Notes under the pieces: model-generated
Told to the model about the DNA's origin: nothing
The model's input: only the letters and a program-made list of their open reading frames with translations
Databases searched by the model: none
Source of the DNA: a virus
Length of the DNA: 64,000 bases
Direction: 5' to 3' (one strand)
Virus record (IMG/VR): IMGVR_UViG_3300046787_000130
Location: 1-64,000 of that record
In this document: positions 1 through 64,000 of the stretch, piece after piece
How positions within the stretch are numbered: the first letter of the stretch is position 1
Layout of the letters: every line of letters begins with the position of its first letter
Translations under genes and position numbers: made by a program

Positions 1-2
1 AG

Positions 3-533
3 TTACTGCAGATGGCCTCGGGGTTTGTGTATCAGTCCGAGACGGTTGCCACTGACACGCCGGGCAAGTTCAAGACGACGCAGACGCCCGTGTGGTTTTC
101 ACCGCACAAGTTCGACCTGCTGGATGAGGTGCTGGAGGAGAACCAGCGTGCCAACACCATACTGGTGTACCAGTTCGTCGAGCAGTTGGCGGAACTCAAG
201 CGCCGCTATCCGCAGTTGGTAACGCTGGTCGACCCCAATGCGATTGACCGCTGGAACGCAGGCAAGGTCGAGTTGCTGGCGGTACACCCCGCCTCGGCAG
301 GCCATGGCCTGAACCTGCAACACGGCGGCTGTCGCATGGTGTTCGTATCGCTGCCGTGGTCGTTGGAACTGTACGAGCAGGTCATCGGGCGACTGCACCG
401 CAGCGGGCAGCGCCATGAGGTTTGGGTCTACGTCTTGATGACCAACAAGACCGTGGACGAGAAGATTTTTGCCGCCCTGCAAGATAAGCGGGCGGTGGCT
501 GATGTTGCACTTGAAGAACTTAAAGGAGATTGA
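3..533 (+). CDS. SNF2-family phage helicase, C-terminal part (5' truncated by window)
   Basis: Helicase C motifs HPASAGHGLNLQ, LPWSLELYEQVIGRLHRSGQ, TVDE; frame open to window edge. Confidence 0.9.
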   Translation, partial: LLQMASGFVYQSETVATDTPGKFKTTQTPVWFSPHKFDLLDEVLEENQRANTILVYQFVEQLAELKRRYPQLVTLVDPNAIDRWNAGKVELLAVHPASAGHGLNLQHGGCRMVFVSLPWSLELYEQVIGRLHRSGQRHEVWVYVLMTNKTVDEKIFAALQDKRAVADVALEELKGD

Positions 534-535
534 AT

Positions 536-739
536 ATGAACTATCCCGCTTTGCAGAAGTTGTTGGGCGTTGCTACCGAGCGCGACCTGGAGACGTTGTT
601 GGCGCGAGAGATTGAAGGCGAGCGCCGCTATACGTTCCTCGTCCGCATTCACCAGCGCCTGAGCGCCTTGCGCGCCAGCCGTGAACGTAAGGAACTGCTG
701 GTCAAGACCGGCTACGCCGACCGGGTGGCGCATGACTGA
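536..739 (+). CDS. hypothetical protein
   Basis: AAGGAG RBS before ATG 536; packed between helicase and DUF3310 gene. Confidence 0.65.
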   Translation: MNYPALQKLLGVATERDLETLLAREIEGERRYTFLVRIHQRLSALRASRERKELLVKTGYADRVAHD

Positions 740-947
740 CGCAATTAACCCGCCGCACTACAAGCGCGGCGATGTGGAGTGTATAGACGCACTCAAGGCT
801 TGCATGACGCCCGAGGAGTTTCGGGGCTACTGCAAGGGGACTGCTATGGCGTACTTGTGGCGACTGGGCCAGAAGGACTACGCCGTGCAGGAGGCAAAGA
901 AAGCCGCCTGGTATGTGGCTTGGCTGGCAGGGAGTGACCCGCGATGA
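732..947 (+). CDS. DUF3310 family protein (T7 gp1.7-like nucleotide kinase domain)
   Basis: INPPHYKRGDVECIDA...GYCKGTAMAYLWRLGQK...KKAAWY; start moved to ATG 732. Confidence 0.85.
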   Translation: MTDAINPPHYKRGDVECIDALKACMTPEEFRGYCKGTAMAYLWRLGQKDYAVQEAKKAAWYVAWLAGSDPR

Positions 948-1189
948 ACCGCGATGACATCATCCGCATGGCGCGGGAGGAAGGGGTTTTTGTTGAGCCT
1001 TCGGCATGGCTTGCACCTCCAACAACCGACCTAGAAGAGCGCGTTTACCAATTTGCCGCCCTCGTCGCCGCTGCCGAGCGGGAGGCGTGTGCGAAGGCTT
1101 GCGAGAACATTTGCGAATATGACGCTATGTGCGACGGTTACTACGCCAACACCTATGCCGCAGCCATCCGTGCGAGGAGCAAGAAATGA
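944..1189 (+). CDS. MNRDDIIRMA-family small phage protein, copy 1
   Basis: MNRDDIIRMARE...FAALVAAAEREACAK...AAAIRAR; ATGA overlap with upstream stop. Confidence 0.8.
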   Translation: MNRDDIIRMAREEGVFVEPSAWLAPPTTDLEERVYQFAALVAAAEREACAKACENICEYDAMCDGYYANTYAAAIRARSKK

Positions 1190-1218
1190 ACCGCGATGAC
1201 ATTCTCCGCATGGCGTGA
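1186..1218 (+). pseudogene. truncated MNRDD-family remnant (MNRDDILRMA*)
   Basis: Near-identical 5' DNA to 944 and 1551, terminated at a tandem ATGGCGTG duplication (1210-1225). Confidence 0.65.
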
Positions 1219-1249
1219 TGGCGTGATTAACTTTTTGGGGACACTACTG

Positions 1250-1495
1250 ATGATTGACACTGTTTCGTTGATGATTGTTTCCGCAATGCTTGGTGTGTGT
1301 CTAGGCATCTGGATTCAAAAGAAAACCATGCACAATATTATGCGATGCAAGACTATTGACGGCACTGCTGAGCATATTGGCAATGGCGAGTTTGTGTATA
1401 TTATGAAGTCGCAAGACTATCTTCGCATTGTGCTAGGAATTGAAGACAATGGCGCTTTGCGGTTGAGTAATGAGCAGGATAAAAACAATGGATAA
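1250..1495 (+). CDS. hypothetical membrane protein
   Basis: N-terminal hydrophobic helix VSLMIVSAMLGVCLGIWI; GGGG before ATG 1250. Confidence 0.6.
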   Translation: MIDTVSLMIVSAMLGVCLGIWIQKKTMHNIMRCKTIDGTAEHIGNGEFVYIMKSQDYLRIVLGIEDNGALRLSNEQDKNNG

Positions 1496-1550
1496 TCCAG
1501 TAAACACGCTTCGTGTTCTAGAACATAAAATGTTCCAAGAGGGTCTTTAA
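1488..1550 (+). CDS. 20-aa mini-ORF (MDNPVNTLRVLEHKMFQEGL)
   Basis: AGGA RBS; overlaps upstream stop and abuts next ATG. Confidence 0.4.
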   Translation: MDNPVNTLRVLEHKMFQEGL

Positions 1551-1841
1551 ATGAACCGCGATGACATCATCCGCATGGCGCGGGAGGCTACCCGTTATGC
1601 CTGCCACCAGACAAACGATAGTTACGAGTGGCAAGAGATACGGGACGAACGCTTCGCCAACCTTGTCGCCGCTGCGGAGCGTGACGCCATTCTTAGTGCT
1701 ACAGAGCGTCTTCGCGACCGCGAGATAAAGGCAGCAGCGCATCATGCTGGTCGAATGCAAGATGCTTACGAATGGCATATGACTCGGGAAGGTGCGTTTC
1801 GTGACGTTCTTGATTACATCCGTGCGAGGGGCGAGAAATGA
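1551..1841 (+). CDS. MNRDDIIRMA-family small phage protein, copy 2
   Basis: Same N-terminus, FANLVAAAERD middle and IRARGEK end as copy 1. Confidence 0.8.
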   Translation: MNRDDIIRMAREATRYACHQTNDSYEWQEIRDERFANLVAAAERDAILSATERLRDREIKAAAHHAGRMQDAYEWHMTREGAFRDVLDYIRARGEK

Positions 1842-2158
1842 AATTGTCAAACAATTGGCAACAACACACAAAAAATGGTTACATTATGTGCTACCGAAAA
1901 GGTTTGCTTGGTGTATGGGACCAAATCCGTGCATGGGTAACTGGTAAAGAAAGATATTCTGTTGAGACTCCAATTACAATATCAGTTTGGGCAAAGAAAG
2001 ATAGCAATGATAATACAGAGCATTTAACAATGGACATTCCTTCTTTAAGAGAGGGATGGAAAATTGAGAGAACAAGTGACTACATAGTAGATAAGGATTC
2101 TGTTGTTAGTGATAACGTTCGTACTATAATTGGTGGTAAAAATAATGAACCGCGATAA
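1838..2158 (+). CDS. hypothetical protein
   Basis: ORF with ATGA overlap. Confidence 0.65.
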   Translation: MKLSNNWQQHTKNGYIMCYRKGLLGVWDQIRAWVTGKERYSVETPITISVWAKKDSNDNTEHLTMDIPSLREGWKIERTSDYIVDKDSVVSDNVRTIIGGKNNEPR

Positions 2159-2561
2159 GTTTCTCGAAAAGGCTGATGCTTATAACACAATGAAGAAGCA
2201 GCAGTTTGAATTGCTAAAAGAGTTCACTCTTGAGTACTGCGACTTGCGTGATGAGGATGGCTATCCAACTCCTGCTTGTCTTCAACTTATTCAAGAGTGG
2301 CATTGGGAAGACCCCACTGGCTGGTTTGAGTTTATTGAACAGCAGTGGTATTATGCCGATTGGGGTTGGGAGAGCAACGTCAAACCGCATCGGTTTAGAG
2401 AAAATAAATTCGTGACGGAGCATGCTATTTCTACTGCTGGATGGTCTGGCAATGAAGCCATCATCAAGGCAATGGAAAAGAACGATATACTCTGGGGGTC
2501 AACTTGGTACCAATCTCAACGTGGTGGACATTATATTTTCGAGGTAGAAAATGAAAACTGA
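2145..2561 (+). CDS. hypothetical phage protein (Trp-rich; STAGWSGNEAII...RGGHY motif)
   Basis: ORF, GGTGGT RBS; begins ATGAACCGCGAT like the MNRDD repeats. Confidence 0.75.
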   Translation: MNRDKFLEKADAYNTMKKQQFELLKEFTLEYCDLRDEDGYPTPACLQLIQEWHWEDPTGWFEFIEQQWYYADWGWESNVKPHRFRENKFVTEHAISTAGWSGNEAIIKAMEKNDILWGSTWYQSQRGGHYIFEVENEN

Positions 2562-2736
2562 AGTTTATTGCTACGGTTGTCAAGAATCTCACAACACCAA
2601 GACTGTTGAGTTTCTCCACATCGAGGAAAATCCTGATAGCCATGACGTGATGACTTTCTTCTGTGCCAACAGTCAATACAAGGGTATTAGCAGCGTCAGA
2701 GGCAAGGCATTCGCCCGCACCAGTAACTGGTTCTGA
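2551..2736 (+). CDS. small hypothetical protein with CxxC motif
   Basis: GAGG RBS; CYGC. Confidence 0.6.
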   Translation: MKTEVYCYGCQESHNTKTVEFLHIEENPDSHDVMTFFCANSQYKGISSVRGKAFARTSNWF

Positions 2737-2767
2737 CTAAATAAGTGATTACTGATTGAGGTGATTT

Positions 2768-3076
2768 ATGACTGTTTCTAATATCAAGCGAGTTTCAAAT
2801 TTAGAATTGCGTTGGACTGCAACAGGTGCTGGCAAGCAGTATCCTGAGATTGTTCAGTGGCGTCAAGATGCCAAAGAGCCAACCAAGGAATGGTGCTACA
2901 CTCTTTGCTTGTGGAATGCCGATAAAGAGAATTGGAATCTGCGATTTGTTGGTGACCGTCCATTCGATTATTCCGTAGATGCAAAGTTGTTTTGGGCACT
3001 TGCTAAGTTTGGGCAGAAGATTGCTGATGCAACTTATGAGTTTGAAGAAGTGATGCGTAACGAAGGTTGGGACTAA
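2768..3076 (+). CDS. hypothetical protein
   Basis: GAGGTG RBS; preceded by ACTAAATA (2736-2743), possible late promoter. Confidence 0.7.
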   Translation: MTVSNIKRVSNLELRWTATGAGKQYPEIVQWRQDAKEPTKEWCYTLCLWNADKENWNLRFVGDRPFDYSVDAKLFWALAKFGQKIADATYEFEEVMRNEGWD

Positions 3077-3078
3077 TC

Positions 3079-3645
3079 ATGTCTTATGTTCTTGTTGCGG
3101 ACAAGCAGGGTACTCCTAAAGATTGGGTAAACCATGAGTCAGCCGTAAACTATTACGTCAATGATAAGGTATTATGGGAGATTGGTAATCCTATCAAGAC
3201 TTTTTACGGCGGCGTAAACAAAACAGGTGAGCAGTCTACTCTGACTGTTTCATCTATCATTGGCGTGTCTGGTCCAGTTCTTGGTTCGAAGTTTTATGAC
3301 CGTGAGACGCAGTATGCTGAACGGATGGTGCTGTATGCCCGTGACCGCCATATCTGCGCATACTGCGGTGACCACTTCAACTGGCGTGAACTGACTATTG
3401 ACCACGTTCACCCAAAATCACGTGGCGGCAAGAACACTTGGACAAATACTGTATCTGCTTGCAAACCTTGCAATCTGCGGAAGGGTAACAAGACACCTGA
3501 AGAAGCCCGTATGCACCTGCTATTTGTGCCTTATGCCGTTAATGTATTTGAGCGCATGATTCTACAGAATCGCAACATCCTTGCTGACCAGATGGACTTT
3601 CTAATCAGTCGTGTTCCTAAGCATAGCCGACTATTACAGAATTGA
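3079..3645 (+). CDS. HNH endonuclease
   Basis: RDRHICAYCG...TIDHVHPKSRGGKNTWTNTVSACKPCNLRKG. Confidence 0.92.
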   Translation: MSYVLVADKQGTPKDWVNHESAVNYYVNDKVLWEIGNPIKTFYGGVNKTGEQSTLTVSSIIGVSGPVLGSKFYDRETQYAERMVLYARDRHICAYCGDHFNWRELTIDHVHPKSRGGKNTWTNTVSACKPCNLRKGNKTPEEARMHLLFVPYAVNVFERMILQNRNILADQMDFLISRVPKHSRLLQN

Positions 3646-3670
3646 CTTTACAAATACATTGAGGTATACT
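3642..3670 (+). promoter_or_regulatory. sigma70-type promoter
   Basis: TTGACT-N17-TATACT. Confidence 0.75.
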
Positions 3671-3672
3671 TT

Positions 3673-3801
3673 ATGTCTGGAAAAGGTAGTAAGCCACGCC
3701 CCATAAGCGTGCCGCAAAAACAGTTTGATGATAACTGGGATGCCATCTTCAAGCCCAAGGCAAAGAAGAAGCAATCACGGGAGAAGCCCAATGCAGTTTG
3801 A
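3673..3801 (+). CDS. small basic protein (MSGKGSKPRP...DNWDAIF), absent from ORF track
   Basis: GAGGT RBS, 42 aa, recurrent small phage protein motif. Confidence 0.65.
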   Translation: MSGKGSKPRPISVPQKQFDDNWDAIFKPKAKKKQSREKPNAV

Positions 3802-3991
3802 ATTTGAATCATATAATGAGAAGTGCGAGCGACTTGCTCAGTGGAAGAACTGGTTTGCTTGGCATCCTGTTTTTCTTTTTAATACTGAGAAGCCAACGCT
3901 AGTGTGGCTTGAAAAGATACAGCGTAGAAAGTATATGCCAACCAATACTTGGCATTATCGTTCTGTTCCTGATTTCGATTTGTTTATCTGA
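3791..3991 (+). CDS. hypothetical protein (WFAWHPV...VWLE motif)
   Basis: GGAG RBS before ATG 3791. Confidence 0.7.
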   Translation: MQFEFESYNEKCERLAQWKNWFAWHPVFLFNTEKPTLVWLEKIQRRKYMPTNTWHYRSVPDFDLFI

Positions 3992-3999
3992 GGTGTAAT

Positions 4000-4236
4000 A
4001 TGGCTAGTATGTTTTACGTTTATGACGCATCTGATGATGAGAAGTTTCCTATCATTGGCACTGAGAACATTGATATCAATGGCGATAAACTAATGTCTGA
4101 TGAGATGTTCAAGTTGTTTGCTGCTGATGTACTTATGGTGTTGGTGCGTTCCTGCCCTGACAAGCAGTTTGACATCGTTTGGGAAGATGCTCCAGACTTT
4201 AATGTTGAAGTTCCAATCTATCCGGTAGTGGAATAA
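4000..4236 (+). CDS. acidic hypothetical protein
   Basis: GAGGTG RBS. Confidence 0.7.
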   Translation: MASMFYVYDASDDEKFPIIGTENIDINGDKLMSDEMFKLFAADVLMVLVRSCPDKQFDIVWEDAPDFNVEVPIYPVVE

Positions 4237-4237
4237 C

Positions 4238-4495
4238 ATGATGAATCGTAGGGAAGAAGTCCTGACAATCTTCATGGAAGAGTGCGGTGAGGCAATCCAA
4301 GCCGCATCCAAGATTATTCGTTTTGGTGTTGATGATGCCAAGCGTGATGACTTAGAAAGGGAGATTGGCGACATCCTTGCGATGATGAAGTTGGTTGATG
4401 AGGAAGTTGGGCTAGACCAAGACCGCATCCTTGGCTATGCTGAAAAGAAATTAGTCAAGGTTGAACAGTTTATGACTAACAAGAGGGATGACTAA
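4238..4495 (+). CDS. MazG-like nucleotide pyrophosphohydrolase
   Basis: MEECGEAIQAASK...LEREIGDILAM (EExxE / ExxD). Confidence 0.8.
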   Translation: MMNRREEVLTIFMEECGEAIQAASKIIRFGVDDAKRDDLEREIGDILAMMKLVDEEVGLDQDRILGYAEKKLVKVEQFMTNKRDD

Positions 4496-4722
4496 TGGTT
4501 GCAACTATCTGGAGTAAACCAAATTGCGTTTGGTGTGACCGTGCCAAGGATTTATTGACTCGCGAAAGCATCCCGTATATTGAAAAGGTTGTGGGCGTAG
4601 GAGCCACAAAAGAACAGTTGTTAGAAGCAGTTCCTGCTGCGCGCTCTGTTCCACAAATTCTTATTGATGGTGTACTCATTGGCGGATTCCAAGAATTACA
4701 GGAATATCTGCGCAAAAAGTAA
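4495..4722 (+). CDS. glutaredoxin (NrdC-like)
   Basis: CVWC active site, SVPQILIDG, IGGF. Confidence 0.92.
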   Translation: MVATIWSKPNCVWCDRAKDLLTRESIPYIEKVVGVGATKEQLLEAVPAARSVPQILIDGVLIGGFQELQEYLRKK

Positions 4723-4778
4723 GTGATTGATTTTACAGAAGTTTTTCCTATCGACTTTTTCTCAAAATCCAGTATTCT
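4720..4778 (+). promoter_or_regulatory. early promoter cassette 1 with IHF site
   Basis: TAAGTGATTGATT (reverse = AATCAA-TCAC-TTA) then TCGACT-N16-TATTCT. Confidence 0.7.
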
Positions 4779-4784
4779 ATACCT

Positions 4785-5177
4785 ATGAAGAACGAATACA
4801 CTTTTGATGAAAACATTGTTTCTGACCTGCACAAGGACGCGCATGGGTATCGCCCTCGCGAGTGGTTCTGGGCTGATTGGCATGCCGCCGACAACGATGG
4901 CAAGCAGCGTATTTGGGACGAGTTGTTCGTAGACCTCTGCGAAAGCATCGAGCAGGAACAGCGTGCGCAGGCTGCAGCCATTGCTGCCACCGAAAAGCGC
5001 ATCCAGGAAATCCTGGACTTGGTGGCTGGCTCCACCCGCGCTGACGCCATCCGTTTCCTGGATGACGCCCACGATTGCCGTGGTGACATCTCTTTCCTGG
5101 AATTCCACCTGGGGGTGCCGTATGGCTACCTGAGTGGCGTGAAGCCCGGCTTCACGCTGGGTCCAGTGGTTCTCTAA
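4785..5177 (+). CDS. early hypothetical protein (VSDLHKDAHGYRPR motif)
   Basis: ORF directly after promoter; motif common in T4-like early genes. Confidence 0.8.
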   Translation: MKNEYTFDENIVSDLHKDAHGYRPREWFWADWHAADNDGKQRIWDELFVDLCESIEQEQRAQAAAIAATEKRIQEILDLVAGSTRADAIRFLDDAHDCRGDISFLEFHLGVPYGYLSGVKPGFTLGPVVL

Positions 5178-5233
5178 GTTATTGATTTTACAAGAAAATT
5201 TCGCATTGACTTTTTCGTAGATTTCAGTACAAT
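5175..5233 (+). promoter_or_regulatory. early promoter cassette 2 with IHF site
   Basis: TAAGTTATTGATT then TTGACT-N16-TACAAT. Confidence 0.75.
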
Positions 5234-5260
5234 ATAGGTATAGTGAGAGTTAAGGGAAAA

Positions 5261-5428
5261 ATGATGAAGCGATTCTTTTTGGGCAACGCCTGGTTTCAGC
5301 CACCGTTCTATGCAGATAGGTTTTGGGTGCAAGATGCTACGGGCAAGAAGGTGGCAGAAGCATTCAGCCAAGCGTTGGCTAAAGAAATTGCCGAGATGTT
5401 GAACGCCAAGACAAAGGGCGCAAAATAA
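5261..5428 (+). CDS. early hypothetical protein
   Basis: AAGGGA RBS before ATG 5261. Confidence 0.65.
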   Translation: MMKRFFLGNAWFQPPFYADRFWVQDATGKKVAEAFSQALAKEIAEMLNAKTKGAK

Positions 5429-5625
5429 TGAATCATCGTTATCGCGTGGAAGTGCGTTCGGGCAACATTTCGGTTGTCGACACCAAGTTGTTCACTGCGG
5501 TCAATCCTAATGGCGTGACTGTTCTGTACATCGGCTGCGGCGACAATGCCAAAAAGTTGTCTGCTAATCTTCAGCGCGTCATTGCAGAGTACAGCGTTGC
5601 TCCGCAGAATGTCAAGTACATCTGA
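5428..5625 (+). CDS. early hypothetical protein
   Basis: TAATG overlap. Confidence 0.65.
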   Translation: MNHRYRVEVRSGNISVVDTKLFTAVNPNGVTVLYIGCGDNAKKLSANLQRVIAEYSVAPQNVKYI

Positions 5626-5634
5626 GGTATCATC

Positions 5635-5841
5635 ATGAGTTGGAATCTGGAAGGTTTGAAGGTTGTTGGCAAGTATCTGGGTGAATTCCCGGTGTCTGGC
5701 AAGGTTGAGTTGTCTCGCGTGAAGTATGGTGGCGGTATCACTCACCACATCGTGCTGGATGCGCCCATCCAGGTGTACGGTGCCACGCGTGACCGCGTGA
5801 TTCTTGAGCACAAGTACGTTAAGCAGGTTTGGGAGCATTAA
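5635..5841 (+). CDS. early hypothetical protein (MSWNLEGLKVVGKYLG)
   Basis: GAGGT RBS. Confidence 0.75.
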   Translation: MSWNLEGLKVVGKYLGEFPVSGKVELSRVKYGGGITHHIVLDAPIQVYGATRDRVILEHKYVKQVWEH

Positions 5842-5842
5842 T

Positions 5843-6094
5843 ATGTCGTATAATGGTTGGTCGAATTATGAGACGTGGCGCATCAATCTTGAGATGGTTG
5901 ATGGCATGTCGCTGGATGACCTGGGCTTCAGCGATGACGCTGACGTTGCTGACGTGGCTGGGCTGCTGGAATCGCTCTGCGAAGACCGGATTGAAGAACA
6001 GGCAACGGGGCTTGCCAAGGATTTGGCTTGCGCTTTCCTCCGCAAGGTGGACTGGCGTGAGATTGCTGAACGCATGATTGCTTATTACGCTTAA
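5843..6094 (+). CDS. YNGWxNYETW-motif acidic phage protein
   Basis: MSYNGWSNYETW...VDWREIA; GGAG RBS. Confidence 0.8.
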   Translation: MSYNGWSNYETWRINLEMVDGMSLDDLGFSDDADVADVAGLLESLCEDRIEEQATGLAKDLACAFLRKVDWREIAERMIAYYA

Positions 6095-6104
6095 AGGGAA
6101 ATTT

Positions 6105-6545
6105 ATGAACACTCCAAGTTTCATGTTTGATGGCGTCAACATCCTCCAGCGCGTGCGGGAGATGAGCGACAATGACCTGATTCAGGTCGCATACCGTCTC
6201 GCTGAGATGCACCCGCACATGTTCTGCCGTCTGCTGACGGAAGACATGACCGTGGAATACGTCATCAACAGCACGCTGTACGGCAGCATTCCGGTCAAAA
6301 TCAGCCGCAAGCAGATGGACACTCTGCGTGCTTTCGAGGCTGGTGACAAGGTTCGCGCCATCAAGTGGCTGCGTGAAACCTATGGCATCGGGCTCAAGGA
6401 AGCCAAGGATGTCGGCGAATGGCTGGTGCGTGAAGGGCATCTGCCACACAAGAATTGGATTGGTGAATACTCTGTCGCCAGTCCCAGTTTGGCTGATATC
6501 ATCTCTGAGCAGATAAAGCGCAACAATTCTTGGAAGGATTGTTAA
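6105..6545 (+). CDS. protein with C-terminal ribosomal L7/L12 CTD-like domain
   Basis: DKVRAIKWLRETYGIGLKEAKDVGE resembles bL12 KVAVIKAVR..TGLGLKEAKDLVE. Confidence 0.7.
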   Translation: MNTPSFMFDGVNILQRVREMSDNDLIQVAYRLAEMHPHMFCRLLTEDMTVEYVINSTLYGSIPVKISRKQMDTLRAFEAGDKVRAIKWLRETYGIGLKEAKDVGEWLVREGHLPHKNWIGEYSVASPSLADIISEQIKRNNSWKDC

Positions 6546-6603
6546 GTGATTGATTTAGCAAGTGTTTTTTGCGCTTGACTTTTCAGCTGAAGTACCATAT
6601 CAT
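6543..6603 (+). promoter_or_regulatory. early promoter cassette 3 with IHF site
   Basis: TAAGTGATTGATT then TTGACT-N17-TATCAT. Confidence 0.75.
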
Positions 6604-6641
6604 ATATTTGTAGTTTGTAATTTGTTAGTGAGGTTTTAATT

Positions 6642-7082
6642 ATGTCTATGTACAAGACCCAGATGCTGGTTGAAGCATTTAAGAGTGCTGAGGGCAATTA
6701 CGTGTCCAAGGCTGATATCGCCAAGTTGATGGGGATTCAGGAGCAGTCCGTTGCTCCCTACATTCATGACCTGAAGCGGCTGAACCGCTGCGAGTTTGAG
6801 GCTCGCAAGACGGGGCGTGTCGTTGACGGTTGGGTGCTGACCAATCCTTCCAAGGCACTTAGCCTGAAGTTGACGCAGAGCGCAAAGGGCAGCAAGACTG
6901 TCGCCAAGCCTGCTAAGGCTGCCAAGGCTGCGAAGCCTGCCAAGGTCGCCAAGACCAAGACTGTCGTCAAGAGCAAGCCGCAGGCTGACTCTTTCGATGT
7001 TCCCACGCTTGACCGTGACCTTGACATCAGCGAAGTCACCGACCGTGAGTTGGATGACCTCAAGGCTCAGTTGGGACTCTAA
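6642..7082 (+). CDS. putative HTH DNA-binding protein with Lys/Ala-rich linker and acidic tail
   Basis: VSKADIAKLMGIQEQSVAPYIHDLK; PAKAAKAAKPAK; GAGG RBS. Confidence 0.65.
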   Translation: MSMYKTQMLVEAFKSAEGNYVSKADIAKLMGIQEQSVAPYIHDLKRLNRCEFEARKTGRVVDGWVLTNPSKALSLKLTQSAKGSKTVAKPAKAAKAAKPAKVAKTKTVVKSKPQADSFDVPTLDRDLDISEVTDRELDDLKAQLGL

Positions 7083-7097
7083 TAGAGGAATATTATC

Positions 7098-7445
7098 ATG
7101 AATATGATTGAACAGATTGTCCGCGAAGAAATTCGCAACGTTATCGTCAGCATCGTTCGTTCGGAACTTGCTAAGGTTGCCGGCACTACTCCGGTTGTCG
7201 AACAGGAACAGACAAATGTTCGTCCGGGTCGGCAGCGCAGCAAGTTGACTGCCCGTCTTTCCGAGTTGCAGCCTGGCTGGAGTATCTCTGTCCCGGCACG
7301 CAGCAAGAAGCGTGCACGCAATTCTGTAGCGTATGCCACCAAGAAGTTTGGTATGCGTTTCAGCATGCTGCAGCACGGCAAGGGTTATCGTATCCTCTGC
7401 CTGCAGGGTATGAGTTCTGCTAATCTAGAGAAGGTTTTCGCTTAA
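7098..7445 (+). CDS. basic hypothetical protein, possibly DNA-binding
   Basis: GAGG RBS; Arg/Lys-rich C-half. Confidence 0.65.
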   Translation: MNMIEQIVREEIRNVIVSIVRSELAKVAGTTPVVEQEQTNVRPGRQRSKLTARLSELQPGWSISVPARSKKRARNSVAYATKKFGMRFSMLQHGKGYRILCLQGMSSANLEKVFA

Positions 7446-8002
7446 TGAATATCTTTTACCTTCACCATGACCCAGAACAGGCTGCGCAGTTCCACTGTGA
7501 CAAGCATGTTGTCAAGATGATTCTAGAGAGTGCTCAGTTGCTCTCCACGGCTCATCGTGTGCTTGACGGGGTCATGGTGCAAGGTAAGAGTGTTTCTGGT
7601 CTTAGAAATGTTAAGCGTTGGAGACTTGATAATGAGTTTGATTCTGTCTACTATTCCGCAAGTCATGTCAACCACCCATCTGCTGTTTGGGTACGGACTT
7701 CCAGCGAGCATTACAGTTGGCTCCATGATTTGTTCAAATATCTTCTAATCGAGTACACATTCAGGTACGGCAAGATTCACAAGTGCGAAGGGTTGCTGGA
7801 ACCACTCCGGCGGTTTCCCTCCAACCAACCTTATGCTCCATTCGTTGAGCCGCCACAATGCATGCCTGATGATTGCAAGAACATTCTCTCAAGCGTTATA
7901 GCATACCGCAATTATTACAAGATTCATAAGGCGAGTTTTGCTAAGTGGTCTGTGCGACCTACACCGTCCTGGTGGGACGCGAATTATCTGAAGGCTGCGT
8001 GA
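7445..8002 (+). CDS. pyrimidine-dimer DNA glycosylase (DenV)-related family protein
   Basis: MNIFYL...HCDKHVVKMILESAQLLSTAH...HVNHPSAVW...EYTFRYGKIH...PQCMPD. Confidence 0.75.
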   Translation: MNIFYLHHDPEQAAQFHCDKHVVKMILESAQLLSTAHRVLDGVMVQGKSVSGLRNVKRWRLDNEFDSVYYSASHVNHPSAVWVRTSSEHYSWLHDLFKYLLIEYTFRYGKIHKCEGLLEPLRRFPSNQPYAPFVEPPQCMPDDCKNILSSVIAYRNYYKIHKASFAKWSVRPTPSWWDANYLKAA

Positions 8003-8014
8003 GCAGCCTTTTTT
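7991..8014 (+). terminator. rho-independent terminator
   Basis: AAGGCTGC-GTGA-GCAGCCTT followed by T run. Confidence 0.85.
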
Positions 8015-8016
8015 AT

Positions 8017-8024
8017 TATAAATA
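8017..8024 (+). promoter_or_regulatory. T4-type late promoter
   Basis: Exact TATAAATA just after a terminator. Confidence 0.85.
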
Positions 8025-8029
8025 AGGAA

Positions 8030-8629
8030 ATGGAAACATTCAAGTCATTCATACTAGAGCAATCTGCTCCACACTTGTTTATCTGGGATATAGATGAAAC
8101 TCTATTCCAGACCAAAGCCCGTATTCATGTTGTTAAGAATGGAAAGCGCATCAAGAGTCTTTCAAATACTGAATACAACACATACAAGTTCAAAAATGGC
8201 GAGCAGCCTGATTTTAGCGAATTTCGCAGTGCAGATATCTTTCATGATACCAGCGTTCCAATCATGCCAGTAATGCGTATTGCCGCTAAGTTGCTACAAT
8301 CAACTCTAAACAATCCAGGCTCCAAAATGATTGTTGTCACGGCTCGTGGCGACTTTGATGACAAGCAACTCTTCCTCAAGACATTTGAAAAGTACGGTTT
8401 GGATATGAAGAATGTCTATGTTGAGCGTTCAGGCAAACTGAATCTGCCAACTGCTGAGGGCAAGCGAGTTACTATTAAAAAGTACCTAGATAAAGGCGGG
8501 TACAAATTTGCTACCCTGTTTGATGATGCAGACGTCAACCTGCAGATGTTTAAGGGACTATCAAAAGAATACCCTGACATCAAATTTACGGCTTACAAAG
8601 CCCATCATGGTACTCTAACAAAGGTGTGA
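8030..8629 (+). CDS. HAD-superfamily phosphatase with putative capsid-targeting N-terminus
   Basis: WDIDETL (DxDxT), VTARG, K, FDD motifs; N-term METFKSFILE. Confidence 0.8.
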   Translation: METFKSFILEQSAPHLFIWDIDETLFQTKARIHVVKNGKRIKSLSNTEYNTYKFKNGEQPDFSEFRSADIFHDTSVPIMPVMRIAAKLLQSTLNNPGSKMIVVTARGDFDDKQLFLKTFEKYGLDMKNVYVERSGKLNLPTAEGKRVTIKKYLDKGGYKFATLFDDADVNLQMFKGLSKEYPDIKFTAYKAHHGTLTKV

Positions 8630-8630
8630 T

Positions 8631-8975
8631 ATGCCGAGTTATAATTTTCGTAATACTGAAACTGGTGAAGTGACTGAGGAATGGATGTCTATTTCGCAAA
8701 GGGAGGAATTCCTGAAAGCAAATAAGAATCTTGAGCCATACATTGACTCTCCTGCTGTTTTTTCCTATAGTACCATAGGAGATTCTCTTGGCGCAAGAAC
8801 CGATAATACATGGAAGGAGGTAATGTCTAAGATTGCTGAAGCCCATCCTGTTAGTGAACTCGCAAAACGCCATAGCACAAACAAATCAATCAAGCGCATT
8901 CAATCTGAACAGGCACTTGCGAAGTACCGCACCAAACAGGCTCAACTACAAAAAGACAAACAACAGAAACGGTGA
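8631..8975 (+). CDS. conserved T4-like protein upstream of phoH (FmdB-like N-terminus without Cys)
   Basis: MPSYNFRNTETGE...WKEVMSKIAEAHP; typical phoH neighbour. Confidence 0.7.
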   Translation: MPSYNFRNTETGEVTEEWMSISQREEFLKANKNLEPYIDSPAVFSYSTIGDSLGARTDNTWKEVMSKIAEAHPVSELAKRHSTNKSIKRIQSEQALAKYRTKQAQLQKDKQQKR

Positions 8976-8978
8976 CAC

Positions 8979-9737
8979 GTGTCTACTAAAAGAAAAACCG
9001 CTAACTCATCACAAAACATAGAATCAACCGTCATTGTAGAGGAAAAGAAACTCTCTCGTCTTAAGCCTTCAGAACTTCAATTATTTGAACCCCTAACAGA
9101 AAATCAAGGTAAATTTTTCGATGCTTATGCCCGTGGTGATTATTTCATTATGCTTACTGGTTCAGCTGGTACTGGCAAATCTTTTATTGCATGCTACAAA
9201 GCCATCCAAGAAGTATACGACAAGACTAGTTCTTTTAAGCGGGTTGTTATTGTACGCTCTGCTGTTCAGTCTCGTGACGTGGGTTTTACTCCTGGCTCTC
9301 TAGAAGACAAGATGAGCCTGTATGAGCAACCTTATATGCAAATCTATCATACATTGTTCAATCGCAGAGATGCCTATGAAGCCCTAAAAGAATCCGGCAA
9401 GATTGAATTTGTTTCCACCAGTTTCATTCGTGGCTGTACATTTGACGATTCAATTGTAATCGTAGATGAATGTCAGAACATGAACTGGGAAGAACTCTCC
9501 ACCATCATCACTCGCGTTGGTAATCGTTCCAAGATTATCTTCTGTGGGGACTACAAGCAATCTGACTTGTACAGAAAGAAGGGTGATATGTCTGGTCTGA
9601 ACAAGTTTCACAATGTTGCCAAGACCATGCCATCCTTCACTAATGTAGAATTCAGTACAGATGACATTGTCCGTAGCAGTCTTGTAAAGGATTTCTTGAT
9701 TGCTGTAGAGAAGTATGAATTGTCGAACAATACTTGA
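8979..9737 (+). CDS. phoH: PhoH-family ATPase
   Basis: GSAGTGKS, SFIRG, IVDECQN, GDYKQSD, DIVRS. Confidence 0.95.
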   Translation: MSTKRKTANSSQNIESTVIVEEKKLSRLKPSELQLFEPLTENQGKFFDAYARGDYFIMLTGSAGTGKSFIACYKAIQEVYDKTSSFKRVVIVRSAVQSRDVGFTPGSLEDKMSLYEQPYMQIYHTLFNRRDAYEALKESGKIEFVSTSFIRGCTFDDSIVIVDECQNMNWEELSTIITRVGNRSKIIFCGDYKQSDLYRKKGDMSGLNKFHNVAKTMPSFTNVEFSTDDIVRSSLVKDFLIAVEKYELSNNT

Positions 9738-9762
9738 CTTTACAGCTGTACCCCAGTATAAT
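9734..9762 (+). promoter_or_regulatory. sigma70-type promoter
   Basis: TTGACT-N17-TATAAT. Confidence 0.85.
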
Positions 9763-9795
9763 AAGTATGTCGGCTTTGAAATAAAGGTATATTAA

Positions 9796-10494
9796 GTGTT
9801 ACTAGAAGAAGTTAAGTTTAATCACATCAGTCATTCTCTCCCTACTCTGGTCAGGGAACAGTCTGATGGTACTCGTTACTATGTTACAGAGGATGGTAAG
9901 AAGTACCCATCTGTCACTACTGTACTAGCCGACTATGGCAAGGAAGGTATCATGGCTTGGCGTAAGCGGGTTGGTGAAGAGAAAGCCAATCAGATTTCTC
10001 GTCAGGCTACTACTCGCGGTACTTCTGTGCACAAACTGGTTGAGAATTACCTAAGTAATAAGCCTGTTTATGAGAATGAAGAGGTCATGCCAACTGCTAA
10101 GTCTGTGTTTGTTGCCATGAAGAAGACTCTAGATAAGATAAATAATATTCACTGTCTGGAGTCTTTTTTGTTCTCTCATGAACTAGGGTTGGCTGGACAG
10201 GTAGACTGTATTGCCGAGTTTGATGGGGTTCTTTCTGTCATTGACTTTAAGACTTCCAAGCGTATGAAGAAGAAGGCTGACATTGCTAACTACTTCATGC
10301 AGACTTCAGCCTATGCTCAGATGTTTGAAGAGCGTACTGGGTTGAAGATTGAACAGTCTGTTATTATTATTGGAGGGGATTTTGCGCCATTTCCCCAAGT
10401 GATGAAAGAGAATCCAATGACGCATCGCGAAGAATTAATTTCATACATCAAGGCGTATAAGGAGAAACAATGGAATACGTTATCGCAGGTTTAA
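9796..10494 (+). CDS. PD-(D/E)XK exonuclease of T4-like phages
   Basis: YPSVTTVL, RGTSVH, AGQVDCIAE, IDFKTS, QTSAYA. Confidence 0.9.
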   Translation: MLLEEVKFNHISHSLPTLVREQSDGTRYYVTEDGKKYPSVTTVLADYGKEGIMAWRKRVGEEKANQISRQATTRGTSVHKLVENYLSNKPVYENEEVMPTAKSVFVAMKKTLDKINNIHCLESFLFSHELGLAGQVDCIAEFDGVLSVIDFKTSKRMKKKADIANYFMQTSAYAQMFEERTGLKIEQSVIIIGGDFAPFPQVMKENPMTHREELISYIKAYKEKQWNTLSQV

Positions 10495-10628
10495 TCGCTC
10501 TAGTCTTTGTCGGCTTTATTGCTTGGCGAGTCTATTGGAACAAGAAGAATGCACCAGCATACCCACGTCTAGAGAAAGACACTAGTGGCGGCAATGCTAG
10601 TGGAAACGGCGACATCAACGTTCGTTAA
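10470..10628 (+). CDS. small single-pass membrane protein, absent from ORF track
   Basis: AAGGAG RBS; MEYVIAGLIALVFVGFIAWRVYWNKK. Confidence 0.7.
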   Translation: MEYVIAGLIALVFVGFIAWRVYWNKKNAPAYPRLEKDTSGGNASGNGDINVR

Positions 10629-10636
10629 GGCATAAT

Positions 10637-11014
10637 ATGAAAAACATTTTAATTATCTGTACTGCAATTGCTCTATTGTTTTCCGGTAGCGCATTAGCAG
10701 ACCGTCGTCACGGTGAACACCACCGTCGCGACAATCATCATGAAAGGGATAATCGCAGCCATCGTGGTGCTTGGATTGCTGGTGCTGCTGTTGTTGGCGG
10801 ATTGATTGGATACGCTATCGCAGATAGCAAGTCCCCTCAAGAACGTCGTAGCAACATTAAGGCATATTGCGAGAATCGTGTTCCTGAACGATACGCACAC
10901 AGCAAGCGTTTGACTACTCAGTGGGTCAAGGGTTGCATGCTCCGTGTTGAGGAAGAACTTGACGCGAAGGCAGAAGAAGCGTATAATGAGGGATATAGCA
11001 GTGGACATCCGTGA
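10637..11014 (+). CDS. secreted/periplasmic protein
   Basis: Signal peptide ending ALA, His/Arg-rich stretch, hydrophobic GAAVVGGLIG segment. Confidence 0.7.
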   Translation: MKNILIICTAIALLFSGSALADRRHGEHHRRDNHHERDNRSHRGAWIAGAAVVGGLIGYAIADSKSPQERRSNIKAYCENRVPERYAHSKRLTTQWVKGCMLRVEEELDAKAEEAYNEGYSSGHP

Positions 11015-11246
11015 AACTTTAAAGTCTATTCCCGTTGATAAGGCATTTCACTTTATTGGCGGTTGGGCACTTGTTGCTACATTGTATCCATACTTCCCAG
11101 TATTCTCTTTCATTGCAGTAATTGCGGTTGCTGCTTGGAAGGAATGGGATGATGGCAATGGTCACGGAACCCGAGACTTTTGGGATTTCCTAGTGACTGT
11201 TGGCGGTGGTGCTGGTGCAGCACTAGTGCATACAATTTTGAATTAA
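11001..11246 (+). CDS. small membrane protein (DKxxH...KEWD...D.WD motif)
   Basis: GTG start after GAGGGA; three hydrophobic segments. Confidence 0.7.
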   Translation: MDIRETLKSIPVDKAFHFIGGWALVATLYPYFPVFSFIAVIAVAAWKEWDDGNGHGTRDFWDFLVTVGGGAGAALVHTILN

Positions 11247-11541
11247 TGGTAGTAAACCTTTAACTAAAGGCATCTTGGACGGGGGTGCGATTCCCCCCAT
11301 CTCCACCAAACAACAGAACCCCCAACGCCTCTCATCGATGCGCACCATGGGGGTCACTTTGGGGATGACCAGTTTCGACAGGGTGAGTAATAACCTAGAG
11401 GCTACCAGTGAGGCGACTGACTTAATCAGCGCAAAAAAAGTAAATGCAAACGATAGCAATTACGAAATGAGAATCGCCGCCTAATAACGGTATGACTCTC
11501 GGGGTGTTTGGCGGTTTGACCTGGCAACAGAATCAAACCGC
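11247..11541 (+). ncRNA. ssrA: circularly permuted (two-piece) tmRNA
   Basis: Acceptor piece ending GGGGG-TGCGATT-CCCCC-CATCTCC-ACCA (to 11308), 52-nt spacer, coding piece starting GGGGATG at 11361 with G3-U70 pair, tag ORF 11446-11484 ANDSNYEMRIAA. Confidence 0.93.
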
Positions 11542-11548
11542 TACTTTT
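11511..11548 (+). terminator. terminal hairpin/terminator of tmRNA coding piece
   Basis: GCGGTTTGA...TCAAACCGC stem followed by TACTTTT. Confidence 0.65.
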
Positions 11549-11566
11549 CAACTACAGAGAGAAAGA

Positions 11567-11776
11567 ATGGATAATCAAAAGTTAGTAGCATACGCGCAGG
11601 TTGGATTGAGCGCACTATTCATTATTGGTTATTTCACTATTCTCATGATGTTCCTTACTGGGAATGTTTCTGTTTCCTTAGAGTGGAAAGACACCATTGC
11701 TGCATTGTTTGGTGTCGTTACTGCGGGCGTTGGAGTCATTCTAGCATACTGGTTCGCTAGACAACGCCCTGCCTAA
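11567..11776 (+). CDS. two-TM membrane protein, holin-like
   Basis: Two hydrophobic helices, ends ILAYWFAR; true start likely ATG 11567 since upstream is tmRNA. Confidence 0.6.
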   Translation: MDNQKLVAYAQVGLSALFIIGYFTILMMFLTGNVSVSLEWKDTIAALFGVVTAGVGVILAYWFARQRPA

Positions 11777-11788
11777 CTGAGGTATATT

Positions 11789-12382
11789 ATGAAGTCTGTT
11801 GCGTTAAACGCACTTGATATGGTGCGTATGTGTGTCTTTTTGTTTATTTTTTCAGGCATGTTATTCTTTGCCAATGAGTTGTACCAAGCCAAGGTTCGAT
11901 ATGATAACCTTGAATATGAATTGTACAACAATCAAAAATCAGCCGATGAAATCATTCATGACTTGCGCAAGAAGTTGTCTCATGTTGATTTTGTGCGTAC
12001 AGAAACTGAATGCCTAGCCAAGAACATTTACTTTGAAGCAAATACAGAATCAGTAGAAGGTAAGTTGGCTGTTGCCACTGTAACTATGAATCGGGTTCAA
12101 AGTCGCATCTTCCCTCGTACTGTTTGCGGAGTTGTTCTTGATAGAAGTAGCAGAGGTTGTCAATTCTCTTGGGTATGTGATGGCAAGACTGATATCGTGC
12201 GTGACCGGCGCGGATATTTTGAATCGGTAAAAATTGCCGAAGAAGTTTTGCTTTCCAACAAACGTTCGCGTATAATAACCTCTGATGTTCTCTATTACCA
12301 TGCTGACTATGTTGAGCCAACGTGGGCTAAGACTATGAAGTTGTTTACAAAAATTGGTGCTCACCTATTCTATAGGAAATAA
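11789..12382 (+). CDS. cell wall hydrolase, SleB/Hydrolase_2 family
   Basis: CLAKNIYFEA, AVATVTMNRV, CQFSWVCDG, YYHADYV, IGAHLFY; N-terminal TM. Confidence 0.92.
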   Translation: MKSVALNALDMVRMCVFLFIFSGMLFFANELYQAKVRYDNLEYELYNNQKSADEIIHDLRKKLSHVDFVRTETECLAKNIYFEANTESVEGKLAVATVTMNRVQSRIFPRTVCGVVLDRSSRGCQFSWVCDGKTDIVRDRRGYFESVKIAEEVLLSNKRSRIITSDVLYYHADYVEPTWAKTMKLFTKIGAHLFYRK

Positions 12383-12385
12383 ATT

Positions 12386-13411
12386 ATGACCTCAAAATTC
12401 TACAGTAATCAAGAAATGCTAGACTACTCTGACGTGCTAATTGTACCATGCGCAGGAGATGTTTCTAGTCGCAGTGAAGTTGACTTGACAACTGGCGCAG
12501 GAGTGGTTCCAATCATTGCTGCTAACATGGATGGTGTTGGTACATTTGAAATGGCACGGGCACTTGCTAAGCATAAGATGCTAACTGCTCTTGTCAAGCA
12601 CTATAGCCTTGAGGAACTGATTGAATTCTTTAAGGAAGATGATTCCCGATTTGCTTTCTATAGCATGGGCATTAGCAATGAAGATATTGCCAAGTATCAT
12701 GATTTTATTGATGCTGTAAATGCAGAGCAAACCAATGTTCCTTTTGGCGTTTGTATTGACGTTGCTAATGGCTATACTGAAAACTTCCTAGACAAACTTG
12801 ACCAAATCGTTGATATCTGCCCCAGTATGTTCTACATGGCAGGTAATGTTGTCACCCCAGAACAAGTTTATGCTCTATCTCAAAAGGGCATCGACATCAT
12901 CAAGGTTGGTATTGGTCCTGGTTCTGTTTGCACTACTCGCAAGATGACTGGTGTAGGCTTTCCTCAGTTCTCTGCGGTTCTTGATTGTGCAAAGACTGGC
13001 ATTGGTACTTGCGCTGATGGCGGTATCACTTGCGCTGGTGATGTTGCTAAGGGATTTGGCGCTGGTGCATCATATGTTATGATTGGTGGTATGTTTGCTG
13101 GTCATGAGGAAGGATTGCCGTCTGAGCATAAAGATAAGGTTGAATACATGAGCAATGTTCCTTTCTATGGGATGGCGTCAAAAGCCGCTCAAGAATTGCA
13201 CAATGGCGGTGTTGCTGACTATCGTGCATCTGAGGGTAAGGAAGTCATTCTCAAGTACAAGGGTCCAGTTGAAAAGACTGTGCAAGAAATTCTTGGTGGT
13301 CTGCGGTCTGCTTGTACATATGTTGGCGCAAGAAATTTGTATGAATTGGCAGAGAATTCGCAGTTCATTCGCGTCAACCGTCAACTCAATAACGTATTTG
13401 GAGTTAGTTAA
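12386..13411 (+). CDS. guaC: GMP reductase
   Basis: IAANMDGVGTF, IDVANGY, KVGIGPGSVCTTR, FYGMAS, YRASEGK, LGGLRSACTYVGA. Confidence 0.95.
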   Translation: MTSKFYSNQEMLDYSDVLIVPCAGDVSSRSEVDLTTGAGVVPIIAANMDGVGTFEMARALAKHKMLTALVKHYSLEELIEFFKEDDSRFAFYSMGISNEDIAKYHDFIDAVNAEQTNVPFGVCIDVANGYTENFLDKLDQIVDICPSMFYMAGNVVTPEQVYALSQKGIDIIKVGIGPGSVCTTRKMTGVGFPQFSAVLDCAKTGIGTCADGGITCAGDVAKGFGAGASYVMIGGMFAGHEEGLPSEHKDKVEYMSNVPFYGMASKAAQELHNGGVADYRASEGKEVILKYKGPVEKTVQEILGGLRSACTYVGARNLYELAENSQFIRVNRQLNNVFGVS

Positions 13412-13632
13412 TGGCTACAGCAGATGAGAAGAACAGGTTCTCTCAAGACATTATTGAGATATCCACTACCAAGCGCATTCTATGCTTAGAAGCAATCACT
13501 AGTTATTGTGAAGATAACAACCTAGAGATTGAAGTTGCTGCTACGTTAATCAACAGCGTTCTCAAAGCAAAATTGGAGGAAGAGGCGCAGGAACTACGGT
13601 ATCTGCCAAGGTCTGCGCGATTGCCAATATGA
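13411..13632 (+). CDS. 33: late promoter transcription coactivator gp33
   Basis: EAITSYCEDNNLEIE...LKAKLEEEAQELRYL...LPI; synteny 33-59-32. Confidence 0.9.
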   Translation: MATADEKNRFSQDIIEISTTKRILCLEAITSYCEDNNLEIEVAATLINSVLKAKLEEEAQELRYLPRSARLPI

Positions 13633-14240
13633 ATGGTTATGATGTGTATAGCATCTACCAAGCCATTAAGTTACACTTTACCAGTAAAGATTACAACTTC
13701 TTTACTTACAATGGTAAGACTAGGGTTTCAGTAGATGCTTTTCAAAAGCGAAAAGACAAGTACAACTTTCACAAACTTGCTCGTAAGTACTCAGAGACTG
13801 AGATTGTTCCTTTCTTTGTAGCAAACTTTGCTTACAATGATTCGCAATGGTCAAAGAGTCTACTACAAGATGATGCTGAGGAATTGTACGCAACCTGGAA
13901 GAAGATTACTGAATCAATGTCATACAACTTTATCAGTGATATCAAGTTGCTGATGGAGAACCGTACTGGCAAAGAGTTCAATGATTTGTTCAAGGTTACA
14001 AACGGGGAATACCCTGCACTTTTAACCAAAGTGATGCAGAAAGAAGTCTCACTAGAAACCCTAGTGATTCTTGACAAACTGTTCAACGTAATTGCTAAGT
14101 GGGACAAGCAGATTGAAGATACCTTCATCTACCCCAAACTGTCAATGAAGATTAAAAAGTACGGGGCATTTCTCAATGTTGATACTGCGAAATATAAATC
14201 GCAACTAAAGAGTTTACTCTTCACTACGGAAGATATATAA
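13629..14240 (+). CDS. 59: helicase loader gp59
   Basis: YQAIKLHFT..YNFF.YNGK, KRKDKYNFHKL, SLETLVILD. Confidence 0.92.
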   Translation: MNGYDVYSIYQAIKLHFTSKDYNFFTYNGKTRVSVDAFQKRKDKYNFHKLARKYSETEIVPFFVANFAYNDSQWSKSLLQDDAEELYATWKKITESMSYNFISDIKLLMENRTGKEFNDLFKVTNGEYPALLTKVMQKEVSLETLVILDKLFNVIAKWDKQIEDTFIYPKLSMKIKKYGAFLNVDTAKYKSQLKSLLFTTEDI

Positions 14241-14241
14241 T
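14213..14241 (+). promoter_or_regulatory. sigma70-type promoter for gene 32
   Basis: TTTACT-N17-TATAAT. Confidence 0.65.
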
Positions 14242-14306
14242 ACTATGGTGATGAGTAAGTGGACAAACAAAATACAATCTATACTACAATACAAGGATAT
14301 ACTACA

Positions 14307-15218
14307 ATGAACCTATCGTCCCTAAAGAAGAATAATTCCTTCGACAAGTTGAAGAAGGCTGTTGCCTCTACCGCATCTGGTGGTGGCGAAAAGAAGAGTT
14401 ACACCGATGACCGTGTATGGCAACCTGAAGTCGATAAGGCTGGTAATGGTTATGCCGTCATCCGTTTCCTAGACTCCCCCTCAGTTGATGGTGAAGATGG
14501 ACTGCCGTTTGTTCAGGTTTGGTCGCATGCTTTCCAGGGTCCAGGTGGTTGGTACATCGAGAACAGCCTCACCACTCTTGGTAAGAATGACCCTGTTTCT
14601 GAGTACAACACTCAACTCTGGAATAGCGGCGTTGAAGCAAACAAGGAAATTGCCCGTAAGCAGAAGCGCAAGTTGACTTACGTTGCTAACATCCTTGTTG
14701 TCTCTGACGCAAAGCATCCGGAGAATGAAGGCAAGGTCTTCCTGTTTAAGTTTGGCAAGAAGATTTTCGACAAGATTAACGAAAAGTTGAATCCCCAGTT
14801 TGAGGATGAGAAGCCTGTTAATCCGTTCGATTTCTGGAAGGGTGCTAACTTCAAGTTGAAGATTCGTAATGTTGAAGGCTATCGTAACTACGACAAGTCT
14901 GAGTTTGATGTTCAGTCTGCTCTGCTTGACGGTGATGATGCTGCGATTGAAAAGGTTTGGAAGTCGGCTTATTCCCTAAAGGAATTTGTCAGTGCCGATA
15001 ACTTTAAGACCTACGATGAACTCAAGACAAAACTGAATCGCGTTCTTGGTGCTGGCGGCACTGCTGCCGCTGTTGCCCCCAAGATTGATGATGAGGAATT
15101 GCCTTGGAATGAGCCAAAGGCTGCTGCGCCAAAGTCTCCTGCCAAGAAGGCTACCGCTGAGGATATCAGCGTTGAAGATGACGATATGTCATTCTTTGAG
15201 CAACTTGCTGGCGAGTAA
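14307..15218 (+). CDS. 32: single-stranded DNA-binding protein gp32
   Basis: DKAGNGYAVIRFL, WYIENSLTT, GKVFLFKFGKKIFDK, NPFDFWKGANFKLK, acidic tail; AAGGA RBS before ATG 14307. Confidence 0.97.
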   Translation: MNLSSLKKNNSFDKLKKAVASTASGGGEKKSYTDDRVWQPEVDKAGNGYAVIRFLDSPSVDGEDGLPFVQVWSHAFQGPGGWYIENSLTTLGKNDPVSEYNTQLWNSGVEANKEIARKQKRKLTYVANILVVSDAKHPENEGKVFLFKFGKKIFDKINEKLNPQFEDEKPVNPFDFWKGANFKLKIRNVEGYRNYDKSEFDVQSALLDGDDAAIEKVWKSAYSLKEFVSADNFKTYDELKTKLNRVLGAGGTAAAVAPKIDDEELPWNEPKAAAPKSPAKKATAEDISVEDDDMSFFEQLAGE

Positions 15219-15221
15219 ACT

Positions 15222-15250
15222 GAGGGGGCTGAAAAGCCCCCTCTTTTTTT
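15222..15250 (+). terminator. rho-independent terminator between convergent genes
   Basis: GAGGGGGCT-GAAA-AGCCCCCTC then T7. Confidence 0.9.
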
Positions 15251-24020: not shown

Positions 24021-25492
24021 CAGGTGACCAATATACAGTAGGTAAAGACGGATTTGTTTGGTTTATTGGCGTAGTCGAAGACCGCCAAGACCCTGAACAA
24101 TTAGGGCGTCTCCGTGTCCGTTGCTTTGGTTACCATACAGAAAATAAAGAACTAATTCCAACTGCCGCATTGCCTTGGGCACACATCGTGCAACCTCCTA
24201 ATCTTCCAGCATCATATACTGCCAAGGAAGGCGATATGGTGTTTGGATTCTTCCTTGACGCAAACTCAGCCCAGTTGCCAATGATTGTTGGCGTCATTCC
24301 TGGCAAGCCTTCTGCCAAACCTGATGCGTCAGTAGGATTTGCTGACCCTAATGGTAAGTACCCAACACGCATTGGGGAATCAACCTTCTCTCGTCTTGCG
24401 AGAGGGGCAAAGTATCCTTACAGTTACGTTCATGAGACGGAATCTGGTCACACGTTTGAACTAGATGACAATGGCAAAGGTCGCATCAAGTTATCACATA
24501 ACAATGGAACTTATGTTGAGTTTGATACTGAAGGCAATCAGATTAACGTTGTCAAGAAGAACAACAAGGTCACTATCTCTGGTGATGATACAGTAAGTGT
24601 TGGCGGTAACTGTAAGTTGTCTGTTGGCGGAGATATGACCCTAAGCGTTACAGGAAGCCTAAACATTAAAGCAGCTGCTATCAATATGGTATCTGGTGCT
24701 ATCAATATGCAGGGTTCATCCTTTGGCGTAGATGCTGCTGGCGCAATTAACATAAGTTCAGGCGCAGCAACTAAGATTAAATCTAGTGGAGTGTTGAGCA
24801 TGGATGGTACCATGACTACGCTTAGCGGTGGCGTGGTTGACGTTGCCGGCGCTCTGGTAAACATTCAGATGGGCTCACCTGAAACACCAGATGCCCTAGA
24901 CATTCCAGATTTTGAGGCTGATATTTTAGCCGATGCTGCGTCTGTTGCAGGAGTCTCTACTGGCGGCGGGTTCCTTGATGGTCTTAAGGGCAATCTTGGT
25001 AAGGTTCTTGATACCGTACAAACAGTTGTTGATACTGTACAAGCCGTTAAGTCTGGAAACTACTTGGGCGCACTTGGCGGATTAAGTCAACTAAATCCTG
25101 CTATCGGAAAATCGCTTGGTCCACTTACTGAAACAATTGACAAGGTTCAGGGTACTCTTAACGTTGTAACAACTGCTGTTAATGATGCTCTAACCGTAGT
25201 AGATTCTGTTGGCGTAATTATTGGCAAAGACCTATATCCGAAGACAAGTTTCCTACGGAATACGTTAGGTGAGTTGAATAGCGTTTCATACAAGGTTGAT
25301 GAGGCTTATTATGCTCTATCTACTATGGCAGATGGTACATATGATTTGCACTCGCAAACTTCCGCAATGCCATCTTTCAGAGAATCTGTAGCAACTACAA
25401 TTTATGCAGTTGACAACACTATTAACACATATAATGAATATGCTAAACCAAACCAAAAGATTGCGACTGTGGCTAGTCGCGTGAATATCTAG
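24017..25492 (+). CDS. 5: baseplate central spike gp5 (OB fold + beta-helix, no lysozyme domain)
   Basis: WFIGVVEDRQDPEQLGRLRVRCFGYH, LPWA, VFGFFLD, YPY..ETESGH. Confidence 0.92.
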   Translation: MTGDQYTVGKDGFVWFIGVVEDRQDPEQLGRLRVRCFGYHTENKELIPTAALPWAHIVQPPNLPASYTAKEGDMVFGFFLDANSAQLPMIVGVIPGKPSAKPDASVGFADPNGKYPTRIGESTFSRLARGAKYPYSYVHETESGHTFELDDNGKGRIKLSHNNGTYVEFDTEGNQINVVKKNNKVTISGDDTVSVGGNCKLSVGGDMTLSVTGSLNIKAAAINMVSGAINMQGSSFGVDAAGAINISSGAATKIKSSGVLSMDGTMTTLSGGVVDVAGALVNIQMGSPETPDALDIPDFEADILADAASVAGVSTGGGFLDGLKGNLGKVLDTVQTVVDTVQAVKSGNYLGALGGLSQLNPAIGKSLGPLTETIDKVQGTLNVVTTAVNDALTVVDSVGVIIGKDLYPKTSFLRNTLGELNSVSYKVDEAYYALSTMADGTYDLHSQTSAMPSFRESVATTIYAVDNTINTYNEYAKPNQKIATVASRVNI

Positions 25493-25500
25493 GAGGCATC

Positions 25501-25986
25501 ATGGCTCTAGGAATATCAGCAGTAAAATCTATTGTCCTAAGTATGATTGGCGGTAATGTGCTAATGCCAGTTCCTACGACTACTATCGCAGGTTCACCTA
25601 CTGTTACTCAGTTATCGCTAGGAACTCTGGTGTCATTAGCATCAGCTGCCACTGAGATTGCTGGGTCTGTAGGAACACTCTCCGCAGTTGTACAAAATCC
25701 TGTTGGCGGGATTGCTGGTGAATTGGGCGCAACTGTAGGCGATTTAACCGCGAATAATTTCCAGAACTTAGATACAACTTTGAGCACAGTTGCGGGTAAT
25801 GGCGCATTAACTGACTCTTACAATAACCTGAAAAAGGCTCTTGGTGGCGGTGATGGTACTTCCGGATTAAACTCAACTGTAACTAAGTTCCAAGAACATA
25901 CTGATAAGATATCAGGTGTAACGCTAACTAGCAATAGTGATTTGAGTAAGCCTTTGACTATTCCGCAGACTCCTGGTGGTAGATAA
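25501..25986 (+). CDS. hypothetical virion protein
   Basis: AGGAGG RBS; between gp5 and gp25. Confidence 0.7.
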   Translation: MALGISAVKSIVLSMIGGNVLMPVPTTTIAGSPTVTQLSLGTLVSLASAATEIAGSVGTLSAVVQNPVGGIAGELGATVGDLTANNFQNLDTTLSTVAGNGALTDSYNNLKKALGGGDGTSGLNSTVTKFQEHTDKISGVTLTSNSDLSKPLTIPQTPGGR

Positions 25987-26732
25987 TGCCTGTACAATCT
26001 GACCTGTTTTATCTTGGACTGAACGGCGGTCCAAACGCAATCGCGCAGTTTAGCAAAACTGAGTATCGTTCTGCGCGTATCACTGTGCAGTCTTCATCAA
26101 ATGTTGAACACCAGTTGTCAGAAGTATACCTCATTCACGACAACAATCTAGTATACATCCGACAGATGGACTTCATTTATACTACCGACCCATTTGTGTC
26201 CTATACGGCTATAATTGATGGCAATAACGTATACTTACAGGCTAATACAAGTTTGCCTAATACCGATTTGGTGCTATTTGCCAATCTGTTTGATAATCCT
26301 GTAACTGCATCAGATAAGACAATAGATTTTGCGTCTATCGTGGCTAATGCAACGGCTATGGCATCATTAGCCCCAAGTGACAACACCAACTATGCTACCG
26401 CAATGACAGCAAGTCTCGATAAGCATGAAGATTTAACGGTACTGAAGCGTCAGATTGAAACTTCTATTGCGCATATGCAGACTTCTGAGTTCGCGACTAG
26501 AACAGATGCTGAAAAGAATGATTACATCAACAATCTTGCAAACACTATAAATAGTACGGCTAATACACTAGACCAAACTGTACAGTCTGATGTTCAGACT
26601 TATTATGATGTAAGTAAGCAGGTTGAATCCGTATCCTCATTGACAAACATCAATCTGGGTATGTCCAATCCGAAGGTCAAGGTATTAATGGAAAAGGTTC
26701 TAAATGAAACTGGAAAGAGCATATTCAAGTAA
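25986..26732 (+). CDS. hypothetical virion protein
   Basis: YRSARITVQ...SEVYLIHD beta domain plus helical C-half. Confidence 0.7.
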   Translation: MPVQSDLFYLGLNGGPNAIAQFSKTEYRSARITVQSSSNVEHQLSEVYLIHDNNLVYIRQMDFIYTTDPFVSYTAIIDGNNVYLQANTSLPNTDLVLFANLFDNPVTASDKTIDFASIVANATAMASLAPSDNTNYATAMTASLDKHEDLTVLKRQIETSIAHMQTSEFATRTDAEKNDYINNLANTINSTANTLDQTVQSDVQTYYDVSKQVESVSSLTNINLGMSNPKVKVLMEKVLNETGKSIFK

Positions 26733-27125
26733 ATGTCGCTAATAACAAGAACTTACAAAGACCTTGACCTAAACTTCACGAAGCATCCTGTAACAAAGGA
26801 TATCGCGAAGAAAACTGACATTGCTGCGATTGCTGGTGCAATGCAGAACCTATTCCAGACATCAAATTACGAAAGACTGTTTCATCCAGATATTGGATGC
26901 AGTCTAAAGCAGATGCTCTTCCAGCCTGTTGACAGCGGAAGTTCATCGCAAATCGAGTATATCGTTAAACAGACCATCATCAATTTTGAACCAAGAGTCA
27001 AACTTGAAGGTGTATTAGTTGAACCCAATCCAGACTACAACGGGTACAATGTATTTGTCACTTTCTTCTATGTGAATAACCCAGAACCAGTCACCATCAG
27101 AGTATTCCTAGAAAGAGTAAGATAA
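26733..27125 (+). CDS. 25: baseplate wedge subunit gp25
   Basis: YKDLDLNFTKHPVT, ERLFHPDIG, NFEPRV, LERVR. Confidence 0.95.
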   Translation: MSLITRTYKDLDLNFTKHPVTKDIAKKTDIAAIAGAMQNLFQTSNYERLFHPDIGCSLKQMLFQPVDSGSSSQIEYIVKQTIINFEPRVKLEGVLVEPNPDYNGYNVFVTFFYVNNPEPVTIRVFLERVR

Positions 27126-27126
27126 C

Positions 27127-29187
27127 ATGGCAAATCCTGACGCAAAATTGAAGGTTGCTGAATTAGACTTTGACACAATCAAGTCTAACCTTAAGGCATT
27201 CCTGAAGAGCCAAAGCGAATTTTCAGACTATAACTTTGAAGGTTCAGGTCTGTCTGTTCTACTTGACATTCTAGCGTACAACACCCATTACATGGGCTAC
27301 TACATGAATATGGTAGCCAATGAAATGTTTATGGACACTGCTCTGTTGCGCAGTTCTGTAGTTTCTCATGCAAAACTTCTAGGCTATACGCCACGTTCAA
27401 GAGCAGCCTCGCAAGCAACCGTCAACGTAGCCTTTAACATTATTACTAGCGATGCTAATAGCAGCATTACTCTGCCAAGATTTAGCCGATTCATTTCAGG
27501 TGAGAAAGATGGTAAAAATTACATCTTTGTTAACTCAGAGCAAACAACAGCAACAAAGAACTCAGCTGGCGGATTCTTCTTTGAAAATTTAAACATTAAG
27601 GAAGGTCAACCAGTATCATATAGTTTTACTTATGATGTAACAAACAATCCTAAGCAAATTTTCGAACTTCCTGATTTAGGTATTGATACATCAACAATGA
27701 AGGTTCAGGTGCAGACTTCATCTCAGAACTCTACCAAAGAAACCTTTATTATAGCCCAAGACTCTACATCAGTTGCTGCAACTTCTCCTGTGTATTATCT
27801 TGAAGAGAATCGCAACGGCAAGTATCAAATCTACTTTGGTGATAATATTGTCGGCAAGAAGTTGACAGATGGAAACATCGTTATTGTCACCTATATCGTA
27901 TCAAGTGGTCTTGATGCTAACGGCATCAAGACCTTTAAGTTGGTTGATAACATTACTGGATACACTCCAATCGTAAGTCTAGTATCAGAATCTGCTTCAG
28001 GTAATCTTGAAGAAGGTATTGATGAGATTCGACTAGTTGCTCCAAAGTCATTTATTGCACAAAATCGCGCAGTAACAAAGAATGACTACATCTCATTAAT
28101 CAATCGCGATTACCCATACTTTAGCGCAGTTACTGTTTGGGGCGGTGAAGAAAATAGCCCACCTATTTACGGCAAGGTATTCTTCTCTGTTAAGCCAACA
28201 AGCAATTATGAAGTAACCTCAACGGAAGTTGAGTATGTTGCTAACAAGATTATCAAGCCATTTAGCGTAGTAACAGTAAAGCCTGAGTACGTTGCTCCAG
28301 ATTATAACTTTATCAATCTTGAGGTTAACGTAACCTACGACCCAACTAAGACCTCTAAGACTGAGGGTCAGATTGAAACTGCTGTCCGCAATGCAATCCT
28401 AACTTACTCAGAAGCAAATCTAAACACGTTTGACAATACTCTTAAGACATCAAAGTTGATGCGAGAGATTGACAACGCAGATACTGCTATTGAAAATAAT
28501 GAAGTATTTGTGACCTTAGAAAAGCGTTTCCGTCCAACATTAAACGCAACTAAGGATTATGCAATTGATTTTGGCGTAGCCTTAAGTCCTGGCAACAGCC
28601 TAAAGAGACTGTTTGCATCACCAAGTTTCAAGGTATATGATAGCACTGGCGTATTGCGCGACGCATACATTGAAGAGATTCCGCAATCATTCACCGGCAT
28701 AACAGAGATTAACATTACAAATCCTGGTAGCGGTTACACAGAAACTCCAACAATCACTTTGCTGGGTGATGGTAAGGGCGCAGAACTTGAACCAGTATTG
28801 GTAAATGGCAAACTGAAGTCAATTACTGTTGTCAAATCAGGTATTGACTACACGACAGCAGCAATTAGCATTACAGGCGGTAATGGTGCTGGTGCTGAAG
28901 CAGTTCCAGTTCTTCAAGCAAAATCTGGTAAACTTCGCATCTACTATTATGATGATAACAAGATTAAGAAGAGTGTTACTGAAGATGCTGGTACAGTCTA
29001 TTATGATACCGGCATCGTGGATATTACGAACTTTAATCCAGTCCTAGTACAAGATGCTTATGGTACTATGGTTGTTAAAGCCATACCTAAGAATACGGTA
29101 TTCTCTGTAACTAAGAATAAAATATTGACTATAGATAGTACTGACCCAGAATCAATTAAGATTAACGTAACAGCGGTAGCACTGTAA
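27127..29187 (+). CDS. 6: baseplate wedge subunit gp6
   Basis: LDFDTIK, DYNFEGSGLSVLLDILAYNTHY, QNRAVT..DY, VWGGE. Confidence 0.95.
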   Translation: MANPDAKLKVAELDFDTIKSNLKAFLKSQSEFSDYNFEGSGLSVLLDILAYNTHYMGYYMNMVANEMFMDTALLRSSVVSHAKLLGYTPRSRAASQATVNVAFNIITSDANSSITLPRFSRFISGEKDGKNYIFVNSEQTTATKNSAGGFFFENLNIKEGQPVSYSFTYDVTNNPKQIFELPDLGIDTSTMKVQVQTSSQNSTKETFIIAQDSTSVAATSPVYYLEENRNGKYQIYFGDNIVGKKLTDGNIVIVTYIVSSGLDANGIKTFKLVDNITGYTPIVSLVSESASGNLEEGIDEIRLVAPKSFIAQNRAVTKNDYISLINRDYPYFSAVTVWGGEENSPPIYGKVFFSVKPTSNYEVTSTEVEYVANKIIKPFSVVTVKPEYVAPDYNFINLEVNVTYDPTKTSKTEGQIETAVRNAILTYSEANLNTFDNTLKTSKLMREIDNADTAIENNEVFVTLEKRFRPTLNATKDYAIDFGVALSPGNSLKRLFASPSFKVYDSTGVLRDAYIEEIPQSFTGITEINITNPGSGYTETPTITLLGDGKGAELEPVLVNGKLKSITVVKSGIDYTTAAISITGGNGAGAEAVPVLQAKSGKLRIYYYDDNKIKKSVTEDAGTVYYDTGIVDITNFNPVLVQDAYGTMVVKAIPKNTVFSVTKNKILTIDSTDPESIKINVTAVAL

Positions 29188-29188
29188 T

Positions 29189-32100
29189 ATGGCTCTAGAT
29201 AAAACAATTTCTGGATTGATTGCATCCCAACTTCCAGATTTTATCAACGCAAAATATGAGGCTAATGCGCCATCATTTAGACGTTTTATTGAACTGTACT
29301 ATGAATGGCTTGAAGTAAACTCTACAACAGGCGTCTCTAATACTGCTGGCAACACAATATATCACATTATGAACTCAGACAAGTATCGTGATGTTGATAC
29401 AACTGAAGAAGGGTTTCTAACATACTTCAAGAGTGAACTCCTACCATTCTTTCCAGAAAGAACAGAACTTGAACTAACCAAGATTCTCAAAGGCGCTAAG
29501 GAATTCTACCTCAAGAAAGGTACTGAAGATTCTATCAAGTGGCTATTCCGCGTGTTGTTTAACAAGGAAGCCAATATCTTCTATCCAAAAGAGGACATCC
29601 TCAAAGCCTCAGATGGTAAGTGGCAATTACCAAAATCAATCAAGGTAAGTGATTCTCCATTCTTCGTACAAACTGCCGGCTCAACTAGAAATTTCTACGC
29701 AGCCAATGCAGCACCTGCGACATATCATTCTGCTAACACATTTATCAACAACGTAGAGTTTGATAACAATCTCCGTCGCAATTCTACTTTGCTTGGATTT
29801 GCATCATACAAAATTTGGGTTGATACTGTAACATCTGGCACTACCATTTACAATGATGTAGTTGCGTATCTAACTAGCAGTCAGATTACTGGCACAATGA
29901 CTGACTCCGCAGGTTCAGCATTTACAAACTTGCTGTCAACTCCTAGCGTGAGCACAAATCGTTCAGGATATAGTAGTCGGGTTATGCTTGAGGTTATGGA
30001 GGCTTTCTATCTCCAAGATATAACCAGTGATGCAACAAGAATCACCTACAACAATAATTTGTCCAAGACCACGCTTGAAGCGGTACTAGGAACCGGACTA
30101 AACACAGTAACATTACAGTTTGATGGTATCCAAGTATTTGAAATTGGTAATCTAGAACCAGTTGACGTAATTGCCTCAAACAGCATTTTCCGATATGCTA
30201 CAACATCAGCTGACATTCTTGTGTCTGTTGATGCCGCAAATACTCCAGCCTATGTCTTTACATTTGGCAAAGAAGAGCGCGGAACAACGCTAAATGTAGA
30301 TACTGCAAACAACTCAACTCTGGCTAACAGTAAGTTTGGCGACGACAAGTTTGTCCTAGAATACGGTAAGGTTTATCGCGCCGCTAACAATCTTGGCATC
30401 GTTAAGTCTGCATCTGCCGCAAACGTTGGATTGATTAGTTTTGCGTTCAAAGAAAAGCAAAGAACTCCTACCAACCTTGTTGAACGTAGAATTGTTACTG
30501 GATTAGTATCAAAAGCAACGGCTACTGTTGAAAAAGCATTTACTAAAATTGATGAGTTTACCAAGTCTCCATACACAGAAATGTTCTTATCAAACATTCG
30601 CGGAGAATTTGTTAACAACGAATTAATTGAAGTTGAGTACGTTGATGCTGACGGTAATGACAGAATCTTTACAGAAAGAATCTTTGGGTTTGTTGGTAGC
30701 GTTATAGTTGACCCCAATAGAAGAGGACTAACCTATAAGGTTAATGACCCTGTTGTAATTTTCGGTGGTTCGAATGGCACAGATGCAACATCAACGGCAG
30801 GGTTCTCTCAGGCTACTGCATATGTTTCATCAGTAACTAGTGGTCGCGTTGTTTCGCTAGATGTAATTAACGGCGGCTTTGGTTACAGAGCAGACCCGCA
30901 AACGACTGTTACAGTAGTTAATGACCCCTCAAATCCTGAAGGAGTTGAGGGCAGTATTTCTATTGGCAGCGTGCTAACATCTAGCCCAATTGCATTAAGT
31001 TTGGCTAATGATACAATCCAACCTTATGCTACCAAGGCATTAAATCTTGCTGGTGGTTGGGGGTTGCCTGCTTGTACCTCGGCTAATATTACTGGCACTC
31101 AAGCCCTCTCAACGTTGTTTAGATTTGAAAATATTTCATTCTATCCAATTGAATCTCTTGTCATTAATAATGGTGGTCACGATTATAGCACTCCACCAAC
31201 GCTATTGTTTAATACAGTGTTCCAAGTTGATGGCACTAATAATGTTGCAATCTCCTCGCTTGGTATGATTGCTAATGTTACTGTTATAAATGGCGGCGCA
31301 GGGTACTCTTCTGGTGATACCGTAAACTTTATAGGAAGCGGTATTGGAGCAGTTGGTACATTAACTGTGTCTAGCGGCAGCGTTGTAAGTGTAACTTTTG
31401 CGTCTCAAGCCGCAAGAGGATTTGGTTATACTACAATGCCAGAAGTAACAATTACAAGTTCTGGCGGTAGTGGCGCAATCCTTAAAGCATATGGGTTCAA
31501 TGATGGCGCAGAAGTAGCCCTCTCTGTTGATGACGTTGGTAAGATTAACGAAATTACTATGGACAATCTTGGATTTGGATATACATCTACTCCATCAGCG
31601 TCTCTCAAGATAATTGATGTATACGTTTCAGACTTGGCTACAAGCATCCAAAGTGACCAAGAGTTGACTGTATACCAAGGCGCAAGTTTGTCAACAGCAG
31701 ACTTTACAGGTAATGTTGATGCGTATTATACGTCACTTGATACCGCAACACTATCATCTAACAATACAATTCGCATTTACGACTACAACGGTGCAATCAA
31801 CGTTGCAAACAGCATAGTCATCACTCAGACAAGTACGAATTTAACTGTCTTAAACTACAAGATTTACGGCAATGGTCAAGCCCGTGCTAATGTAAATTTC
31901 GTAGATGGTACTGTTTCATATCCTGGTTATTTCTTGAATACTGATGGATTCTTATCAGCTGATAAGAAATTACAAAACAAGGATAAGTACCATAACTTCT
32001 CATATGTCCTAGAATCTGAAAAGCAACTTAACGATTTTAATCAGACTATGTTTAACATTGTGCATCCTGCTGGAATGCAGTTAATTGCGCATACAAAGAT

Positions 32101-32719
32101 AAGTGACGCAGTTGACGCCGCAACAGACCCTGCTATCGGAGAGTATATCAAGGTTCACCAGAATACAGGTAACATTAATGCTGGTGCAATGTTGTTCTCT
32201 GGTTACTACGCAGGTAGCAATGCAAACGCAAATCTAAACACTGCAAATACTCGCAACATTACCTCAAACAGCGTATCCACAACCAACTTTAGCACAATGG
32301 GACCAAGCGGAGGTTCACTAGCCGCTGGTGACACCATTATTCTAAACTACACAGATACTTACAGACAAGTTACTTTGACTATTGAGAGTGTGGCTTCAAG
32401 TACCCGCCTAAATACAACTCAACCTGTAATCATTAGTGGATTTGGATTGCTAAGTCTGAATAGCGCATCTGTATATGCAACTTGCAGTGAGAATGTAGCA
32501 GGAAAGATTCTAGTTAATGACTACTTGAGAATCTTTGATAGATTTGACTATGATGTAACCGGAAATGATAATCACGTTGTTGTTCGCAGAGTTGCTGTGT
32601 CACCAACTAATAACATCATTCAGTTAGTATCTGCACCGCCAATAAGTAATTCAAATCTGGGATATTGGATTGACCCTGATTTCAGAAACGTACCAATTAA
32701 GATTGAGAGAAACATCTAA
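29189..32719 (+). CDS. 7: baseplate wedge subunit gp7-like
   Basis: QLPDFI, FYLKKGTEDS, ASDGKW, YHNFSY, VHPAG; synteny 6-7-8. Confidence 0.85.
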   Translation: MALDKTISGLIASQLPDFINAKYEANAPSFRRFIELYYEWLEVNSTTGVSNTAGNTIYHIMNSDKYRDVDTTEEGFLTYFKSELLPFFPERTELELTKILKGAKEFYLKKGTEDSIKWLFRVLFNKEANIFYPKEDILKASDGKWQLPKSIKVSDSPFFVQTAGSTRNFYAANAAPATYHSANTFINNVEFDNNLRRNSTLLGFASYKIWVDTVTSGTTIYNDVVAYLTSSQITGTMTDSAGSAFTNLLSTPSVSTNRSGYSSRVMLEVMEAFYLQDITSDATRITYNNNLSKTTLEAVLGTGLNTVTLQFDGIQVFEIGNLEPVDVIASNSIFRYATTSADILVSVDAANTPAYVFTFGKEERGTTLNVDTANNSTLANSKFGDDKFVLEYGKVYRAANNLGIVKSASAANVGLISFAFKEKQRTPTNLVERRIVTGLVSKATATVEKAFTKIDEFTKSPYTEMFLSNIRGEFVNNELIEVEYVDADGNDRIFTERIFGFVGSVIVDPNRRGLTYKVNDPVVIFGGSNGTDATSTAGFSQATAYVSSVTSGRVVSLDVINGGFGYRADPQTTVTVVNDPSNPEGVEGSISIGSVLTSSPIALSLANDTIQPYATKALNLAGGWGLPACTSANITGTQALSTLFRFENISFYPIESLVINNGGHDYSTPPTLLFNTVFQVDGTNNVAISSLGMIANVTVINGGAGYSSGDTVNFIGSGIGAVGTLTVSSGSVVSVTFASQAARGFGYTTMPEVTITSSGGSGAILKAYGFNDGAEVALSVDDVGKINEITMDNLGFGYTSTPSASLKIIDVYVSDLATSIQSDQELTVYQGASLSTADFTGNVDAYYTSLDTATLSSNNTIRIYDYNGAINVANSIVITQTSTNLTVLNYKIYGNGQARANVNFVDGTVSYPGYFLNTDGFLSADKKLQNKDKYHNFSYVLESEKQLNDFNQTMFNIVHPAGMQLIAHTKISDAVDAATDPAIGEYIKVHQNTGNINAGAMLFSGYYAGSNANANLNTANTRNITSNSVSTTNFSTMGPSGGSLAAGDTIILNYTDTYRQVTLTIESVASSTRLNTTQPVIISGFGLLSLNSASVYATCSENVAGKILVNDYLRIFDRFDYDVTGNDNHVVVRRVAVSPTNNIIQLVSAPPISNSNLGYWIDPDFRNVPIKIERNI

Positions 32720-34305
32720 TGCATAGATATTCCAAATCTACTGCCCTAAACGGGATTGTAATGGCAAGAGCCTATGAAGATGCTCTGACAAATGACACTG
32801 GAAATACCTATGTCGGTCTTGGTCAAGTTTCCTCATCATTCGGAACACCAGTTGTAGATGAATCACTTAACAGTTACAGCGACTTGTTCCAGAATTTAGT
32901 AGCAATCAAGAAGATTACCTCCTCTGATATCAATCTTGTTGTTCCTGACGTAGTTTGGACTAACTCTACTGTCTATGACCAGTTTAACAGCGGCGATGAG
33001 ATGTATTCTCATGAAACCATTACACAATTAACTGGTAATGTTAATATTAGTTCCGGTTCAACGGGAATGTCAAATGGAACTAGCGCAACATTGTTTACTA
33101 GCGAACTCAGTGTTGGCGATATCATCCAACTATCTGGTATCGGCAATGAAACATATCCGGTTCGCAGAGAGATTGTTATAATTGATTCTGATACGAATCT
33201 AACAGTAAATACATCATCTGAAACTACCTATACCAACAACCTTGCGTATAAGGTTGCAGACGCATATCCATACTACGGCAAGAGTTTCTATGCTAGAAAT
33301 TCATATGACCAAGTATTCATCTGCATTTTTAATAATGGCGATACCGCATCAACAGTTGAACCAGTGCTGCGCCCAGAAAACTTTTCAATGGGCAAACTAG
33401 TGCAGTCTACAACTGATGGGTATATTTGGCGTTACCTTTACACCATTCCATCAGGATTAAAAGAAAAGTTCCTCTTTACTGATGCTGATAGCAATTCTTG
33501 GATGCCTGTTGCTACAGACGCAATCGTATCATCTACTGCAACAGATGGTGCAATTGAACACATTCGAATTCTAGACAGCGGTTCAGGATACAACTCAAAC
33601 ACCGCTTGCACAAGTGCTGACATCATCACTATCTCTGGTGATGGTACAGGCGCAAGTTATGTTGCTAATGTTTATCAGTCTGCTGCGCTAGACTCTACAA
33701 CTATCTCTGAACTACTATCTGCAAATAATGGTGCAGGTTACAGTTTTGCTAATGTCACTTCATCTGATGTTAGCGGAACTGGTGCGTTGTTTGAAGCATT
33801 AATTGGACCTCCTGGCGGGTTCGGATATGACCCTGCTAAGGATTTGGGTGCAAAGTTCGTTGCACTAAGCGTCGAATTTGCATCAAACGTGTCAGGCACC
33901 CTACCAATAAGTTCTTCAGCAGGGTCTGTTGCATTTAGACAGGTTTCCGTTATTCGGAATCCGCAGTATGCTAATAACGCATATATTTCAGTTGGTGAAG
34001 TTGCTCTAACATCAAACCTTGAAGTTGCAGTCAGTTCCACTCCAACAGTTGGAACTCGTGTTGCTCAAAATGATGGTTACGAAGGTACAGTTGTCGCATT
34101 TACCAACCCATATTTGCTACTAAATAACACTAAAGGTACATTTGCAAATACTGGTCCATTTGTTTCAGGAGTTATTGGAAATGCCCAAACTCTGAATACT
34201 TCTGGAGTGAAGCGTTCTGGTGATATCCTGTTTATGGAAAATATCGCAGCTGTTACCAGAACAACTAATCAAGCCGAACAGATTAAACTCGTATTTAAGT
34301 TTTAG
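32719..34305 (+). CDS. 8: baseplate wedge subunit gp8
   Basis: IKKI, VFICIFNN..STVEP, DGYIWRYLYTI, SGDILF.EN...Q.EQIKLV. Confidence 0.88.
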   Translation: MHRYSKSTALNGIVMARAYEDALTNDTGNTYVGLGQVSSSFGTPVVDESLNSYSDLFQNLVAIKKITSSDINLVVPDVVWTNSTVYDQFNSGDEMYSHETITQLTGNVNISSGSTGMSNGTSATLFTSELSVGDIIQLSGIGNETYPVRREIVIIDSDTNLTVNTSSETTYTNNLAYKVADAYPYYGKSFYARNSYDQVFICIFNNGDTASTVEPVLRPENFSMGKLVQSTTDGYIWRYLYTIPSGLKEKFLFTDADSNSWMPVATDAIVSSTATDGAIEHIRILDSGSGYNSNTACTSADIITISGDGTGASYVANVYQSAALDSTTISELLSANNGAGYSFANVTSSDVSGTGALFEALIGPPGGFGYDPAKDLGAKFVALSVEFASNVSGTLPISSSAGSVAFRQVSVIRNPQYANNAYISVGEVALTSNLEVAVSSTPTVGTRVAQNDGYEGTVVAFTNPYLLLNNTKGTFANTGPFVSGVIGNAQTLNTSGVKRSGDILFMENIAAVTRTTNQAEQIKLVFKF

Positions 34306-34315
34306 GTAGAAATAC

Positions 34316-37300
34316 ATGGCAAACACCAGTTTTAATTTTAACATTGACCCGTACTACGATGATTTTGAGTCATCAGGCGGCGCAAGAGAGCAAAACTACA
34401 TGCGCATCCTGTTTAGACCAGGAAAGGCAGTACAGGCTCGTGAACTAACTCAGATTCAATCTATTCTACAGAATCAGATTAAATCATTCGGTGACCATAT
34501 TTTCAAGGATGGTTCTCCTGTTCAAGGCGGTCATCTAACCCTAGATGCTAATGCCAAGTCTGTCAAATTGCTACCGCAATATAATAACATTGACATTGAC
34601 TTGACCGATTTCAACGGCAACTTAATCAAGGATACTGGAACTGCTAATGTAAAAGCAGTAGTTGTTGCCGTAGATGATTCTCAGGTAAACCCAACTCTAG
34701 TTGTTAAGTATCTAACCGCGAATGAGTTTACCACTAGTCAGAATCTGCAAGTAGCAAACACTACAATTAACGCTACAACAACTGCTTCTGATGCCTCGGC
34801 TTCCGCATCAACAGTTTCTATCAACGAAGGTATTTTCTACGTTGATGGTTATTTCGTATATGTTGCTGCGCAAACAATTGTTCTAGACCCATACAACAGA
34901 ACACCTAGTTACAAGGTTGGTTTGCAGATTGTTGATGGTATCGTCAATGAATCAACTGACTCATCATTGCTAGACCCTGCTCAAGAATCCTTTAACTTCC
35001 AAGCCCCTGGAGCAACTCGCTATCAGTTTGATTTGGAACTAACAAAGCGCACTCTCACTTCTACTGATGATAGCAAGTTTTTTGAATTGCTGCGCGTCGA
35101 GAATGGAATTATTACAAAGCAGATTGAGTATCCAGTCTACTCAGAGATTGAAAAGACTCTTGCTCGTCGCACATACGATGAATCAGGCGATTACACTGTT
35201 AAGCCATTCCGTGTTACAGTATCTGAAAACCAATCAACCGCAAACACCTTCAAGGTTAACGTTGAACCGGGCAAGGCGTATGTTAAGGGTTATGAGTTTG
35301 AAACATTTGGTACAATCTCATTGGTTAATGACAAAGCCAATACTTCTGCTACAACAAAAGACTACAGTTTCTCGCTAGACTACGGCAGTTATGTAATTAC
35401 ATCAAATGTATACTCAGGCGGCGCTAACGGCTTCTTTGACATTGCATCATACGAATCCGTAGACTTACATACTGTTCCGGTAGCAAGCATTAACACTAAG
35501 TCTTCAGCAGTTTATAGCAACACCAAGATTGGTACGGCTAGAGTTCGCAACATTGACCTAGCAAGCGGTACAGATTACTACGCATATCTTGTTGATATTA
35601 ACACTGCTCCAAAGAACATTACTGTTACCACAGTTACCGCAAACGCGCAGTCCGTAAATCTAGGTAGCACATTCTCTGCATTAGATGATGCGTATAAGGG
35701 TGTCAATCTAAGAACTGTGTCAGGTACTGGAACAGACTCGTATACCAGAACAATCACTTCATACAACGGTACAACTAAGATTGCTGTTGTTGACATTCCA
35801 TTTGCAACTGCACTGGATACGTCATCACCATCTATAGTCAGCCTAGTCTACAATATTAAAGATTGCGACTCCATCGTAAGAGCGCCAACTGTATTTACAA
35901 GCAATATGTATGTCGGACAGGATGCCACAACGCCATTCCTACCATCTATGGATATTGCGTACAACGGTAAGAGCGTTGATGGTAAGGCAGTCCTATTTGA
36001 TGGCAATCGTGGTGGAGTGGTGTATCCTCTTCCTGAGACTTATGTTACTGCATCGGCTTTCTCGGATATCACATACTACAAAAAGAAAGTCTTCACCTCA
36101 ACCAGCGCAGTACCAAGCGGAAGTAACGTAACATTTACTCTTGCTGCTACTGGTAATGAAAAGTTCTTCTTTGGTAATGGCGATTTGTCATCAACAACGG
36201 CAAAGGCTAACTTTATTGTTGTTAACCGTTTTGATGGCAAAACTATGGATTTGGGTGCAACACCAAACCTAGTAAGCCAAGTCTCTGATACCTCATTGAC
36301 CATTCGTATCAAGGGCACATATGCTTCAGCGCAAACTGCTGACATCATTGCTACCTTGCAAGTGCTTGATGCGGGTTCTAGCGGTAAGACTCTCAAGGGT
36401 AACACTTCAAACGCAACTCTAATCGTATCTGATACCTACACAACAGGTGCCGCAGTTCTTAGCACCAGCAGCGGTGTCTATATTAACAAGACTAAGGATG
36501 CGCAAGTTTGGTTTAAGAGTCCATCATACATCCAAAAGACTCCCGGTGTTCCGCAGTCTTTGTATGTAACTGACGTAATTCGTCTGATTAAAGCCTTTGA
36601 CTCAGGTAACATTTCTTGGGCGCCAAACTCAACAAATCAAATTGATATTACAGAACGTTATGTTCTAGATGGTGGTCAGCGTGATAACTACTATGACTTT
36701 GCTACTGTAACTTTAAGAAATGGTTACGCAGCACCAACTGGTCAGACAGTATTCTTGCTCCAGTGCTTTGAGCACAGCGGCTCAACTTACTTCAACTCAG
36801 CGTCATACAGCCCTTACTATACTACAAATCAGATTCCAAACTATGCTACTAAGAATGGCGTAATATCTTTGCGTGATGCTGTTGACTTCCGTCCAACAAG
36901 AGCCAACTCAATCACGACAGACCCAACTACATTTGCACTCTCAACTCGCGACATACCTAGCCCAGACTTCTTCTTCCAAGCAACATACAACTACTATGTG
37001 CCTAGAATTGACAAGTTGGTGCTAACTCGCGATAAGGAGTTCAAGATTGTTAAGGGTGTAGCATCTATTGCTCCAGTAATGCCACCAAACTCTGATGATG
37101 GCATGACGCTCTACAATCTCTACATTCCACCATACACAGCAAACGTTGCTGAGATTGGTATTGAATACGTTGAGAACAAGCGTTACACGATGCGTGATAT
37201 TGGCGCACTAGAGAAGCGTGTAGAGAATATTGAATACTACACATCACTAAATGTTCTAGAACTACAAGCAAGAAATGAAACTATTCTTTATGAAGACAAT

Positions 37301-37984
37301 GTTCTAGAAAAGGAAAAGTATGGTATTGTTACTGATGATTTTACTGACTTTACTGTGGCTGATGGAACTAGTGCCGACCTAGTGTGCAACATCTCCAAGG
37401 CTAGACTTGGACCTTATCGCGCACAGAAGCCTTTCAAACTAGATTATCAATCAGTATCAGGTTCAATCAGCATTAATGATAGAACCATTTCGTTAGCATA
37501 TTCACAAGAAGCCTGCATTACGCAGAATACCGCAACCAAGGCAATTACTGTGCAGCCATATGAGTTTGCTCAGTTCTATGGCTCAATGAAGTTGTTCCCA
37601 GAAACTGACTACTGGTACAGCACTCAATTGGTTCCAGAAGTATTAACTGCATCAACGCAGATTTCTCCGCATTTAGAACGACCGCCATCACCGCCAGAGC
37701 CAACCCCAGCACCAGAAATTAATCCTTCTGCAAATTTGGTAAGCGCACCTGTTACAGTTGGTCTACCAAACTTCTGGCAGAATCAGATTAACCCTGTTGA
37801 CGGATTTGGTACTATAGATATCAATAGCAACTGGTTTGGTGCAGGACTTGCTACGCCTTGGATTGCTCCTAGCGTATCCAACTTTGACATAACTTTTGGT
37901 AGCAATATTCCAGGCATAAGTGGTGTTAGCGGCGGTCTTAGTGGAATAAATCGTTTAACTGGCGGCACAGTCGCCCAAGTTTAA
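34316..37984 (+). CDS. VrlC-like / DUF4815 virion structural protein, part 1
   Basis: PYYDDF, LFRPG.AVQARELTQ.QS.LQNQ, ARRTYDESGDY, YTMRDIG.LEKR. Confidence 0.85.
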   Translation: MANTSFNFNIDPYYDDFESSGGAREQNYMRILFRPGKAVQARELTQIQSILQNQIKSFGDHIFKDGSPVQGGHLTLDANAKSVKLLPQYNNIDIDLTDFNGNLIKDTGTANVKAVVVAVDDSQVNPTLVVKYLTANEFTTSQNLQVANTTINATTTASDASASASTVSINEGIFYVDGYFVYVAAQTIVLDPYNRTPSYKVGLQIVDGIVNESTDSSLLDPAQESFNFQAPGATRYQFDLELTKRTLTSTDDSKFFELLRVENGIITKQIEYPVYSEIEKTLARRTYDESGDYTVKPFRVTVSENQSTANTFKVNVEPGKAYVKGYEFETFGTISLVNDKANTSATTKDYSFSLDYGSYVITSNVYSGGANGFFDIASYESVDLHTVPVASINTKSSAVYSNTKIGTARVRNIDLASGTDYYAYLVDINTAPKNITVTTVTANAQSVNLGSTFSALDDAYKGVNLRTVSGTGTDSYTRTITSYNGTTKIAVVDIPFATALDTSSPSIVSLVYNIKDCDSIVRAPTVFTSNMYVGQDATTPFLPSMDIAYNGKSVDGKAVLFDGNRGGVVYPLPETYVTASAFSDITYYKKKVFTSTSAVPSGSNVTFTLAATGNEKFFFGNGDLSSTTAKANFIVVNRFDGKTMDLGATPNLVSQVSDTSLTIRIKGTYASAQTADIIATLQVLDAGSSGKTLKGNTSNATLIVSDTYTTGAAVLSTSSGVYINKTKDAQVWFKSPSYIQKTPGVPQSLYVTDVIRLIKAFDSGNISWAPNSTNQIDITERYVLDGGQRDNYYDFATVTLRNGYAAPTGQTVFLLQCFEHSGSTYFNSASYSPYYTTNQIPNYATKNGVISLRDAVDFRPTRANSITTDPTTFALSTRDIPSPDFFFQATYNYYVPRIDKLVLTRDKEFKIVKGVASIAPVMPPNSDDGMTLYNLYIPPYTANVAEIGIEYVENKRYTMRDIGALEKRVENIEYYTSLNVLELQARNETILYEDNVLEKEKYGIVTDDFTDFTVADGTSADLVCNISKARLGPYRAQKPFKLDYQSVSGSISINDRTISLAYSQEACITQNTATKAITVQPYEFAQFYGSMKLFPETDYWYSTQLVPEVLTASTQISPHLERPPSPPEPTPAPEINPSANLVSAPVTVGLPNFWQNQINPVDGFGTIDINSNWFGAGLATPWIAPSVSNFDITFGSNIPGISGVSGGLSGINRLTGGTVAQV

Positions 37985-38000
37985 TAGGTAAAAAGCAAAT

Positions 38001-40754
38001 ATGGCTACACAAAATCCAATTACGGTTACTTCAGGTCAGTTTCTAGTTGACACCAGCATCGTACCTTTCATCAGAAAGAACGATGTTGAGTTTGCAGCTG
38101 GTGACCTTAAGCCATACAAAACTGCAAACTTCTTTTTTGATGAAACAGATGTTAGCCGATTTGTTCAGAATCCTTCAGTACTAACAGCAAGTGAAACTAC
38201 AGACCTTGGACTATCTCGCGGCAACAAACTCTACAACCTAACAACTAAAGCATATGCTAGTGTTGTTGATGCCTCCCCAAACAATACAATCTCGCTAAAT
38301 GAAGATTACTTAACGGTCAATATTGCTGGCGTCCTACTAACATCATCATCCTACGCTAGAGGCGATGTTGTTTATCAGAATGGCGCTGCAACTGGTGCTG
38401 CTAATGCTGACTCAAATACCTTTATGGCTAGAGTTGAGTATTGGGATGTTGCAAACACCATTCTAATCCTGACACCGCAGCACGGTACATTAAATTATGC
38501 GTCAGGTGTTGGCAACACTTTGTTTAAGGTTCCTAGCACAAGCGCAACAAGCAATGTTCGTAGTGTTGTTGGTGCTACGCCAAGTGCTAGATTTACAAGT
38601 GGTCAGACTGTAGTAAATCTTGATGCGCCGGCAACAACTCTAACAGTAGCAACATATCAGCACTACTCAGGACAAGTCCTAGTTGTTGATGGTGCAACTA
38701 GCACAATTAATGTAACATCAAATCTAATTAACACTGGAGTTGGTTCTGGTAATCTAATTCGCATTACATCAGGAACTGGCTTGGGTCAACTGCGTAGCAT
38801 TTCTAGCATTGACTCTACTGGTATGAAGATTACCCTAAACTCCGCACTTAGCGTAGCCGTAACTAGCAACTCAAGATACTCCATTGCTACACCTACAGTT
38901 AACCAGTATGGTAGAATCTCTGGTATCTTTACAATTCCAGAAGACTCTTTGCTCAAGTTCAGAACTGGCGAAAGACTGTTCACCATTACTGACGCATCAA
39001 CAGCAACTGACCAAGATGCTGAAATGCGCTCAACAGCAAAGTATGTTGCTTCAGGTCTGTTAAACAGAACTCAAGAACTAAGAATTACTCCAATTGTACA
39101 AGTGCCACCGCCACCAGCGCCAACACCTCCACCAATCGTACAACCTCCAACTCCAGTAATTCCTCGTCTTCGTCGCGACCCTGTTGCGCAAACATTCTTC
39201 ACGCCAAAGCCAAAGAGCCAAAAGCAAAATTACGGTATCTTTGTATCTTCTGTAGACTTATTCTTCAAGAGCAAGCCATCATTAAGCGTTGGTGCACCTC
39301 AACTGCCAGTAACTGTTCGATTGGTTAAAACCGCAAATGGTTTTCCAACACAAGATGTTCTAGCATCCGCAACTGTTTATCCTGCAAGCGTTAATACGAC
39401 AAACGGCATAGATGTATTACCAGACTCAACAAATTCTTCAACATATACCAGATTTACTTTTGGTGACCCAGTATATCTTGAAGCCTCATCTGAGTATGCG
39501 TTGGTTGTTGCATCAGAATCACCTGACTATGAAGTTTGGATTTCTGAACTAGGTCAGAACATTCTTGGCACAAACCGTCGCGTTTCTGAGCAGCCATACG
39601 CAGGAAGTTTCTTCCGCAGTCAGAATGCTTCAACCTGGACACCATTCCAGAACCAAGACTTGATGTTTGTTGTTAACAAAGCAGTCTTTACAACAAGTCC
39701 TGCAACACTAACATACAGCATTCAACCTGCTACAGCAAATTCATATGCCGATGAAATTCTAGTTCACGCATCTGATGTTACCTTCCCAGTAGCAAATGTG
39801 TCTTACTTTGCAAAGACAACGTTGGCAAGTGACCTAAGCAAGGATGCTGCATACTTCCAAATCACTCCTAATGAACTGTACAAGTTTGGTAAGGATTTGA
39901 AGAATTCTTCTAAGAATAACAATCGCAGAAGAATTATTCAGGCTGGTGATAAGAACACGCTAAACGTACAGGTTTCGTTGCTAACAAGCGACTCAGATGT
40001 ATCACCAATCTTTAATGCTGAAAGATTAAGTGTTGTTGCTATTGAGAATCAGATTAATGCTGGCTCACTAACAAGCAACAATGTTACCATTACTAATGGC
40101 GGTGGACAGCACTCAACCAATACTGGAATTGTAGTTACTGTTTCTGCACCGCAGTTGGCTAATGGCACAACCGCAACCGCAGTAGTTCTCAACTCGCAGA
40201 TTGTTGGCGGCAACATTACTGGCGTATTTGTAACAAGCGCAGGTTCAGGATATGTTGAAGCCCCAACAATTACAATTACAGACACTGCTGTAGCATCTCC
40301 ATATGCTAACGCAACCGCAGTAGTTGCTGGTGAGAACTCTAACTATGGCGGTAACGCTAAGGCTAGATATATCACAAGAAAGATTACTCTTGCTGACGGA
40401 TTTGATGCTGGCGATTTAAGAATGTATATTCGCGCAGCACGTCCGCAAGGCACTAATGTTGTGGCATACTATAAGGTTCTTTCAACTGAAGACCCTGCAA
40501 ACTTCTTTGACAAGAAGTGGCAGAGATTAAACTTGGTTAAAGATTTGTATTCTCCTGACCAGGATACAACAGTTGAACTACAGTATCGTCCTTCAACAAA
40601 TAGCGGTAAGTTAGCATACACTGAGAATGGAGTAATCTATCCTCTTGGCGGTAAGTTTAAGCAATTTGCAATCAAACTTGTTCTTCTTGCGGATGACCCA
40701 TCGGTTGTTCCATATGTAAAGAACATGAGAGTGATTGCAACACCTGAAGGCTAA
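38001..40754 (+). CDS. VrlC-like virion structural protein, part 2
   Basis: FRTGER.F, DPVAQTF, SVDLFF, GSFFRSQNASTWT..QDLMF, FKQFAIKLVL. Confidence 0.85.
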   Translation: MATQNPITVTSGQFLVDTSIVPFIRKNDVEFAAGDLKPYKTANFFFDETDVSRFVQNPSVLTASETTDLGLSRGNKLYNLTTKAYASVVDASPNNTISLNEDYLTVNIAGVLLTSSSYARGDVVYQNGAATGAANADSNTFMARVEYWDVANTILILTPQHGTLNYASGVGNTLFKVPSTSATSNVRSVVGATPSARFTSGQTVVNLDAPATTLTVATYQHYSGQVLVVDGATSTINVTSNLINTGVGSGNLIRITSGTGLGQLRSISSIDSTGMKITLNSALSVAVTSNSRYSIATPTVNQYGRISGIFTIPEDSLLKFRTGERLFTITDASTATDQDAEMRSTAKYVASGLLNRTQELRITPIVQVPPPPAPTPPPIVQPPTPVIPRLRRDPVAQTFFTPKPKSQKQNYGIFVSSVDLFFKSKPSLSVGAPQLPVTVRLVKTANGFPTQDVLASATVYPASVNTTNGIDVLPDSTNSSTYTRFTFGDPVYLEASSEYALVVASESPDYEVWISELGQNILGTNRRVSEQPYAGSFFRSQNASTWTPFQNQDLMFVVNKAVFTTSPATLTYSIQPATANSYADEILVHASDVTFPVANVSYFAKTTLASDLSKDAAYFQITPNELYKFGKDLKNSSKNNNRRRIIQAGDKNTLNVQVSLLTSDSDVSPIFNAERLSVVAIENQINAGSLTSNNVTITNGGGQHSTNTGIVVTVSAPQLANGTTATAVVLNSQIVGGNITGVFVTSAGSGYVEAPTITITDTAVASPYANATAVVAGENSNYGGNAKARYITRKITLADGFDAGDLRMYIRAARPQGTNVVAYYKVLSTEDPANFFDKKWQRLNLVKDLYSPDQDTTVELQYRPSTNSGKLAYTENGVIYPLGGKFKQFAIKLVLLADDPSVVPYVKNMRVIATPEG

Positions 40755-40758
40755 TATA

Positions 40759-40968
40759 ATGAAGTATATGAAAGTAAAAGATGAAACTCACTTGGTTAGG
40801 GATGTCTATAGTAAAGCAATCCTTAACACTGACAAGGACATCTTAAAGAAACACGACATGAAGATGCGTCAGGTTGAACGAGATAAGCGTCAGAACGAAG
40901 AAATAAATAGTTTGAAAGACGAAATCAATGAGTTAAGAAAACTCATTGAAAATATGCTCAAGAGGTAG
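40759..40968 (+). CDS. small coiled-coil protein (LVRD..SKAILNTD)
   Basis: Typical gene after VrlC-like in T4-like phages. Confidence 0.75.
   Translation: MKYMKVKDETHLVRDVYSKAILNTDKDILKKHDMKMRQVERDKRQNEEINSLKDEINELRKLIENMLKR
40902..40909 (+). promoter_or_regulatory. probable late promoter
   Basis: AATAAATA upstream of fibre gene 40974. Confidence 0.5.
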
Positions 40969-40973
40969 AGTAG

Positions 40974-42089
40974 ATGGCTAATGCAAATATTAGTGAAATT
41001 GTCTTATCAGACACATTTAATACATGGGTGCAAAGACACAATGTAGTAGCAAATACTATCAATGTCCTCCGCAATGGTGCTTACTATAAGGATGGGGGCA
41101 GTCTCACTCTAAATGTTGCTACTACCATTTCTGATAATGGCACCTTAACGTTGTCTAAGACTACCGGTACAGTTCTTTCTGTTGCCGGTAATACCTCCAT
41201 ATCCAAGGATTTGTTCTTAGGACCAACCAGTATTAATGTTAATTCTGTATTAGCAAATACACCTAATACTGCTAGAGTTTCTGCTAACGGCAGCTCAACG
41301 CTATCAGCACAACAAATTAATTTTGTCAATACTGCAACCATTCAAGTATCAGTAGTTTCAGGAGCAGGTGCTGCAGCAGGTAATGCTAATGTATCTTTCT
41401 CTGTTGTTGGCGGTGCTGGAACACAAGGTGCTCAAGGTACTCAAGGTCTTCAGGGTTTGCAAGGGCGCCAAGGTGTTCAAGGAACACAAGGAATAGGTTC
41501 TCAAGGCGTACAAGGTCTTCAGGGTGTTCAAGGAACAGGTTCACAAGGTACTCAAGGCGCGCAAGGTTCTGGCTCGCAAGGTTCTCAAGGTGCTCAAGGT
41601 GCTGGTTCTCAGGGTCTACAAGGTCTTCAGGGCGTTCAAGGAACAACTGGACCAGTAGCAGGTTCAACCGGACAATTAATATACAACAATGCTGGTAGTG
41701 CTGGTGGCGCAAGTGGAACAAGTTTCGATTCATCAACAACTACATTAACAGCAACAGCAAATGTTCGATACACGGGAACAATTGTTGACACTCCAATCGT
41801 CTCTACTAGCGCAAGTGCTACCTATAGCGAAAATGCTGCTGGTAAGGTTGTTATTGTTGATACTTCAATTGGCGCAAGAACAATCACCTTTGCTGCGGCT
41901 GCATATGCTGGATTTAGCACTACAGTAATTCGCGCAGGTACTGGCAATGTAACCATTGCTCCCGGTGCTGGTGTTACAAAGCAAAACAGTTCAAGTTTCT
42001 CAACTGCAAATATCGCAACCTCATATTCAGCTGCAACAGTTATATACTCAGCAACTAATGAAATTATCTTGGTGGGAGATATTCTGTAA
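40974..42089 (+). CDS. fibre protein with Gly-X-Gln collagen-like segment
   Basis: SDTFNTW N-terminal attachment motif; GXQ repeats; C-terminal ~95-aa module shared with 54261 gene. Confidence 0.75.
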   Translation: MANANISEIVLSDTFNTWVQRHNVVANTINVLRNGAYYKDGGSLTLNVATTISDNGTLTLSKTTGTVLSVAGNTSISKDLFLGPTSINVNSVLANTPNTARVSANGSSTLSAQQINFVNTATIQVSVVSGAGAAAGNANVSFSVVGGAGTQGAQGTQGLQGLQGRQGVQGTQGIGSQGVQGLQGVQGTGSQGTQGAQGSGSQGSQGAQGAGSQGLQGLQGVQGTTGPVAGSTGQLIYNNAGSAGGASGTSFDSSTTTLTATANVRYTGTIVDTPIVSTSASATYSENAAGKVVIVDTSIGARTITFAAAAYAGFSTTVIRAGTGNVTIAPGAGVTKQNSSSFSTANIATSYSAATVIYSATNEIILVGDIL

Positions 42090-42541
42090 TGACTTTTTTG
42101 CGACGTGGAGCATCATTTAAGTCTGACAAATATAGAGTTGAACTTGGCGAGTTTATCAGTCCACAAGTTAACTCTTATGGTGCAGGCGGTTCAGGCGGAG
42201 TTGGATTGTACATTTATAATAACGGCTTTATGGATGCTACTGGAACTAAAAGCAGACCTGAAGGTGTAATTTTAAATACTTTTACCAATAGAAAGTGGAA
42301 ATTATCACAAAGTCTTGCAAGCACCTACTACGTTAGAGCCACTGATAATGGAAGTATTGACGTTCCTGGTGGTAGCGGATTTGATACTTGGTTGCAATTA
42401 AATACAACTAGAAGTTGGACATTGTCAACATCAGCAAATGATGTAAGTTCAGATTTTATAATTGAAATTGCAGCTGATTCTGGCGGACAAAGAATACTAG
42501 ATACAGTAGGCGTTCATTTTGAAGTATTTGTATCAGGGTAA
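42089..42541 (+). CDS. hypothetical tail-associated protein
   Basis: TAATG overlap in fibre cluster. Confidence 0.65.
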   Translation: MTFLRRGASFKSDKYRVELGEFISPQVNSYGAGGSGGVGLYIYNNGFMDATGTKSRPEGVILNTFTNRKWKLSQSLASTYYVRATDNGSIDVPGGSGFDTWLQLNTTRSWTLSTSANDVSSDFIIEIAADSGGQRILDTVGVHFEVFVSG

Positions 42542-42544
42542 TCT

Positions 42545-43249
42545 ATGAGACATCAATTATTGTTCGGAACAACTCGCGGATATCAAGTTGACCTTAACCC
42601 AGGTGGAGGTTCGTTTTCTGCTACAACCTATGATACATTAGGTATTGCTGGAACTACAATTGGTACTAGCGGAAGTTTAACTATTCCTTCCGGCGCTGCG
42701 CAGATTGTCGTAGAAATCTGGGGCGGCGGCGGTGGCGGTGCTGGCGGCTATTATGACACTAACGATTATGGTGGCGGTGGCGGCGGTTCTGGTGGTTACA
42801 CTAAGATAACACGCGCTCTTGTTTCTGGAGATGTAGGTAAAAGCGTATCTTGGTCTAGAGGCGCAAAAGGTGTTGCTGGAACAAATGAAATTGCACCTAA
42901 TTCTTCAGTTGTTTGTCCCGGTACTAATGGCGGGCAATCTACCTCTGCTGGCGCTACGTTAACAAATAGTTTTAGCATCACTGCGGGCGGCGGTCAAGGT
43001 GGTCAAATTGATACCACGGCACCATTTACGAGTGGCGGCAGTGCCGGTACTACTTCTGGCGGTGATGCCGGCAGCAGTGCTGGTACAGCAGGAACTACTG
43101 GTAGCACTGATACTATTGGTCTCGGAGGTGCCGCTAAAGTTGGCATTAGTAGCAGAAGTGCTGGTGCTGCAGGTGATGGTGGATTATATTTGGGTGGAGA
43201 TATTCCAACTGATGGTGGAGATGGTAGAGTTATTATCTATCTCACCTAA
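42545..43249 (+). CDS. glycine-rich domain virion protein
   Basis: VEIWGGGGGGAGG...GGGGGGSGGY...GGDGRVII. Confidence 0.8.
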   Translation: MRHQLLFGTTRGYQVDLNPGGGSFSATTYDTLGIAGTTIGTSGSLTIPSGAAQIVVEIWGGGGGGAGGYYDTNDYGGGGGGSGGYTKITRALVSGDVGKSVSWSRGAKGVAGTNEIAPNSSVVCPGTNGGQSTSAGATLTNSFSITAGGGQGGQIDTTAPFTSGGSAGTTSGGDAGSSAGTAGTTGSTDTIGLGGAAKVGISSRSAGAAGDGGLYLGGDIPTDGGDGRVIIYLT

Positions 43250-43252
43250 ATA
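43245..43252 (+). promoter_or_regulatory. probable late promoter
   Basis: CCTAAATA before gene 43281. Confidence 0.5.
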
Positions 43253-43280
43253 CATGATACTCTAACGCAGAGACGCTATC

Positions 43281-43613
43281 ATGGCATATGTAGAACTTAC
43301 CATCGACCAAGGCACCACATTCGAAACTTCTGTAAGTTTGACGAATGATGACCAGACCGCAATTAATATCACAAATTATGGGTTTGCATCCCAAATTCGC
43401 AAATCATACTACTCAACAAATCCTGTTGCTAACCTTACAGTAACCATTGCGGATGCTGCTACAGGTAATGTTAAACTATCTATGACGGCTGCTAATACCG
43501 CTAATGTTAGGGCTGGTAGATACCTTTATGACCTAATAATGACTGATACTGGCGGCGTAAAAACTAGGGTGATTGAAGGAATTATTACCGTCACTCCACA
43601 GGTTACTAGATGA
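43281..43613 (+). CDS. conserved virion adaptor protein (IDQG.TF...GRYLYD...RVIEG.ITVTP)
   Basis: Motif pattern common before fibre genes in T4-like phages. Confidence 0.8.
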   Translation: MAYVELTIDQGTTFETSVSLTNDDQTAINITNYGFASQIRKSYYSTNPVANLTVTIADAATGNVKLSMTAANTANVRAGRYLYDLIMTDTGGVKTRVIEGIITVTPQVTR

Positions 43614-44386
43614 AAATTAATGTAACGAATAACAATAAAGTTGGTGGCGTTACAGTATCAACATCGCCATCAGTAGATAAGGTTAGCCTTAAAAGCGGCG
43701 CACCTGGTCCTGTAGGTTTAACTGGCGCACAAGGCACTCAAGGTACACAAGGTGCTGGTAGCCCCGGTTCTCAGGGCGCTCAAGGTGCTCAGGGCGCACA
43801 AGGCGTACAGGGTTCAGGTAGCCAAGGTATTCAAGGACTACAAGGTGTACAAGGCTTAACAGGCGCTGGTAGTCAAGGCGCTCAAGGAACTGCAGGTTCT
43901 GGTGTTCAAGGCGCTCAAGGTGTTCAAGGGACGTCAATCCAAGGGGCTCAAGGAACAAGCGTCCAAGGCGTTCAAGGAACTTATGGACCCCAAGGAACTC
44001 AAGGAATTCAAGGGATAACTGGAAGCGTCTCTCTTTGGTCAAGAAAAACTAGTAATTATACTACCTCAAGTAAAGATAGAATTATCGCGGATACATCAGG
44101 CGGTGCATTTACTATTACGCTTCCAGCAACTCCTGTAACTGGTGATTTTATTTCTATCTATGATGGTGCAGATTTTAGTGCAAATCCTCCAATAGTAGAC
44201 AGAAATGGTTCTACAATTGAAGGATATGCTGATAACGTTGCGCTGGATATCGGTGGAACAACATACGATTTTGTTTATGACGGGACGACTTGGGAAATTA
44301 CTGCTGCATTAGGAAAACAAGGCATACAAGGTGCTACTGGTACTGGCGGTACTGGATTAGATATTTTTATGCTGATGGGAGTTTAA
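43610..44386 (+). CDS. collagen-like fibre protein with gp10-like C-terminal domain (DTSGGAFTITLPA)
   Basis: GXQ repeats; DTSGGAFTITLPATP.TGD...RNGSTIEG...YDGTTW. Confidence 0.75.
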   Translation: MKINVTNNNKVGGVTVSTSPSVDKVSLKSGAPGPVGLTGAQGTQGTQGAGSPGSQGAQGAQGAQGVQGSGSQGIQGLQGVQGLTGAGSQGAQGTAGSGVQGAQGVQGTSIQGAQGTSVQGVQGTYGPQGTQGIQGITGSVSLWSRKTSNYTTSSKDRIIADTSGGAFTITLPATPVTGDFISIYDGADFSANPPIVDRNGSTIEGYADNVALDIGGTTYDFVYDGTTWEITAALGKQGIQGATGTGGTGLDIFMLMGV

Positions 44387-44390
44387 GGGA

Positions 44391-44717
44391 ATGGCAACAA
44401 CATATAAGGTGCTTGGTCAATCTGCACCATCAGCAACAACCAATACAGATTTGTATACCGTTCCGTCAGCAAATTCTGCGGTGTGCTCTACAATAGCAAT
44501 CTGTAATCGCAGCACTTCAGCAAACTATAGAGTAGCAGTTAGACCAGCAGGTGCGGCAATCGCAAATCAGCACTACATCATATATGACAATTATGTAAAT
44601 CAATATGATACGGTATTTTTAACTTTGGGCATAACTCTCGCAGAAACAGATGTTGTTACAGTATATGCTGGTAGCGCAAACCTTTCATTTTCGCTATTTG
44701 GTTCGGAAATAGCCTAA
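44391..44717 (+). CDS. small virion protein (YKVLGQSAP...FGSEI)
   Basis: Recurrent tail-associated family motif. Confidence 0.75.
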   Translation: MATTYKVLGQSAPSATTNTDLYTVPSANSAVCSTIAICNRSTSANYRVAVRPAGAAIANQHYIIYDNYVNQYDTVFLTLGITLAETDVVTVYAGSANLSFSLFGSEIA

Positions 44718-44718
44718 T

Positions 44719-47187
44719 ATGAGCATTAGAACGGGGCTAACATCTGGATTATCATCTAGACACACGTTCAATGTAACACCGCCATTAGCCGATGGAATTC
44801 CAGCATCCCCCGTAGATACCTGGGTTCGCAATCCATCTTGGCCAACACTAACTGAAGTTGGCGCTAGTGAGCAAAAATTAATTGGGTTAATGGCAGTCTT
44901 TCCAAAATCAAACTTTGCTGCAGTTAATGCTACTGGCAATTACACGGTTGATTGGGGTGATGGTACTGTCACCAATTATAGCAGTGGCGTACAAGCAAAC
45001 TACTCACATAGTTTTGCTAGTGCTGCATTAGCAAATACGGATGCGCCGGTAACACTTACTGCATCAACTGACTTGGTTTCTAGAACTGCTCACGGTTACT
45101 CAAATGGTATGATAGTAACCTTATGGAATCTTAGCGGCGGCGCAGGTCTAACTGATGCGCAACAATATTATGTCGTTAACGCAACCGCAGATACATTTCA
45201 AGTAAGTTCATCCGTTGGCGGAGCAGCCATTGATATTACTACAGATGGCACTGCTACGCTATTACCATATAAGATTGCTATTGTAACAATTACGCCACAG
45301 GCTGGTGCAAATCTTACTACCTTCAATCTTAACGTTAAAAATAGCACTAGCGGATTGTTGTTATATGAAACTGGTTGGTTGGATATTAGCGTAGGAAGCC
45401 CTAATTTTAGCGCAACAATAACTTCGATTAGCATAACTGATGGCGCTGGCGTAGAGAATGTAGCCAAAAATATGCTTGAGCGAGTCTCTGTAGTCAACTT
45501 AGGCTCGGCTACCGCTTGTTCTTTTAGATTGTTACGCGGGTTAAGACGTATTGTTATGGGAAGTACGTCTAACATTACTAGCACGGCTAATATGTTTAAC
45601 GGATGCACGGCTTTACAAACTATCCCGCTGTTTGATACTTCAAAAGTAACCAGTGTTAACAATATGCACAATAATTGTGCGGCATTAACTTCAGTTCCTT
45701 TATATAATCTTCCGCTGTGTACTGACTTCAATCTTATGTTTAGTTCATGCTACTCATTGACGTCAGTACCTGCATATAACACGTCCAATGCAACCTCAAT
45801 GATACAGACGTTTCAAAACTGTTATTCATTAATAACTGTACCCTTATTTGATACCGCAAAAGTCACTACTATGGCTAACATGTTTAGCAATTGCTTTTCA
45901 TTAACGTCTGTTCCGTTGTTTAATACGGCTGCAGTTACAAATATGGGGGCTATGTTTCAAAATTGCCTAACGCTAAAATTAGCACCATTGTTTAATACCG
46001 CAAACGTAACTAGCATGGGTAGCATGTTCTTAAACTGCACTTTGCTAACTACGGTGCCATTATTTGATACCGCAAAAGTTACCAGCATGTCTAGTATGTT
46101 TCAAGGTTGCTTTGAATTAAAGACGGTTCCATTTTTTAACACTGCCGCAGTAACCAGTATGGCTACCATGTTTGCAAACTGCTCAGCATTAACTGAGGTA
46201 CCATTTTTTAGTACTGCAGCAGTTACTGCTATGAATTCTATGTTTAGCGGTTGTAGCGCATTGACTACTGTTCCATTATTTAATACATCTAATGTAACTA
46301 CAATGCAACAGATGTTCCAGAACTGCTATTCTTTATTATCCGTACCATTATTTGACACAGTAAAAGTTAATAATATGGCTAGCATGTTTAGCGGCTGTAA
46401 AACTTTGCTTAATGTTCCTCTATTTAATACAGTTGCCGTAACAAATATGGGAAGTATGTTTAATAGTTGTGCCGTATTATTATCAGTTCCTTCGTTTAAT
46501 ACAGTTGCCGTAACAAATATGGGAAGTATGTTTTTAGGATGTTCTGCGCTATTAACCGTCCCGTTGTTTAATACTTCTCTTGTAACTGATTTTTCGTATA
46601 TGTTTAGCGGTTGCACCACTTTACAATCGGTTCCATTATTTGATACGTCTAAAGCAACAAGTATGCTTGCAATGTTCGTTAGTTGCTATTCTCTTAGAAC
46701 AATACCGCAATTTAACACGCCGCTAGTGTTAAATTGCAATAATATGTTTTTAGGGTGCTATAACCTAATATCGGTGCCATTATTCAACACGGCAAATGTT
46801 ACTACTATGAATTTGATGTTTAATGGATGTGCTGCTCTTAGAAAAATTCCAGCATTTAATACATCAAAAGTTACTGATTTCGGTAATATATTTCAAAACT
46901 GTACTACATTGTTAGAAATACCTGCGTTAAGCGGTGCTGCCGCAACGTCTGCAACAACATATTCAAACATGTTCCTTTCATGTCCCTCTGTTTCTAGGAT
47001 TGCAATTACAGGATTTAAATATACATTTAGCGTTGCAAGTTGCAAACTTAGCGCGACTGAACTGGATGAAATATATACAAATTTGGCAACTGTTGTAGGT
47101 CAAACAATAACCGTAACAGGTAATTATGGGGTAACATCAGATACCCCATCTATCGCTACTGCTAAAGGTTGGACGGTGACAGGATAA
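44719..47187 (+). CDS. BspA/DUF285-type leucine-rich repeat protein
   Basis: About 19 tandem 24-aa repeats VPLFNTxxVTxMxxMFxxCxxL; YTVDWGDG. Confidence 0.9.
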   Translation: MSIRTGLTSGLSSRHTFNVTPPLADGIPASPVDTWVRNPSWPTLTEVGASEQKLIGLMAVFPKSNFAAVNATGNYTVDWGDGTVTNYSSGVQANYSHSFASAALANTDAPVTLTASTDLVSRTAHGYSNGMIVTLWNLSGGAGLTDAQQYYVVNATADTFQVSSSVGGAAIDITTDGTATLLPYKIAIVTITPQAGANLTTFNLNVKNSTSGLLLYETGWLDISVGSPNFSATITSISITDGAGVENVAKNMLERVSVVNLGSATACSFRLLRGLRRIVMGSTSNITSTANMFNGCTALQTIPLFDTSKVTSVNNMHNNCAALTSVPLYNLPLCTDFNLMFSSCYSLTSVPAYNTSNATSMIQTFQNCYSLITVPLFDTAKVTTMANMFSNCFSLTSVPLFNTAAVTNMGAMFQNCLTLKLAPLFNTANVTSMGSMFLNCTLLTTVPLFDTAKVTSMSSMFQGCFELKTVPFFNTAAVTSMATMFANCSALTEVPFFSTAAVTAMNSMFSGCSALTTVPLFNTSNVTTMQQMFQNCYSLLSVPLFDTVKVNNMASMFSGCKTLLNVPLFNTVAVTNMGSMFNSCAVLLSVPSFNTVAVTNMGSMFLGCSALLTVPLFNTSLVTDFSYMFSGCTTLQSVPLFDTSKATSMLAMFVSCYSLRTIPQFNTPLVLNCNNMFLGCYNLISVPLFNTANVTTMNLMFNGCAALRKIPAFNTSKVTDFGNIFQNCTTLLEIPALSGAAATSATTYSNMFLSCPSVSRIAITGFKYTFSVASCKLSATELDEIYTNLATVVGQTITVTGNYGVTSDTPSIATAKGWTVTG

Positions 47188-47191
47188 AAAA

Positions 47192-47380
47192 ATGGAAGAC
47201 ACATCAGGTTTTTATAAATTAGATGGAACACTGCTATACGGACCAAATTTCGTATATAATGCAAATTATACGCTACTTCGCGAAGAGCACGCTAATCATT
47301 CCTATCCTATAGATGGTTGGTACTGGTTTGATTCAGAAAATGCTGCTCGTTTGTTTTTTGAATTACCTATTGAAACGTGA
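47192..47380 (+). CDS. small protein accompanying LRR gene (GFYK...YPIDGWYWFDS)
   Basis: ORF right after BspA-like gene. Confidence 0.75.
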   Translation: MEDTSGFYKLDGTLLYGPNFVYNANYTLLREEHANHSYPIDGWYWFDSENAARLFFELPIET

Positions 47381-47383
47381 TGG

Positions 47384-47391
47384 AATAAATA
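47384..47391 (+). promoter_or_regulatory. probable late promoter
   Basis: AATAAATA before gene 47417. Confidence 0.55.
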
Positions 47392-47416
47392 AGTAACCCT
47401 TGTATGGATACCTAGA

Positions 47417-50400
47417 ATGACAATAAACGTTTCAACAATAATCGGAGCAAACATACCAGCAGGTGCGCAAGGTGTTCAAGGCGCTACTGGTAACCAAGGT
47501 TTGCAAGGTTCCGGTGCGCAGGGCGCAACTGGTTCTCAAGGCGCGCAAGGTTTACAAGGGTCTGGCGCTCAAGGTTCTCAGGGCGCACAAGGTCTTCAAG
47601 GTTCCGGTTCTCAAGGAACTCAAGGACTACAAGGCGTTCAAGGTCTACAAGGTCTACAAGGTTTACAAGGGTCTGGCGCCCAAGGAACTACAGGTAGCCA
47701 AGGCACTACGGGTTTTCAAGGCGTTCAGGGTTCTCAAGGACTACAAGGCAACCAAGGCGTTCAGGGTTCTCAAGGACTACAAGGCAACCAAGGCGCTCAG
47801 GGTTCTCAAGGACTACAAGGTTTACAAGGTCTTCAAGGCTTACAAGGTCGCCAAGGACCACAAGGTTCTCAAGGCTTAACTGGCAATCAAGGCTCCCAAG
47901 GTTCTCAGGGTGCAACTGGTAACCAAGGTGCTCAAGGTTCAGGAAGTCAAGGTTCTCAAGGAACTCAAGGCGCTCAAGGCTTAGGTTCTCAAGGTACTCA
48001 AGGTCCAGCAGGAACAGCATCATCTCAAGGTTCTCAAGGAACTCAAGGCACTCAGGGTACACAAGGTTCAGGTTCTCAAGGTACTCAAGGTCCAGCAGGA
48101 ACAGCATCATCTCAAGGTTCTCAAGGAACTCAAGGCACTCAGGGTACACAAGGTTCAGGTTCTCAAGGCACTACGGGTTCTACTGGTAATCAGGGTGCGC
48201 AAGGAACTCAAGGCTTAACTGGCAATCAAGGTGCTCAGGGTTCGCAAGGGTTAACTGGTAACCAAGGTACTACCGGCACTACGGGTTCTCAAGGCGCACA
48301 AGGTCTTCAAGGCAACCAAGGCGCTCAGGGTTTACAAGGAACGCAAGGCGTACAAGGACCACAGGGATTAACTGGCAACCAAGGTACTACAGGCACTACG
48401 GGTTCTCAAGGCGCTCAAGGTTCTCAAGGCAACCAAGGTGCTCAGGGTTCCCAAGGACCGCAAGGTACGCAAGGATTACAAGGCGCGCAAGGTTTACAGG
48501 GCACTCAAGGTCTTCAAGGCAACCAAGGTACTCAGGGTCTTCAAGGTCTTCAAGGTCGCTTAGGTTCTCAAGGCGCTCAAGGTTCCCAGGGACCACAAGG
48601 CGTGCAGGGTCTACAAGGCAACCAAGGCGCTCAAGGTCTTCAGGGTATTCAAGGCGCGCAAGGCGCATTAGGTGTTCAAGGTACTCAAGGCGCAGATGCA
48701 GGTTATACGGCTATTGCCGCTGCTACCGGCGACGTACATGGGGTTGTAAGCAGAAGCGCAGCAACACTATCCTTTAATGATGGTACAAGACAGTTTACAA
48801 TTGCGCCAGTATCTGGCTCTTGGACATTCTATCATAAGGGTGTGCTACACACTATCAGCACCTCTTTGTCAATAACGATTGCCAATACTTCTGGCGCAAG
48901 ATTTATTCGTATTGACCCTAACACCGATACTCTTGTTGAAGGCGGGTCTGTTCCTGACTTTAAGAATGATACTATCGTTGCATACATTTACTACAATGCT
49001 GCAACTGGTAAGGGTTTAATTCTTGGTGATGAACGTCACGGATTTGAACGTGATACAACATGGCACTCAAATCAACATCTAAACGTAGGAACAATCTGGC
49101 GTTCTGGCGGTACGATATCATACACATTAGCAGATGATACTGCTGTTAATATCGGAGTTGGAACACCACTTCTAATTGCTGACGAAGATTTGTTGCATAC
49201 AATTACCCACTCAGCATCTCCATCAGCTGACTATGAACAGATTCTAACGACATCTGCATCATTGCAAGTATTGTATCTTGATGGTAATGGTTACTATGCT
49301 AACACTGCACCAAGTACAACTCCATGGGTTGCTGGTACATCTCTAGCAAGATACAATTCAGTATCAGCAGGATTAGGTTCTCTAGTAGATGCAACTGAAG
49401 GTGAGTATATCACTTACTGGTTGATTGCAACTAATGACACTAGAAATCCTGTTAAGTTGGTAATGGGTCGCGCATCACACGCAAGTATTGATGATGCTTA
49501 CGCTGAAGAATTCCAAGAGTATGGATTGTCATTTGCTGAACAGGTATTCATGTACCAGATTGTTCTGCAAACAAGTTCAGCATTTACTAACAATACACCT
49601 AGAGTAGAGATTGCTGCTGTTCGTAAGGTGCTAAGCAAGTTAGCAACTTCAGCATCTACTGTAACTGCTTCTTCACACGGAAGTTTGACTGGTCGCGATT
49701 CCGCAGACCAGCACCCAACTTCTGCGATTACAGGACTAGACTCTACATTAACTAGCATCTATACTGCGGCAAACGGTGCTGCTAATGCTGTTATGGTATC
49801 GGCTAACAGTGGTTCTACTCTAGCAGGCAAGCAACTAAACTTTGTCAATACATCTACAATTCTTGTTTCTGTTGGAGCAGGAACTGGTAGCAACGCAAAT
49901 ATCTCCTTTACAGTAGATAACACTAATCCTGCACTACTTGGTCCGCAAGGTGTTCAGGGTGTCCAAGGAACACAAGGATTACAAGGTTTACAAGGCGCAG
50001 AAGGACCACCTCCTGCCACTACAACATATACTGCACAGTCAATATCTTTGACAGATGGCGTTTATGTTTCTGGCGCTTTGTCTGACATTCAAACATTTAA
50101 TGATGGTAACCAATACATTCTAACTGACGGTTCAACCGCCGGACCAGCATGGATTGTTACTGTTGGATTTACTGGTGTTACATCCTTCAATCAAGTTGAT
50201 TTGAATATTGCATATACTCAATCTTCCGGTCACACTATCTATATCCAATTATGGAATTACAATACTTCTACTTATGATAACATTGGTTACTATAATGGTC
50301 TTGGCGGATATCAACAATTCCAACTTGGCGTAATCTCTTATACCAATTACATTAGCGGCGGCGCTGTAACTGTAAGATTGTACCACAGCAATACCGGTAA

Positions 50401-52024
50401 TCCTGCGCACCAAACAAATATTGACTTTGTTGCTATCTTAGATACGCCAGCTGGTGGTCAGGGTCTAAGAGGACTACAAGGTACTACTGGTTCTCAAGGT
50501 GCTCAGGGCTTACAAGGAACGCAAGGTAATCAAGGTCTTCAAGGTTTAACTGGCTCTACAGGTTCTCAGGGTTCCCAAGGCGCTCAAGGCAACCAAGGAT
50601 TGCAGGGACTACAAGGACTTCAGGGACGTCAAGGTCCACAGGGACCACAGGGATTACAAGGACTAACTGGCTCTCAGGGTTCCCAAGGTGCTCAAGGACT
50701 AATCGGTACTACGGGCAATCAAGGCGCTCAAGGCACTCAGGGCTTAACTGGTAACCAAGGTGCTCAGGGTACTATTGGTACAACTGGCTCTCAAGGTTCT
50801 CAAGGTACAACTGGTTCTACTGGTAATCAGGGTGCGCAAGGAACTCAGGGCGCTCAAGGTTTACAGGGTCTTCAAGGTTTACAAGGACTAATCGGTACTA
50901 CGGGCAATCAAGGTGCTCAAGGCGCTCAGGGTAATCAAGGACTACAAGGATTACAAGGCGCTCAGGGTAATCAAGGGCTTCAGGGGTTACAGGGGTTACA
51001 GGGACGCCAAGGACCGCAAGGTTCACAAGGGCTACAAGGATTAACTGGCAATCAGGGTGCTCAAGGTTCTCAAGGTACTACTGGTAGCCAAGGTGCACAA
51101 GGCACTCAGGGATTACAGGGTCTTCAGGGTTCAGGCGCTCAGGGGTTACAAGGATTACAAGGTTTAATTGGTACTACGGGCAATCAGGGTGCTCAAGGTT
51201 CTCAAGGTTTGCAAGGCTTAACTGGTGTTGGTAGTCAAGGCGCTCAAGGTACTCAAGGACCACAAGGACTTCAAGGATTGCAGGGTTCTGGCGCGCAAGG
51301 TTCTACTGGTACTACAGGCTCTCAGGGTTCTCAAGGTGCTCAGGGTCTAACTGGTACTGGTAGCCAAGGTTCTCAAGGTCCACAAGGATTACAGGGACTT
51401 CAAGGTTTACAGGGATTACAGGGACTCCAAGGTCTAACTGGTACTGGTAGCCAAGGTTCTCAAGGTCCACAAGGATTACAGGGTTTACAAGGACTACAAG
51501 GCAACCAAGGGCTACAAGGTCTACAGGGACTACAAGGTCGCCAAGGACCACAGGGTCCACAAGGCTTACAGGGATTAACTGGTACTGGTAGCCAAGGTTC
51601 TCAAGGTCCACAAGGCTTGCAAGGTCTACAAGGTCTTACTGGTTCTGGTTCTCAGGGCGCTCAAGGTGCTACTGGTGGTGGCGGCGGTGGCGCAACATAC
51701 TTCACCTTTGGTGGTACAGGAACACCAACAACAGGCACAGACAAGACGCCATATCTTCTCGTGCCAGGAACTCTAACTGCATCATTAGGTAGTTTGGTTG
51801 CTAAGACGGCTCCTAGTGGCGGCAGTTTTACTGCATCAGTACTAAAATCTTCTGACAATGGTGCAACTTTCCCATCTACTGTAGCATATGTTGAAGTGAC
51901 AACTGGTAACAAGGTAAACACTAATACAACAACAATGTCTCTTGCATCTGGTGATTTATTAAGACTAGATATATCTGCGGTTAATGGCGCAGCAGATTGG
52001 ACATTTACGGTATCCTCATCATGA
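47417..52024 (+). CDS. long collagen-like (Gly-X-Gln) fibre protein
   Basis: Two ~400-aa GXQ tracts flanking globular domains. Confidence 0.85.
47983..48168 (+). repeat. exact 87-bp tandem duplication in collagen tract
   Basis: Copies start at 47983 and 48070. Confidence 0.85.
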
Positions 52025-52200
52025 CATTACTAGCAACTAAAATATCTGAACTTGTAGATGCAGCAATAGCAAATAATGAAGTGTCTGTATGGAGAGGTAT
52101 TCTCTCAACTCAAGAGTGGAAAATTCTTGCTCAGTCTGATGGTAGAGAAGTTCATGTTAAAGCAGTGCGTCGGGATGATGGAGAAGGGGAACCTGAATAA
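52021..52200 (+). CDS. hypothetical protein
   Basis: ATGA overlap at 52021. Confidence 0.6.
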   Translation: MTLLATKISELVDAAIANNEVSVWRGILSTQEWKILAQSDGREVHVKAVRRDDGEGEPE

Positions 52201-54218
52201 TGGCTATTAGAACAAAAACTATTGAATACGCTTTTCCATTTTCTACTGCTACTAGAGGAACTGCTGCTGCAACATCATTTACTCAAATTGCAGCACTTGC
52301 TATTCCAGAAACAACTAGTAGAACTTTCCGTTCAGTAATCCTTCAATTTTTTGTTCCTGATGCTGATGATACTGCAACAAGTACTACTGCTGTTGCAATG
52401 AGCATTACTCTTGGTGGTGCTGGCGCAAGTGCCGCTACTCTTACGCAGACTTTAACTAATTCTGGCGAAAACTATTCTATGATGTTTTGGAGAGACGTAA
52501 CTGCGTATTTCCAAACTAACTATACAGGCACATCTATGACTTGTGATGCGTCTGTTACTATTACTGGTCCGCAGACTATTAATCATTGCGCAAAACTTAT
52601 CATTACATATGAATATGACGATAGCGCAGCAACAACAAGAATTAAAACAGTTAAGATACCAATTGATGGTAACATTGGCGCATTAACTACCGCATTAACA
52701 ACTGTTGGGCAGGCTAGCCAGATTCCAGCATTAGATACATTCTTACCAGAATCAACTAAAACATATAGAGACATATTTTTTGAAGTTTGGGGGCATACTG
52801 GTACGACGGCAGCGCAGTCTGGTACATTAACAATGCGTTATAATGGCGCAACGTCATTAACATCCGGACAGTACTCTGACGTTACAGGTAACACTAACAC
52901 GCCCAGCCTTAATACTGATAGAACTATTATCCGCATAGATAAATTGCTAGGTACTCTAGGCACAGCAGGCGCAAATACCGTTGAAGCAAGCGTCACTAGC
53001 GTAACAGCATGTCCATTTAACTGTATTGGTGGTGTTTTAGTTGTCACATATGAATATGACCATTCTGCTTCTACTACTATTCTAAACTCTTTACAGATTC
53101 CAATTATTGACGAAGCCGGATGGATAGGCGGACCGACTTCTGCTGACAAGACTAGATTTAAAGCATCATACTTTGTGCAAGAACCTGGTACTATCTCTTT
53201 AGTGCAATCTGGTGTATTGTTTTCATGCACTGATGCTGGCGCAATAACCTATGTTTTTAATGCTGGAGCGCAGGCAGATAGAACATTTGTACACCCAACA
53301 ACCTTAAGGTCTGGTTGCGTTTTTAGCACTAGAAGAGTAGACTCTGGAGCAACTGGTGGTGCTGGTATAACGCTAGCCAGAGGGTTAAATGACTTTACTT
53401 TTGACTACTATGCAACTTCTGCAACCGCAGGTAACATTGGTTCTAATGCTAGCGGATTGTTATATCTAAATTACACTAGCGGCAAGCATGCTAATGGTGA
53501 TGGTGTGCATGCGCATACTACAAGTTGGATTAATAGACCATATCTAACTGGCGGTTTGGTGCAACGATTGCAATATACCCCTAATACAGTACCGATTATT
53601 AACGAAACAAATTATTGGATTGTATCTACAGGTTTTGAACTTATCATGATGACATCTGGCACTGCTGCAGACGCATTTGGTCTATCATTTCAAGCCGAGT
53701 TATTAGCAGGTGAATCTCAAGGAGCAGGTTGGCAAGACTTTTACAGTTCTATATACGCTTCTGACTCTGAAATGGGCACTTCTGTAATTTGGGCTAGAGC
53801 AAGACCAAACTATAAACGTTATCCAAATGATACTGATACCGATAGAATTAACATAGAAACTTCAAGAGACTTTAGGTTTGACATTCCTATTAACACCGCA
53901 GCGATATTCCAAGCACGTCAACTAGCAACTTGGCATAGTATTACATACACAATTGCAGGTACTATCTCAGGGTCTAATGGTGGCACAGTATCCATTTCAG
54001 CATTTAGAACTGACACTGGAGAAAAGATTGATACCACATCAAGAACTGGCGATGGCGCATACTCAATAACTTGGTATGATAACACCATTCCTATTATTGT
54101 AACAGCATATGAAAGCGCAACTTATAAAGGCATATCAGCAAATCAAGTTGCAGAAAACACTTTTGATATTGATTTGGCTAGTGGTGGTGGTGGACCAACG
54201 TATTATTCTTACATCTAG
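52200..54218 (+). CDS. hypothetical virion protein, beta-rich
   Basis: 672-aa Thr/Ala-rich ORF in fibre cluster. Confidence 0.7.
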   Translation: MAIRTKTIEYAFPFSTATRGTAAATSFTQIAALAIPETTSRTFRSVILQFFVPDADDTATSTTAVAMSITLGGAGASAATLTQTLTNSGENYSMMFWRDVTAYFQTNYTGTSMTCDASVTITGPQTINHCAKLIITYEYDDSAATTRIKTVKIPIDGNIGALTTALTTVGQASQIPALDTFLPESTKTYRDIFFEVWGHTGTTAAQSGTLTMRYNGATSLTSGQYSDVTGNTNTPSLNTDRTIIRIDKLLGTLGTAGANTVEASVTSVTACPFNCIGGVLVVTYEYDHSASTTILNSLQIPIIDEAGWIGGPTSADKTRFKASYFVQEPGTISLVQSGVLFSCTDAGAITYVFNAGAQADRTFVHPTTLRSGCVFSTRRVDSGATGGAGITLARGLNDFTFDYYATSATAGNIGSNASGLLYLNYTSGKHANGDGVHAHTTSWINRPYLTGGLVQRLQYTPNTVPIINETNYWIVSTGFELIMMTSGTAADAFGLSFQAELLAGESQGAGWQDFYSSIYASDSEMGTSVIWARARPNYKRYPNDTDTDRINIETSRDFRFDIPINTAAIFQARQLATWHSITYTIAGTISGSNGGTVSISAFRTDTGEKIDTTSRTGDGAYSITWYDNTIPIIVTAYESATYKGISANQVAENTFDIDLASGGGGPTYYSYI

Positions 54219-54222
54219 CGCA

Positions 54223-54230
54223 GATAAATA
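54223..54230 (+). promoter_or_regulatory. probable late promoter
   Basis: GATAAATA before gene 54261. Confidence 0.55.
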
Positions 54231-54260
54231 GTTGCTGAATTCCTTATTTAAGAGCGCATA

Positions 54261-57200
54261 ATGGCAGATTTTCCAGCTGGTCCATATAACGGTCAAACCT
54301 TTACTGCTGATGACAGTACCATTTGGACATGGAACGGATACGCATGGAAGGCAACTGGCTGGTCCGGAACTGGCGGCAGTTCTCAAGGCGTACAAGGTAC
54401 ACAAGGTGCTCAAGGTTCCGGAAGTCAAGGCGTACAAGGTTCTCAGGGACTTCAAGGTTCTGGTGCCCAAGGTTCTACTGGTAATCAAGGCGTACAAGGT
54501 TCTCAGGGACTTCAAGGTTTACAAGGCGCTCAAGGGTTAGGTTCCCAAGGCGCTCAAGGTCCAGCAGGCGCTGCATCATCTCAAGGTGCTCAGGGCGCAC
54601 AAGGGTTAGGTTCCCAAGGCGCTCAGGGTCTTCAAGGTATTCAGGGTTTGCAAGGTCTTCAAGGGTTTGGTGCTCAGGGTACGCAAGGTGTTCAGGGTCT
54701 AACTGGACCTATTGCAGGTAGCAACAAACAACTTATCTTTAATGACGGTGGCACTGCTCAAGGCGTAACTACCCTAACATATGAAAAGTCAAACACTACA
54801 CTGTTCTATACTGGCAATGTAGTATATAATGGTACTACACCAAACATTGCATTTAGAAACGGTTCTAGCACCGAAATCTTAATGAGAATGTATCCGCAGT
54901 CTAACGGAACATTGTCTTTTGAAGGTAATGCTGGTCAATTATTCTCTATTACAAACGATTTAACTGGCTCTATATTTTCAGTTAATGACGTATCTGGTAT
55001 TCCTTCTATTGAAGTGTTTGCTAATGGCGTCATAGAACTTGCGCGTTATAATGGTAACGTCAGACTAGGCAATCTTGCTGTAACATATGAATCGTCAAAC
55101 AACACTACCATCTATTCAAGTAATGTTGTATACACTAGCAATATTGTAGACTTACCAACTGTTACTGTAACTGGTAATTATACTGTAACAGAAAACACTG
55201 CTGGTAAACTTATTATTGTTAACAACGGTTCATCAGATGTAACAATCACCTTCAATTCTGCTGCTACTGCCGGATTTGCTACTAGCGTATTCCGTAAGGG
55301 TACAGGTAACGTAACGATTGCAACTGGTGCTGGTGTTACCAAAATTAACTCAGCCAGTTTCATCTCTAGTAACATTGCAGCAACTAATGCTACTGCAACA
55401 ATTGTATACTCTGCTACAAATGAAATATTATTACTAGGTGACATTCAGACTAATGGTATTGGCGGACCTCAAGGCGTTCAAGGCGTACAGGGTCTACAAG
55501 GTGTTCAGGGTTTTGGTGGCACTTCAGGCGGTACTGGCTCACAAGGTTCTCAGGGCACGCAGGGTTCACAAGGAACTCAAGGCTTACAAGGCAACCAAGG
55601 TGCTCAAGGTAATCAGGGACTACAAGGTTTACAAGGTCTACAGGGTCGCCAAGGACCACAAGGACCACAAGGGTTGCAAGGACTTCAAGGAACACAAGGC
55701 TTAACTGGACCAATAGCAGGGTCTACAACCCAATTTATTTACAATGATGGCGGTGTTGCTCAAGGCACTAATACAGTAAATTACTACCGCGCTAATACCA
55801 CGATGGTATCAACTGGTAATGTTGTATTTACTGGTAACATTGTTGACTTGCCCACTGTTACTGTAACTGGTAATTATACTGTAACAGAAAACACTGCTGG
55901 TAAGTTGATTATCGTTAACAATGGCGTATCAGATGTAACCATTACATTTAACTCTGCTGCTACTGCCGGATTTGCTACCAGCGTATTCCGTAAGGGTACT
56001 GGTAATGTAACCATCGCAGCAGGCGCTGGTGTCACTAAGATTAATTCGGCTTCCTTTATTTCAAGTAATATTGCGGCAACTAATGCTACAGCAACTGTAG
56101 TTTACTCAGCAACTAACGAAATACTATTGCTTGGTGACATTCAAACTAATGGTATTGGTGGACCTCAAGGAACACAAGGTGTTCAGGGTTTACAAGGCGT
56201 TCAGGGTTTTGGTGGCACTTCAGGTGGAACTGGTTCACAAGGTTCTCAGGGTACTCAAGGCTTACAAGGAACTCAAGGTCTACAAGGATTGCAGGGACTA
56301 CAGGGACTTCAAGGTCGTCAAGGCGTTCAGGGTCCACAAGGACCACAAGGGTTACAGGGATTACAGGGTCTACAAGGAAACCAAGGAGCGACTGGTCCGT
56401 CTACTGCAATCAATGCTACACTAACAACTGGCGGTACAAACTATCGTCTAGTTGGCGTTTCAGCAACTGGCTCAAACCAAACACCATTTGCAAACAATTC
56501 AGTATACATTAACGGTGAAGTTCTTACTGCAACAAATCTAACCGCAACACGTATCACTAATGTATATCAAGCCGCAGGTGACGTAAGAACTAATCTTGGC
56601 GCACCATCAGTAGAAGAAAGTGCAATCTTTGACGGAATGTTTAGCAATAAGTTTAGATTCATTGCTCCAACAACGCAAGAAGAATCTAGCGACGGGACAA
56701 CTTGGGTATCTTCTTCTAGAGCAACTGCAACTCAGTTAGCCGATATGATGATTGGTGGCGGGCAAACAACATCATTTAATATTATTCCAGGTGGAACAAT
56801 TGGTGTTGCAGATTATTACAGACTAACTTGGGATGTAACGGCAACAACGTCGTATGTTTTCTTAAACCATTTCTATGCGTATATGTCTACGCAAGGAAAC
56901 ACGCTTACCTTTACCATCGAAGCATTTAACAATACAACTGCGACGTGGTCAACTCTTGCTACCGGTACTGGTTCTTCTTGGCCAGGGCATCACAGCATTA
57001 AGCACACTACTGTTGCTTACAATTCTGGCACGGGTTCTGCATCATATTGCGATAAGGTGAGAGTAACATTCTCCACTACAAGAGCGACAGTTAATTCTAT
57101 AATTCTTGGTGGCATAGAGTGGTTTGGTGGATATCCTGCTGGCAGAAGAACTGTAGAGTCTTACGACAGATACAAGAATATCACTCTTGCTAACGGCATG

Positions 57201-64000: not shown

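What the first reader, a model, noticed from the sequence alone, without database searches (positions are those of the whole stretch)
11247..11548. Phage-encoded circularly permuted (two-piece) tmRNA
Seen: the 3' tRNA-like half comes first (CATCTTG-GAC, T-arm GGGGG-TGCGATT-CCCCC, CATCTCC-A-CCA ending 11308), then a 52-nt intervening segment with its own stem (ACCCCCA/TGGGGGT), then the 5' half GGGGATG (11361). The acceptor stem pairs fully with G3-U70; CAGGGTG pairs with CATCTTG and GCTACCA (11401) with TGGTAGT (11247). A-rich run then resume codon GCA (11446) gives ANDSNYEMRIAA and tandem TAA stops. Established: G3-U70 is alanine identity; permuted ssrA occurs in alphaproteobacteria and some cyano- and betaproteobacteria; C-terminal AA tags go to ClpXP; the phage tmRNAs I know of are mostly one-piece. 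Inference: the phage supplies its own trans-translation RNA using host SmpB (no smpB in window), perhaps to counter host RNA-cleaving defences; it also hints at the host lineage.
Basis: partly seen in the sequence, partly recalled or inferred. Interest (0 to 1): 0.88.

Follow-up and report, generated by a model that had tools for sequence, protein, structure and literature searches.

The report
Phage two-piece tmRNA carrying AbiF-antitoxin RNA
A large T4-like phage really does encode a split ("two-piece") ribosome-rescue RNA, which is a known kind of phage gene, but the spacer that is cut out of it during maturation is a toxin-less copy of the small RNA that bacteria use to keep their AbiF suicide RNase switched off, so one gene may both rescue ribosomes and disarm a host defence.

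Summary
ARAGORN and two Rfam models (RF04321 137.8 bits; RF01850 126.2 bits) call an intact circularly permuted tmRNA at 11247-11550. It has the G3:U70 pair, tag ANDSNYEMRIAA and two stop codons. The record is a 161-kb, 96%-complete T4-like virus without smpB. Phage two-piece tmRNAs are already described (Melnitz; 53 of 133 unique phage tmRNAs), so that part is a new member of a known kind.

The 52-nt intervening segment (11309-11360) holds an abiF RNA motif (RF03085, 41.5 bits, cut-off 37). A model built from other viral abiF motifs scores it 49.4 bits. It is 82-88% identical to motifs in Burkholderiales genomes, two of which lie directly upstream of AbiF genes. The phage has no AbiF gene.

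Of 50 other viral records with this motif, 49 lack AbiF. At least 15 motifs abut tRNA genes with the same 6-10 nt spacing. None of 100 other tmRNA-bearing viral loci, and no tRNA or tmRNA 3' end in the 185,579 bacterial and archaeal species representatives scanned, has the tmRNA-abiF combination.

Best reading: tRNA-type processing releases both tmRNA pieces and an AbiF antitoxin mimic. This is inferred, not shown.

This scan had already noted toxin-less abiF RNAs in phage tRNA arrays on other DNA. The tmRNA-spacer position is new.

The parts
10959..10987 (+). Sigma-70-like promoter (TTGACG-17-TATAAT, 11 of 12), about 260 nt upstream. It is a possible start of a transcript covering the small upstream ORF and the tmRNA precursor.
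   Evidence: Consensus scan only. The region holds 3 such sites against 2.4 expected in shuffles, so this is weak evidence.
11247..11308 (+). Acceptor piece of the two-piece tmRNA. It comprises the P2 strands, the T-arm GGGGG-UGCGAUU-CCCCC and the 3' acceptor strand CAUCUCC-A-CCA.
   Evidence: It aligns along its length with four other viral tmRNA genes, with compensatory changes.
11309..11360 (+). Intervening segment of the permuted gene. It is removed when the precursor is cut into two pieces.
   Evidence: It lies between the encoded CCA and G1 of the 5' acceptor strand. In the closest relatives this slot is 4, 4, 76 and 82 nt long and unrelated in sequence.
11319..11354 (+). abiF RNA motif: P1 CCCCCA/UGGGGG, P2 CGC/GCG, loop CUCUCAUCGAU, bulge CACCA. 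The conserved 5' flank AACAACAGAA precedes it.
   Evidence: RF03085 scores 41.5 bits (cut-off 37), with E = 3.5e-4 for 64 kb against all families and 2e-7 per genome. My own model R1, built without the window, scores 49.4 bits and gives the only hit in 64 kb. MFE is -15.3 kcal/mol, z = -2.8. BLAST identity to abiF motifs in three Burkholderiales genomes is 82-88%; two of these (82%, 86%) are AbiF-linked and the 88% one is an orphan.
11361..11550 (+). Coding piece of the tmRNA. It comprises the 5' acceptor strand GGGGAUG (11361-11367), the P2 return strands, the small hairpin 11408-11421, the tag reading frame and the terminal hairpin 11511-11541 followed by UACUUUUC.
   Evidence: It is 81-90% identical to the coding pieces of L168, L173, L197 and L198.
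11446..11487 (+). Tag reading frame GCA...GCC (ANDSNYEMRIAA) plus tandem TAA TAA.

Best explanation
The locus is one transcription unit with two products.

(1) A genuine two-piece tmRNA. The precursor is cut after the encoded CCA (11308), and RNase P cuts before G1 (11361). The acceptor piece and the coding piece pair through the acceptor stem and the P2 helices. Host AlaRS charges the RNA through G3:U70, and host SmpB and EF-Tu deliver it to stalled ribosomes. The nascent chains then receive the tag ANDSNYEMRIAA.

(2) The excised 52-nt spacer is a toxin-less copy of the abiF RNA. That RNA is the antitoxin that binds and blocks the HEPN RNase AbiF, a type III toxin-antitoxin abortive-infection system. 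Released in quantity by the same tRNA-processing enzymes, it would keep a host AbiF toxin neutralised during infection. This would be an RNA antitoxin mimic, as pseudo-ToxI is for ToxIN.

Shown: the tmRNA anatomy, the identity of the spacer as an abiF-family motif, the absence of smpB and of abiF protein genes in the phage, and the recurrence of orphan abiF motifs in phages beside tRNA genes.

Inferred: the processing sites, the stability of the excised RNA, its binding to AbiF, and any benefit to the phage.
For: tmRNA. ARAGORN and two Rfam covariance models score well over their cut-offs. The acceptor stem is complete with G3:U70, and the tag is in frame with two stops. Homology to four other viral tmRNA genes includes compensatory changes: acceptor pair 6 U-A to A-U, CAUCUUG/CAGGGUG against UGUUCUG/CAGGGCA, and UGGUAGU/GCUACCA against UGGUUGU/GCAACCA. 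An independent assembly is identical.

The spacer is an abiF motif. RF03085 scores above its gathering score. Model R1, built from 33 viral motifs with the window left out, gives 49.4 bits. That matches a bona fide AbiF-linked motif (L291, 49.7 bits). The conserved 5' flank AACAGAACCC is shared with L049, whose AbiF gene starts 41 nt downstream. In two Burkholderiales genomes, motifs 82-86% identical to the spacer lie immediately upstream of 317- and 320-aa Abi_2 ORFs.

The motif is an orphan. No Abi_2 gene is found in the 96%-complete genome. The neighbours are ordinary T4-like genes.

The pattern is general. At least 117 viral contigs carry the motif's loop, and 82 have both helices intact, where about 2% would do so by chance, with many compensatory pair changes. 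Of 50 such records, 49 lack Abi_2, including 20 of the 21 that are at least 90% complete. At least 15 of the 82 sit 5-9 nt from a tRNA gene on the same strand. In the window the hairpin is 10 nt after CCA and 6 nt before G1, so the geometry is the same.

Literature. The abiF-motif RNA neutralises AbiF in trans by direct binding (10.1101/2025.04.15.648962; PMC12737573). Phage RNA mimicry of a type III antitoxin is known from pseudo-ToxI (PMC3475682). A phage sk1 hairpin inhibits AbiF (PMC13064643).
Against: No experiment bears on this locus, and the host is unknown, so I could not check whether it carries AbiF. The window's combination of tmRNA and abiF motif is a singleton. It has no close relative with the same spacer, so there is no covariation or conservation evidence for this particular copy. 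The loop carries one substitution at a highly conserved position: CUCUCAUCGAU against the consensus CUCUCAACGAU. Other structured motifs show G or C there, but I saw no other with U. RCd22 needs two motifs for full activity in C. difficile, and here there is one. The spacer slot accepts unrelated inserts in relatives, so the hairpin could be a neutral passenger. Pfam Abi_2 may miss divergent AbiF-like toxins.
Confidence: 0.55

Rival explanations
1. The tmRNA is functional, but the abiF-like hairpin is a neutral passenger or merely a processing or stability hairpin. On this reading it was picked up by recombination from a tRNA-array cassette and has no effect on any host defence.
For: The spacer slot holds unrelated sequences of 4 to 82 nt in the closest relatives and 4-175 nt across about 75 phage two-piece tmRNAs, so almost anything is tolerated there. 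This exact combination is a singleton. The loop carries one consensus substitution.
Against: Both helices, 10 of 11 loop bases and the flanks are intact, and the score equals that of AbiF-linked motifs. Orphan motifs with intact, covarying helices recur in many unrelated phages, which argues for selection and not decay. A degraded version does exist elsewhere (L006, 26 bits) and shows what erosion looks like.
Confidence: 0.3
2. The motif is the cis antitoxin of a phage-borne toxin that Pfam Abi_2 does not recognise. The pair would then be the phage's own toxin-antitoxin or superinfection-exclusion module.
For: Phages and prophages can carry complete AbiF systems, as in C. difficile phiCD prophages and viral record G047. 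The genome is 96% complete, not 100%.
Against: No Abi_2 hit is found anywhere in the 161 kb. The genes downstream are a 69-aa membrane-like protein, a cell-wall hydrolase, a GMP reductase, gp33-like, gp59 and gp32. In canonical loci the toxin ORF starts within about 40-110 nt of the motif, but here a tmRNA coding piece follows.
Confidence: 0.05
3. The gene does not serve trans-translation. On this reading it is an SmpB-titrating or AlaRS-titrating decoy, or a decaying copy captured from a host.
For: A tRNA-like-domain-only tmRNA in mycobacteriophage DS6A was proposed to titrate SmpB (PMC4131195). There is no phage smpB.
Against: All parts of a working two-piece tmRNA are present and in register, with a typical ANDxxY...AA tag, double stops and a resume context that ARAGORN recognises. 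Helices covary with relatives. The phage is a lytic T4-like type, no integrase context was seen, and the gene is full length, so it is not an attachment-site fragment.
Confidence: 0.05
4. The motif is a target and not a decoy. Host AbiF, which processes its own ncRNA, would cut the phage precursor at the motif. This would link tmRNA maturation or destruction to the presence of the defence.
For: AbiF is reported to cleave and process its cognate ncRNA (PMC12737573).
Against: RNase P and 3' trimming suffice for two-piece tmRNA maturation in relatives whose spacers are only 4 nt. No data support any cleavage here.
Confidence: 0.05

Closest known systems
Phage-encoded two-piece tmRNA (ssrA) of marine T4-like myophages, e.g. 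Methylophilales phage Melnitz and pelagimyophages (Buchholz et al. 2022, PMC9004378)
   Same: It is a circularly permuted ssrA in a 140-160 kb T4-like aquatic myovirus without smpB. It lies in the early/replication region near the gp33-like transcription coactivator, gp59 and gp32.
   Different: Melnitz ssrA is of alphaproteobacterial type and preceded by a glutamine riboswitch. This one matches the beta_tmRNA model best, has no riboswitch hit, and carries an abiF motif in its intervening segment.
[quoted passage not shown]
   Same: It shares the two-helix hairpin, the conserved loop, the bulge and the 5' flank. It scores above the family cut-off and is 82-86% identical to AbiF-linked copies in Burkholderiales.
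   Different: There is no AbiF gene next to it or anywhere in the phage. It is a single copy, where RCd22 has two. It is embedded inside another RNA gene between two tRNA-type processing sites.
Pseudo-ToxI of Pectobacterium phage PhiTE (Blower et al. 2012, PMC3475682) and orphan antitoxins of T4-like phages against DarTG1 (PMC11825919)
   Same: A phage carries a toxin-less look-alike of a host antitoxin. In PhiTE this is an RNA that neutralises a type III toxin and lets the phage escape abortive infection.
   Different: The toxin family differs: ToxN and DarT against AbiF. Those cases are shown at the bench, and this one is not. Those elements stand alone and are not spliced into a tmRNA gene.
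Toxin-less abiF RNAs in phage tRNA arrays
   Same: It is an orphan abiF hairpin placed a few nucleotides from tRNA-type processing sites in large lytic phages.
   Different: Here the carrier is the spacer of a two-piece tmRNA, not a gap in the tRNA array. This phage's own 19-tRNA array has no such motif.

Membership tests
Two-piece (circularly permuted) tmRNA | Gene order is 3' tRNA-like half ending in CCA, then intervening segment, then 5' acceptor strand and coding part | tested here: met
   CCA ends at 11308 and GGGGAUG starts at 11361. ARAGORN reports 'Permuted'. RF04321 aligns over model positions 1-213 at 137.8 bits.
Two-piece (circularly permuted) tmRNA | Alanine identity: a 7-bp acceptor stem with G3:U70 and discriminator A73 | tested here: met
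   GGGGAUG pairs with CAUCUCC, G3 pairs with U70, and A precedes CCA.
Two-piece (circularly permuted) tmRNA | Tag reading frame with an alanine resume codon, a hydrophobic C-terminal AA end and a stop codon | tested here: met
   GCA at 11446, tag ANDSNYEMRIAA, then TAA TAA.
Two-piece (circularly permuted) tmRNA | Helices supported by covariation with relatives | tested here: met
   Compensatory changes in the acceptor stem and both P2 helices against L168, L173, L197 and L198. The sample is small and no formal statistic was computed.
Two-piece (circularly permuted) tmRNA | Processing into two RNAs, alanylation, SmpB-dependent tagging | not testable with these tools
   This needs Northern blot or RNA-seq, aminoacylation assays and tagging assays.
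Betaproteobacterial lineage of two-piece tmRNA (RF01850) | Score above the family cut-off and best in its clan | tested here: met
   126.2 bits against a cut-off of 84. Many unrelated phage tmRNAs also match this model, so it does not identify a host.
Betaproteobacterial lineage of two-piece tmRNA (RF01850) | A close full-length relative in betaproteobacterial (Burkholderiales) genomes | tested here: not met
   In 401 sampled Burkholderiales genomes, BLAST found only the generic T-arm and acceptor stretch (query 31-68) and the spacer motif.
abiF RNA motif (RF03085) | A 6-bp outer helix, a 3-bp inner helix, the conserved 11-nt loop CUCUCAACGAU and a 3' bulge, scoring at or above the gathering score | tested here: met
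   41.5 bits against a cut-off of 37, with all 9 pairs standard and 10 of 11 loop bases matching. The independent model R1 gives 49.4 bits.
abiF RNA motif (RF03085) | Location directly upstream of an abiF (Abi_2, PF07751) gene | tested here: not met
   No Abi_2 match is found in the 161-kb record, and a tmRNA coding piece follows the motif. It is therefore a structural and sequence member of the RNA family but not part of an AbiF toxin-antitoxin locus.
abiF RNA motif (RF03085) | Binds and neutralises AbiF | not testable with these tools
   This needs co-expression or EMSA. The complex predictor offered here takes no RNA.
Phage RNA antitoxin mimic (pseudo-ToxI type counter-defence) | A toxin-less antitoxin look-alike in a phage genome | tested here: met
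   The same holds for 49 of 50 other viral records with the motif.
Phage RNA antitoxin mimic (pseudo-ToxI type counter-defence) | Confers escape from the cognate abortive-infection system | not testable with these tools
   This needs plating on AbiF-positive and AbiF-negative hosts, and the host is unknown.

The most novel reading that the evidence does not exclude
The intervening segment of a permuted tmRNA gene is used as a cargo slot. The cell's own tRNA-processing enzymes cut out a ready-made AbiF antitoxin mimic while maturing the tmRNA. One early phage gene would then deliver two countermeasures to RNase-based abortive infection: it blocks the HEPN toxin and rescues the ribosomes stalled on whatever mRNAs still get cut. 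More broadly, toxin-less abiF RNAs parked at tRNA-type processing sites would be a widespread and so far unpublished class of RNA anti-defence elements in phages.
Probability: 0.4. Interest if true: 0.78.

Novelty: new variant of a known kind. Interest (0 to 1): 0.6.

Why it matters
The tmRNA alone adds one more example to a described class. The spacer is what matters. AbiF is the type III toxin-antitoxin system proposed as the ancestor of Cas13, and in the papers I could search no natural phage counter-measure that copies its RNA antitoxin has been reported. The only related case is an unrelated sk1 hairpin. A toxin-less abiF RNA released by tRNA processing gives a directly testable anti-defence mechanism. 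It would explain why such motifs are common in phages that lack AbiF: 49 of 50 records here. It would also show that the dispensable loop of a permuted RNA gene can be exploited to express a second small RNA. Finally, it offers a rationale for phage tmRNAs, namely coping with RNase-type defences, that has so far been speculative.

Tried and rejected
- blastn of the gene against 50,697 deposited phage genomes found no match.
- The composite pattern 'tmRNA/tRNA 3' end + abiF loop' gave three results:
  - In IMG/VR it found only L006, which is tRNA-Ala plus an eroded abiF-like hairpin, and one chance hit inside coding sequence.
  - In 185,579 species-representative bacterial and archaeal genomes it gave 22 hits. 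None is a tRNA or tmRNA end followed by a motif.
  - In JGI metagenomes it found tRNA-Lys, tRNA-Val and tRNA-Ala followed by motifs, but no second tmRNA case.
- An Rfam scan of 19 other phage two-piece tmRNAs with long spacers found no known family inside any spacer. Model R1 run over 100 tmRNA-bearing viral loci (774 kb) found no abiF motif.
- Host identification failed. BLAST of the gene against 401 Burkholderiales genomes gave no full-length tmRNA relative. There is no psbA, so the phage is probably not a cyanophage. gp32 is only about 53% identical to those of cyanomyoviruses.
- I clustered the ORFs downstream of viral motifs to look for a hidden common toxin. They are diverse, and no dominant family appears.
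- The idea that the hairpin is a terminator is rejected, because no U-tract follows it and the scan found no terminator.
- The idea of an attachment-site fragment left by an integrating element is rejected, because the gene is full length and sits in a T4-like lytic context.
- I could not read Zilberzwige-Tal et al. 2025 (not in the held library), so I cannot exclude that orphan phage copies are mentioned there.

Full report
**1. The observation.**
- The T-arm is GGGGG-UGCGAUU-CCCCC.
- The 3' acceptor strand is CAUCUCC, followed by A73 and an encoded CCA that ends at 11308.
- A 52-nt spacer runs from 11309 to 11360.
- The 5' acceptor strand GGGGAUG starts at 11361. It forms seven pairs with the 3' strand, including G3:U70.
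- Two further helices join the halves: CAUCUUG with CAGGGUG, and UGGUAGU with GCUACCA.
- An A-rich run leads to the resume codon GCA at 11446. The tag reads ANDSNYEMRIAA, and TAA TAA follows.

ARAGORN calls a permuted tmRNA with this tag. Rfam gives tmRNA_permuted RF04321 at 137.8 bits (cut-off 47) and beta_tmRNA RF01850 at 126.2 bits (cut-off 84). The gene fills the gap between the stop codon of a small ORF (11246) and the next start codon (11567). An independent Logan assembly from another read set is identical over 5,865 bp, including the gene, so this is not an assembly artefact.

**2. Context.** The window is the first 64 kb of a 161,237-bp IMG/VR virus record that CheckV rates 96% complete.
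- The neighbours are T4-like genes: PhoH, a PD-(D/E)XK nuclease, a cell-wall hydrolase, a GMP-reductase-type enzyme, a gp33-like transcription coactivator, gp59 and gp32.
- gp32 is about 53% identical to those of cyanomyoviruses.
- There is no psbA.
- The record has 19 tRNA genes at 150-154 kb.
- It has no SmpB gene.

**3. How unusual is a phage two-piece tmRNA?** It is not unusual. Buchholz et al. 2022 (PMC9004378) described one in the OM43 myophage Melnitz. They counted 53 two-piece forms among 133 unique tmRNAs in 18,146 phage genomes, and 50 of the 53 came from aquatic phages. ARAGORN permuted and 21 standard tmRNAs in them.

The closest relatives of the window's gene are four viral contigs, L168, L173, L197 and L198, whose coding pieces are 81-90% identical. 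Their alignment shows compensatory changes in three places:
- in the acceptor stem, pair 6 changes from U-A to A-U;
- CAUCUUG/CAGGGUG becomes UGUUCUG/CAGGGCA;
- UGGUAGU/GCUACCA becomes UGGUUGU/GCAACCA.

The RNA is therefore under structural selection. Many of these phage genes also match the beta_tmRNA model. In 401 sampled Burkholderiales genomes, BLAST found only the generic tRNA-like domain. The 'beta' label therefore says little about the host.

Rfam places a third family inside the gene: abiF RNA (RF03085) at 11319-11354, at 41.5 bits against a cut-off of 37 (per-genome E = 2e-7). This is the 'own stem' of the spacer. All nine model pairs are standard, and the 11-nt loop differs from the consensus at one base.

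To check this independently, I collected the motif's loop from IMG/VR. At least 117 contigs carry it, and 82 of them have both helices intact. By my estimate about 2% would do so by chance. I then built a covariance model from 33 of these without the window. On that alignment the outer helix shows 24 further pair types and 55 double-sided changes. The rows were selected for pairing, so the percentage paired is not informative, but the diversity of pair types is.

The model finds exactly one hit in the 64-kb window. It spans 11307-11360 at 49.4 bits and covers the flanks as well. A bona fide AbiF-linked motif scores the same (L291, 49.7 bits).

BLAST of the whole tmRNA gene against Burkholderiales genomes unexpectedly matched the spacer at 82-88% identity in three genomes. 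In two of these the motif lies immediately upstream of a 317- or 320-aa ORF with a full Abi_2 domain. The 5' flank AACAGAACCC is shared with a viral contig whose AbiF gene starts 41 nt after the motif. The spacer is therefore homologous to the RNA component of AbiF systems.

**5. What that RNA does elsewhere.** AbiF (Pfam Abi_2) is a HEPN RNase toxin of an abortive-infection system. Its upstream ncRNA with the abiF motif binds it and blocks its activity. [quoted passage not shown]

**6. The motif here is an orphan, and it is one of many.** The phage has no Abi_2 gene. In place of a toxin ORF, the tmRNA coding piece follows the motif.

I searched 50 other viral records with a well-formed motif. 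Only one encodes Abi_2, and 20 of the 21 records that are at least 90% complete lack it.

At least 15 of the 82 motifs lie 5-9 nt from a tRNA gene on the same strand. Some follow tRNA-Met or tRNA-Thr, and others precede tRNA-Arg, tRNA-Asp or tRNA-Gln. Metagenome contigs add tRNA-Lys and tRNA-Val. One carrier, G007, is a T4-like relative of this phage, with gp32 56% identical.

In the window the hairpin starts 10 nt after the CCA and ends 6 nt before G1. It therefore sits between two tRNA-type processing sites, exactly as in those arrays. This scan had already noted toxin-less abiF RNAs in phage tRNA arrays on two other genomes. I reached the same pattern independently on different contigs.

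The new point is the carrier.
- No other of about 75 permuted phage tmRNAs has the motif.
- None of 100 tmRNA-bearing viral loci has it.
- None of 19 long spacers holds any Rfam family.
- No tRNA or tmRNA 3' end in the 185,579 bacterial and archaeal species representatives is followed by it.

In the nearest relatives the spacer is 4, 4, 76 or 82 nt of unrelated sequence. The slot is plainly free to vary.

**7. Most likely mechanism.** Transcription may start at the TTGACG-17-TATAAT site at 10959-10987 (consensus match only) and yields one precursor. RNase P cuts before G1. The end after the CCA is made as for other two-piece tmRNAs; processing of the permuted precursor into two pieces is established for Caulobacter (Keiler et al. 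2000, as cited).

The two pieces assemble into a working tmRNA. The excised RNA of about 52 nt folds into the abiF hairpin (-15.3 kcal/mol, z = -2.8), and the hairpin persists in the centroid fold of the whole precursor. It would then bind host AbiF as an antitoxin mimic. The precedents are pseudo-ToxI of phage PhiTE (PMC3475682), orphan antitoxins of T4-like phages against DarTG1 (PMC11825919) and the sk1 hairpin that inhibits AbiF (PMC13064643).

The pairing makes functional sense. One product blocks an RNase toxin, and the other rescues ribosomes stalled on cut mRNAs. That synergy is my inference.

My odds are:
- about 0.95 that the tmRNA is genuine and intact;
- about 0.9 that the spacer is a true abiF-family RNA;
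- about 0.5 that it acts as an anti-AbiF decoy.

**8. Caveats.**
- The tmRNA-abiF combination is a singleton, so this copy has no conservation evidence of its own.
- The host is unknown.
- The loop has a U where the consensus has A.
- RCd22 needs two motifs, and here there is one.
- Pfam may miss divergent toxins.
- I could not read the primary AbiF structure paper, so prior mention of orphan phage copies cannot be excluded.
- A neutral-passenger reading keeps about 0.3.

**9. Verdict.** The noteworthy feature is the abiF antitoxin-type RNA in the excised spacer. It is a new variant of a known kind and is readily testable.

Noticed in passing
L006:682-811 (-); L265, L266, L278, L280: A group of viral and metagenome contigs has tRNA-Gly followed by tRNA-Ala(UGC). 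About 16 nt further on there is an abiF-like hairpin with the loop intact but the outer helix eroded (26 bits on RF03085, 42.6 bits on my model). It is possibly a decaying or divergent copy. The L006 record also has a separate two-piece tmRNA 56 kb into the contig.
   Followed up: partly
L021, L023, L025, L033, L035, L042, L043, L066, L077, L082, L090, L100, L114 (about 40 nt upstream of the motif): In a family of phages of about 41-59 kb, several with direct terminal repeats, the abiF motif is preceded by a conserved GGCCTCTCGAAGAAGCGCATTAGGGTGGATATCTGAACCC. Its start resembles a second, divergent abiF loop. This may be a tandem two-motif RNA like RCd22, yet no Abi_2 gene is present in the records of this family that I searched.
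   Followed up: no
L014, L017, L040, L050, L055, L078, L098, L099, L113, L118, L122: Motifs lying 6-9 nt upstream of tRNA-Arg share a conserved upstream element (...GGTCCAAAC...TAAGTC...). The released RNA may therefore be longer than the Rfam hairpin.
   Followed up: no
L270:1760-1860, L273:1-110: A mini T-arm plus acceptor-like end (GTGGGGGAAACCCCACCACCTCCACCA) with no full tRNA body is followed by an abiF motif. It is possibly a minimal processing handle.
   Followed up: no
L168, L198 (4 nt); L173 (76 nt); L197 (82 nt); about 75 loci among L124-L241: Spacer length in phage two-piece tmRNAs ranges from 4 to 175 nt. Most long spacers form a single long hairpin, and none matched an Rfam family. 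The L164 spacer contains a T-arm-like GGGTTCGATTCCCACC.
   Followed up: partly
L285:1500-1554 (-) (genome G256, Burkholderiales): This bacterial abiF motif is 88% identical to the window's spacer. There is no Abi_2 gene in the genome, and the motif lies between an epimerase gene and a helicase-like ORF, so it is an orphan motif in a bacterium.
   Followed up: partly
window 13411-13632: A gp33-like late transcription coactivator (PF16805) lies about 1.9 kb downstream of the tmRNA, followed by gp59 and gp32. In phage Melnitz the two-piece ssrA sits directly upstream of the same coactivator, which hints at a conserved placement.
   Followed up: no
L142:1828-2038 (-), L194:5575-5791 (+): manA RNA motifs (RF01745) lie near two-piece tmRNA genes in two other viral contigs.
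   Followed up: no
window 11231-11236: TACAAT, a good -10 hexamer, sits 11 nt before the first base of the tmRNA gene, inside the end of the upstream ORF. The start of the Rfam beta_tmRNA model aligns to this stretch, so that model seems to include promoter sequence.
   Followed up: no
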